Shown here: one piece after another, positions 1 to 64,000 of the stretch
Numbering within the stretch: the first letter of the stretch is position 1
How the letters are laid out: each line of letters starts with the position of its first letter
Source: Paramecium tetraurelia
Lineage: Eukaryota
Length of the DNA: 64,000 nucleotides
Direction of reading: 5' to 3'
Assembly: GCA_000165425.1 (NCBI GenBank)
Contig: CT867997.1
Location: forward strand, 186,001-250,000
The notes under the pieces: model-generated
Told to the model about the DNA's origin: nothing
What the model saw: the letters and a program-made list of their open reading frames with translations, nothing else
Databases searched by the model: none
Program-made: the position numbers and the translations under genes

Positions 1-488
1 CAACAATTACATTCTCACTCTTCCTAATTTTATAATGTCTCCTATTTTTAAATCTCTATGCTAAATATATAATTAAATTAATACATCGATGGATGAAAAT
101 TAATTGCTTTCTAATTTCAATACTGCCCATAATTTATGATCTTGCTATTGAGATATACAGTTAATATAAGCTTCCTGTTCATTCAAAGTGATATTCACCA
201 ATTCAATCTAATTCCGAGCCCATTCAGTTTAGGTTAATGCCAGTAGTTCTTTGTCCACTATTGCTATTTAAGCTAAAGATGTAATTCTAAACAAAATACA
301 TGAAAAATCAACTTCGATTTCTTTTACAAAATATGAATTGGAGTCAAAGTCGAATAAATTATGTTAATTCTTTGGCCAAATTACTGCTACAATATGAACT
401 CTATATTAGTGACATTTACCTACTTATAAGGCATTAAAGTTCTATTAATCTCGTATCTTTTTATTTTTGTTGATGTGCAAGCTCCCAT
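1..488 (-). CDS. 5' part of an FHA-domain (probably FHA + RING-variant) protein with N-terminal acylation motif; runs off window start
   Basis: ATG 488: MGACTSTK..., WPKNQHNLFDFDS, then HRDLKIGDIIKLGRVR (FHA-type GDxIxLGR); intron at 61-84. RING part not visible in the window. Confidence 0.6.
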
Positions 489-1121
489 AAATAATTTATT
501 TTTATTTATTAAATATTATTTTCTTATTTAATATGAATCTAATTAATAATGACGGATTAAATTGGATTTCCTAAAATAGTTTCCAATTAATTTCCCCCAA
601 GTGATAATTTAATTTAACTCTTCAACTTTATAAGTTCATCTTTATATTCAACTACATTAAAATGGAAGAAAAATATGAATCATTCAACAACTAAGCAATA
701 TACTAATTAGGAATGCTTATAATTTAATTTTATCAAACTATGGATAATTATTTCCATCATTCTTTTTAAAAAATATACTATAAAATTATTTGAATTTAAT
801 AATAAAATAATGAAATATAAATCAATCTCAAATCCATAAACTACTTTTAGAAATATATTAATTGGTATTAATACTAAGAGTATAAAGTATTGTTTACTCT
901 AATGTTAATATATACATCAATAATTAATTAAGGCGCGTATTTGAAGGTATTTTTATTAACAAATATTTCTAAAAAAATGTTTATATATATAGATTTCAGA
1001 AATGTTTAAGAGGCAAATTCATAGTTTATTTAAACAATTTTAAATTATCAAATTGTTGTATATTGGTTGTTAATTTATATTATAAATTACTATATTTTAG
1101 AAATAATAAATTAAATTTAAA

Positions 1122-2706
1122 ATGTCCTTGGAACGAATGAGAAAGAGTATTCAAATAATCTTTGGAATTGATAAGAATAAAACGACTAGAGAACCGTTAA
1201 TTCAAGAGAGAATTTAGCAAGAATTTTTATTTGATTCAAAAATGAATGAGTAACATCAAAATAAATTCTCAATGATGAATCAATAAAGGAAGAGATCTAA
1301 CTAATATTATTATGCTTTAGATAGATTGAGGACATTTTATTAAAATAAAGCCTAAAATAATGAATATGAACAAATTCCTGTCATCACATATCTTGGAGAT
1401 AATACAGAAGTAATTGGGTTATTTCAAGTAATAGAAAAAACTAAATTTGAATATGAATCATGCTAGATGGAATTAGTAAGATCGATTTCATGATAATGAC
1501 AGCTCCAATTATAGTTCATAGTTTGGTGAAAAATTAGTTCAAAAAAGTTCTAATCTAATGGCTAGCGTGAGCAAACAGGATTTTAAGCCTTACTATGTTC
1601 AAGAGTAATATCGAGATAATAGTAATAACTAATAATAGTCGATATCTTAATAGCATCAAAATAATCTATTGTAGTCTCAAAGACAATAAACAATTTTTGG
1701 CGGAAACAGGTCCAAAGTTCATTTTTTCAGGGAAGACAAATAATCAAGATCTAAAAGCAGTAAACCAGAATCTAACTTTAAAAGATTAGGAGGAATATTG
1801 GAGGATGACTTTTTCATTCCTTCTTTTTTAAAAGATCAAGATGCTCAAGATAAAAAGTAGAACCAAAAAGAGGTTTAATCTAATAATAAGTTTATAGGGA
1901 TTTAACCATATAATACCACCAATTTAAATAAAATCAATGCTGCAGAATCTTAAATATAATTAAGTGGATTTCAGCAGGATTTTAATGAATTTCATGCTTT
2001 AAATCAAGCTGATAAATTAAGAGAAAATGATCAAATTAGTAAAAAACCAATAACACATAAAAAATCGAATTAAATTAAGTTTTGGGAAAAAGATTCAAAT
2101 AATGAGAAAAATCCCTTCATCATTTAAACTGATGAGACACCTCATTGGGAAAATAGATTTAAACCTCCTTGGCAAATTTCAAATCCAATGCAAAGTGTCT
2201 ACAATGAGTTTGATGCATTTGATAAATCTGAAAATCTATCAGCCAAAGATTATGAATAACAATAAGAAATTCAAGAACTAAAATCATAGGCCTCATTTGA
2301 ATAGCAAGTAAATATTTCCTTTGGGGGCTGCGATATCAATTTGTCTGATGATCATAAGGATGAATCTATTGAAAGAAAACCTCCAAAGAACTCCTTAATT
2401 TTTGACACTTTTGTTAATCCGAAGTTTAATTTTGAAAATCAAACTCCTTTATCAAAGGAAAAGGCTATTAACATATAAAAACTATAAGATTTTTCAGAAT
2501 AAACACCTGTATTTAAATAACAGGAGGAAAATAAATAAACTTTTAACTAATAAAAAAATAATAAAATTTAAGGTGATTAATAAATGATGTTGATGAATAA
2601 AAATGGTAAGGAAGATATTTAAAAAAATCTGGCAAATGAATTTAATGCCTAAGAAAACTAATCTCCAAAAAGATCTAAAAATAACTAATTATAAGTAATT
2701 CAATGA
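1122..2706 (+). CDS. Hypothetical Q/N/K-rich low-complexity protein
   Basis: Open in ciliate code from ATG 1122, with a 25-nt intron 1411-1435, to TGA 2704-2706; no recognisable domain. Confidence 0.7.
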
Positions 2707-2748
2707 TCATGTGTTTTGAATGTAAATAGTAAATTTGTATTATTACTA

Positions 2749-3512
2749 TCAGTATGATGTGATCTTTTCTTTTGTTACCATTATTCTAATTCCAATATTC
2801 TTTAATCTTTCCTGGATGTCTATCTCTCAAATTATCTTTTGAGTCTAGTTTCTTATTCCTCCAATTCAAACTCTATATATAAATTTAAATTATACACATT
2901 TATTATTTTTAATCATTTAACTACTTTTAGAGAATATCTTAAAATAGTTTTTATTATTCTTTTAGATCAATTTCTAATTTTTGCACTTAGGACTCTAAAG
3001 ATTATATTTAGATTTTATCATTTTAAGAGGCTCTGAATTTATTTGAAGATTTACTTTCTTAATTGGTTGTTTTCCTCTTCTAATATCTTGATTTTATTTC
3101 CATAATGTTATTCGATAGTTTTAAGTCTTTCTACAATGTTGATTGAGGTGCTTCCTTGATTTGGGGATGGCATTCCTGAATGAATAGGACTATTAACAAC
3201 AATAGATTATTGTTAGGGCTAGAATTTTTCAAAAGTTTGGGTCTTAATCTATTGTCTGCTTCTGCAAATTCTATAGGAGTTATTATTTTCTATAATATCT
3301 GACTTTTTTAATTAAGAATTTTCCATATTTGACACAGGTGTATATTGGTAATTGTTTAGAATCTCATCCTATTATTTCGTGGGCTCGTCTGAGTTTATAA
3401 TGGATTTGGGTTGTGTTCTTTTAATTGTGTTAATATTTGACTCTTTAAGTAATTTTAGAATTGTTTCATCAAATTTGTTTAGATATGTATTCACCTATTC
3501 TAACTTCTTCAT
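2749..3512 (-). CDS. Hypothetical coiled-coil protein
   Basis: MKKLEQVNTYLNKFDETILKLL...; one tiny intron near 2873-2895; E/K/Q-rich C-terminus; TGA 2751-2749. Confidence 0.65.
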
Positions 3513-3541
3513 TTAAATTATTAATATATATTTAATTGATA

Positions 3542-4087
3542 TCATTTTTCATTATTAGCTTCTTGAGTAGGTTTATCATTCTTTGTTTAATCACCTTTCT
3601 TCCAATAATTATCTAATGCCTATTCCATTTTTGATTTCCCTAAATAATACAACATGTGGTATACTTTGTATATCTTTGGCTATCTTATAAACATCTGAGT
3701 TAATTCTATTCTTTCTGCCAGTTTTGATGAACCTTTACTACTTTTCACCCTATCCAATTAAAATAAGATTTACATTCTAATTATTTTATTTGAACCCAAA
3801 TCTTCTTCTTCGCTATGTATTTTGTTATTTAAATCCTTATCCTTTATTAATTTCCTCTTCCTCTTTTAAGGTCTTCCTCCTCTGTTTTGATTTCTTGGCC
3901 TATTGTAACCTGAATTAGAATTTTAATTAGATGGTCTTCTAAACTAAGTATTTTTAAAATTTCCTTGTTGATTGTTAGATCTGTTATTATTATTTCTGTT
4001 GCCTCTGAAAGTTTGATTTCCACCTCTAAATGATCTTCCATTGGTTTGTCCTCCTCTTTTATTCGAACCACCTCTAAATTATCTCAT
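3542..4087 (-). CDS. RG/RGG-rich protein with C-terminal UAP56-binding-motif-like segment (CHTOP/ALYREF-like)
   Basis: MRQFRGGSNKRGGQTNGRSFRGG...; two introns; C-terminal KMEQALDNYWKK. Confidence 0.6.
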
Positions 4088-4193
4088 CTAAATAAATTAT
4101 AGAAATCAATATATTGATTTTCAAAACTATATATACATCAGTTATATGATATTTGTTAGAATAACATATGAAAATAACAGACATTCATAAAAA

Positions 4194-4706
4194 TCATAAT
4201 TTAAACTTCTCCAATTGTTCCACCATCTACTATGTATCAGTGACTGAAGATTTAAGCTTCATGATCCAATAACTTAAAAAACTTTGCAATTCACATTTCA
4301 TCTAACAAAATCTTTACTCGTAATTTTCATCTGGTTTTATCTTCTTTTTTTGAGTTTCATTCATCAATTCCTATGGCTAAGCCTTTTTTATGATCTTGAT
4401 TTCCAAAGTTTATTTAACTGGTTGTTCTGCACTTGGCTAAACCTATGTCTGAGTTGGAGTTGTATTTTAAGTGTTTTTATCACCCTATTAGGTTTGGGAA
4501 CTCTACTGTTATTCAGAATCATTCTTTATTTATGAATTAGGAGAGGTTGAAGCTATTTAATTGTTGTTGTTGGCTACTCTTTTGTTCTCATCAATTATTT
4601 ATAGCAACTACCTCATTTTTTCACTTTCTGATCTAAACACCATCTAAGGCTTCTGTTTTTTACAATAAGCTCTCTTTATTGCTTTTTTAGGTTAATTCTA
4701 GTCCAT
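4194..4706 (-). CDS. Hypothetical protein, single exon, 170 aa
   Basis: Continuous ORF MDQNQPKKAIKRAYC... to ...VEQLEKFKL TGA in ciliate code. Confidence 0.65.
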
Positions 4707-4908
4707 ATTTTGTAAAATAGGCTATTAAACTACTTAAATAATATTTCCTGGAATCTTGAAAGCTTAAATTGAAAAGGTAAAATAAAACAATGCTTTGTAA
4801 TATGCCTTTATTTAATATTCAAAAATATATGTATTAATTGCCCTATATTTTTGATTATTATAAATGCGAATTATAATCTAATCATTCAATTTTTATAATA
4901 AACATATA

Positions 4909-6245
4909 TCAATTTAAAATCTATCTAGGGGTGTTTAGGATGTTCAATTTTGCCAAAAGGAGATTTTTTTAATTTGCATCAACATGCACAGTTGTATTTC
5001 TATTAGCCAATAAACTCACAATTAAATTTCTAGTTATAGAGTGAAATTGTACTTGCTCGATTGATTTACATGGAATGTATTTGCTTTCAAAGATTTCTTT
5101 TAGTTAAATCGTTATTTTTGCAATTAGACATTTCTTGTTGTCGTTGGCGATTCAATGTTTTTTTAGAGACTCCTTAAAGATGTGTTACTAGTAATCGCCT
5201 TCGCTTTCATTTTGTTTTTTAATTCTAATTTTACCTTTACTCTTTATTTTACTATAAATTAATAATAATTATGTTTACATAAACTTAAAATCTGGGCATG
5301 AGCAGTTTTGGATGTCTTGTTTCTAGAAGTCCAACAGTTTTAGTTGAAATTTTAAGTTTTGAAGGAATCGCTCTTGTCTTACTTTTATTTATAGTTCCTT
5401 TGAGTTTGACTGGTTGCTTTTTATTAATTTATTATTAAGTTGATTTTTTTAAGTTTCTCTGAGTTTATGAATTACTATAATCTTTGTTCATTCAGAATAA
5501 ATTGTTGATTTTTGATTATTTATTATAAGTTTGGTTGCTTTCTCATTGGATTAGCATTTAAAGCAGAAATAATTTCATTAATTTCACTTTGCTAAGTTTG
5601 TGTCCTTTATTTTAACTCTGTATTCAATTCATCCAAAACATTTCCAACTACTTAACCTGATTCCTAAGATGATTTGGGAGTGCTTTAGGATTCTTAAGGT
5701 TGTTCTCCCACAATACCTTTTGGAGTTCTATTGGGGTTTTGTTGGTTTTCCAATTCAATGAGATGTTGTATTTTATAGTATTCCAATTTCCTTCTTTGAT
5801 TGTAAAATTCGTTTAGGATGGAAACTATTTATTCATTAACGGCCCACCTTGGAATATCCTTATGGAACTGCAAAGGTTATGAATTATGTATACTCTATAA
5901 AATTCAACCAAAATCTTGATTTTCTTTGGATATGATTATAACGAGTAGAGCTTTTTGCATTGTTCCACTTCTTAATCATATTATTCTAAATCCTTGTCAA
6001 AATTGAAAATATTATACTTTAAACCAAATTGTAGCCTTTGTTGGTTAGTTGAGTATCAAATCATTAATTACCTTGGTGTAATAATAGTTTTGAGATTCAG
6101 CATATTTATTATAAAGGGATGAAGTGATTCTTTATGATAGAGAGACTTTCTTAAATAATAATCTAACAATGCTCTACCTTTCATTCTAATTTTGTCTTGA
6201 TTCGCCCCATACAGTACCTTTCTGCTTGGAATACAAATAAGGCAT
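4909..6245 (-). CDS. Uncharacterised ciliate-family protein
   Basis: MPYLYSKQ...NKYAESQNYYYTKVINDLIL...YPKKIKILVEFYRFHKDIPRW...; two introns near 5868-5893 and 5994-6018; low-complexity tail; TGA 4911-4909. Start uncertain because of an out-of-frame ATG at 6250. Confidence 0.65.
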
Positions 6246-7237
6246 TCCATTTTGAAATAAAATAAATTTAAATTAAATCAAATAACTTGCATAAAACGAT
6301 AAGGGTAAATGAGTTAACAATTAAACTTAATGTGAAATTAAATTATTAAAAAAACATAATTATATACACAAGATGAAGTTAAATATAAGAAAGCTTAAAT
6401 ATGTGTAATATCATTATAAAGTTAATTTTGATTTCTGAATAATAATAATAATATAATAAAGGAAATTTAGTAATAAATTTATGAATTAATATAGGATAGT
6501 CTAATTTTTTATTCGTTTAATATGTTTTTATGTATCATTAGCTAAGAAGAGATGTCTAAACTAAATTGAAAGCAATGATAGAATAGAATAAGTTTATAAT
6601 CCTTATTTTATATTATATAGATACTTTTAGAATACTGATATCTTATTAAATAATTAAAACTATGTGAGATTATTGCATTAAAGTTCACACAATCATCATT
6701 AGTTAAATGATTTAATAATTGAGATTGAGAACTGAATTAGTTTATATTGAGTGGAAATAAGTGAAGGAATTAAAAACTGTAAATAAAAGTAAACCCACCT
6801 AATAAAACAAATTAATCAATTGAAATTAATTTACACTAAGTGTCAGTCTTTTTTATAAAAGCAGATTAGTTTATTTACTATATAAGGAATGAATTTAAGA
6901 ACTTTAATTAAATAAATTTGCAAATACTAGAATATAGAGATTAGAATTGATACATAAAAAGTCTATCACTATCAAAGTAGAACTATAAGATGATGATAAA
7001 GTTAATTAAATAAATTTATTACAAACGTATTATTTAATTAATGAATAATGATATAAGATAATTTATAAAGTGTTCTTAATGCGATGGAGACAAATAAATT
7101 TAGTGACATTATTCTTAACTATAATTTGAAGATAGACTATCATCTAAGTGGAAGATAACATTTATATTAATAAATATTGAAAATGTTTTATATAGAATTC
7201 TCGCGATTGAGTAAATAATGAATATAAATAATATTAT

Positions 7238-10200
7238 ATGAATCATAATAGATAATTTTAAAGTTTAAGAAGTGTTCCAGATGTGCAGGAAACTGATGAA
7301 ACAGAAGATCGAATATTTTATTAGATGGTAGGGACAACGCAAGAAGAATCTCATATTATCACAAATAGTGACCGCACGGCTATTGAGGAGTGGATGAAGT
7401 TACAATAAAGCTTAAAGGAAGAGTAATACAAAATGAGATAGGAGGATGAACTTAAAAACAAATTGTTGGATGAATTAAAACATGAAAGCAAGAATTATTA
7501 CTAAACCTACATCAACGTATTGGTCGAGAGCAATATGAATCAAGAGCAAAAGACATTGGAGGAATCTACATCTAGATTATTTAGAAATGCAGAAACCAAT
7601 GTGAAGTTGATATTTGAAAAATTGTCGAATACAAAAGTATGTTCTGCAATATTCCAACATCACAACAATACAAATCGGACTACAGATATTGAGACTCTTA
7701 TACGAACATTCATAAATAGTATCTATGATAACATTGCATGTGGATCTATGTGGAAATAACCAATTTTGAAATTGATGAGTGAAATAATTACAACAGAAGT
7801 CAATCGATAAGAATTTCCTGAATTTTTGTGGGATCGTGAAGAAACATTAACCCAATTTATTATGAAAGAATTTGCAAAACGACCTGAAAATGTCAAATAC
7901 ACTAAAGTGATATTTAAAAACTCTTTGATTCAAATTACTAAAGTCGATAAATTTTTGGATTTAGACAAAAGGAAAATTGCAGAAAAATTGAGAGATATAA
8001 AAAAGGAATAAGATAAAAAATAGAAAGATGAGAAACAATCAATGACATCATCTGCTTTTATCGTTAAGCAAGTCCCCATCATGCAAAATTCCTCACATAA
8101 ATCAATACCTTAAAGACAAATACCCATTATCTTGCCAATTAAAAATATAGAAGTACCCTAATAAAATATGACAGTCTATTATGCTAATTTAATAAAATAA
8201 TATGATCAATCAAAGAAAGCCAATACCAAACATTCCAGAAGAAATTAAAACCAATTAACTGAATTTTCATTAAAAGTTCTTTAATTTGGAGAAGAATAAA
8301 GGTAGGCCAAATTCTTAACCATGGAAAGACGAAGCATTCCACCTATTTAAGAATCTCATTCAGAATCACCCATTCGAAAATTATCAGAAGTTTATAGCCA
8401 TAATAGTAGATCTGATCAATATATGAATAATGAAATTAATAGTGTGTTGATAGCATGCATAGATAAATTTAAACAGCTGGTAAACAATATCATGGAGAAC
8501 ATTTTTAAGAATATATACTTAATACCTCAAGGCATTCGTATTATTTGTAAAATGATTCAAATCACAATCTTAAAAAAGTTTCCAGATGCCACTGAATAGC
8601 AAATATAAGAGAATATCTTTAGTTTCTTATTTAATGTTTGGTTGATACCTTAATTGGTATTCCCAAAACAATATTCCTCTTTTAAATATATACGTGAAGA
8701 TCATGAAAACACTGTTTAATAAATTCATACCATCATTAAAAAAATGATTAAGAACCAGAAATACAATGATGATCCTTAATACAATAGATTAAATTAGTAT
8801 ATGTAAGATTTGTAACCCTCTCTTAAAGATTATCTTCAAGAAATCTTGAATTTGTGTCCTGATTCTGTTAGTGCTATAATTAATGATACTAATAAAATAG
8901 ATGGAATACAATCTAATTGTGTTTGCATAGCTTTGGATGAGATTAAAGTTCTTTGCTTATTATTATAGGATATGAAAACATTCAAAACTGAGTCTGCAGA
9001 TCTTCAAAAGGTCATTAATTAGCTTGTTATTTTGGCAACAAGAACCTTGGAAATAGATAAGCATGAAAACATATTCAGATAACAATCTAATTTATAGACT
9101 TAATAGTAAATATATGCACTAATCTTAAATTTTTCTATTCCAAATAACATCGTCTATTAAGAATAGGTACAGCCTTTGAAGAAGATGAAAGATGAAAAAT
9201 TGAGAAATTAAAGGAAACTTATTAATGCCTTGATGAAATGCTTGATCGAAATTCAAGATTTGGCTACTTCCACATCTGGAAATTAAGAAGAAACCAGTCT
9301 CAAAAGGGTTCTTACTAATTTTGTTGATGTAATTGTTTATTTAATAAATTTAGAAATACACCTATTTGGATGACAAAAAGACTGTATTCTAAATTAAATA
9401 CGTATTGGAACAACTAAAACTATTAAACAAAGAGGATTTGCAAAGCAATTTAAGAAATATTTATTAAATTTTGAATTAGGAATTTTAAGAACGTTCAATG
9501 ATATTGACTGAACACATTCAATAAACTAAATATCAATTATTGAGTGCGAAGTATAATATTAAGAAAAATTATGAAGTGATGAGAGAGTCTTTTGAATAAT
9601 TAAGCTAAGAAAAAAGATAAAAATAATTATATGATTTCATTGAAAAAACACCCCTAACATTATGTGTCACATCTCCAAAAACAAGAGAAGGCTTATTTTC
9701 TATTAAAGCCATGAAACTCAGAAATAATAATAATAATGAATCCTTAGATGAAAATTAAATTTGGGTTGAACAATAGAGCGAATGCATTCACAACGCTATT
9801 AATCTAGAATTCATAAAACAGATTGTAGGAGGAGCCAGTCCCAACGACTAGAAGAAAAACTCTGAATTTTCAAATTCTCATTGTTCTGATATCAAATAAT
9901 TTATTGAAAACTTTTCATCACTTTAAGAAGTCAAAGATGCTGTCATTTCTGGAGAGGATAAGGCTGGTGTGAAGAATGCCTACTTTGAATTTATTTAAGC
10001 CTTAGCTACTTTTTTGAAAGGAAAGAACGAAATGAAAATAGATGAAATCTAAATGATGGATATGCTGGAAAAGTATGTCAGCAAACGTGTTTATGATAAG
10101 TAATAATTTAAGCATTATTGAGATAGAGTCTATCCAAAGGAGAGAACATACAAAGATGCTGGTCTTTACTTTAGAATTAAATCTTTGGAGTGGGTCAACT

Positions 10201-10753
10201 ATGACCATTTAGAAATAATTAAATAAAATAGAGTTGATGAAATGTGGGATTTAGCAGTAGAAGGTATCCTGTATTCTATGAAATTTTATAGCATTATTGA
10301 ACATCGATAATTGCAAGACAGCTGTTAATAAATTAGAAGCCATGATCTAATGTTCAAAAATCATGAATGATGTTCTCAAATTAACTTCATTAAAAGAGGA
10401 AGCTACATCTGCAGATACTGTGTTACCCATTCTTATTTACATTCTTATTAAAGCTGCTCCACAAAGATTGCATAGCAACTTAAACTTTGTCTCATTATTC
10501 TTAGACAAAAGCAAAACTGTGAGTCAGCAAGGCTATTGTTTGACCTAATTATAATTGGCAATACAATGGTTGGAAGAAGTGGATCATAAACTATTGAAAA
10601 TGGATTAGTTGAACTTTCTTGAGTAATTCTTATCTTTATCGTAGAACAATAACAAAAGCAGAAATTAGATATGGTATCCATTATTTAAAGAGAAGAAATA
10701 GATCAGAGAGAATTTCAATGCCTCTAAACAAAATTTAAGCACTTATCAATTGA
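7238..10753 (+). CDS. RasGAP-like + VPS9 domain protein (GAPVD1/RME-6-like Rab5 GEF)
   Basis: IPQGIRIICKMI...FLFNVWLIPQLVFP (RasGAP-like); SADTVLPILIYILIKAAPQRLHSNLNFV...GYCLT (VPS9); introns near 9329, 10264, 10623. Confidence 0.85.
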
Positions 10754-10992
10754 TTTAAATATCAAATTATAGTAATTTAACTTAACAAATTAAAATTAAA
10801 AACAAATCTCTTATTTATACATTTTATATATAGCATTTATATTAATAAGAATTTTTTGTTATACATTCTCAATAATTGAAAATATTGGAAATTACATTAA
10901 ATGATATATATCACCTATCCTAATAAAGTTAAAAATATTAGACTAAACTCAATATATATACAATTTATATATATATATTATTTATTTCTTTA

Positions 10993-12167
10993 TCAATCTT
11001 ATTCTTATAATGAAATTAAGTATCCTTGATCCCATTTACCCTTAATAACCTATCCATCAACAGTTGTAAATTCTCCTTCTCCATGCACTATTCCATCCTC
11101 AAACTCTCCAAAATATTGTTCTTGATTTGTAAGGATAAGTGTTCCCTGTCCATGCATTTTTCCTTATAAAAAGTTACCTAGTATAACTAAATAATATTAT
11201 GTACCTTCATATGAAGCCCATCCATTGCCAATAGATGTCATATTGTTCCAATCAATTGGTTCATTCAATTCTTCAGTTTGGAGATTTGTCAATCTTCCTT
11301 GACCCTCATAAAGGTTGTCTTTCCAATAGCCTGCATAAACTTATTGCCCATCAGCATCTGTTAAAATACCAAATCCATTTCTAGTTTAAGGGGGATATCC
11401 TTATCCTCTATAAATATATCCGTCTTCATATTGCAATGCCAATTCTAGAATAATTTGAATATAAATACCTTGAATATTTTCATCTTCATCCTCACCTTAA
11501 GGTTCATTAGATTTATTAGACTAGCGACCTTTGTTTCCAGAATCCTCTATTTAATATTTTTTGATGATTTCTTCTGTGCTTTTGAGTGCATTCTAATATC
11601 TCTTATCCAGATCCTCATCTGGTTGAGATTAGGGGACTGGTTGCTTTTTCTGAGGAGGAGGCGGCTATTGCTTTTATTAGTTAGGCTATGGATGATTGAC
11701 ACCTACAAAAATAAAATATTTAACATACTCTTATTTGGCTGTTATGGTTTTTAAGCTTAGGGTTGCTAAGAATTTCTTATTCTCTCTTAAACTTACTCTA
11801 GAGTTAGATACTATCTCTAAGGTGATTAATATTAAGGAGGTGGGGATCTTGGAACTTATTGAGATTGCATGAGTCCATTTCTTGATGGTGATTATGCTGC
11901 TTTCAATCTATCTGGAGATTGGAATGTTCTTTAAGGTGAAGCCATAATTTGACTCATCATTGGTTAAGGTTGGTGTGCTTGAGGTATGATAGGCTAAGTA
12001 TATGGATTATAAGGATAAGGCTGAGCAAATCTAAGACCAGAATAGCCATATTGTGGAGCATATTAGACAGGTGGTCTCCATTGCTATGGTACTTATGGAA
12101 GTACACCATAGGGAGGGTATCTGTATTACGGATATGCTTGGGGATAGAAGTGCTAAGGATAATACAT
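10993..12167 (-). CDS. MORN-repeat protein with Pro/Gln/Tyr-rich N-terminus
   Basis: MYYPQHFYPQAYPQY...; MORN motifs YAGYWKDNLYEGQG, YEGNFLQGKMHGQG, YFGEFEDGIVHGEG. Confidence 0.85.
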
Positions 12168-12397
12168 TAAATTAAAAACTTAATAATCAAATAGATTGAG
12201 AGATCATTTATCTTCTGTAGACCATAATAAAAACCTAGATGCCATGAAATAATCTCTGGATTTAGAAAATAAGGCAAAGAAATAGAGAATAATATTATTT
12301 TGATATACATCTGCAACCATTATACTATAATTAGATAATCGGGGAAATTCAAATAATATATTGGGGAGATTGATGAATGCATAAATTTATTAAAAAT

Positions 12398-15300
12398 ATG
12401 AATTATGTTTCACGCAGTCCTTAAGTCCCTATCTATCAATAGATAAAGGCGTTTGTCTAAGGTCTGGCCCAAAAGCGAAACTAGAAGGTCGTGTTGAATG
12501 AGGTTTAATCTCTCATTAATCAATTGGGCATACCTGGTGAATAGTATTTTCTGCTTCAACTTCTAGAAAGCATAGAAGTGCAGAAGGAGAAGCAATCATT
12601 AACACAGAAGGGGTAATTCCTGGTGTAATGGCTTCAACAAGCTTCATCTAAATCCCATTTCATCGATTACTTTTGTGGTGTAGTTGAAGCAGTGTGTCCT
12701 CAGTCCCAATCCATTACTGAATATTTGTGTGAACTGTGTAATGCTCTTAAAGTGCCATCTCTGGTCCAAATGATTATGTGGTTGTCTATCACATTTTCAT
12801 CAAATTAGAATTTCTCTAAAGAAGGCATAAAGATGCTGAAGAAGAAGCTACAAGAGCCATTTTAATAGAAAAATAACTTATAAGTGCCCCAGTATGTAAT
12901 TCACACATTGTTGTATCAACTCAGAAACATTCCTGAATTGTCGGTAAAATATTTAAATAATATTAGGATCTTGAATAAGAAATTAAGAATTTCAATGAGT
13001 ACGTATAAAATACAAAATAGGCGGATTTAAAATGTTTGTATGATGATGGCAAAAAGTACATGAAATTGGATCCAGTAAACATAGAAATCCCTAAAATTAA
13101 TGAATGCATCAAGCCTGTAGACATTCTTAGGGAATTAGGACCTTATACAAGCAATTTGTCATAAATCTTCACAGAATACACTGATAGTGATATTATGGAT
13201 TGCTTATTGTATTTGGCCAATAACCAGGGTGAGGATGCTTCCAAAGATGCTCATAAAGATACCCATAAGGATGCTCATAAAGAGGCTCTTAAGGAGGCTT
13301 AAAAAGATGTTCAATAGTTGTTTAAATTGACATCGAATACTTAACAGCCAGATTGGAATTAGTTATCAAATGAAGTGAATAAGCAATAGGAAGAAGATTT
13401 TATTAAGTTCTTTATCAATGACAACAACAAACGACAGTGGTCTTAAGTATTTGAGAAGTTGGATAGACCCAATTTATAGTTGTCACAGTAAGGATATAAC
13501 AATCTAATGGGATTCTTAGGCAAAATTAAGAAATAATAATAACAATTTCAATTGCCTCATAGATTGTTATTGGACAAATGGCATAATAAGAAATCTTAGA
13601 TCACTTTTCTTAACTGTATGTTAAAAGCAAACAAACCTGAATAGTTGTTCTGGAATGAAATCTAACCCAAAAAGTTAGTGATCATGGAACATAATACTAA
13701 TTATAAAAACCAATAATAATTGCAATATTGGTACAATTTAGAGTTTGTTCAAATGCTAATAGAATTGAGTGAGTATGGATACATAGCTGAAATCAGAGAC
13801 TTTTTTGAATCGCCAATTAAATAGAACCCAGATTTAGTGATATTGGCTTTATTCCAAATTTCCCCCACTTAAGGTGGAGCATTAATAGATGAATTATTTA
13901 CTTAGCTATTTCCTAATTATGTATCATAACATGCCAATTCATCACCAGTATTAGAATAGATGTGGAAATTCAATTAGAATTTATTTATAACTGGAATAAG
14001 TGAGTTATATAAGAAAGAATATGGGAAGAAAGAAAATTCCTGTTTAAATTTATCAAGGGTCTTGGATATAGTTTAACAACTCTTTCAAAATTCCCAGTAA
14101 AACAATACATCATTGTTAACAATGGCTAAATTTGATGATTATCAATTTTCAGTTCCTTTGGGTATTTTAGCAGGTAAGAGAGAATACTTGAATTTTGATA
14201 TTTGGTTGAATGAGAGAATTAAATCTTAAGGTATTCCTTTTGTTAATGTACTCCTACAATACATAGATGAAAATGTTATCTAATAGATAAAGGAGTACTA
14301 ACTTAAAGCTGGATTACCAAATGGTTAATTGGGATAGATGCAAATCCAATAATTAGATTAGATATTAGATAAGGGATAATTGAAATTAGAGATGATAACA
14401 ATTATTTTTGAGTAGTTGATGAATCAAGGAGACAAATTGGGAAATAAGATTAAACAAACAACTTAATAGTTTTACAAGGAAGTTGTTTAAGTGTTTCCTT
14501 AATTGGCAGGACAGCCAAATTAAAAAACTAATTAGGAAGTCGAAAGTAAGACAGACAGTTATTTTGAGAGTTATTACAATGAGTAAATCAGTTTGGAAAA
14601 CTTCTTAAATTAGATGGTTTAATGGAAAACACAGGGAAGTATATAAGAGAAAGAAGTGTATGCTTGTATAATAACAAATTTGTATAATGAATATCAATTT
14701 CATTTGAAATACCCTAAGAAGGAATTGGAATTGACAGGGTAATTATTTGGAGGAGTATTGGAAAGAGGATTAGTAGAAGGTCAAAGTATTTAGATAGGCT
14801 TGAGGATAATTTAAGTGTCATTAAAGAACAACACATAGAGATATGATTTTGCGGTTAAGGCTTTGGAGGTTATGAAAAATAAAATATACGAATGGCCTTG
14901 GTTTGCATAAGATGTTATGGCATGTGAACAATTATCCTTTAAGAATCCAGATCTATTGGCTGAAATTATTAGAGTGTGTGAAAAGCATGGAATAAAATCC
15001 CCTTTGTAACCTGCTCCACCACCAATATAGCCAGTATTTCACAAGCCTCTTTAATTGGTTGCTTAGAAAGAAAAGTAAGAGGAGGAACCCGTGTAATTGA
15101 CTCTAAAGAAATCAGAATCAGTTCCTGTTTAATAGGTACAACCAACTCCAATCGTAGTTCCAGCCGTAGTACAACCCATTTAAATACCTATCCAATAAAC
15201 ATAACCTATTATAGTACCATAATAGCAACCAGTCACATAGGTTCAATAACATCAATAAGTGCATTTACAATCAGTCACTCCGCCTCCTACTTTATAGAAG

Positions 15301-18300
15301 ACTTCTTAATTACCTGTTTAACATACACCTCAACCTTAAAAACAAAAGTAAGAGGATAATAGTACAAACATTAATCTCACTTACAAATAGATCTTGTAAT
15401 TGGAGTTTGATGAGTTTTAAAGATGTGGAGCTGATTCAGAAGTTAAAGAGTACTTTACCTTTACTTTGAACAGCATCTCCTAGAATAATGTTGAGTAAAA
15501 GGCTGCAGAAATAAGAAATAAATTAGAAAACTAGGATGCTTTATTCTATTTCATTAAAACTATTGCTTACTTACGTTCTCCTATGGCTTAATAGTAGGCA
15601 TAGGGTCCTAATGTAATGTGTTGTTTACTTGCTGCATTGAATAAATCAAAGTACTTCTCAGATGTTGCCAAGGAAGTGAGCAAAGGATTAACTAGATTAT
15701 TGACTTTCAATAAAACAAGTCCTTCTGCCGATGATAGAAGCACTATCAAAAATATGGGAAGCTTCCTGGGTCAAATCACAGTATCCAGAGACAAACCATT
15801 CTTGTTTAAGTACTTTGATTACAAAACCTTACTAAAATAAAATCAACTCACAATTTATCCTCTTTGCAAGATCTTAGAATAGGTCAAATCTAGTCAAATT
15901 TTCACAAAGAATAATAAGTGGGTGAATAGAATCTTATAAGAATTGGATACTGCTAAGGAAACATGCAATACAATGGCTAAATATGAAATCATGAATCTGC
16001 TCAAATAAATCGAATACTAAGTTTAACCCATCAATCCAACACCCACTCCTATTACTATACCAAATCCAGTTGTACCGATCATAACTTAACCTATTGTATA
16101 ACCTATTATGGATTTGGATCCACTTAATAAATTGAATATCAAGAATCTACCTCAATATGTGATGGCTGATTCTAAAAACTTAAATGACAAATTGAATGAG
16201 GCTGACTGCAAAAATCTTGTGGCTACAGCCTTAGATCATGCCATATCTGATATCATTCCACCTGTCATTAGCAGAAGTGTTACTATAGCATTGATTACAA
16301 CAAGAGAATTAGTTTTTAAAGATTTTGCACTTGAACCAAATGAAAAATACATGTTAAGAGGAATGCATATGATAGCTTCTCATTTATCAGGTAGTTTGGC
16401 CATGGTTACTTGCAGAGAACCCTTAAAAGTCAGGATCACTCATTATCTTAAAGAAGGCATCGAATAAATTGATCTTGACAATAAAACCAAAGAGACTTTT
16501 GTCTAAACTGCTGCATAAGAAAATTTAGATTTAGGATGTGCTCTGATCAGAAAAGCAGTTATAGAAAGAGCATTGGAGGATGTCAATTAAGATCCTTCCA
16601 TTTTGGAATAATTAGAAAAGAGACAACGATGCAAAGAGAAGGGCTAACAATATAGAGATGAAATCACTTAAAATCAACTAAAATTCTTACCTGAACCATT
16701 ACAACCAAGAATCTCTGGTTTGACCGAAGAAGAAATTAGAATCTATGAAGAATTCGGTAATAAGAAGAAACAGCCTAAATAATCAGTCTTGCAAAAGGTT
16801 TCTACTCTCTGTTAACTACTCTAAGATCCATAGAACAATGAAGAAAAAATTTAACAATTAATCCAAGATTTAAATGAATAGGATTAATCGAATCCGGAGC
16901 AATTTTATAAGGATTTGGCTGATAAATTTTTATAGGTTATCTTAACCAATAATTTGACTTCAGAGAAAATATCAATCTCATTGGATTTGATTACTATCCT
17001 TATTAGAAAGATAAATGAAAAAGTTGGTAAGAAATGGAGTGAATTGGTTACTGAATTCATTACTAAAAACATCGAACTCTTAGAACATAGTCCATTATGG
17101 TGGTAAGCATTCCCTATTATGTTGAATAAAAGATTAATCTAAATGTAGGAGGCTGAACAAGTGATGACTCAAATTCTCACTAAGGACAATCAAATGAATG
17201 TTAGTTCCATTGTATTCATACTTAGAAAGGTCATAATTGAAGAGGATAATAATAATAATACATATTTGAATTAATTCAAACCTATTTTTAAAGAACTCAG
17301 TAAAAAGAAAGACACTAATCCAACAGTCTCTAAATTCTTTTTGGAACTTACTAGTTTTGTCTCCAATAACCCTTAAACTAAGGTTTTCTAAAAGAAATTA
17401 AATTTAATCAAAAATTTCTATTAAAAAATTGATGAAGAATTTTCGAATAAAGTATCTCTCAAATTGAAATAATGGTACTAATTAAGTTCAGAGGAAGAGT
17501 TCAACAACTTCTTTAGAGTTGAAGGAGAAAGCCAATTCTTTGTTGAAGATTAATTGAGTAAGTTCTGTGCTTATGCAATTGAATTGAGTATGACTGATGT
17601 GAATAAAGATTATATGGATCACTCCTAAATTGAATAATTAGGGAAGATGCTTACAATGGTGTCAAAGGGACTTGACCCAAAGATGAAACCTAAATTTTTT
17701 GAAAAACTATTTGATGGATGTTTAATGGTACTCACAAAGTTACATGAAGCCACAAAATAGAAATTTAATTAAAGACAATTATTCAAACTGTTTTATAATT
17801 TACTTTTTGATTTACAAATTTTGGATGAAGAGAATATTAGATTATTCCATAATAAATTTGCTGAGTTTTTAGAAAAGGTTGAACCAAGTCTGTATCCAGG
17901 ATTCTCTTATGCTTGGTTAGAATTACTTTGCAATAGATATTTCTAATAGATTATAACTACAAATGAGAATGCTTATGCAAGGTTGATCATTAAATTACTA
18001 GAATTTGTGAGGGATACTATTACTGAAGAAACTATCCAATATCACTATGTCCAAGAGTATCTTAAGGGAGTGACAAGATTATTTATGCTTTTATTGACTG
18101 ATTAGAGAAAGTTCTGTAGTAAATATGCTTTGAGTTTTGCAGATGAAGTACCTTTCAATCATGTATAATTGTTGAATTTGAGTTTGGCAGCTTTTCCAAA
18201 CGATCAAACTGATGATCCTCAATCTTGCACCAATATTTATGACATTGCAGATGCCCAATAATTTGGATAAATTGTTCATGCTTGTTTTGAAGAACCTACC

Positions 18301-18800
18301 TAAACTAAAATCAAAGAGGAAATCCAATTGATGCTAAATTTGAATGATGATGATTTGAAAATCAAGGTAAGTAAATACTTTGACTATGATCAAAAATCGA
18401 AATTATCTTGCTTGATCTCTGGCTTCTTCATCTTATTACCAAGACACGAAAGTCTTACTATCCAATAATAAAGAACATTATTAACAAGGATTATAAAGAA
18501 TTCAAGTTTTGCCATTAGAAATAATGTGATGAATGTAATCTTGAATTAAATTCGTTATCCTGAACGTGCAACCGAATTCTATATTCGATACATCTTGTAA
18601 TAGTTCATTGTTGGTGATAACTTTTTAATTTAAGAGTAATTTACTACGTATTATTATTGTTTATAATCATTAGATTGATCACTAAACGTTTCCTATCTGA
18701 AAATCCAAAGACTTGGGGAATGCTGTACTTGCATGAAGAATTAAAGAGAACTTAATCTAATAACAACCAATACAAATAGTATTAGATTTAAAGACAATGA
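12398..18800 (+). CDS. NOT1: CCR4-NOT complex scaffold subunit NOT1
   Basis: About 2100 aa; FHLKYPKKELELTGQLFGG, IKNMGSFLGQIT, PVISRSVTIALITTRELVFKDFALE, LSGSLAMVTCREPL, PGFSYAWLELL, NQIRYP; introns 12944-12966 and near 18648-18673. Confidence 0.95.
13234..13305 (+). repeat. 12-nt coding tandem repeat inside NOT1 (DASK DAHK DTHK DAHK EALK EAQK)
   Basis: Six degenerate gatgctcataaa-like units read directly. Confidence 0.8.
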
Positions 18801-18828
18801 CTTATTAATAAAATGTTCATTCAATAAA

Positions 18829-20113
18829 TCATTTTTATTGTAAAATATTAAAGAAATATTCTACTTCTAGTATGCCATCCTCTGGCAAATCAGTGCAATG
18901 TATAGCATTTTTAACTCTATCAATACCAAATTTGGCTCTTATTGTCTAAGGTCTCAAAGTCCTTGCAATTTCAGGATCGTGAGGTCCACATAGATCCCTG
19001 AAAGATTTAACCTAAATTTTAATTTATATAATTTACAGCATTTTCCTATCTGATTTCCATAGCAATACAAGGACCAGATGTTAAATGTTCAGACATGGCT
19101 TAGAATTCAGGTAAGACACCCTAAATAAGATATGGATTAAGATATACTTTATAGACTTCGAAGAATTCCTCACTAGTGGCTCTATCCAAATAGAACATTT
19201 GCATAGCTGAAATTTCAAAGCCTTCACTTAAAATGATGTCTATGATTTGTCCAGCTCTTCCTTCCAATATTACATGTGGTTTGATGATGGCACAAGTGCA
19301 ATTATTGAATACTGCTGTAGATTTTAGATTAGATTTATCAGAGAAAAAGAAATCTAATTCTCTTTGTGCTGATCCAGCTATTCATTATAAATTAATCATC
19401 TTACGAGCATCACTGCCATGACAAGCATTCCTGACTCCTTCTGTTCCATATAAAGCTCTCATTGAATTTGGTGCTTCCACTCTGGCAACCTAACATTTAG
19501 TTGGACCAATAAGATCTCTCCATTTCTTCACACTATTATCAGCTATCAATTCCAAACCCACTATAAAATCACTACATATGAATTATGTAAGTTCATCAAA
19601 GAAGGGTTTGCCCTATTCAAATTTATTAATTATTTACTCTGTGTTCTCCATAGAATTGCTAAGCATCTCCAATTTACATTCTAGTCATTTTCAAATTACC
19701 AATTACGAAACCGTTCTTTTCAACTGCAGTAATTATCTTCCCTATGTGTGTATATGCATCTGGTTTTATCATGCCAAATGTTCTAAATATTAATCTTAAC
19801 CACTTACTTTCCTCTTTAGACTTCAAATTTCGATCTCGTAAATACATCTGCGTAATCAACTATCTTTAATTATCTTGAAAAAACTGTCACAATCGATCCT
19901 ACATACAAGTCCTTCAATTAAACAGAAGGATAGTCACATCTTTTAAGAAATATTCTTTTATTTTTCAAATCAAACTAAATCCATTAATCATTCATTTACC
20001 ATCTCTATCGTCTTATCAGCCATAAAGTAAATGAGGTTATAACTCCTTATCAAAGAAGCACTCGTGTCAAACCATTCCACAATAAACACATATCTTTCAT
20101 CGTTGACTGCCAT
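18829..20113 (-). CDS. NME7: Nucleoside diphosphate kinase 7 (DM10 + two NDK domains)
   Basis: MAVNDERYVFIVEWFD... (DM10), RTFGMIKPDA, NACHGSD, IIKPH, GPHDPEIA, NAIHCTD...EVEYFF; several tiny introns. Confidence 0.95.
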
Positions 20114-20367
20114 CTGTTAATAATAATATAATAATATATATAATATAACTAATTTTCATTATCAATTTTATTTCTCATTCAACCTATCTCCTTTCACTTT
20201 ACTTACAAACTAATTAATAAGTCTATTAAGGACTCTTTGAGATTATTCTATGATTGATCCAATTATTAATCATCTTCTCAGATTTAATCCATTATGGTTG
20301 TTATTTGAAGCATCATTATATTGTAATACTAATCATTTAACTCTTAATAATAACAATTAATTATTAA

Positions 20368-21042
20368 ATGGCTGATAAGTTTCTTTAATTAACAAATAAT
20401 TATTGCTATCAATACTCAAGAAGAACACAAAAGTTTAATGATTAGGCTTAACATTCACAGAGAATCTATACTGACATTTCACCTTTGCCAAAATGCAACA
20501 ACCCTACTTTCAATTCTCCTAGAAAATTAATGAAAACTACATGTGCCTCTTTTTTTGATCATTTTTAAAAACTTCCAAGTCCTAAACTCACTGCTTATTA
20601 GACATATCTTCAAACGATATTATAAAATAAGAATGAGATATAAGCCAAATAAAATTACTAACCCTCTTTTACATTACATAACATTTATGGATAGAGAATT
20701 AATGCTTAGAAATAGTCAAAGGATACAATTAAATAAATATAAAACTAACAATAAAATAAATCGGCTTGCAAAATTTAGTTAAAAAACACAACCAACTCTA
20801 ATTCATAGTATCATTCTCCCCGTAAAACTAGAATATAGTGTATAAATAATTAATCAAGAATATAAATTATAAACAACTTATCTAAATAAATTTAAAAAAC
20901 TAAAATAGATCCTATTTAGGAGAAATCTGCCTAGTAATAACTTTATTCCAAAATATAAAACATCGAAAGCAAAAGAATTTTAACATTTGATGATAATTTT
21001 GATGATATCGAACCATGGAATACATCAGAATAAAAATATTGA
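20368..21042 (+). CDS. Hypothetical protein, single exon, 224 aa
   Basis: Uninterrupted ORF MADKFLQLTNN... to ...FDDIEPWNTSEQKY TGA. Confidence 0.65.
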
Positions 21043-21930
21043 TTGAATTCATGCCTTATCTATATTCTTTTTAGGCTAACCATAAAATTAGATTTAAACT
21101 TATTATTTATTTTTATTTTTGAGGTTAGTTAATCAACATTTAATATTATTATTAATTCATAATAATTAAAAAAAAATCTCACACTTTAGGAATAATAAAT
21201 TTCTACTTCCTTCATAATCTATTTTTATTGAGAAAAACTTAAAAATTTAAATATGATCCTTTAAAATCTAAAATATCTACGACCTAAAAATTAGATTCTC
21301 GAAACGCTTTAAATTAAACTACTTATTGGAATAAAATATTATATAAATATTATATGAGAATAAACTAAAATATATTAAGTAATATAATTTGAACTATTTA
21401 CATATGATAAAATTATTGCTATAATTGTGATTTGTTACAGAATAAAAAAGAATCAGAATGTAGAGAACAATAAAATGATCTATTATATTAAAGAGCCTTT
21501 AATATTCATAATAAAAGTAAGTTTTTGAATTATTAATATCATATCGAAGAGTTTTTAGATTTTAATGTTATTTAATCAATTTAACTAACCATTCTTTTAG
21601 TTGAATCTGCTTATATATTGAATTAATTAATATAGAGAATTCGATAACCAAATATTTTATTAATTTAATTGTATAAATTATGTTAATATTGTTATTTAAA
21701 TAAGTTTTAAAAACTTATTACTTATATTAAATACTGGTTTTACTAGTTATCACAAGTTTCAATAAGTATTCTGAAATTTCGAACAAATAAAATAATTTAT
21801 TTCAACATATAGATTCTACGCAAGTCACTGACAAACAAGAGGGTATCGGGTTAATAACAGAGGAAGGTGATTTAAAAATAATTACTTGATGATTAAACAT
21901 AATTTAATATTATATAATTAATTTTTATAG

Positions 21931-23749
21931 ATGTCGAGACGAAGCATTTTATTAGGGCAAACGATGTCTGATTCAGAAAGACAGAATTTACAAAAAATCA
22001 TATATCAGATTGAACAGAATCCAGAGATTTATGAATAAATATCTGAAGAATAAGTGCTTGGAATTATTTGCATCATTCTTAACAAATCTTCATATCATAG
22101 ATCTTTTGCGGAAATGGATATTTTAAAAAAAGCAACCAAAAACAATGAATACTTTTAGAATATGATAAATCAACCTTAAGGTGATTTATTATGGGAGAGG
22201 TGCTTGAGGAAAATGACATATAATTTTTTACCAATCGGATTCAATCTTTTTAGAGAAGGAGATGCTGGAACAACATTCTACATCATTCTATAAGGTCGAG
22301 TTTCAATACATAAGAAATATCAAATAGGAATTAATTAATTTGAAGAGAGAGAACTAACTCAGTTGCATAAAGGATAGTCTTTTGGAGAATTGGCATTAGA
22401 AAATGATGCTCCAAGATCAGCATCAGTAAAGGCATTAAGTTCAACTCATCTAGCTGTTTTAGAGAAAGAGGACTATATGATAATCAAAAAGACCTTAGTA
22501 AGTATTAATTTTATCACTAGTCTAATTAATAAAAGCAAATGTATTTCGAAGAATTTGCTAAACTGTCCATCTTTTAAGATTGGAAATTTACAAACATTAA
22601 GGGATTGTTCGATAATGTAAAATTTCATTAATTTGGACTCAACCATCAAATTTATAAAGAAGGCGATATATCCAACTTTGTATATTTTATTTAATAAGGG
22701 GAACTGAAAGTAATATTAAATATCTATAGAAATAGGTTATTAAGTACTTATAATTGATCAAATAAAATAATTAAAATTAAATTTAAAATTCTAATAGTGA
22801 AAAATATGATGAAATCAACTAGCTTTAAGAATTAAGTGCATTTCATAAGAAATCATTGACAAATAGTGAAAAGATAGATGAATTGTTTTAAAAAAAGAAA
22901 TATGGACACTTGATTTAGGTAGATAAAAAACAAACCATAACACTAAAATATATTGGACCTGGGGAAATGTTTGGAGAATTAGAAATTCTTAAGAATTCAG
23001 ATATTCCTCGATAAGTGAGTGTCATCACAACTCAAGAATCAAATAAAATCTATTCAATACATAAGAAAGATTTTCTAAGAGTGTTGCACTTTGATCAAGT
23101 TTTGCATGCAAACTTAGTATATCTAAACGAGAATAAGCTAAAATAAATTTTACATCAAATCAAAGGATTCTAAAAAAATTTCTTTGATAAATAAGATAAA
23201 TAGCAATTATTGGAAACTACTCAAAATAAGGATTTTTTGACTTTAGATTATAAAGACTATGAAGAATAACAATAAAATTAGAAGAAAATAAGTAGTTCAA
23301 AGAAAAATATTTCTCTAAGGAATTTTATTTTAGATAATAAAACATAGGATATTGGTTTGACACTTTAATAAAAGGAATCATACACCACTAAAAACTAGAA
23401 TCTGATGTTTCATAAGCAAACCTTGTCTGATTTCAAATTAAATACCGATAGAGCATTAAATACTAATTCATCTTCTAAAACAAATTTAAAGGCAAAATCA
23501 AATAATTAGAGTCCTGATTCATCATCTATTCAATTATTGAAATTGAACTTATGTAAATATCAGCAGACATCCCCTCTTTCGAGAACACAAAGAATGTTGA
23601 GTCCTTAAGATTCTATTTTTAGTAAATCTTAAGGCTTAAAGAAGTTCTAAAATAGTTAAATTTATTTCAATAATAGTCTACCATTTATTATGTAAAATAG
23701 ATATATCAGAATTAAAAGCAACTTAAACAAAATTTAATGCAATATATGA
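21931..23749 (+). CDS. Protein with two cyclic-nucleotide-binding domains
   Basis: LFREGDAGTTFYIILQG...FGELALENDAPRSASV; second domain IYKEGD...YFIQQGE...GEMFGELEIL...PRQVSV. Confidence 0.9.
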
Positions 23750-23851
23750 ATTTGTAATAACTTTATTTTATTTCTTAAACTAACCTAATAATTAGATATC
23801 AAATTATGATTGAATTATAATTTCTATAATAATATACACTATTTTATTCTA

Positions 23852-25333
23852 TCAATTTGGCAATCTAGATTTTGCTTATTTTCTTTATTATTAAAACTAC
23901 ACCAAAATCTACTATTCAATTAACTCCCATTCATTGATATCTACATCTTACAGAAGTGTAGACACAGTCTAAATATTAAAATAGTATACTGATTGAAATT
24001 ATTCTAAAGATTATAAAAATTAAGTCTTCATAATTTTCTTCGACTCTTCACTCGGCTTCACCCATACAGCTTTGTCAATGCCACCTTACTTTTAAACTGT
24101 ATATTTATGAATATTAATTACTTTCCTCTTAGAATGCTGCGAATTATTCAGGTTTTTATAAATCTGAATATTTTTAGACACTGGTCTTTATGAATTCTTG
24201 AAAAGAAGAATTATATTTAGTTAAATCCGTAAATGTAATTTTGATATGCATTTCATCTGATTCATTTAATTAAATTAAGATAGAACTATCAAAATCTAAT
24301 TATTCTCTGAATACAGGGTCATACTTCAAAATATTACTTTCCAATATTTGTTCACTTTATTCCTCTTCCAAAATAACAACATGTTAATTATCATCTTCTG
24401 ACTCATTCAAAAACTTATCATTAAGCAATTCTGAGGCTGTTGGCCTTTTTTCTTAATCTTCGAGACATTTTAAAATAAATTCTTTTAAATCTTGATTCTA
24501 TATCAGATCTAATGTTTTTGGCTTAATTCGGTTGATAACCTGACTATAATATTTTCATTCTACCTTTTAATAAATTTAATTGGGGGCTGTACACTCTTCA
24601 TATGGCCTTCTTTATGTAGCCATTTCCAAGCATGTCATACCAAAGGCATATATATCCACCGGAGGTCCGTATCTCTCTTCATAAATTTCAGGAGCCATGA
24701 ATTCTGGAGTTCCAAGTACTGATTATGTAAAATCCTATTATTGTAACTTAATTGCTAATCCGAAATCCCCGATTCTCACTTGGTTATTATGGGTGTTAAT
24801 GAAGATATTATCGCATTTAATATCTCTATGTATTACTGGATATGGAGAAATACTATGTAGATATTCTAAACCTTTCAGTATTTCTCGACACCAATGCTTG
24901 AGTATTTTTAACCTGGGCCTCTGTATTTTTCTCAAATGTCTAAGCTCTATAGATAGGAATACTTTTTGAGTGATCCACCATGTACAATTTCTGTTATAAA
25001 AATAACTTCACATTTATTTTTGCTAATCCACGCATTTATGAGGCTGATAATGTTGGGATGTTTGATGTTATTAAGAATATTCAGTTCCTCTGATATCCTT
25101 TTCCTCTCCTCCTCTAATAAAATCAATTGTATATACACTGCGGCAATTGATCTAAATGTACTACATTCCATGCAATTTCACATCCAGACTCCTCATCATA
25201 GCCCCTATACACAGTTTTGTAAGTCCCTTTCCCGATTTACTCATTAAACTGCCTTTTAGCATTGTTATTTTAATACTCTAATAAATCTTCCCTTCGGACT
25301 TTTCTCCACAATCGAATCAGGTTCAGATTACAT
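23852..25333 (-). CDS. WNK: WNK-family protein kinase
   Basis: [11 protein letters not shown]...[14 protein letters not shown]...IAWN (Lys in subdomain I), [30 protein letters not shown]. Confidence 0.93.
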
Positions 25334-25403
25334 TTATAATAACAATTAAATTACTAAAAATATGCATCAATTATTAAATTAGCTAATCAAAAAATAATTA
25401 AAT

Positions 25404-25410
25404 AAAAAAA
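25404..25410 (-). terminator. Pol III oligo-T terminator of the tRNA
   Basis: T7 run on the minus strand immediately 3' of the tRNA. Confidence 0.75.
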
Positions 25411-25482
25411 GCCCCCTGACGGGGTCGAACCGTCGATCTTCTCCTTACTAGGGAGATGCCTTAACCACTTGGCCAAGAGGGC
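25411..25482 (-). tRNA. trnT-AGT: tRNA-Thr(AGT)
   Basis: Reverse complement folds as a cloverleaf: acceptor GCCCTCT/AGGGGGC, D arm GCCAAGTGGTTAAGGC, anticodon stem TCTCC/GGAGA with loop CT-AGT-AA, T arm GACGG-TTCGACC-CCGTC. Confidence 0.95.
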
Positions 25483-27239
25483 AACCTATTCGTTTATTAC
25501 ACAAAAAAGTATAAATGAACACCTACTAATTTATTCATTTTCCAAGTTGTTTATATTGAACTTTCGTCTCTACTAAGTCAATTTTTAATTCTATTTTATT
25601 TTTATTTTATAATAATTAATTTTTCTTTTGTTTAGAATCCCTCTCGAATATCCCTCAATAGGTACAACATTCTAAACTTATCATAATCAAAACAAATAAA
25701 TCTGTATTGATTCTTTCAATAGCATTTTTATTCTACTTATCTATTAGCCAATACAAATAACTTATAATTAACATTTTGATGAGCTCAACTACTTAGTAAG
25801 CAAGGATTGAATAATGAATGTTTTTTATTTTCAAGCTGTTTTATCAAAATTTCAAATGCTTATTAATTTTATAAAATTATTAAAATTATGTTTGCCATCT
25901 CTAGCATAAATTCTATGAATTTGGTTAGCAGCTGAACATCAGTATTTTCGTTCTCCTTACCTTAAAAAATTAGATCTCTTTGTAACCATAAAGTTTCATT
26001 CTCATTCTATAATGATTCTTATAGATGTAATTAAATTAAAAATAATCGCCTTTCTGTTACAATAGAACTAAGTTATAATTATATATAAATAGTTATAGCT
26101 TTATATATTTAACAATAATGATATCTATTTAATGTATTTATTTATATTTTAACTATTTCTTTGTCTTGAAAGGAGTTATTATAAATTAGTTTATTAATTC
26201 TATATCGTAAAAATATTTTATTTCTGAAATAAATTGTGAACAATGTATATATTTTCAATTCTATAATATTGAACTAATAATAAGGATAATTTAAGAAAAC
26301 TTACTAATATTCCTTTACATTATCTACTAATATGTTTATTGCATATGTTAAATATCCCACTAAAATATAAGGGAACGAAAATAAAAAATTAGTCATAATT
26401 CTTTAAATAGTTTCTTAATTTTTTTTATTGAGCTAAGCCTAATTTTTGATAGCATTTTCTCAAAACATATTACACCTAAAATTATTTTAATTGAAATAAT
26501 ATTTTCTTGAATTTTATTTACTAGTTTTCTAAATTTGAGAATGACACAAGGACAGAAATCAAATTAAATGACTATATTAATATAATACAGACAATATTAA
26601 TTGAAATAGTAGAGATTAAAGAAGTGTTTCAGAAAATAATTTAAAAAACTATTCATCATCAAATTCGAAATCTATATTCCTTTTGTTTTTAGATCCCAAA
26701 TAATGAAAAATCGAATCAATCCAGAATATAAAACATTATTTTCATAAGATTGATGAAAATATTTAGAAATAAATTGGATAATTTAATCAGAATTTTGGAA
26801 AGACTGTTTAAAAAAGGATGGTGCATTTTTATTCTAAAAATAAATTAGAAAATCATCTTCATCCTTTTTGTGATTTTGATAAGACAATTATACTATTTGC
26901 TATAAGATATTAAGGTAAAAGACTGAGTAGCTTACTCATAAATGTTGTAGTTATTTAAATAATTCTAATATAGCTGTTGCGAAAATGAAATATAAAATCC
27001 TATTAAAATGATTAAAATAAAAATATTAATCATTAATCATCAATCATTAAAGAATTAATTAAATAGTTTAATGTTGATTCCATAAAGTGTGCTTGGCTTA
27101 TTCGATTTCTCGAGTGAATTAATTATTATCTTTGTTTTGAAATTGATCAAAATATTATTTTTTGGATTGAGTAATTTAATTTTCTGTAATATTGAAATTT
27201 TAACTTGGTTCGTTAACATCTAATTATTATTAAATTTAT

Positions 27240-27660
27240 GTTAAAGATTTACAAATTAATGCTGATTAAAATGTTCTTACCTTTTTCAGAAGGCTCTTTG
27301 AAGCTTATTATAGACTTGTATTAATATTCGATGATTGGCATTCTTAATCATTATGATATATCTCAGAAGGGATATCTTTGAAATTATATTAATTCAAAGG
27401 AAAATGACCCCCCTGCATTATCTCTATATGTAAAAAGTCAGACCCTAATTGCAAGTCGAGTTGGCCAGTTTATTTGCAAATCTATACTATTGAGATAGAC
27501 TTCTTTAAGAAAAATTTTCGATTTCTCTTCTCTTTCTTTTTTGAAAATTCCTCATCAAAAAAGCCATTTTTATTTTATTAAACTATCTAATTGTTGCTGC
27601 ATTTTTATTTTTATAGACTTTGTTCTTACTTCATAAATTCAGAGCCTTTGAAATTCATTT
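27240..27660 (-). pseudogene. Decayed coding relic of unknown family
   Basis: Protein-like frame NGFFDEEFSKK...NWPTRLAIRV*LFTYRDIMQGGHFP... with internal TGA and no clear start. Confidence 0.35.
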
Positions 27661-28048
27661 GCAATATTATATTATTAATCTAATGCAAATTTATAAAGAT
27701 TTAAATTTTTAAAGTCTTCACTCGTAAAAACAATTAATAGTAAAAAAATAGTTATTCAAATTTGATGTCGTAAAAGCTTTACACTCTTAATATATAATTT
27801 CAAGAATTACTACTGATTTCTAAATTTTAAGACAGAAAGTTGTACATAATCTATATAAGGTGAAATGAATAAACTATAAATATCAACATTTACATTATAA
27901 TTAATTTTTAAATATTGATTAAAAATACTAATTCCAAACCACTACGAGTTTATTTCTAAAGAAAACATCCACAGAATCAAATGATCTAATATTCGATGTT
28001 ATACAAAATCCTAAAAAAACTTTTTGAAAAATAAAATTTATCAATAAT

Positions 28049-28584
28049 TCAATTTTAATGTAAGAGCATCTTCTAATATTAATTATTAAGCACTTTTTTA
28101 ATGTTAACTAATTATTCATCTAAATTATGTTTTTAATTCATGCAACAATCACTCCTAACAATATTTATTTCTTAATATAGTAACTTTGATAAAATGGAGA
28201 CTATTTAATTATTCAAAGAATTAATAATTCGTTCCTTAACATTAGTTAGAAGTGCACTATTCTATTCAAACAATTTAATTTCCCCCGTAGCAATATCAAT
28301 AATAATATTCTAACATTTGCGCATTAATCTTCTTTTCCTCTATTTCGAAAAGAAATTATTTGTGTCTCTTTAATAGTTTCTAAAAATATGCTTTGCCGAA
28401 GAGTACTTTAACCTGTGAAGTTTGGCCGCCTAATTAAAATATAATTGAAAATAACCTAATAGACTGGTAAATGATCATTAATCACACTATTAATCAAATT
28501 TAATTTGACCTCTTAATCAATTTTTAATCTCTATCTTTATAAGGGTTGCTAGGAATTGTCAACTTTATTTTAAATTTTAATCAT
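28049..28584 (-). CDS. Small helix-turn-helix (homeodomain-like) protein
   Basis: MIKIQNK...KIDQEVKLNLINSVINDHLPVYQ|AAKLHRLKYSSAKHIFRNY; one GTT..TAG intron; TGA 28051-28049. Confidence 0.7.
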
Positions 28585-29370
28585 CTTTGGAATAATTAAT
28601 AATAAAGATTTAAATAAATATATCTAATTTATATTACACACATATATTTGTTTTCATAAAAATTATATATTAGTATAAATTCGTTTAAAAAAAAGTTAAC
28701 GAAATGTATTTTTCCCCCTAATTTTATGGATAAATTTTTTAAAGCAACATGATTTCTAAGATGTAGCTTCTCCTCTTTTTATGATTAGTAAAAATATTAT
28801 GATGCTATTGAAATATCTTTTCTAAATTTATGATGTGAATTAACTGTTAAAAAATATTAAATTAAGAGAGTAAATAATAAAAAGTTTAAATTATCACCAC
28901 AAACTCAATTTTAATATAAAGTTTGCCATGAAATTATGTAAAAAAGCTTTTTAGTATCTTAAATATTTGGTATTCCTATTATCTCTAAGTATCAAATATA
29001 TTTAATGAATGTAAATCATTTAGTTGTAACTATTATTTATTATGATATTCTATTCATTAAACTTTATAGGATAACAATATCGAAATATCATTACCAAATT
29101 TCAATCTTTTCTTTGATATCAATATTAATAGAAACTATTTTTAATTCTAAAAATGGCTTATTTTAAAGTCTGAAAAGTGTAGCATCTAATTAATGACCTT
29201 CTTTTTATTGATTTTGCATTTAGGTTTAAGATGAAATTGTGAATTGATTGAATGCCTGTTGTTAATTAAGTTAATTTTTAAGATTATATTAATTATTCTT
29301 TAATATTAAGAATTTATTGGTTAAAATAACTTCTATAATTCATTTAATTTATATATATATTTACAAATTA

Positions 29371-31670
29371 ATGGACCTGAGATGGTTACAGGATGAAGAT
29401 AACATAACAAGTATTTGAGTTTTTAATTATTGATAAGCTGCGGATTAATGCGATCACTTTAATGCATCCTTCATTAGTTCTCCAAACAGATCATAATTAG
29501 GAAAAACAATGAAAAATTAATACACCGCAGTTGAATTTGCTGATACTTTAGGGAAAATATTCTAAGTAATAAATTAATTTTCCACGTTTGTAGGCTATAA
29601 AAGAGAATAATTTGGAGAGAATATAAGGTTTGGTAAATACTCACAAGAGTAGATCATATAATTTAGGAGGAGATCCTGAATTTAAGTGGGACATCATTAA
29701 TGATTTGAGTCTTAATTGGTCTCCACTTCACCATTCTATCTTTTTAGGTTGCGATGCTATATTTTTGTGGTTTTTGAGCGAAGGAGGTGATATCACATCA
29801 ATTACATATGATGGATACTCAGCTTTGACGTTGGCTGTTTTATCAAGAAATGAATTAATGGTCAATTTATTAATTGCATAGCCAAATCTTAACATTAATC
29901 ATGTCTCAAGAAAGGGATCCGCTTTGCATATTGCAATTCAATTAAATCAAATTACAATTTTGTAGTTATTATTATAACATCCCACCCTTAACCTAAACAT
30001 ATACAATGATCAATTACAATAACCTATTGATGTTGCCACTGGAAAAGCAAAATCGATGTTAGAGAAAGAATTATAACTGAGAACTACTATTAATTAAAAT
30101 TAACCAAAGGACTAAATTTCCATATTGAGTTCAAAGGATATTCCATTAAACACATTAGATGTAAAATAATATTTAAATTATCAAACAGACCTTTATTATC
30201 AATAGACCTTAGAAGCCTCCTGTATACAAAGGATATATTGAGAAGTTGCATTTTTCACATCTATATTCCTATTAGAGATACATCGTTATTGATCCAGATA
30301 CTGGAGTTTTGGTCAGATACTAAAACAAAGAGGATTGTCCTCTAAATCCAAAAGAAACTATACCTCTTTAAAATATATTTAATCTCTAGATAATTGTCAA
30401 AGAGAGACTGTTTACAGACAATTCGTTTTAATTATTAATTGAATACAATTAGAAAAAGATGTATTTTATATTTTCATCATAAAAAATGGCATAAATATGG
30501 TATGATTCGATTAAAGCTGCTTTGGGATATACAATTTATGTTAAATTTAAATTAGATTAATACAGTGAAAAGAAAGAAGTGAAGAAAGTATTTAATTAAG
30601 TCAACACCATATTATTAGATATGAATAATTAGTCAATAGAGATTGATAAATAAGCAAATCAAAATTAATAGAAAGAAGAACAAATTGAATTTCAATAAAA
30701 ATAGGAAAAACAATTATTTAATAATCTAAAATTTTCAGATTTCTAGATTGCAGAAATTCTCTAGAAAGGATCTCTTGGCAGAATTTACAAAGCAACATAT
30801 TTAAAAGATAACAAAATATATGTTTTAAAATAATAAAACAAAGAGTAACTTAGAAAGTGTTCTTAACTTGAAAATGCAATAGATAAAGTAAAGATGCTGA
30901 GAGAGATATCTCATCCATTTCTTGTTAACATCAAAGGGTTATTCTAAACAAAAGAAAATATTTACTATTAAATGAAATATTATGATTATGGTGACCTATC
31001 CCAATATATTGGATAAGGTAATGTTTTATCTGAGAATGTTGCTAAAATTTTGATTGCTCAAATAATTGCAGCTATTGAATATTTGCACTCCCAAAACATT
31101 GTATATGGAGATTTGAAGCCAAACAATGTAATGGTTGATAAAAATGGATTCTTGAAATTGGCTTATTTAGGACTCAATAATGATATATTAAAAGATAAGA
31201 TTGCCTTATTTTTTTATAGATTTATTGCATATTTGGCACCAGAAATCATAAAAGGAGAAAGTGTAACCTAATCTGTTGATGTTTATGGTATAGGAGTCTT
31301 GCTATATGAAATGTTAACTGGATATCCTCCTCATTTGATATAAAATTTTGAATTAATGCTCCAAAGAATATAACATTGTCCTATTAATTATGATACTATC
31401 AAATCAAAGATGGCTGTCAAAATATTAAAGAAAATGCTTCAAAAGGATTAAACAAGTCGTCCAAGTCTGAGGGAAATAAAGAATCATGTATTTTTTGCAG
31501 ATATTAATTGGAATAAGCTACTCATGAAAAATATGCTTCCACCAAAATTAATAAAAATAAATAGAGAGCAACTCATATCAGAACAACAAATTTCGGAAAT
31601 TATAATTGATCATGACTATTTGGATGAAGGAGAAAAACCCAATTATGTTGAAAATTGGAGTTTATTATGA
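29371..31670 (+). CDS. Ankyrin-repeat + PH + AGC-like kinase-domain protein (probable pseudokinase)
   Basis: WSPLHHS, GYSALTLAV, GSALHIA (ankyrin); YKGYIEK...WYDSIKAA (PH); YGDLKPNN...KLAYLGL...YLAPE...DVYGIG. Confidence 0.85.
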
Positions 31671-31710
31671 ATGTAAATTTGCTTTTATATACATTAATCT
31701 ATTAAATAAA

Positions 31711-32090
31711 TCATTTTACTTCTTCAAATTATTCAAGATTAACATCATTGATAAAAGGTATTTTTTGACAATATCCTTCCCAGCATTTTCATATTATATT
31801 TCATTATTTCTAATCCATATATTATTATTTTTTTCTGGGCTTTCCTAATAATAGAGAACGCCTCAATCACAACAAGAAGAACTTTCTGGTTAATTTTTAA
31901 GCACATTAATAGCATGAATAGGTGGTTCCTTTTATAAAATCATTAATGGGTTTTCAGTAAATGATCCATCAGATTAGAGAATTGGTCTGCTTCCTTTCAT
32001 ATCATTTCCAGTCAAATTTCATATCCAAACAATTGTGCCTTTATAAATGGATTCTTTTTATTAGGGAATATTGTCTAAATCTATTAACAT
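31711..32090 (-). pseudogene. Frameshifted relic, possibly the C-terminal conserved region of an XRN-family exoribonuclease
   Basis: All three frames contain TGA; mosaic motifs YKGTIVWI / FDWK*Y / PILQSD / PESS / WEGYCQKIPFINDVNL resemble the XRN CR2 pattern by eye. Confidence 0.4.
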
Positions 32091-32670
32091 AAATTTTTAT
32101 TAAATTTTATTGTAATTTTATACGTTTTGATGAATATTAAAATATTTTTGTTATTTAATTATTTACAAATAAAGAAAAATGTTATTGAATGTGGATAGCA
32201 TAAGTATAAGGGATTATTATTAAATAATTTCAATAATTAAATAACACTATATTGATATCGTAATTTAAAAATTAAGTTGAATAAAATAAAATTGTTTTAA
32301 TTTATACGATATAGAAAATAATAAACTTATCTACAAAATAAAAAAATAAAGAAATAATTTAAATCAGTTCAAAACTTCCAGAAATTTTAAAGTATGATTA
32401 TAGAATTAGTACTCTCCTTCTATTAAATCATTACAAAATAATTCTTAAGACGGAGCATAACGATTAAGTCAAACATTTTAGATTAATTTGAAATTTACTT
32501 TAGATCAAAATAATATAATTTATAAATGCATATATATAAGATGCATATGATAAGAAATCAAATTATTATTTTTAGATATTTATTTACCTAATTTTTTAAT
32601 GATTTGTTTTATTTCAATATAAAGGTAATATTAATCGTATAACTTATTTTATTTTTATTTTTAACATCTA

Positions 32671-35236
32671 ATGTCAGCGAGACCTTCCGGATATTAGTAA
32701 TTTAAGGATGAACAAGTCAATGTTAATATTGTCAAACAAAAACCTGAAGATGTATAAGCAGGAACTCTTTGCAAAGGAGGTAATGCAGATTTTCCAATTG
32801 ATTAAATTCCCCCCAACTTTGAATTGGCTGAGCTTCATAGCGTAATAATTAATTATAAGGCAGTAAGCTTGGAATGTAGGCACAACAAAATTATCTAAAA
32901 GTCAAAAAAGAAAATTACAACGACACCAAAGTAGTACATAACAAAACAACCAAGATGACCTTATTGGAAAGATTTGTGATTGCTGTGCAAGATAAGTGCC
33001 TAATCACTTGTTATCGATAGGTTGCAATAATAAGGACTATTCATTTTTAGGGGCAGGTAAGATTTGGTACAAATTTAGGTATGCCATTATATTTTGAATA
33101 TATAAAATCTTGTATTTTGATGCTTTTAATTATGTTTGTGACCTCAGGAGATTATAATATTATAACCAACATTGCATTTGGAACATCGTGCAAAGCTTTG
33201 GAAGATCATAAAGGTTAGGAGATAGATGAAAAGACATTTTGCCAAAGAAATTGGGTTACAGAATCTTCATTAGCAAACAAGAGGAATGGATCGGAGTTCA
33301 TAGATCTTTAACAGATGTTAAATTTAATATCAATGATAACATTGATAATATTGTTTTAGTATTTTAGAAAAGAACAAAGAGCTTTTGATGCAGAAATTGA
33401 TTCATAAACACAATATGCTTCTGATTTTACTGTTTTATTAAAGAATATCCCAACAGATCCAACTGGACTACAAAATGGCGATTTTGATGATGATTTAAAA
33501 AACTTTATGGAATAACATATATCCAAATACAAAAAACTACAAGAAATTATAGATTACGAATAGGATAGAAAGTAGTATCAAATTTAAACAAAAAAACCAG
33601 TTACAGAATTGAAGAGAGTTGTTGCTGTGAACTTATGCTATAACCTAGATGATCAATACTAATTGGAAAAATCAAAGTAAGCAAAAATAGTCTTGAAGCA
33701 AAAGGTACATTTTATCTTCTATTTAGATATTATCTAATTTGTATGGTTAAGGCAAAGACCCATTAAGTTCTGATGTGAAATCAGATCCCTAAGTTAATTA
33801 AATTGATAATGAAATATCTGAGATTGAAAACTAATTGGAAGCTCTAGAAAAGAGATTTACAGAAGGAAAGGATGTCAAGAATTACTTTTTAGGATAAGCC
33901 TTTGTTACCTTTCAATGGGAAAATGATGTCTAACAATTACTAGAAGAATACAAACTTTCTAAGATTTAAAGATTATTTGGAAAGAAAAGTCAATTAGTTT
34001 ATCGAGGTGCCAATTTGATTGTAGAAGAACCACCTGAACCTACTGATGTGTTTTGGGAGAATCTACACATTACTACAAAATCAAAAGTATTTAGGAGATT
34101 GTTTGGTTATGCAATTACAGCTCTTATTTTAATTTTATGTGCAGGATTAATCTATTGGTTGTCAGCCATATAAGCTGAGAGTGCTGAAGAATAAGCCTTG
34201 GCAGTTAAATAAGGAGATTTAAAACCCAATATCAAAGTCAAGATTATTGCTTAGGTTGCCTCAATTTCAATTATTGTGATCAATGCATTACTTGCCATGT
34301 TTATAAAGAACATATCACTTTTTGAAAAGTTCTCTACTTAGACAGGTTTTAACATTAGTTTGGCAAGTAAATCAAGCATGGCTTAGTTTATAAATACCGC
34401 CGTAATTACTTTTGCTATTTCTACTTGGGTAACCAAGAATATTTATGGGGCTGGAGGTTTAGTTTATAATCAAACTTATGTGTTTATTTCTAATGCGTTC
34501 ATCCCAGGTATTATACAACTCATAGATGCTGGAACAATCTCTAAATGGCTATTTTAATATCTAGAAAAGAAAAAAGGATCGAAATCAATCAAAACACAAT
34601 AACAATTACATGAGTATGTTTCTTATCTTAATTAGATTATTCGAAAAGCCAGTATTTGATATTTCTACAGCTTATGCAACTATTCTGAAAAATATGTATG
34701 TCGTTGCATTCTATGCTTCAGTCATACCTCTTGCTTTAGTAATTACTTGTGTAGCATTATTGGTTCACTACTGGGTTGAAAAATACAATATTGCAAGAAG
34801 AAGAACAATTAAATATAATTATAGTTCTCAAATGTCAATAGAAATGATAGAATAATTAGAGTTAGTCTTGCCTATCTATTGTGTATATTATCATTTCAAT
34901 TATTAAGATGACTAATTTGTGGTGGGAGTATGTATTCTTAGAATCAATTTCAACTGAAGCTATAATTGGAATATGCTTGGGAGTTGGAAATGCAATCTTG
35001 CCTATGCATGAAATTAATGAAAGCATGTTTTCAATGAAATCAGAAATTGATGAGCACTTACCAATCTAAGAAGCTGAAACTGGTTTCTTAACAGTAATAT
35101 AGATTTTATATTATTTTAGGATTATTGCAGAGAAAATCCAGCTACTGCTGAAACTGCCAGACAATAATACAAGATCAGAGTTGAAAAGCATAAATAATAA
35201 AAGTTAAATATGGATAAGATGTTTGGAGACTAATGA
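32671..35236 (+). CDS. OSCA/TMEM63 (CSC1-like) mechanosensitive channel
   Basis: SDFTVLLKNIP, GQAFVTF, EEPPEPTDVFWENL, multiple hydrophobic helices, FYASVIPL...YWVEKY. Confidence 0.85.
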
Positions 35237-35461
35237 TAATAATAATTTTAGAACATTTATTTTTAAAATCAGTTTTTTTAACTATTTTTTTCTATTTAAT
35301 TAATGATGAAGGTAATAATAAATTAATTTTTTATCGAGTTAATAAGTTCGATTATACGTTTTCAAGTATTCAACTTCATTTTATTCGTTTCACAAGGTTA
35401 AAGTGATACAAACATATAACTAATATTATCAATAGCAAAATATATATATATATTTTTTATT

Positions 35462-36141
35462 TCATATAAGTATTAAAGGTCTAAATGTCTTTTTAATGGA
35501 TTCAAACTTCTGCTGTAAGATTTCTAGCTCAGGAGTTGGTTCAATCCTATCAATCTGCTATGGTTTCTTGCTTAGATATTCGACTTAAAATTTTAATGAT
35601 AATATACTTTTCTTAAAATACGGATGGTATACTATTATGCCTTCATTTGTTGTTTAAACCCTTTAAATTTGAGAATCATTTTAAATTTTCACTTGTTCTT
35701 GATTCTAACTAAGATTCGTCAATAAGTTTTGTATTAGAGACATTATCTAATTTATTTCATTGTGAATACTCCCTCTTCAGTTTATTCCTTTTTTTGTTTT
35801 TTTATAGCTGGTTTTTTGGGCTTTAAAACACAGAATTAAATTTAGAGATCGAAAGTTTATCCATTATCATGCGGATAGATGCAGTTTACCCAATCAGTCA
35901 TAAAACCATATTCATACACTATAATAATCTTATATGTGTTACCTTTCTTTTATTCCTATACTTTCTTTTACTAATACTTCTCCTACTTTTAATCTGATTT
36001 CTTGCCAGATGGTTTTTATTCTTTGATCTCTTATAGCATTTCTTTAAAGTTTTCTGTCATTTTCTTTTGCCTTTGAGACTTACGAACTAAAGATTTCTTA
36101 ATGTAATTACCTTGGTTTTGCTCTTCTTGCTTTGAGCTCAT
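35462..36141 (-). CDS. Hypothetical K/Q-rich protein
   Basis: MSSKQEEQNQ|VRKSQRQKKMT...; three tiny introns; ends RPLILI TGA. Confidence 0.6.
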
Positions 36142-36986
36142 CGCTTCAATTTTTAATATTAATCAATTCAATTAAAAATTAGCTAAAGAGGCTTAACAAT
36201 TGCAGAAATAACAAAAATATTATAAAAATTACTGTTCATAACTAATAACATCCCTCTAAATCTGGCAAGAAAAGACAATAAGGTTTTAAATATATTTATT
36301 ATTATAATACTCTTAGGTATAATATTTTTATTATCATAATAAGTTTAAAATTCAATAATACTCTGTGCGAACTATTCAAAGGTGGATTAAAATATGCAAA
36401 TCTTCTTGATTAATTTGTATTCAAATTGGTATTTAGACTGATTTCTTTCTTTTTTTGGAATTATTTTTATTTGAATTATACTAAATTTCTATATATATGT
36501 ATTTTTCACTTGATTTCCAATGTAAATTAAAATATCATATTCTGATTATTATTATATGAATTATTATTATTCTTAATTTGTTGATAGTTATAGTTTATAT
36601 TTGATTGTTTTTCTCTAATAATTAATATTAACATTATCAAAGTTAAAAAAATTTATTGGTCAGAATATTCAAGAAATTGAAGTAATAATCCCTAAAGATT
36701 TGAATTCAGCCAAATCAGTAAGAATAAAATTCAAGTTAAGTTTAATTAATTAATTGGAGATACTTATGGTGAAATATTAAATTATTGTACTTAACTAAGA
36801 GGGAATCCAATTTTGAGCTTTTGAAAATATAAGAGAAATATCACTTGGGTTCAAAATAGCTGTTTAACTCATGTAGAGTTATCAAATCAATTTAATTTGA
36901 TGATAAACCTTAGTTAATTCAAATGAATAATTATTCAAAATAATATTTTAATATATCTCAGTTTTAAATTACTTTATTAGAACCAC

Positions 36987-39900
36987 ATGAACTAATTAAC
37001 TACTATATACATAAGTGTTACAATATTGATATCAAAGGCACATAATTTCAATAAAGTAAGTTTAATACAGAGAAATCAATAAGAGTAAGAGGATAATTCA
37101 TAAATAAACTAATGTTAACTGAATTAGATAAAAGTAGAGGAAATTTGTTAAAGTAGAAGTAATAAAATACATTAGATTGCCACTTTAGTTGTCAATAATG
37201 TTATGAAATAGGATAGGATAAATGTATTTCTTGTAATATTGTTGCCAAAAGAACATTATGGAATAATCAATGTATATGTATGACAGCATATTATGAGAAT
37301 GACCAATAATCAGCCTGCTAAGGTAATATTGTGAAAGTAATAAAGAATGCCATAAATCTTGTAGAAGTTGCTCAGGATCAGGTGCTAATGATTGCTTAGG
37401 TTGCTATAATACCTTTGAAATACAAAATGGAAACTGTGTATGCAACTTAGGTTATTATTATGATTATGACAATATGGAATGTAGATGTATTAAATTATTA
37501 TAAATCAGAATGCCATTATAGTTGTGAATTTTGCAGCGGTTCTGGTATTGACAATTGCTTAAAATGTCTTATTGATTCCAATCGATCTTTAATAGATAAT
37601 AAATGCATGTGTTATGATGGCTATTATGATATATAAGGCAATCCTGTTTGTATAAGTAAAGAATTGATTTATGAGAGAATGTCATACAAATTGCTAGACT
37701 TGTAGTGAATATGAGATTTGTTAAAGTTGCACAAGTGACAGAACATTAATAAATAATGAATGCGTTTGTTAAAGCAATTACTTTTTGTTTAAATCTATTT
37801 TCTTTTCTACTTGTTAAGGTATAATATTACTTTTACATAGCTTGTAATAGACGATGCCTAACTTGTTTTGGTTAATTAGAATATGAATGTTTAAGTTGTG
37901 GACCACACAGCACTTTATAATTAAGCAATTCTTGCTTATGTGATCCAGGCTATTACTTTATAAATGACCAATGCTAAATTTGTGATTCGAACTGCCTAAC
38001 ATGTGTCTATAGTAGTACTCAGTGTGAGAGTTGTAATACAAATTATGTCTTATAATCGAATAATATCTGCTGTCATTCCTCTAATATCTTTGTTAGCAAT
38101 CAATGTGCATGCAATAGTACTCAATATAAGGATTCAAATGGAATTTGCTAATGTAATTATTAATACTAATTATTTGAGAATGTGCATCATCGTGTTTGAA
38201 TTGTCGTGGTATATTTTGTGATGAATGTTTAAATAAACTATATTATGGACCGAATTGTGATGTTCTAACCACTTTACCATCAAATTGTAGTTTATTTGAT
38301 ATAAATGGGACTTGTGGATAATGTGTCAATAATTATTAATTAAATTCATCAAAAATTTGCGAATGTAAGCTTCCAAGTTATGTTATAACTTCAGGAAATA
38401 ATTGTACAAGTAAGAAATTAAGAATACTAAGATTGTTCCACATATATATCTAATTGTACAGCTTGTAATCCTACTGGATGTTAATCTTGTGATTCAACAT
38501 ATTTTGTCTAATCAGGAAATTGTGTTTATTGCGGATCTAATTGTTTATCATGTTTAATATCAACAGCATGCTCGACTTGTGCTACAGGTCATTTTGGAGC
38601 AACATGTACACCATGTCATTAAAGTTGCTTGCATTGTTCAAATTCTGGCCCTAGTAATTGCATTTAATGTAAGAATAATGCCCATTAAGATACTTTGGGT
38701 CCTACATTTGGTTGTGTTTGTGATTCACATTATTACATGGATGCAAATTATGAATGCCAAATTTGTGATCAAAATTGCAATTAATGTTCTACTTCAAGTA
38801 CTTATTGTACAGAATGCAATTCTACTTTTAAGAGAATTTTTAATAGCAATAATTGCGATTGTGATACTGCTAATGGCTTTTAGGAACTAGGAACTTACTA
38901 ATGTTATAACATAGATTGTGGATATGGATGTGCAGATTGTGTGTCTATAATTTTTGGATTCGCTTGTAATTCTTGTATGGGAAGTGAAACATTTAGAATA
39001 AATGACCCTCTATCAAATTGCCCCTGTTAGGATGGGTATTATGATGTTCAAGCTAGGATTTGCTTATGTATTGTTTATTGTATACTTTAGAGTGTCCATA
39101 TTAATGTTCTACTTGTTAATTAGACCCATTTACTAATTTACCTGTATGCATCAAATGCTAAATAAATAGAGATAAGGATGATTTCTGTAGGTGTGCAAAA
39201 GGATTTTATGAAAGTGGGACTAACTGCCTGACATGTCCTCCAAATTGTTCTAGTTGTATGGACTAAAATCGTTGTATCAAATGTATTAATACCAATTTTG
39301 ATCATATTGAAATCAATGGATAATGCGTATGTAATCTAAAGAATTTTAATAATATATCTAACTGTTCATGTTTAGATGGATACTATCTTAACAATATCAA
39401 TAAAAAATGCTTACGTAAATTATATAACATATATATAGCCTGTCATTTTAATTGCATTACTTGTATATATGCAGCAACCAATTGCTTAACATGTAATGAT
39501 TATCATGCTTAACCACCAAATTGTGAATGCTCTCCTGGATTTTATTTGTAAGATTTCGAATGTTTGCCTTGTAAAAACAATTGTTTCAAATGCAAATCCT
39601 AGTCAGAATGTTTAGATTGCTCTGATCAGATGCAATTAATTAATAATAAATGTTATTGTTAAAATGGATATTTCAATTTACCAAATTCCTATGATTGTCA
39701 ACCTTGTGCTACTTAATGCACTACCTGTAGACACTAAGAAAATAATTGTACATCATGCAAATTCAATAGAATTTTACCTTAAAAATGCATATGTCCTGAT
39801 GGAACTTATGAAGTTGATGTATTTACTCCATGTAATGACTGTGATAATAAATGTAAGGTTTGCGAACTATCTTCTAATAATTGTTTATAATGCTCTCTTT

Positions 39901-42609
39901 ATAGAATCAACCCTCCAAGTTGCGATTGCAAAATTGGATATTTTGAAAATGATTAATAAACCTGTTAAGAATGCAATAAGAGATGTAAGTCATGCCAAAA
40001 TACTTCTGAAACTTGTATTGAATGTAAGATGATCACTGCTACTCCTCCAGAATGCACGTGTCCGGATGGCTATTATTATGGATTAGAACAAGGATGTGTC
40101 TAATGTCATTCTAGATGTAAAACTTGCATAGGCTCTAATGAATATAATTGTCTTTCTTGTGATGAATCTAAAAACTTTGAACTAGTCTATAATAAATGTG
40201 TTTGCCAAAACAACTATTATTTTTAAAATGACTCCTGCCTCTATTGTTCTATTGAAGTTGAACTATGTTAAACTTTATAATGTGGAAATGGGATAATTTA
40301 GAAGAATGAATAATGTGATGATTGGAATAATGATGATAGAGATGGGTGTTCTAAAAATTGTAAATTTGAAGAAGGATATTACTGTGAATCCATATCTAAT
40401 ATGAAGCTTCATGTTTCTATTAAGATGACAACGTGTACTAAATGTGTTGATAATTGTAAAGTCTGTAATAAAAACAAATGTTAGACTTGTCATAGTGGTT
40501 ACTTTATCACTCCTAATTTTGACTGTTAAAAATGCAAGTAAATCTTATTTCTAATGATTACATAGTTTTCATTGCAAAGAGTGTTCTGGGCCACAATAAA
40601 AAGATTGTTTATCGTGCATCAAAGGAATTGATTATGATTTGGGATAGAAGTGCGCTTTTTGTGAAGAAACCTAAGGATTATACACCAATAAGGATAAATG
40701 TGTTTCAAAGTGTGGGGATGGGATTAAAAAAAATGATGAATAATGTGATGATGGAAATATCATCAATAAGGATGGATGCTCGGAAAAATGTAAAATTGAA
40801 GAAGACTGGGATTGCTCAAAACAACTCAATACTATAAGTTCTTGTTATAAATTAAATGTTCCAATAGCTACCATCTCTTTTGATAGAGTTAAAGATTTCT
40901 ATTAATCTCAAAGGGAAGGATCTATCACATTTAATAAGGTAATGACAATACCGAATTCATCAATAATAAACACATGGAAATATACTATACTCAATTAAAC
41001 AACATCAACTTACTCTGTTAATTTGACTGCTCTTTTAGATTTAGATGGATATTTGGAATCTGTTCTAATTGATTTGAAACTCCTTTAATCCATCTCTCAA
41101 ATTGTATTTCAAGTCGACTTTACAACTTTTCTCATTAAGGATGCCATAGATCAATACCCTTTGAAAACTGCCAATATATCAATTGAATTGACTAAATACA
41201 TTTAGCTTGGATAAGATACTCTGAGCACATCTAAGGCATCTAAATAATTTGCCTCTTCTGTGTTATTCATTTTGGGGGGTGTTGCGCTTTTAGGATTATT
41301 AATGGGGAGCTTAGAATTTTATTGGAATGTCCTTGATAATTTATAGATTCTCTCTTATATTACATTTATCAATGTTAATTTTCCTTATTTACACAATAAA
41401 TTCTTGGAGATATTTTAATTTGCAAGATTGGAATTTACAAATGACTATTTTAAATTTGATGTTGTTTAAGACCTAGATTATAATTAGAATAAAGACTATC
41501 CCTTGATTGTTGAAAAGCACGTAGAGTATAATTTAGTCATCAATTTGAGTTCAATTGTAGTCTTATGGGTCACTCCTATAATCTTATTAGTGTTGGCTAA
41601 GATCAATTTATTTATTATCAATGAAGTCTTGATTAACAAACTCAAGATTTTATCAAATTATCGTTTGGAAAAGCTTAATAGTCTTACCTATTTAAGCTAT
41701 AAATTGGTGTACTTTATTCATTATATCAGCTTGAAATATTATTCCAACTTCTTCTATAACATTATTCTCAGAATTTACTTATCTAGTCTTTATGATCTAA
41801 ACTTTTCAATTTTCACCTCAGCCTATTGTTGGCTTTGGAATTAGAATCCTAATTTAGTAGATTAAATATCGTTCATAGCAGCAATGTTCCTGCTCTTCAT
41901 TTAAATTGCAATTTTATTTTTATTATCCTCATCATTAAAAGCATCTACTTATCAACTAAAATCTAAAAGATTTTTATCTTAATTCAGTTCCTTATATGAG
42001 GGAGTTAATTTTAAAAATTAAATAATTAGATAAATTTAATTTCTGCAGCCATTAAGAAAAATTTTGTTTATGGGAGCCTTAATTTTATTTTATGATTCAG
42101 CAATATATTAAATATCCCTTCTAATTTCAATTTAGATTATATCTTCATTGATTTAAATATCCTAAAATCCTTATTTAAATTATTTGCAATCAATCAAAGG
42201 AATAACTTAAGAAGTGGGATTAAGTTTATCATTATCGTTAATCTTAATTTATTATGGTCAAGATAAATTGAACTTACTTGACTAAAGTGTGATTGAAAAG
42301 TTATCATATGTTCACGTAGGAATATATACAGTAATGCTGTGCATCAGTCTCATCATTGACTTATACCAATAATTAAAGATTATCTTCATTAAATATAAAC
42401 TGTTTAAGTTTTGCTAAAAGAAGGATGTTAAGTAAGAAAACTAAGGCAATCCTTTCTAATAAAGTATTTTTATAGATTTAACATAATTTCAAAATCAACA
42501 ACAATAATAAAAGTAATATCACAGCTAATAGTAATAACAATAAAATTAATATCACAGCTAATAACAATAATAAAATTAATATCACTTTATTAATTTTAGA
42601 ATTAATTGA
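36987..42609 (+). CDS. Large Cys-rich (furin/EGF-like repeat) surface protein with C-terminal multi-pass TM region
   Basis: Signal-peptide-like MNQLTTIYISVTILISKA; many CHxSCxxC...CxCxxGYY modules; two CG(N/D)GI..EQCD..N...DGCS repeats; several hydrophobic helices about 41250-42370; ten tiny introns. Confidence 0.88.
42514..42585 (+). repeat. Coding tandem repeat (taatatcacagctaata..., about 30-33 nt, about 2.5 copies) encoding QYHSQQQQQN
   Basis: taatatcac occurs three times at near-constant spacing. Confidence 0.7.
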
Positions 42610-42923
42610 TTTTTTTCTGTATAATAATAAGTTTATGAATGCTATATAATTATTATTCCATTAAAATATCCTAAAGATAACCCATTTTTTGGATTATCAA
42701 AATATTGTAATTTGGGTTATGGTGAGATCAAAACTCTATTAGTCTATGGAATTTTTATGATTTCAAAAAATTTTATTTTTTATAAAAAAATCATTTAGAA
42801 GTCAACCTTCAATTTATATTTAATGGTAATAGTATATATATTATGAATTTCCTAAATTATTATTATAGTAAATAATTTTATTAAGTGAAATTACCTATGT
42901 ACGGGTACTAAAATCCTTTTTAG

Positions 42924-44171
42924 ATGACATAGAATGGTTTTGCAGCAAACAATTCTGAACACCTTCTACCGTATTTCGTTATATATTTTATTAGACTACA
43001 CCAACCTATTTATCGCCAAAATTAAAATTTTTGCAGAGGATAGACATAAGAGAAAAAAGCCCCCGAATAACCTATTAAGTAAATGAGTCAACCTCAATCT
43101 AATTTAACTGAAACAAAACCAAACCCTTTAATAAGAATACATGAAAAATCATAAGTCACCTAGCCTAATAGTTTTGGGAAGAAAAAAAATAGTAATTAGT
43201 TATAAAAAGTTGTTACAAGATTGGAAAAAAATAATAATAATGATGATATTGCTCCTAATGGTATAAACAATAAGATTTATAATAATCAAAATATTAACTA
43301 GAAAATATAATCTAATAGATATTATATTGATGATCTGATCACAGCATTTTAGGATGAAACAGTGAGTTTTTCTAAATTATTTCGAGACAATTTCGTACAT
43401 GCCTTTAATTTTATACCTACATTAAAATCAGTGCAATTTGTTTAAGCTGAAGACAAGGAAAAATAAGAAAAAAAAGTAAAAATGGATCCCTACCCAGAAC
43501 ATCTGAAATGTACAATATACTAATTGATTTATATAGTCAAGAAGACAGTAATTTTTGATTTGGATGAAACTTTGGTTCATTGCAATGAAGATGAGAGTAT
43601 GCCATCTTAAATTGTATTGCCTATCACATTCCCTACTGGAGAGAAAGTGAATGCAGGGATCAATATTAGGCCATTTGCAGAGAAAATGATACAATTATTA
43701 AGTAATGTTTGCGAAGTGATGATCTTTACAGCTTCTCATGAATGTTATGCTAATGAAGTATCATTTTCTATTAAAATAAGGTTATTAATCATTTGGATCC
43801 CTAGACGAGAGTAAAAAGGAGAATTTTCAGAGATAGTTGTGTTACGGATGAGAATTCCATCTACTATATTAAAAACTTAGAGGTAATCGATCGAGATCTG
43901 AAGGATGTTGTGATAGTGGATAACGCATCATATAGTTTTTTGTATTCTATTTTGTAATTTTAGTCATCATCTTGAGAATGGGATCCCCATAGTATCTTTT
44001 TATGATGATAAGCAAGACAATCAATTAATCAAATTATATAGATTTCTAATAAATAAGGTTTTGCCTTTAGAAGATGTTCGACCTTTGCTTAAAGAGTATT
44101 TCAAGTTAGATTAAATTGATCAATTCTAAACAATAGTTGAAGCAGTGGAAAAGATGTATTGTATTGAGTGA
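42924..44171 (+). CDS. CTD small phosphatase-like (NIF/FCP1, HAD) protein
   Basis: KTVIFDLDETLVHC, NIRPFA, EVMIFTAS..YA, FRDSC, YIKNL, IVDN, ENGIPI; start provisional. Confidence 0.92.
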
Positions 44172-44283
44172 AGTTTATTTGGATACTATTTGTTTATTTT
44201 TATGTTAGTGTCATTTATAATTAATAATTTATATTACAGAATTAACCTACTTTTTTTATCATATTATTATCTTTAAATTACAG

Positions 44284-45093
44284 ATGCAAGTTGATAGTGA
44301 AAATTTCATCGACAGTTCAAATAATCCTAATTTAATAGGAAATAGATATGTAAATCATTTATTGACCTAAGTCTATGAGGAGTAGAAGAAGGAAGATTTA
44401 TGATGATGGAGATTTCAAGGAGGTAGTCAAGAATTTTTACGCCTTGATCTCCGAGATAAACAAAAGTACCTTATTTATACAATTTATTATCTAAGTTGCG
44501 AATAAGAAAATCCAAAAGACAGCTCCTCTAAAAAATAAATAATAAACTAATGTTTAAAACAAAAAGCCACTGCAGAAAAAACCTCAATCGCAAGATTTAA
44601 AGAAAACAGATCTCTACAATTTTAAAAAAGAGCCGATATATTCTTAAGTTGCTTTTTAAGCTCAGCCCTATTTTAATCCTCAGTAATATTAATAGTTTTC
44701 CCATAATTACATGAACCAATTTTATAATACTACCCCAGCATAATTAGTATGATCTATACATAAACATAGCAAATAATTTCTAGAAATCAACTTAACAATC
44801 CACAATTAAAAAGAAACTCATTTCACATTGCAATATCATATTTCATATACATCCAATCCAGTGGCTAAGAACAGTATGAAAGTAGAGATCCCACTATGAA
44901 TGCCAAAAGAAAAATGAAAGAAACTAATTCAGACGTTATAAAGGTATGACATTCAAAGATATTTTGTTATTTTTAGCAATTAGATAACTTTGTTATGAAT
45001 GAAAGACAACCTCCATTGTAATAGAGAACCCACTAACAACATAATTAAGAGGAACAGAAGGAAGATAACGCAGAATAGAACAATTTGAATTGA
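44284..45093 (+). CDS. Hypothetical Q-rich protein
   Basis: MQVDSENFIDSS...; three tiny introns; isolated hydrophobic motif RNSFHIAISYFIY; TGA 45091-45093. Confidence 0.65.
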
Positions 45094-45166
45094 AATTTAT
45101 ATTTTATAATCATTTGAAATATATTTACTATTAAGAAATAATAAAAAGCTTCAATAAAATATTCCT

Positions 45167-46863
45167 TCATATTTCCAGAACTTTCATCTAATTAATGTGC
45201 CAATCTTTCTTCTAAACCACCATCCCAGTAATAACCACAATGTAATCTTTAGGTTATAGTAATTTTTTATCAATCAATCTTGATATACACTCTTAAATAA
45301 TTCTTTAATAATTTTAAAATTAATTTACTCCTCTTAATTTGCAAATCCATTCACTAGTTCCGATTACACATTATTAATGTAATTTAAACATCTGCAAATC
45401 TATTAGTTATCACTAATTGAAATTATTTTACAAGAAGCTCTCAATTTTGATAACTTCAGAGTAGTTTAAATTCTACGAGTTAACATCAATATCGCCTTAG
45501 CATTTAAGCTAAATGAATAAAATGATAATACATATATGCCATTTCAACACAAGACTTAGCAATAACTGTTGCAATTGGTTGCCCTGTAAAATTTACCTAA
45601 TATTGATCTCTTTATTAAGGCTAATCAAACAGTTCTTAAAGTAGTTTTTTTTCAATTTTTCGACAAATATTATTCAAAGTTTGCACAATTAGAACTGGAA
45701 ATTTCCCAAAACTTGCTTCCCCTGATAATAAGATTCCATCTATGTATTATTTTACAATATTCGAAATATCTCCCATATCTGCAAAAGAGGGCTTTAGTTG
45801 AACACTCATAGATTCCAATATATATGTCGATACAAAGACCTTTCTTTAATGAGTATAAATACTGGCTTAAATAGTTTGCGGCAACTTGAAATTATTTAAG
45901 TTTAATATTTGACTACATCCTCCACTGGCTAAGTCATTGAAATATGAGATCTCGCAATAATGCATCCATCTGCCAAGGTAATTATTTCTTCTAATTACTC
46001 TTCCTTCAACTTTTCAGCAATCCTCGCGAATACTTAGACATGAGGATATTTTTATTCCAATCTTTCTTTGACCTTTTCATTAATTTATAAACTACTTTTA
46101 TAATATCTAATGCAGTATTCACTTTTGAAAATGTTATACTATCGAAATTGCATTCACAAGCATAATCTATATCTAAAATATCTTGTTCTGTCATTGGTAC
46201 TTATTCCTATTATTCTTCTTCCTTTTATGCCTTATTTTCTATAAATATTGATATTGGCTTGAAAGATTTTAAAGTTCCAGTCTTACAGCATCTGCAAACA
46301 TATATTTTAACTCCACTTAATAAGCACATCTTATCTATTCCTATTTTCTCATATACTCTAAATATATTAACAACTATTACTAATCGAACATTTAGATATC
46401 TAATAATTCTAATATTATATGACCATAGTCAATTGCTAACTTATCATTTATATTTAATTTCTCAAGAAATTCATTTGAATCTATTGGAATTAATTAATTA
46501 TTTCCTACTTTATGTTAATCTGAAGTCAAATATACTATATTTCCTTCCTCAAAATTGATTAATTAATTACTTCTATTAAAGTCTCAGGATCTTACAATTG
46601 TCCTACTCTTATTACTTGTCCTCTTAATATTAAATTTATAGGTATTTTAGTTTTGAATTCAGCCTCTAATTGACATCTATTCTTATCCAATATTTATAAA
46701 CTCCCTTTATTTTTAATATAGGCCATATTAATGCTAAAAATGGTTAAACAACATTCTACGTGAAAGCATTGCATCCAGCTTCAACCATACTCCGCAATAA
46801 TTCATAATTAGAACAATTTTCACTTACAGAACAAATAATTCTAGTTCTTTTTGGTTCCAACAT
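45167..46863 (-). CDS. Pyruvate kinase-like protein, catalytic residues substituted
   Basis: KRTRIICSV, AGCNAFTINMAY, DGCIIARSH, STYILESM...DGILLSGEASFGKFP, C-terminal IVVITG...NQMKV; full-length intact frame. Confidence 0.88.
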
Positions 46864-47063
46864 GAAATTTTTATTATAATTTATAATAAATATCTTTAGT
46901 TTGTAATTTTATGCGCATTAAAATATTCAATGACACTTTAAGCTTTTGGATTAAGTATAAAATTAGAAATACAGAAATTTATTTATATTTAGCTATAAGA
47001 TGAATTGCATTTAGAGATTATCTCATAAATTTAACTTAAAATAATAATTATAAAATTGATTTT

Positions 47064-48858
47064 TCAATCAATAATACTTCGATAACTTAGTTCTGTTTTA
47101 ATTTTGTGATTCATTTAGTCTTGAGCTATTTGATTAAAATAAGATTAATACAATTCTTTTTTGTGAGAGTATTGATTAACATAGGAGAGTTTTTGGGACA
47201 ATATGGGAAATTTTTCTTGTTATTCTAAAACTTGGGAGGAATTTGTATGTTAAACAATCATGTAATTATTCTAGGGCTAAGAATCCCAATCTATCTTTTG
47301 TTTTTTTGGTGGAGACTACTACGCAAACATCTATTCGATTTCTTAATCGGCCAAGAAGTCTTCCTGATCAAATGATACTTATTGTGCCTTTAAAATAGTA
47401 GGTTATGATGCATACATTTTATTTTTGATTAAATTATTACTAATTTTAAACAATATTTTACTTTTATTATTAGCTACCACTTCTTTGGTTATTTGCTAAT
47501 AATTTCTGGCTAAAAGGAATAGATTATGAAACAGGATTTACCTTATTTTATGCAGTTTAAGAAAAACCTAGAGGTGTTTATTATTGAATAGACTAAATTA
47601 TTTATTGTTGCATTTCTTATTATTGCTAATATTACTTCGACAATATTTTAGGGTCATTTTATTGATATTAATGATTAATTTCTGGTAATTTTGGCAATTA
47701 AACATTGTGATTGTATCTTGGAGGTTTTTTTATTTCCACATATTTAAACCAATAAGATTTGTCATATTTTTTAGTAGGGTGATTGATGACAATTTTATTT
47801 TTAGGCTAATCAGGTTCAGGATCTTTTGGGAAATAATCTTTATACAAAGGATTGTTTTTTTAAATTTTCCTTTCAGCAGAGATCAGCCAAAAATTATTGC
47901 CAAGTTCTGATAAATCTGCGGTTGTTTGTTTTTCATTAAGAACCTCGAAAATGGTAACATCTTTCTTCTCATTAACATGGGATTTCAAATTATCATTTTT
48001 CTATACCGAGATAACTGATAAATCTTGAAGATGTAAAGTTTGATTTCCATTCCTGTATTGTTCAATATCATTTTCCTTCTCTTTAAGTAGCTTCTCTAAT
48101 TCTTCAACTTTTTTCATTAGTTTATCTAGTTTTTCCTCATGTTTTTTTTCCATAGTATCTATATGTTCTTGTTTATCCATTTAAGCCTATTTCAAAACTG
48201 CAATCTCGTCCTACATTGTTGATATTAGTTCATCTTTCATTTATAATGCAGACTGTAAAAAAGTTATTTTTTCTGACAATGTTGATTTATTTGATTTTTA
48301 TGATTATTATTATGAATGAAAGGATTTTTGAAATTCCTCAGGCTCATTCTAATCATTCTAATCAGTCTAATCATTCTAATCATTCTAATCATTCTAATCA
48401 TTCTACTCTTCTAGATCCTTTTCTGATTAATTTTAATCGGCCTCTTCAAGATTGTCTTATTAATTTATTTATTATTCCGTAATTTGTTCTTGGTTAATCT
48501 CTTCCTCTGTTTTTTCTATTCCTTCTTCTTACTTTAAATCTGTACCATCCTATGATTACCTATCCTTTTCTCGAGATTAAATTTGATCTCTTTATACAAC
48601 TGGAGATGCCTCATGCTAAGAAGTTCTTGTTGGTGTTGCCACATTCGATTCTTCTTTTGGTATCTAAGCTTAATCCTAATTTTCTTCCTCATTTAAGTTC
48701 TTCAATTCTACAATAGGTGCTTCTATTCTGGAATTGTCTTGTATGGTCCCATCATTGAGAGATTGGTTTTACTATATGCCTGTTTTATCATCATTCTCAT
48801 TATCATTCTGGATGTTTAAATCTTCTTTCTATTATTCTGTTTCATCCTATTAGCTCAT
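47064..48858 (-). CDS. Hypothetical acidic/Q-rich protein with central coiled coil
   Basis: MSQQDETEQQKEDLN...; long ORF in ciliate code; ends SYRSIID TGA. Confidence 0.7.
48344..48405 (-). repeat. 9-nt tandem repeat (TAGAATGAT) x about 7 encoding QND
   Basis: tcattctaa units read directly on the + strand. Confidence 0.9.
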
Positions 48859-48940
48859 ATCTATATAATTGAGTAAATAAATAAATTATATATAATAATT
48901 TTGGGTGAAGGAATATAAACAAATAGTAAATATAAGTCAA

Positions 48941-49477
48941 TCAGTTTTTTATGTTTCTAAAACTACTATAAACTACTTTCTGCTTTTTATTGAAGGTTAC
49001 CTTTTTCAAAGATCTTTGTGAACCAGTCGTTTAAGATTCTAATAGTTGAGTATTAGGGCTCTAAGGGTTCGATCCATCATGTATTTTGTTTTTCAGTATT
49101 GACTTACGCTTAGAAATGTTAGAGTTTGAACCTTTGGTTTCGTTTTTGAGACTGTTTCTTTCAACATTTGAGATTTTTTACTGCTCTTATTAATCACTTT
49201 CTTAAAGAAAGGCAATTTCTTCAGTTTATTAAATTTTGACATCCTTGATGGTCATTTCTAATTCAGCAATAGTAAATTCTTCTTCTTAAGATTACATTTT
49301 TGGTAGTGAAATACATTTTTCCTTTTCTATCATAACTACGTCTGATTAAAATTACAAATTCTCAATTGGAGAAGGCTTTTAAACTTTAGGCGGACCTTTT
49401 ATATAGATTCTTGCTTATTCAGATTTGTTAATTTCTTATTCTGAAATAGTAATTTACTTTTAACAGATTCCTCCCAT
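48941..49477 (-). CDS. Small putatively myristoylated protein with PP1-docking SILK and RVxF motifs
   Basis: Single exon: MGGICQK...KRKSILK...SLKKVTFNKKQKVVY...TGA. Confidence 0.7.
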
Positions 49478-50760
49478 TTTGATCTCGATGAAATTTTTAA
49501 TTTGATTCAATAATATTAAGAGAAAGCAATTATGACTTATTAATTAAGAATAAGAAAAGATATTTCACTTATAACATAATACAAAATTATTAGCAGAAAT
49601 TTATGAAGAAAATATTTAAATAATAATCTGAATTACACAAAAAACATCAAAAAATGAAAATAACGATATTTATGAATTTGAATTGGTATTTTATATGATA
49701 ATTTTAGATAAAAGATTATTAAACCAATTTTTAAATCTTCATCAAATGGATTAATTCTTATTAGCAATCTTAAGCGTTAATCATTAAAATCAAAGGAAAG
49801 AAAGTTAACTATAATTGAAACATATTCTCAGAGATTAATTAGATATTTTTGAGTATTTTTATTGAGAATTATTATTGAAATAATCGAAACAGTTAATTCT
49901 CAATCCCAATTCTGAATTTGAAATATTTCCCTTTAAACAACAACATTTTTGGTAAAAGATGTTTATTGGATATTCATTTTCATAGTTTATTTCAACTATA
50001 TATTTTGACTTGAGGATGAATCATAATATTTTCATCATTTTTGCTCCATAAACAAATGATCTTTATTTTTCTGTAATTCAATTATATTAGTCTTATTAAA
50101 GGATAATTAAAAACTTAGAAATTTTCTTCATCCTCTACTTCAAGAATAAATACTCTGAAATTCTTTTTTTTCCTTTGGTAGATTCTTATGAAAAACTTTT
50201 ACATTTTTCATCAAGATTTTAATATTGATTACATTAATATGATTAATATGACAAATTGCTTAATATTTTAGGTATTATGCTAATGGATACACATATTAGA
50301 GATATCTCATTATGCATTGAAACATAAGTTAAAATTAAACAGTTTCTTTATAATTTAATAATGATTCAATAAGAATATTAAGGCGGTAAGACTTAATTTA
50401 AGGATGATCATAAGAATTAAAAATAAAAATTAATTCTAATTATCTTATTATTATCCAGTATAAGTAAATTAATAAATTAGTAAAAAATAATAATAGATCC
50501 ATTAGATAATTTAATGAATAAAAAGATTGCTCTAATGAAAGCAAGAATCTAAATATATTAAGACTATTGAATTATAAGACTGTAGAACAAAATACTTATC
50601 AGATATAATTCTCAAATGAAGCTCATTTATTAATATTTTTATTAGAATTATTAAAATTAAAAAGTACAATTAACTTCTATATATTTGAATAATTGATTAG
50701 GCTTTATTAAATATACACAAATTTATGCTTACTTATGAAATCATTAAATTATATAAAGTT

Positions 50761-51651
50761 TCATTCTATTTTAAATTTGTAATTTAAGCCTTGTTTGAGA
50801 ATGTTTGATATAAATTCGTCTGAGTATCCAAATGTAGTCTTAATCAATTCTATTTCTTTAGTTACTGTTGTATTAAAACATAATGTATCATCTGTACAAA
50901 TAGCAATAGGAATGCCTTAACTAATGAATTCTTTTACAGGGTGACAATCAGGCTACATATTTGTTGTAAATAGATTGGATGAAAAGCATACTTCTATTGG
51001 AATATTTAGACTTTTTATTTTTTGAAGTTGCTCCTCTGTAAAATAGATTAAATGTCCTATTCTATCTGGTTAAAATTCAATCACATGATTATTTTCCTCT
51101 ATTTATTATTTAAGTTCCCCAGTATGTACAGTAATTTTATATCCTAAGTCTCTAAACTTTTGCAAAATTGGTTTATATTCTAAAAAATGACCAATCCCTG
51201 GATGTCCACATAGATCTACACCAACTAAATGCTATATTTTATTTTTTTTCACTAAATTGAGTGTTTTTTAAGCTTCATCAACACCTTTTGCTCTATCAAT
51301 AGCAACTATTAATTTGATTTCAAGTTTTGCTTTGTTTATTGCCTCTGATATTGCATTTAAGTATTGTAATTAATCGAAATCCTAACCTTTTTTAGGTGTT
51401 GCTCTAATTTCTAAATAGGTTACTCCATCTGAATAAAAATCTTAAAATATCTCATCCGCCATTCTTCGAACATCCTCTAACTTTAAATTTAAAGAATTTA
51501 TTTTAGCAAATAATATAAAACATTATTCTAAAGTCGTACATTTCTAGAATTGTATCTCTTGATTTTATCCAAATTATTTAATTGTGAGCTCCTAAAGAGT
51601 CGTAAAACGAATACAACCACTAAAATGGGCGTGTAATTCAATTTTATCCAT
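50761..51651 (-). CDS. ADAL: Adenosine deaminase-like protein (ADAL/MAPDA type)
   Basis: Intronless 296 aa; ELHAHFSG, GVTYLEIRATPK, GVDLCGHP, VHTGE, RIGH, EVCFSSN, HP, CTDD. Confidence 0.85.
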
Positions 51652-52009
51652 ATATATAAATAATTTATTTTATATTAGATAATGCGATTGAATTATGAAA
51701 TACTATAAAATAAATATTGAATGCTTAGAAAGATAAATATAAACAAAAGATTATTTAAGAATGATGAATAATAATTTTTTTGTATCTAGCTAAATAATCT
51801 TTAATAACAAATAATAAAATACGGTTTTTAAATAGTTAAATGAAGAATTTATAATTTCTTAATTACTAATGTTGTTAATTAATTAATTCAAGTTTATTAA
51901 TTTGTTCTTCAATAAAAATTAATGACTTTGAGAATAGAATCTCATTTAAACTTTATTACTTAATTGTTTATTCTAATCGTAAATTTTTAAAACTTATCAT
52001 TCCAGCATT

Positions 52010-53529
52010 ATGAACAGTATCTCGTAGGTTGATTTTGAATGGAATCCTGTTTCCGGTGTGTTAATCAATGAAGAGAATGACAATATTTAGATTGATCCTA
52101 AGACTAAAAGAAAAGCTGATCCAAAAGAATTTGGAATTGAAATCCATCCCCATGTTTTATTTAAGAAATCACTAAATTATGATTTGGAAGCAGGATGGAG
52201 TTGGCATAAATCCTGGAATTTGCCTGAATTTGATTATATCCTAAAAGTAAATATGTGTTTTAGCCTCTATTAGGATGCTCATATCTAAGTTTTAGCCTCT
52301 TAAGGAACTTTATTTGCTCAAGTATTTGTGGTTAAAGCTTTGGAAAACTCTTTATCCTATAGAAATTTAGGTATTAAGGGAGAATCAAAAAAAGAAATAA
52401 TAGACCTAGGAGCAAACTTTAGATGTCTAAAATTCACTACTACCTCATACAACAACAATGTATTAATTTAAATAGTAATGCTAGCACAAAAAATTCCATT
52501 TGATGATTGTTTTATTTTATTCCTCAGTAAAAGGAGAAACTATGGTTCTTAGTTCCATCATATCCCCTGAGATCTTTGTAGATTCTAGAAAATATGCCAG
52601 ATTTCACAATTTTTCAGTCCTTTAGAATTCTTTTACAGAAATATTTCCTTATCAGTTGATTGATTCAAAAATTATAAAAAGGGAAACAAAAAATAAGATT
52701 TTAAAGATAATTAAAATAGAAAACTCAATTATAGGATTTATTAATTATTTTACTGCCTCTAATATTAGAAATAAAATTAAGCACCCAATATTTTTAGCTT
52801 TAAGATTCTCCAGTCTTATTAAATTGTTTGTTGATTAAGAAATGCTTGATTCCTCAACTAACATAGTGACTCAGATTTAAAATCATCTAAATAATATCAT
52901 AAATAAATTAGAGCATTAAAAGAAAATAAAGATATTAATATCCCTTTCAAATGGTGATTATTTCATGTAAAAAAAAGTAAGATTTATCATTAATATAGGC
53001 GCTTGAACTTATTTAATAATTAGAAAATAGTTGCTATGAAATTTATACCCAAAAATGTTACTTACCTAATACTGTATGCGAGATAGAAGATCTTCAATAG
53101 CTAACTCTGTAATATCAGGAATTCGTCCTATAATCTAAAATATTAATTAATTAGAATAAACATTGTGACAAAATTAATACATAATTTTCGCTTTAAGTTG
53201 AGGATAATTTATAAAAAAAGGTCAAAATTGAATAATTTCCTGATTCTTTCAATAATTAACTATAGTAAACATTTAAAGATATTAATTTGCATAAAACAGA
53301 ATTTGAAAATTCAATAAAAAAGGAAGAAGATTTAAAAATTTAGTAATATTCATAATCAAATATATTTTAATAATATATCCCATTTTCAAATATTAATTAA
53401 TACCAATAATACTTTATGTCGCCTTATTAAAATTTAATGCCATTTGTTAATTAATAATTCTAACATTACCATTAAACTCCCTATCCATTATATATGAATC
53501 CATTTTAAAATATGTGGAAATTATTTTGA
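52010..53529 (+). CDS. Uncharacterised protein, candidate Ig-fold DNA-binding domain
   Basis: GWSWHKSWNLP...ANFRCLKFTTTSYNN...FHLMIV...SPEIFVDSRK...KRETKNK...YFTASNIRNKIKHPIFLALRF; several introns; start uncertain. Confidence 0.7.
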
Positions 53530-53629
53530 TATTCAATATTTTATATTCACATATTGAATTCATAATCTAAATTAGGAATAAAGTATTTAAAAATTAATAT
53601 GAAAAAAACAAAAAATAAAAGAAATTGAA

Positions 53630-54679
53630 TCAATACATTTCTGTATTTTTAAAACTTGAATGTGTATGTTTGACTCTTTTTCTTGATTCTTTTTTTACAG
53701 GCATTTCGCAATTTTTGCATTCATCGCATTTACATAACTCTGAGCACTTAACCCCCATTTAATAACATTCGCAATATTTTTTTAAACAATTAGACTTTTT
53801 GCAATTACATCCTTTAAAATGTCTAGGTTTTTGATCAATTTCATCTTCAGAATTACTCTAATAATATAAATGATATTATACTCTAGATTCAACTTTTGGT
53901 CTAAATGCTTGTGGATTTCTTTCCATAATTTATTTGATAATATTTTCTCTTTCTTTTACATGATCTTCATTATTATGACAAGAACAACAGTTACAATCCT
54001 TTCCACATGGAACTCCAGCAGCGAAACAATCACAATATAATTTTAGGCATTTTGATTTTTTACAATTACAAACTATAATTTTAGGTTTCTATTCAGTCTA
54101 AGGTTTTCTTCGTTTTGAGCTGGTTCTCTTTCTATTGTTAACTTAATCACTTGTAAATTTGAGAGGTTTCTTGAGAGTAACAAAATTGATGAATTTCAAT
54201 TTTGTGGCTCTTTCCAATTTTCTGTGAGGGGATTTAGGGGGACTTCTAAATTACGAGTGAATTTCTTAATCATCAGAGAATATTTCTTCTTCATCACATA
54301 ATAGATCATCTGGAACCTTAAGAGAACTAAGCGGTGAACTAATATTGACAAGTCGTTGTTCTGTCTTAGAGTGATCGAAATTTATTTATCTTGCTGGTGA
54401 TATCACAAAGATATTAGCTTTTTTTGTCGTTTGGCGATTTAATGGGGAGTAAGGTTAGAATCTAGAATTTATTAAGAAAATAGAGTACTAATTGGGAGAC
54501 TTTAAGCATGGTGTAAACTCTAATTTCTTGCATACTTATTCAGGGGACTAGTCTTTTATATATATTTCATCTTGGTTATGAATGCAATCGGCATTAAAAA
54601 CTGGGGATTTATGAATTTTTTCTAATCTTTAAAACAATTTAGTAAATGGAGTTCCATCCTATATAAATTCTGAGCTCAT
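53630..54679 (-). CDS. Tesmin/TSO1-like CXC (CRC) domain protein, LIN54-like
   Basis: [17 protein letters not shown]...[10 protein letters not shown]...[20 protein letters not shown]. Confidence 0.93.
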
Positions 54680-55225
54680 TTGTTATATGAATTTTCCCTC
54701 TGAATTTAAATTCAAATTTTTATATATAAAATACCAAACAATTATTACCCGCATTTAGAGCGAAGAATCTAATAGAAAGCAGCGCCATTTAAAGGTAGTA
54801 GTGATTTGAATTACTAAATTTAAATTCTGTAGGTTTTTATATGAATTTTTCTCAGGATTAGTTTAAATGGTTGTTAGATAATGCAAAAATGATTTCCCGC
54901 ATTATTTTTGGTATTTGTGGCATTATTAATTTTGTTATAACTTGTTAATAAATTAAATTTATTAAAAACATAAATAAAATTTAACAATTTAATTTTCTTT
55001 GATTTTAGATAATAAGGAAATAATTAGATTGTGATTAATTCTCCTGATATTCATTATTAAATAATTGCAAAAATAAGACATTATAAGCTCAATTCAAGAT
55101 CTTTTGAAAACGAATACTAATTAATGCGAAGTGAGTTGAAAACTCGATTATATTAATAATATAAAGGGTGTGCATTAGTTAGTTATCAAATAAATTTATT
55201 TTAAATAATTTAAATAACCGAAGAT

Positions 55226-56756
55226 ATGGGTCATCTTTTTAGACATTAAGAAGGAGAAGCAGGTAATTATGTACTCGAAGTTGTAGCACCACCTCCTGCA
55301 ATAGCCAATATTCCAGCACCTCAAGCATCAACTATTGATTATGATTGGATTCTAATTTCAGGGTTCATTATAGTGTTGACCTAAGTGGGATTTGCATTTA
55401 TTGAAGCAGGATCAGTGAGATATAAGAATTCCTAATCAATAGTGATAAAAGTGATATTGGGTTTGTTCTTGACAATTTTAATATGGTGGTTGGTAAGAAA
55501 TAAACATAACAATATAGTTTGGATATGGATTCTCATTTGGATACGATTTCTAAACAAACTTTATGGGAGGCACAAAATTAGGAGGAGCTAATTGGGAAGC
55601 AAATCAATTCGGAAATGATTACACAAACTTTGGTATTTCTGTTAATATTCAAATTTTGTTTAGTATTCAGAGCATCAGGTGCAGCAATAGCCGTATCAGT
55701 GTTATCTGGAGCAGCAGCAGAAAGAATGACATTCTTGGCATGGTCAATTTTAGCTATAATATACGCAGGATTCATTTATGCTGGATTAGCACATTGGACA
55801 TTGGCATAAGGATGGTATAGATTCAATGAGAATATAAATAGGTTGACAACTTTGGGATACAAGGACTTCTCAGGAGCAGGTGTAGTATTTTTCGCAGCAG
55901 GTGTTGCTGGATTGGTTGTGACCGTGTTGTTGAAACCAAGAAGATTCAGATTTGATCCAAATACAACCTTATAATTCTAAAGACATTCTCCAATTTATAT
56001 TGCTTTTGGCTCAATTTTGGTCTTCGCAGGATGGTTATTCTACAATGGAGGTGTTGTTGCCTAAGGAGCTAATTCTAAATACACTTAAGGATTAGTCGCT
56101 GTCAACACATTGGTTGCTGGAGCTACTGGAGGATTCTTCGCTTTTATCATTAGATATTTCTAATATGAAACCACAAGTTTGGTCGCCTTGTCTAGAGGTA
56201 TTATCAGTGCATTGGTGGCTGTAAGTGCTGCTACTGATGATATGAAACCATGGACTGCATTCATCTATGGTCTTTTGGCTGCAGTATTTTACAGTGTTTT
56301 GGCTAAAGTCATTCCAAAAGTACATATTGATGACCCTGTAGAAGTTGTACCTGTGTTTTTGGTAGAATATTGTATAAATCATATAGGGCAATGGTTTCTT
56401 GGGAATCTTCTTGTCAGCATTCTTCGACACTAAAGCAGGTGTTTTCTATGGATTTGGGGCTAAATTATTAGGAATGTAATTGTTGGGATTATTGATCATT
56501 TTTGTATGGGTTGCCTTCTTCGTCTTGATTACATTACTTATTTTAAAGGGATTCGGAGTTCTTAGAATTGATTCAGAAACTGAGAGCGTTGGTATTGATA
56601 AGGCACATTGTAATTAAATGCAACTTATAATTAGGTTTGGGTGAAGCCATCGTATTTGCTAACTAAATTGATGAGGTTCCTCTAGTACCAAAGACCGAAT
56701 TGGTTAAATTAGGAAACAGCCAAATTGGATCAGGATTTAGACCTGGTTTTAGATGA
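55226..56756 (+). CDS. Ammonium transporter (Amt) family protein with non-canonical pore
   Basis: GFAFIEAGSVRYKN, GYGFSFG, SGAAAER, KDFSGAGVV, GWLFYNGG, IDDPV, LRIDSETESVGID; five tiny introns. Confidence 0.93.
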
Positions 56757-56863
56757 TATTATATCAATCATATAAATGAGCAATTTTATCAAAAAACTTC
56801 AATTTCTCTTTTCATATCCTATCAAGTATATTTATATCCTAATTTGTCAGATCTATAAATATT

Positions 56864-58512
56864 ATGTATAATTAAAGAATTTGGAACAAAGTAGACTAAT
56901 ACAAATCGAACCATACAAATGGACTACGTCTAAAGCTCTTAAAATCAAGCAAGAATACTCATTTTGTCTATGTACTATGCACAGAATATAATATAGTGCT
57001 ATTTAAAGTAACAAAACCTTTTATATAATAGGATGCCGATTACACGAAACCTTACAAATATTTACCAATAAACTTTGAATATAAGTTTCAAGTTTTAAGA
57101 ACTCCACCTTTACTTATAAACCCGTCGCTTTCTGATAAAAAAGGCGAAAATGTTGTATCTCTGGGAGAAATACTTGCTATAAGGTTCATTCGGGAAGACG
57201 TTGAAAAGTGGAGTGAATTTAGGGGATCAGTGAGTGATTTGGACTAATTGAGACAGTTTTTAGGGTTAAAAATGAACTAAATCGGATTCCATTAGTATTT
57301 CAAGGTGTACAAGAAAATAGGGAAAGGGAGTTTCGCTTCGGTTTATTTGGCTTAGAGAATAGAGGATGGAACAAAGATGGCTGTGAAAGCGTTCTGCAAG
57401 AATGCAGTTTATAAGGAAGAGAACGGAAAGGTAAGTATGAAAATAAACAAGTTAGGAAGGGTTAATTAATGAAATTCAAATAATGAGAATTCTAGATCAT
57501 CCAAACTTAATGAAACTGTATGAAGTTTATGAAACCAAAAATTCTATCTATATGTGTTTGGAATTACTAGAAGGAGATCAATTGTATGGACTATTCAAGA
57601 CGAAAAGGTCATTTACTGCTCAACAAATACATTCAATTATGAAAGGCTTGTTGGAAGGATTGAATTATATGCACAACAAGGGGATAATGCATAGAGATCT
57701 CAAACTAGAAAATATCCTATTCAAGGAACCAGAGTATGATAACCTTAATATACTTTAGTAATTGCGATTCCGTGGTGATAGCTGATTTTGGATTGGCCAC
57801 AAAGGTGGATTAAAAGCCATTTCTGTATACCAAATGTGGAACCCCTGGATTTGTTGCTCCGGAAGTTATCAATTTGAAGGATGACCAATTGTCTTATGGT
57901 TCCATCTGTGACGTATACTCCTTGGGAGTAATCTTATACATCTTGTCTACCGGACAACCGGTGTTCAAGGGCAAGAGTTATAATACTATTGTGAGGAGGA
58001 ATCGAGAAGCCATTGTGGATTTTCAAACTGAAAAACTTAGATAAGTATCCGATAATTAGAGAAGCTTATTGATTAAGATGCTCCAGGCAGACCCAGAATT
58101 AAGGATCACTTCGAAATAGGCATTGAAGCACGAATACTTTTGTGCTTATTATGAGGAGGAGTTCGCCTAGATGTATACTGATGATGATCCACACTTGGGG
58201 GAAATGCTTGTCAAGTTGAATGCAGAATATATTCGATTAGATATGGAAAAGTTAAAAAGAACGAATGATGAGGATGACATTTGCAAGACTGAGGATTTGA
58301 AGGTTGATTAGAGTCAGGAAAAGAACGATTTTCTTAAAATCATCATGAGAACCCCAGTCATCACTGGAAGAACCAAATCTATTGAAAGTATATTGTATCT
58401 TTATTTAGACTCTCCGCTCAATGGATTCCAGTCACCAAATCTAGACCCGAACACTCATCACATCTAACAAATTTAGACTAAGTGGATGAACCCTTTCGTT
58501 TTATAAAATTGA
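56864..58512 (+). CDS. Ser/Thr protein kinase (CAMK group) with N-terminal PH-like region
   Basis: IGKGSFASVY, AVK, HRDLKLEN, DFG, CGTPGFVAPE, DVYSLG all intact. Confidence 0.93.
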
Positions 58513-58592
58513 TGAAAAGGAGATTTATATTTGAATTTAGATTGTACTAATATTCATTATATAAATATATAAATTATTTTCTCTCAAAGGTA

Positions 58593-59336
58593 ATGCAAAA
58601 CATCTTATCTTAATAATAACAATTTTTTGATTTGTTAGACAAATAAGTGGATGCCTATAAGACATTGCTTGATCAATTGAATTCGAGTCAAGACAAATTC
58701 AATAATTTACTTTAAGATTATTTGCTAAAATTTCAAACGATCAATAATAAACTAGTCTAAGGACGGCAAGATTTTTCCTGCTCTTAAATTCAAATTAAAA
58801 GAAATGATGAGCTGTACACTCATTCTCAATTACATATATAATTCAATTTAAGATCTGTAACTCTATTTTTTTTAAGTATTTAGTTACTGGAGAAGCAATA
58901 TAAATACAAACTTACCTTAGCAGATGCCCTAGAAACTCCACTTTATCGAGACCGTATCTTTCAATTGAGAGTTGAATTGAAAAACAAAAGTGGCGACCTC
59001 GTTAAAAACCCTAATAAAATCGAACTAGTTGTTGCAATCTATTCATAAGAACAATATCCCAAGGAAATCAAAGTTAATAATAAAGGAGAACAGATATTGA
59101 AAGGTCACTTGTGTGTGCCTCTTATCAAAGGAACTGCCTTCTTTACGAGAGTCCAAATTAGGGAAGTATCTTCCCATTATTAAAATGGATCCATCATTTT
59201 GGCTATTCTACCCTAATTCAAATCAAATGATGAACCCATCAATAGTAGGGATGTTCAACCACTCATCGTCGAGAATATTAAAGTTAAAGCAAAAAAATTT
59301 TCAGAACGTCACATTCCTGTATATGTAAATTAATGA
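58593..59336 (+). CDS. Coiled-coil + beta-rich domain protein, candidate Ig-fold DNA-binding protein
   Basis: MQNILSQQQQFFDLL...; FQLRVEL...ILKGHLCVPLIKGTAFFTRVQIREVSSHYQNG...PLIVENIKVKAKK; TGA 59334-59336. Confidence 0.7.
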
Positions 59337-59345
59337 TTAATTATA

Positions 59346-61916
59346 ATGTTTGGAAAAATCATAATTTCTACAATTATCATTGTGATTCTATCTTCTTTCG
59401 TCTTTATTTACCAAAGCATCCCAGATTACAAAGGAGAGTGGTCATCCCAACATATAAACAATGATGTTAAGTAACAATTCATCCTGAAATCATTCTAGGA
59501 TATTTAGAGATAAAATATTTGGTATCCCCCACATCCATGCCAAGTCTCTAAAAGAAGGATATTATGGACTAGGATTTGTACATGCCTAAGACAGATTGTG
59601 GTAATTACATTTAAGAAGGTAATCTAAGAAATTCATTAATGTAGAATGTCATCATAAGGTAGATTAAGTGAGATCTTTGGATATCGCTAAGATGTTTTGA
59701 ATATTGACAAATATGTTAGAAATCTTGGATACCTTGAATCCTGTAAAAGAATAGTAGAAAAACTAAGTGAAGAAGCAAGAGCCCATTTACAATCATATGC
59801 TGATGGAATAAATGATGGAGTGAAATCATTATAAATTCTACCAATTGAGTTTAAAATAGTGGGAGCATAATTTCAAGATTGGTAGATATTTGACACAGTT
59901 GCATTCATTAAGTTAATGTCCTTACTTAATGTAAATGATATGTTTCATGAATTTATGAGATCAAAATTTGATGAGTTATACGGAAGAGAACTTGCAAACA
60001 TACTAGGTTCAGTTGGACCACATAACTAGTTTGATTCAGATGTTACAGAAGTTTAAGTAAATGAATGGATTTAATTTATGCAAACACATAATGTGTCATA
60101 CAATTAAAAATTTTAATAGAGTTTTAATCATACAAATAATAATAATAGTAAAAATTCAAATACATCAAAATACAATTTAACAGATATTTTATAATCAATA
60201 CCAGAATATTACTCAAATTATATATTTCCAACTCTCAAGGCATCTAATGCTTGGGTTATAAGTGGAAAACATACCAAAAGTGGAAAACCTCATTTAGCAA
60301 ATGATCCTCATTTAGATAATAATATTCCATCTTAATGGTATTAGGCTGAAATCTATTTCGAGATGGAAAATCAAGAATATAACTTCATCATAGGCGGAAC
60401 ACTACCTGGATTACCAATGTGTATGAGTGGAAGAAGCAAGTATTTGGGCTGGGGATTGACTACTTTGTATTCCGATGGAGGAGACATATATGAAGAGGAA
60501 ATAATTATTAAAGATGATGATAAGTTATTCTACAAATTTGATAATGAATGGATTCCTTGTAATAAAACAGTTGAAATTATTAAAATTAAAGGGTAAGAAG
60601 ATCAATCTATCACTATTTTTCATACTCATCATGGTCCAATTATGTAATATTATATTGAGAACAATAAATTAAGGGACCATAATGGACATTTTTATTCATT
60701 ATAATCTATAGTTCATATAGATGACTATGAATCCTTTGATGGGTTTATTAAATTTGCTTAAGGGAAGGATTTAAAGCAAAGCATGGAACTATTGAAAAAT
60801 ATCTGTTATCCTAACAATGGAATGGTATTCATTAGTCATGACAATCATATTGGTTATCTATCAACAGGAAGATTAGTCATAAAAGAGGGACATCCAGATG
60901 AAAATGCATATGTAAAAAAAAACAATAAAGAATGGATCAGATATGTTCCATATTCAGAAATTCCTATGATTATTGATCCTGAAAAAGGATATATTGTTGT
61001 TGCAAATAACAAATTTATTCCAGATAATGAACTAAGTTGGAATTCACAACCAACAAGTAGAGGAAGAAGAATAAATGATTTAATCAATGAAATGATCAAT
61101 AAAGGATAGAAATTTTCAATTTTAGACCACATAAAAATCTAATCAGATACCTACGATAGTTATGCTTGTAATACTAAAAATGAATTAATTTAATTGCTTA
61201 AATAATATGATAAAGAGAAAGAATTAATAAATGAAATTGTAATATTAGAAAATTGGACTTGTAAATGGGACTCATATTCTTCAGGTGCCTTATTATATGG
61301 AGTATTTGAATATTTTTATTCATATAAATTTCACTCTCAATTAGATTAGGCTGTAATCAAATAATGGAATAATTTTTACATTTTTGATTCATTCCACTTT
61401 AAAAATCTGATTGATATGAGTAAGGCACAACCTAATGACTAAATTTTGAATTAGCCATATTGCAATGGTTCTGCTCAAGATAAATGTGCTTAAAATTTGG
61501 TTGATTCTTTAAGAGAAGCCAGATAATATATACATGAAAAATTTGGAAATCAAACCAAAGAATGGAAATGGGAATCATTACATAATTAATTCTTTCCACA
61601 TGCATTTTCAAAAACACCTTTCGCTTTTATTTTTGAAAGGAGAATACCTTATCACTCAAATAGAAGATCTGTGGCAGTGTCATAATATGAGTTAGATGGA
61701 TCATTTGAAGGTAAAACAGGATCAAATTATAAATAAATTATATCGATGGATTCTGAAGAATCCAATTTCTTTGTAATTGATACAGGGATAAGTGGTAATC
61801 CTTTTAGTAAATTGTACACTAATCAAATGGATATTTGGAAATAAAACAAGTATGTCAAAATGATGTTTGGTAATAGAACAGATTATGATTTGTTATATGT
61901 TATACATCCAAATTGA
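59346..61916 (+). CDS. Penicillin acylase / AHL acylase family (peptidase S45, Ntn hydrolase) with N-terminal signal anchor
   Basis: GIPHIHA...GLGFVHAQDRLWQ, ASNAWVISGKHTKSGKPHLANDPHL (Ser nucleophile at 60243), HGP, GYIVVANN, RGRRI, TGISGNPFS; two tiny introns. Confidence 0.93.
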
Positions 61917-61982
61917 GTTAAATCGATATACACATATATATATAGATACTTTGATTGTAAATAATAATATATGAATATTATT

Positions 61983-63844
61983 TCACTCTTTTTTCTCTCC
62001 TTATTATGCTGCTTATCTCTCAGCCTTTTTCTCAGCTTTCTTCTTCTCGGCTTCTAATTTCTTTTATTATTTTTTGCTCTCTGGATTTGGTTACTCTTAT
62101 TATTTCTATTATTTTGGTTATTCTTATTATTATTCTTATTATTATTATTACTATTATTCTTTCTTTTATTCATCAACAGTTCCGGTTTGAACTGATTTCA
62201 AATCTAATTTGGTTTAAATACTGGCTGCTTTAGTCTTACCATCTGGAATATAAATCAATTCATATTTATCTCCAACAATTTTATCTATTCTGAAAAAGCC
62301 TCTTCTCTCAAATTACAATACGGATCCTACATAATATTATATATTTACCAACTTAGAGTGTCTTAATTCCAGCATCAGCGAATGCTTCAGTAACATACTT
62401 ACTATTTGGATTGTAATAGTCATCAAATTTGTGATATTTTTCAATAGTTTTAACTTTAATGAGATGATCATATTCAACCAAATCTACATTGACAATAGGA
62501 GTATCCTTAGCAAGCCAAGTATATTTATTGGTAGTTTTGAAATCCTTATCATCTGGTAAGTTCTCACCAGTCAATAAGATTTATCCATCAACCTCCTTTT
62601 TGTCTGTTATTTTAACATTTCCCCATTTCATTAAAGTGATTTTCTCATCTACTTTAATATCTTTGGCATCCTAAGCCTCTATATATAATTGGCTGCTTCT
62701 AAATAATGGTCTTGTGCCTAATTCATTATTTTTAGGATGTTATGGCACAGTGACTACATTAACACCTTAATCATCAAAATTTGAAATAGACAAAATAGCA
62801 ATCCCTTCCTTTCCGACAGCTGTGTATCTTGGAGCAATTGGATCAATCTTAGTGAAATTGGTCGACCAAAGCTTATCCCAAGTCTAAAGATTAGCATTTT
62901 TTGATGGTCCTTATTCCAACATAAAATCATGTAAGGCTTCGACTGTGATTCCTCTTCTTATGATACCTCTAAGAGTTGGGAAACGAGGATCCTGCCATCC
63001 TTCTACAACCTTTTAATCTACAAATTCTTAAAGTTTTCTCTTGCTCAAACAAGTATTAACAAAGTTCAATCTTGAAAATTCATAAATCTCAACTGGTCTT
63101 AGTTCCAATTCTTTTTGTACCCATTAATATTATTCAATTCTATCTGAGTATTCGTTAGTTCTCATTGCATGAGTAACTCCTTCGATACTATCCAAAATTG
63201 GGCATACAAAATCATAAGTTGGGTATGCCTTATATTTGGTACCTGTTCTATGATGTGGTATTTAATTTGTTCTGTAGAGAACTGGATCTCTTAAACATTT
63301 ATTTAAAGCCTTCATATCGATTTTAGCTCTCAAACAATAATCAAAAGTCTTTCCACTTAACATTTATTCAAATTTCTCGAGATTTTCTTCCACAGAGTTA
63401 TTTCTATTGACACTCTCAATACCATCAAATCTTTCCTACTTCATAACTTCTTTAGCTGTATTATCACAATAGGCCAATCCTTTTCTAATTAAGAATCTTG
63501 CCTTTTCCTCAACAAGGTCAAAGTAATCACTTGAATGTGACAAGTTTGCCCACTCGATTTAAAGAGTTTTCAAGTCTTCTAAGATTGCCTCTTGATATTC
63601 AGCCTTCTCTTTTGATGGATTTGTATCATCAAAACGTACCAACATTTTGCCTTCATACATTTTGGAATATCTATAATTCAGTACTGATGCTTTTATGTGA
63701 CCAATATGTAAATAACCAGATGGCTCGGGTGGAAATCTGGTACAAACTTATCCTAAAATGAAGAAATATAAGAGATAACTACCTTTAACTGCTCCTTTCA
63801 ATACATCATATTGTGCTTATCTCTTAAGGTTTGGCTTACTTCAT
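61983..63844 (-). CDS. Cytosolic glutamyl-tRNA synthetase
   Basis: [68 protein letters not shown]-rich C-terminal tail. Confidence 0.95.
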
Positions 63845-63919
63845 GGTAAAATTTTTAAAAATAATTTTAAATAAATTCATAAGTAATTCTTACATAATTT
63901 AAACACATGTATTAATTAA

Positions 63920-64000
63920 TCATCGTAATAACAATACATAAGCACCCATAATAAAACATAAAACTGATACTAATGGCGATAATCTATCCTACACATTATA
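63920..64000 (-). CDS. 3' end of a gene running off the window; C-terminal hydrophobic (TM-like) segment
   Basis: ...DRLSPLVSVLCFIMGAYVLLLR TGA. Confidence 0.5.

Follow-up and report, generated by a model that had tools for sequence, protein, structure and literature searches.

A histidine-less Amt-family protein of Paramecium tetraurelia that is highly expressed, conserved and probably unable to move ammonium in the usual way

The window, by which we mean the whole stretch of 64,000 nucleotides of Paramecium tetraurelia DNA that was analysed, carries on its forward strand an Amt-family gene whose coding region (55226..56756) runs from an ATG at 55226 to a TGA at 56754-56756. It comprises seven exons and six introns and, read in the ciliate code with 12 in-frame TAA codons as Gln, encodes 457 amino acids. 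The spliced product is letter-for-letter the P. tetraurelia protein CAK58404.1 / GSPATT00004776001 (entry P0229 of the searches), for which the public records give only the name 'Ammonium transporter AmtB-like domain-containing protein'; a tblastn search of the protein against the 64,000-nt window found no second copy of the gene. An earlier note on this DNA had described an intact frame, and the ATG and the stop are indeed as it stated, the frame being interrupted by the six introns rather than forming one continuous ORF. All of these introns, on the forward strand like the gene itself, have the form GTA..TAG and measure 24 to 31 nt. Intron 1 (55263..55286, 24 nt, in frame and stop-free) is seen as an exact 24-nt deletion in an RNA-seq contig with no other differing letters and is missing from CAK58404.1, and intron 5 (56362..56386, 25 nt), which lies right after the VFL that contains the second pore Phe, is likewise an exact 25-nt deletion in contigs that show no other differing letters. 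For intron 2 (55493..55517, 25 nt) the loose ends of reads at 55492 run on into the sequence of exon 3, and for intron 3 (55633..55663, 31 nt) two runs contribute 86 and 56 reads, respectively, that cross a GT..AG joint between 55631 and 55663. Intron 4 (55815..55841, 27 nt, in frame and with no in-frame stop) is missing from CAK58404.1 and from all annotated homologues, and intron 6 (56610..56634, 25 nt) follows from a gene model identical to CAK58404.1. Being in frame and stop-free, the introns of 24 and 27 nt are easily read through unnoticed. At intron 4, loose read ends before 55841 carry an end resembling that of exon 4, the source of which is a paralogue copy and not the window's own copy. 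An alternative 5' splice site at 56353, which would remove V-F-L, was rejected, since the contigs show the 25-nt deletion and CAK58404.1 keeps VFL.

The gene is transcribed and spliced, several of its introns being seen removed. The transcript extends in RNA reads over 55212..56780 of the forward strand; its 5' ends cluster at 55212 and 55220 and its 3' ends fall around 56769-56780, both untranslated regions being very short. In two oligo-dT stranded runs the depth is about 75-565 across the bins from 55222 to 56746 and 37-55 in 56747-56807, falling to about zero at 55100-55160 and 56808-56900.

Membership of the Amt/Mep/Rh superfamily is given by PF00909 (Ammonium_transp), which matches in three exon pieces with E-values of 7.3e-07, 2e-46 and 5.4e-09 and with 28.7, 159 and 35.7 bits, each above the curated cut-off of 23.2. 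The Pfam scan, run on four exon pieces that together span residues 1-418, gave no other domain, and the other 39 residues form a tail that is mostly modelled as disordered. The AF2 model (mean pLDDT 87.9, pTM 0.86) has 11 long helices, the full Amt fold, and finds its best Foldseek match in Af-Amt1 (2b2f; TM-score 0.94 by target, rmsd 1.6 Å). Amt chains give TM-scores by target of 0.87-0.94 and Rh chains of 0.71-0.75; by sequence, the most similar solved chains are Sd-Amt1 (8qj3, 8.2e-22) and Ks-Amt5 (6eu6, 3.8e-17), with Mep2 and AmtB behind. Constraint is divided: a set of 275 other Amt domains defines 54 positions with conservation of 85% or more, and of these the Paramecium clade A keeps 37 and changes 17. 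The former include D160, E121, R122, R185, D309, D310 and the C-terminal R384, E390, G393 and D395 (E. coli numbering), and the latter W148, A162, H168, L208, F215, A314 and H318. The window protein has both the invariant D160 and this C-terminal motif, which appears in its cytoplasmic C-terminal region (56563..56756, forward strand, with intron 6 inside the span) as R403, E409, G412 and D414, followed by GEA..F and by a disordered tail that ends in GSGFRPGFR (pLDDT below 50 at 440-442 and 444-457).

The residues on which ammonium transport depends are another matter. Numbered after the E. coli AmtB of NC_000913, a MAFFT and a profile alignment both reproduce every replacement that the earlier note had read from a manual alignment (Q104R, F107G, W148L, H168F, F215Y, S219V and H318F), together with the retention of D160 and W212; positions 104, 107, 148, 160, 168, 212, 215, 219 and 318 thus read RGLDFWYVF in the Paramecium protein and QFWDHWFSH in E. 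coli. Phe likewise falls opposite both His when the protein is independently aligned pairwise, by HMMER, with the solved Sd-Amt1. On the forward strand, the alignment assigns 55669..55680 to R122 to G125, where R122 corresponds to Q104 and G125 to F107, the outer gate Phe that is also part of the S1 site; 55801..55803 to L166, in place of the S1 cation-pi Trp W148; 55864..55866 to D178, the retained D160; and 56041..56055 to Y237 to V241, where Y237 stands for the inner gate Phe F215 and V241 for the S1 Ser S219. The first pore His, H168, is replaced by F186 (55888..55890, codon TTT) and the second, H318, by F342 (56356..56358, codon TTT). The RNA-seq contigs that cover these two codons show TTT with no other letters. 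The twin-His pair, the S1 recruitment site (W148 and S219, with F107) and the Phe gate (F107 and F215) are each absent from the window protein.

How exceptional this is can be seen among the homologues. The near-invariance of the pore His pair was borne out by a first search, in which all 69 non-Paramecium homologues have His at both sites, and by the final collected set, in which 384 of 391 non-Paramecium domains keep both. In the first search, Q104, F107, D160, W212 and F215 are each present in 69/69 non-Paramecium homologues, and W148 and S219 each in 67/69. Judged on these alignments, the His-less pattern of the window protein is far from chance.

The His-less state belongs to a clade found only in Paramecium, which lies within a Paramecium-specific radiation of the family (100/99 support in the tree) and has as its sister a Paramecium clade that retains H/H. 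At the first and second His, the His-altered clade has N/H in P. bursaria and F/F, F/Y or I/M in the aurelia species. The protein searches count 13 family genes in P. tetraurelia, of which eight lack both His and five are H/H; none has the full binding site, the H/H paralogues too being devoid of the S1 site, with the patterns [SQ]GQDH[IT]FAH and HAFDHQFLH. The gate positions read G/Y in clade A, as in the window protein, and L/I (L107, I215) in clade B; G107 is common to clade A, P. bursaria and clade C, and the vestibule varies among subclades, with L, N or F at 148 and V, I, Q or S at 219. Four His-altered lineages were compared, and the only mechanistic site that they share is R104, which clade B of P. 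octaurelia and P. tetraurelia has as K. Identity across the four thus stands at only 1 of 7 for mechanistic sites, where all columns together give 38.5%, a difference that is not significant (binomial P of about 0.18); among the 15 canonical positions that have changed, just 2 are the same in every lineage. With a scaffold that is kept, this looks like released constraint rather than a new precise site.

Nor is the gene decaying. The same residues are found in P. octaurelia, P. pentaurelia, P. primaurelia and P. sonneborni, protein identity across the five P. aurelia species is 93-98%, and the pattern, which the earlier note had proposed to look for in other Paramecium species, proved to be fixed in many orthologues and paralogues. 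The end branch of the window protein measures 0.0064 in the tree, and path lengths between P. tetraurelia and P. sonneborni are about 0.07 in clade A1 compared with about 0.19 in the H/H clade C, A1 being the slower. Among 122 differences shown by co-mapping reads of paralogues, the 40 best supported are all synonymous, although nonsynonymous sites (1050) outnumber synonymous ones (321); the requirement that co-mapping reads be at least 90% alike biases this figure toward conserved stretches. The window gene is highly expressed, correctly spliced and under purifying selection, and the earlier note's claim of coordinated replacement without decay is supported. The search for counterparts in Tetrahymena, also proposed in the earlier note, turned out otherwise: the protein searches, of which the representative one returned the best 150 of 9569 matches, recovered no clade member from a ciliate other than Paramecium, and the best 120 matches listed for a canonical alveolate Amt from Chromera (P0091) are all metazoan or unnamed, with no ciliate among them. 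The nearest non-Paramecium relatives include Chromera, Prymnesium and a sea spider, and no ciliate. According to Supplementary Table S2 of PMC5814942, infection with Caedibacter jointly lowers the expression of four Amt genes, the F/F pair of clade B and the H/H pair of clade D; this co-regulation concerns clade B and not the window gene.

From its sequence, the protein probably no longer moves ammonium the usual way. The outer recruitment site is altered (W148L, S219V, F107G), the Phe gate has become G and Y, and both pore His are Phe; with neither a cation site nor a proton-taking His pair, the cycle of recruitment, deprotonation and relay could not proceed, and the canonical NH4+ cycle would be impossible. 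We tentatively favour, as the best of several explanations, a pore-inactive structural or regulatory subunit similar to RhCE/RhD. The pore of such a subunit would be hydrophobically sealed, Amt-type trimers would still be formed, either alone or with the His-containing paralogues of clades C and D, and the conserved C-terminal region and the tail would serve a structural or regulatory partner role, as is the case of RhCE/RhD beside RhAG. The five H/H paralogues of P. tetraurelia are possible partners for a His-less subunit, which agrees with the joint regulation of the F/F pair of clade B and the H/H pair of clade D. It has been reported that double His-to-Ala variants of EcAmtB and ScMep2 give no growth on ammonium, and that the H168F and H318F variants of AmtB are ineffective in methylamine transport, with a structural change confined to the side chain (PMC3647058). 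Some of our own data, however, fit a pore-inactive subunit poorly. The H/H paralogues also lack the S1 site, which leaves no fully canonical partner in Paramecium and suggests that the whole family may have shifted function; a majority of His-less genes (8/13), evolving more slowly in clade A1 than in clade C, would be unusual for a mere accessory subunit; and the replacement of both gate Phe by smaller or different residues could open the pore instead of sealing it.

The main rival, possible but somewhat doubtful, is that neutral NH3, CO2 or another gas passes through a hydrophobic channel free of His, which would be passive, would neither recruit nor deprotonate a cation, and would serve ammonia excretion in a heterotroph that gives off ammonia, for example to an acidified compartment or to the outside. 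The strictly hydrophobic or aromatic pore positions (F, Y, I, M) would suit a gas conduit too, the outer gate Phe has been removed in clades A and B, and the loss of the S1 site throughout the Paramecium family, H/H clades included, recalls Rh channels, RhCG being described as devoid of an Amt-type site and as having an outer Phe that does not obstruct the pore (PMC10794816). In addition, P. bursaria is reported to excrete ammonium as nitrogenous waste (PMC12571070), and the high expression, very strong conservation and multiple copies of the gene would be in keeping with such a role. However, the twin-His pair is present in the NH3-conducting Rh channels (PMC10794816), the double His-to-Ala AmtB and Mep2 fail in ammonium-dependent growth despite a hydrophobic pore (PMC3647058), and mechanistic sites that differ among subclades are not what would be expected of a tuned conduit. 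A bolder form of the same idea, which we consider rather unlikely, is that the Amt scaffold has been rebuilt as a His-free, fully hydrophobic conduit that acts as the cell's main exit for NH3 or another gas. If true, no natural Amt before it would have worked in the absence of the twin-His pair, the NH4+ site and the Phe gate, and the twin-His pair would serve to capture the cation and handle the proton while conduction as such could do without it. Paramecium has been reported to respond to NH4Cl independently of a receptor, and a link between this response and a His-free conduit is a possibility.

Basic residue 104 and a vestibule enlarged by F107G raise the thought of a transporter or channel for some other solute, such as an anion or a zwitterion drawn by that residue. 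The persistence of R104 (or K) in the four His-altered lineages and of G107 in clade A, P. bursaria and clade C agrees with it; the central pore nevertheless offers an ion nothing but hydrophobic side chains, neither polar nor charged ones, positions 148 and 219 of the vestibule differ among subclades, and no precedent within the family was found in the portions of the Amt/Rh literature covered. We consider this reading unlikely. Still less probable is that the protein acts as an ammonium receptor, binding NH4+ without moving it, after the manner of a sensor Amt (Ks-Amt5, Sd-Amt1) or a transceptor (Mep2). The nearest solved chains by sequence are the sensors Sd-Amt1 and Ks-Amt5, and the C-terminal coupling motif is retained; against this, the solved sensors keep the Trp/Ser, the Phe pair and the His pair, which guide NH4+ to the sensing pocket (PMC11152129) and are all lost here, the 457-aa protein has no fused transducer (PF00909 alone in the residues 1-418 scanned), and Mep2 signalling is reported to need substrate translocation (PMC9040831). 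That the protein is an ordinary ammonium transporter compensated elsewhere seems very improbable: it is a family member with D160 and the scaffold retained, and single-His variants can still support growth on ammonium, but the alteration extends to the two His, the two gate Phe positions and, in S1, the Trp and the Ser, and double-His variants fail in two systems (PMC3647058). As for a decaying or recently inactivated copy, or an artefact of assembly or annotation, Paramecium does have many duplicates from genome duplications and the annotation of a close paralogue (P0005) includes a garbled stretch; the pseudogene and artefact readings are nonetheless rejected on account of the intact and transcribed 457-codon frame with several introns seen spliced, the synonymous differences and the same residues in the four other aurelia species, and DNA runs from many studies contain about 0.9 of the stretch's sampled words. 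Among the functions that the earlier note had listed (gas, neutral solute, anion, sensor or regulatory subunit), a sensor of the solved type is thus disfavoured; loss of the canonical NH4+ mechanism is probable, and between the rest, sequence tools cannot choose.

The twin-His pair is treated as a signature of the Amt/Mep/Rh pore, and whether it acts in proton relay, in selectivity or in conduction itself is still debated (PMC10794816, PMC9040831). The natural exceptions recorded in the literature, as far as the covered portions of it go, are the His-to-Glu change of fungal Mep1/3 and the Rh30 proteins. Paramecium provides an independent natural experiment in the Amt branch, in the form of a stepwise series within one genus, from the H/H paralogues through the N/H of P. 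bursaria to the F/F, F/Y and I/M of the aurelia species, all of them intact. This series makes it testable what role an Amt fold can have without its mechanism residues, and which residues serve what. Paramecium is a tractable organism, amenable to RNAi by feeding and to GFP tagging. Our literature searches found no description of a His-less Paramecium Amt: the search by gene identifiers returned nothing, the one that combined twin-His with ciliate terms gave no paper with both, and PMC4588038 does not mention ammonium.

One term of comparison lies in Paramecium itself, where the proteins of clades C and D (e.g. GSPATT00022258001 and GSPATT00023933001; 36-40% identity to the window protein), products of the same Paramecium-specific radiation, are likewise without F107, W148 and S219 and keep the C-terminal motif but, unlike the window protein, retain both His and F215. 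Outside the genus, RhCE/RhD, the Rh30 proteins of the human erythrocyte Rh complex, are abundant, conserved proteins that also lack the twin-His pair while retaining the fold. Their place is in the Rh branch, whereas both the tree and Foldseek put the Paramecium protein in the Amt branch, which makes it an analogue of Rh30 and not a member; its His loss is independent and arose within Paramecium, according to the tree, and the heterotrimer is for this protein a proposal, whose His-bearing candidate partners are also without the S1 site. Sd-Amt1 and Ks-Amt5 are Amt modules that bind NH4+ without translocating it (PMC11152129), but they keep all pore motifs and are fused to a HAMP-GGDEF or a histidine-kinase module, whereas the Paramecium protein has neither those motifs nor an extra domain. 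Fungal Mep1 and Mep3 are natural first-His variants (His to Glu) of the Amt/Mep branch (PMC3647058, PMC9040831) in which a single His has become acidic, the S1 site is retained together with the Phe gate, and ammonium is still transported; their state, Glu at the first site with the second His kept, is absent from the window protein, where both His have given way to the non-titratable Phe. The engineered AmtB variants H168F, H318F and H168A/H318A (PDB 2npd, 2now, 2npc and others) carry Phe or Ala at the same positions in an otherwise unchanged fold, a double F/F variant not being among those listed in the covered portions of PMC3647058. These, however, are point mutants made in the laboratory, in which S1 and the Phe gate are intact, whereas the Paramecium protein combines many co-adapted changes with a long history of purifying selection.

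Aligned with E. coli AmtB (from NC_000913, mature-protein numbering) and 77 database hits, the Amt-family protein carries R104, G107, L148, D160, F168, W212, Y215, V219 and F318. In the 69 non-Paramecium hits of the same alignment Q104, F107, D160, H168, W212, F215 and H318 are each present in 69/69, and W148 and S219 in 67/69 each; the twin-His pair (H168 and H318) is therefore H/H throughout these hits, whereas it is F/F in the window protein. All the substitutions named in the earlier note (Q104R, F107G, W148L, H168F, F215Y, S219V and H318F) were reproduced in this alignment and in a profile alignment, which gave the same columns, and D160 and W212 are kept, as had been stated. Independent pairwise alignments to the solved Sd-Amt1 also place F opposite each His ('atvvH' against 'agvvF', 'vvpvHl' against 'vvpvFl'). 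Both Phe codons are TTT on the forward strand, at 55888-55890 (H168 site) and 56356-56358 (H318 site). Of the features that define canonical ammonium-transporting Amts, three are missing from the protein: the twin-His, the S1 site (W148 and S219, with F107) and the Phe gate (F107 and F215).

The gene runs on the forward strand from an ATG at 55226 to a TGA at 56754-56756, with seven exons encoding 457 aa. The G+C content of the window is 21-35%, TAA is used as a sense codon and the introns (GTA..TAG, 24-31 nt) are Paramecium-like; all 12 reassigned stops in the frame are TAA and none is TAG. With the four obvious introns alone the product would have 474 aa; comparison with annotated homologues revealed two further in-frame, stop-free introns on the same strand, at 55263-55286 (24 nt) and 55815-55841 (27 nt). 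These two have 3n lengths and no in-frame TGA, and their retention would add 8 and 9 residues with the frame kept; stop-free 3n introns are under-represented in Paramecium. The seven-exon model is the public one, and the gene itself is already in public databases: over its full length its product shows no difference from P0229, a P. tetraurelia protein (CAK58404.1 / XP_001425802.1 / GSPATT00004776001 / UniProt A0BIN7) whose sole name is 'Ammonium transporter AmtB-like domain-containing protein', which identifies the window as P. tetraurelia macronuclear DNA. Among the papers searched, none describes an Amt clade without the pore His from Paramecium or another ciliate. A divergent gene with two Tesmin/TSO1 CXC domains lies at 53630-55081 on the reverse strand (~130 bp from its ATG to the Amt transcript start), a protein-kinase gene starts near 56864 (56864-57472, forward strand), ~90 bp past the Amt 3' end, and no second Amt copy was found within the 64-kb window.

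Two stranded oligo-dT RNA runs with the same species label cover the gene at a depth of ~75-565 in bins 55222-56746 and 37-55 in 56747-56807, falling to ~0 on both flanks (55100-55160 and 56808-56900), with forward-strand 5' ends at 55212 and 55220; the 3' ends fall near 56769-56780. In the two runs 86 and 56 reads with a GT..AG joint support the removal of intron 3, and contigs that lack precisely 24 and 25 nt but are otherwise identical support that of introns 1 and 5; for intron 4 the spliced form came only from reads with the synonymous variants of a close paralogue. These contigs and one more (records 1, 5 and 7 of dataset X17 and record 14 of X18) cover both F codons without a change; X18 is recorded as RNA-Seq, and X17 is RNA by guess only, yet has spliced forms. 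In the read set X21, 4166/9669 reads (43%) are at least 99% alike to the window, the remainder coming from close paralogues. Among co-mapping reads at least 90% alike, the 40 best supported of 122 letter differences (82 others lie outside this set) are all third-position and synonymous (40/40), the gene having ~321 synonymous and ~1050 nonsynonymous sites. One paralogue read end has CAA against the window TAA, a synonymous Gln in the ciliate code. Identity is 93-98% to the full-length members of the 90% cluster from P. octaurelia, P. pentaurelia, P. primaurelia and P. sonneborni, and the end branch of the protein in the tree is 0.0064. The gene is under purifying selection.

Exon pieces match Pfam PF00909 (best 2e-46), and an AF2 model from a 148-row alignment has 11 long helices (mean pLDDT 87.9, pTM 0.86; pLDDT 98 in the ten-residue blocks with each F position). 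Foldseek matched it to Af-Amt1 with an rmsd of 1.6 A and a TM-score by target of 0.94, Rh chains scoring far lower (0.71-0.75); by profile and fold the protein is a member of the Amt/Mep/Rh superfamily. In 275 domains from outside Paramecium, 54 positions reach 85% conservation or more; of these the subclade of the window gene (clade A, with A1 and A2) keeps 37, including glycines, D160, E121, R122, R185, D309, D310 and the C-terminal R384, E390, G393 and D395, and changes 17, including W148, A162, H168, L208, F215, A314 and H318. Across four His-altered lineages (A1, A2, B and P. bursaria) 155/403 columns (38.5%) are identical, against 1/7 mechanistic sites (R104) and 2/15 changed canonical positions; the numbers are small, and by our own arithmetic the binomial P for at most 1/7 is ~0.18. 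Given these counts, the once-invariant mechanism residues appear free to vary within hydrophobic limits while scaffold and coupling motif stay fixed. The disordered C-terminal tail ends in G[FYL]R[PS]GF[RK], a motif shared by A1 and A2.

HMMER, run exhaustively against 1.84 billion representatives, gave 9569 hits, and among the best 150 both His were replaced in only three places; P0079, a P. octaurelia fragment, reads I/M, P0080, a fragment 67% identical to the query, reads F/F, and the N-terminal domain of P0116, a tandem Amt-Amt protein with a canonical C-terminal domain, reads Y/F. Among relatives of the queries used, which are no random sample, 59 Paramecium rows comprise 22 F/F, 14 F/Y, 21 H/H, one N/H and one I/M, and 391 other domains comprise 384 H/H, three H/N, one Q/H, one Y/F and two F/F, the last two being Paramecium-like fragments. 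Rare single variants occur in the Logan records P0217, P0251, P0254 and P0083, as H318N with further changes (SYNDHRYCN) or H168Q (QFWDQWFSH). Twelve proteins of 1548-2804 aa (P0081, P0082, P0085, P0089, P0090, P0092, P0104, P0107, P0111, P0113, P0129 and P0143) have two Amt domains each, mostly with Y replacing F107; P0081 comes from the transcriptome of the protist Artemidia motanka.

In a 31-row IQ-TREE tree the Paramecium Amts form one clade (100/99), split into one H/H clade uniting C and D (100/100) and a His-altered clade (98/98) with P. bursaria (N/H) as its earliest branch, and clade B (F/F) groups with A1 (F/F) and A2 (F/Y) at 90/84, which falls short of the tool's star threshold. 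The tree needs no more than two state changes: loss of the first His before the bursaria-aurelia split and, on the aurelia side, loss of the second. At least 13 genes of the family are present in P. tetraurelia (three A1, the window gene included, three A2, two B, three C and two D); both His are absent in 8/13 and the full S1 site is present in 0/13. In the order Q104, F107, W148, D160, H168, W212, F215, S219, H318, the patterns are RGLDFWY[VI]F (A1), RGLDFWYVY (A2), KLNDFWIQF (B), [SQ]GQDH[IT]FAH (C) and HAFDHQFLH (D). The F/F, R104 and G107 combination singled out in the earlier note also occurs in P. octaurelia, P. pentaurelia, P. primaurelia and P. sonneborni.

The close paralogue P0005 (P. 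tetraurelia GSPATT00003093001), annotated at 448 aa, has two transmembrane helices replaced by a 37-residue stretch unlike all relatives; co-mapping paralogue reads differ there at synonymous positions alone and are free of small insertions and deletions, so the stretch looks like a mistake in annotation or assembly and not like a frameshifted pseudogene. Proteins of 364 aa, among them one named as a WD40 protein, are also members of the 90% cluster of clade B Amts (P0008), probably owing to P0341, an annotated P. pentaurelia protein of 791 aa in which the Amt gene is fused with its neighbour.

The canonical cycle, as described in PMC10794816, relies on the S1 site, the Phe gate and the twin-His. 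According to PMC3647058, neither EcAmtB nor ScMep2 supports growth on ammonium once Ala stands in place of both His, whereas single replacements do not abolish it, and H168F and H318F variants are reported to be ineffective for methylamine transport, their structure being otherwise unaltered; PMC9040831 describes non-selective channels after double hydrophilic His replacements. The window protein has two Phe that cannot be titrated, lacks a cation site and has no intact gate. From what is known of the family, the canonical electrogenic mechanism is therefore very unlikely in it, and an ordinary transporter is accordingly a very improbable reading. That the gene is decaying is scarcely credible, as it is transcribed and spliced, the 40 differences are synonymous and identity among species is high, in line with the replacement without decay first proposed. 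It could handle a new solute, at low probability, or act as a sensor, which is slighter still. The main rival, a hydrophobic conduit without His that would pass neutral NH3 or some other gas, is possible though doubtful: both gate Phe are removed, the pore replacements are strictly hydrophobic, His-less genes are the slow-evolving majority of the family, the S1 site is lost across the whole Paramecium family as in Rh channels, and Paramecium excretes ammonium (PMC12571070), but Rh channels keep their His and double-Ala variants fail.

We tentatively favour a pore-inactive subunit, which would still assemble and may act through the conserved C-terminal region. Circumstantial support comes from the H/H paralogues in the same cell, and from P0116, whose tandem joins a His-less to a canonical domain. 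This 929-aa metagenome record has the N-terminal pattern YEWDYVFAF and a fully canonical C-terminal domain, a natural His-less and canonical fusion. When P. tetraurelia is infected with Caedibacter, four Amt genes are down-regulated together (PMC5814942, Supplementary Table S2), and these are exactly the F/F clade B pair (GSPATT00003263001 and 00004938001) and the H/H clade D pair (00023933001 and 00026626001), so that His-less and His-containing pairs are co-regulated; this too is circumstantial support, the window gene being absent from those four. As a putative pore-inactive subunit the window protein would resemble RhCE and RhD (Rh30), the pore-inactive erythrocyte subunits beside RhAG, as an analogue and not as a member.
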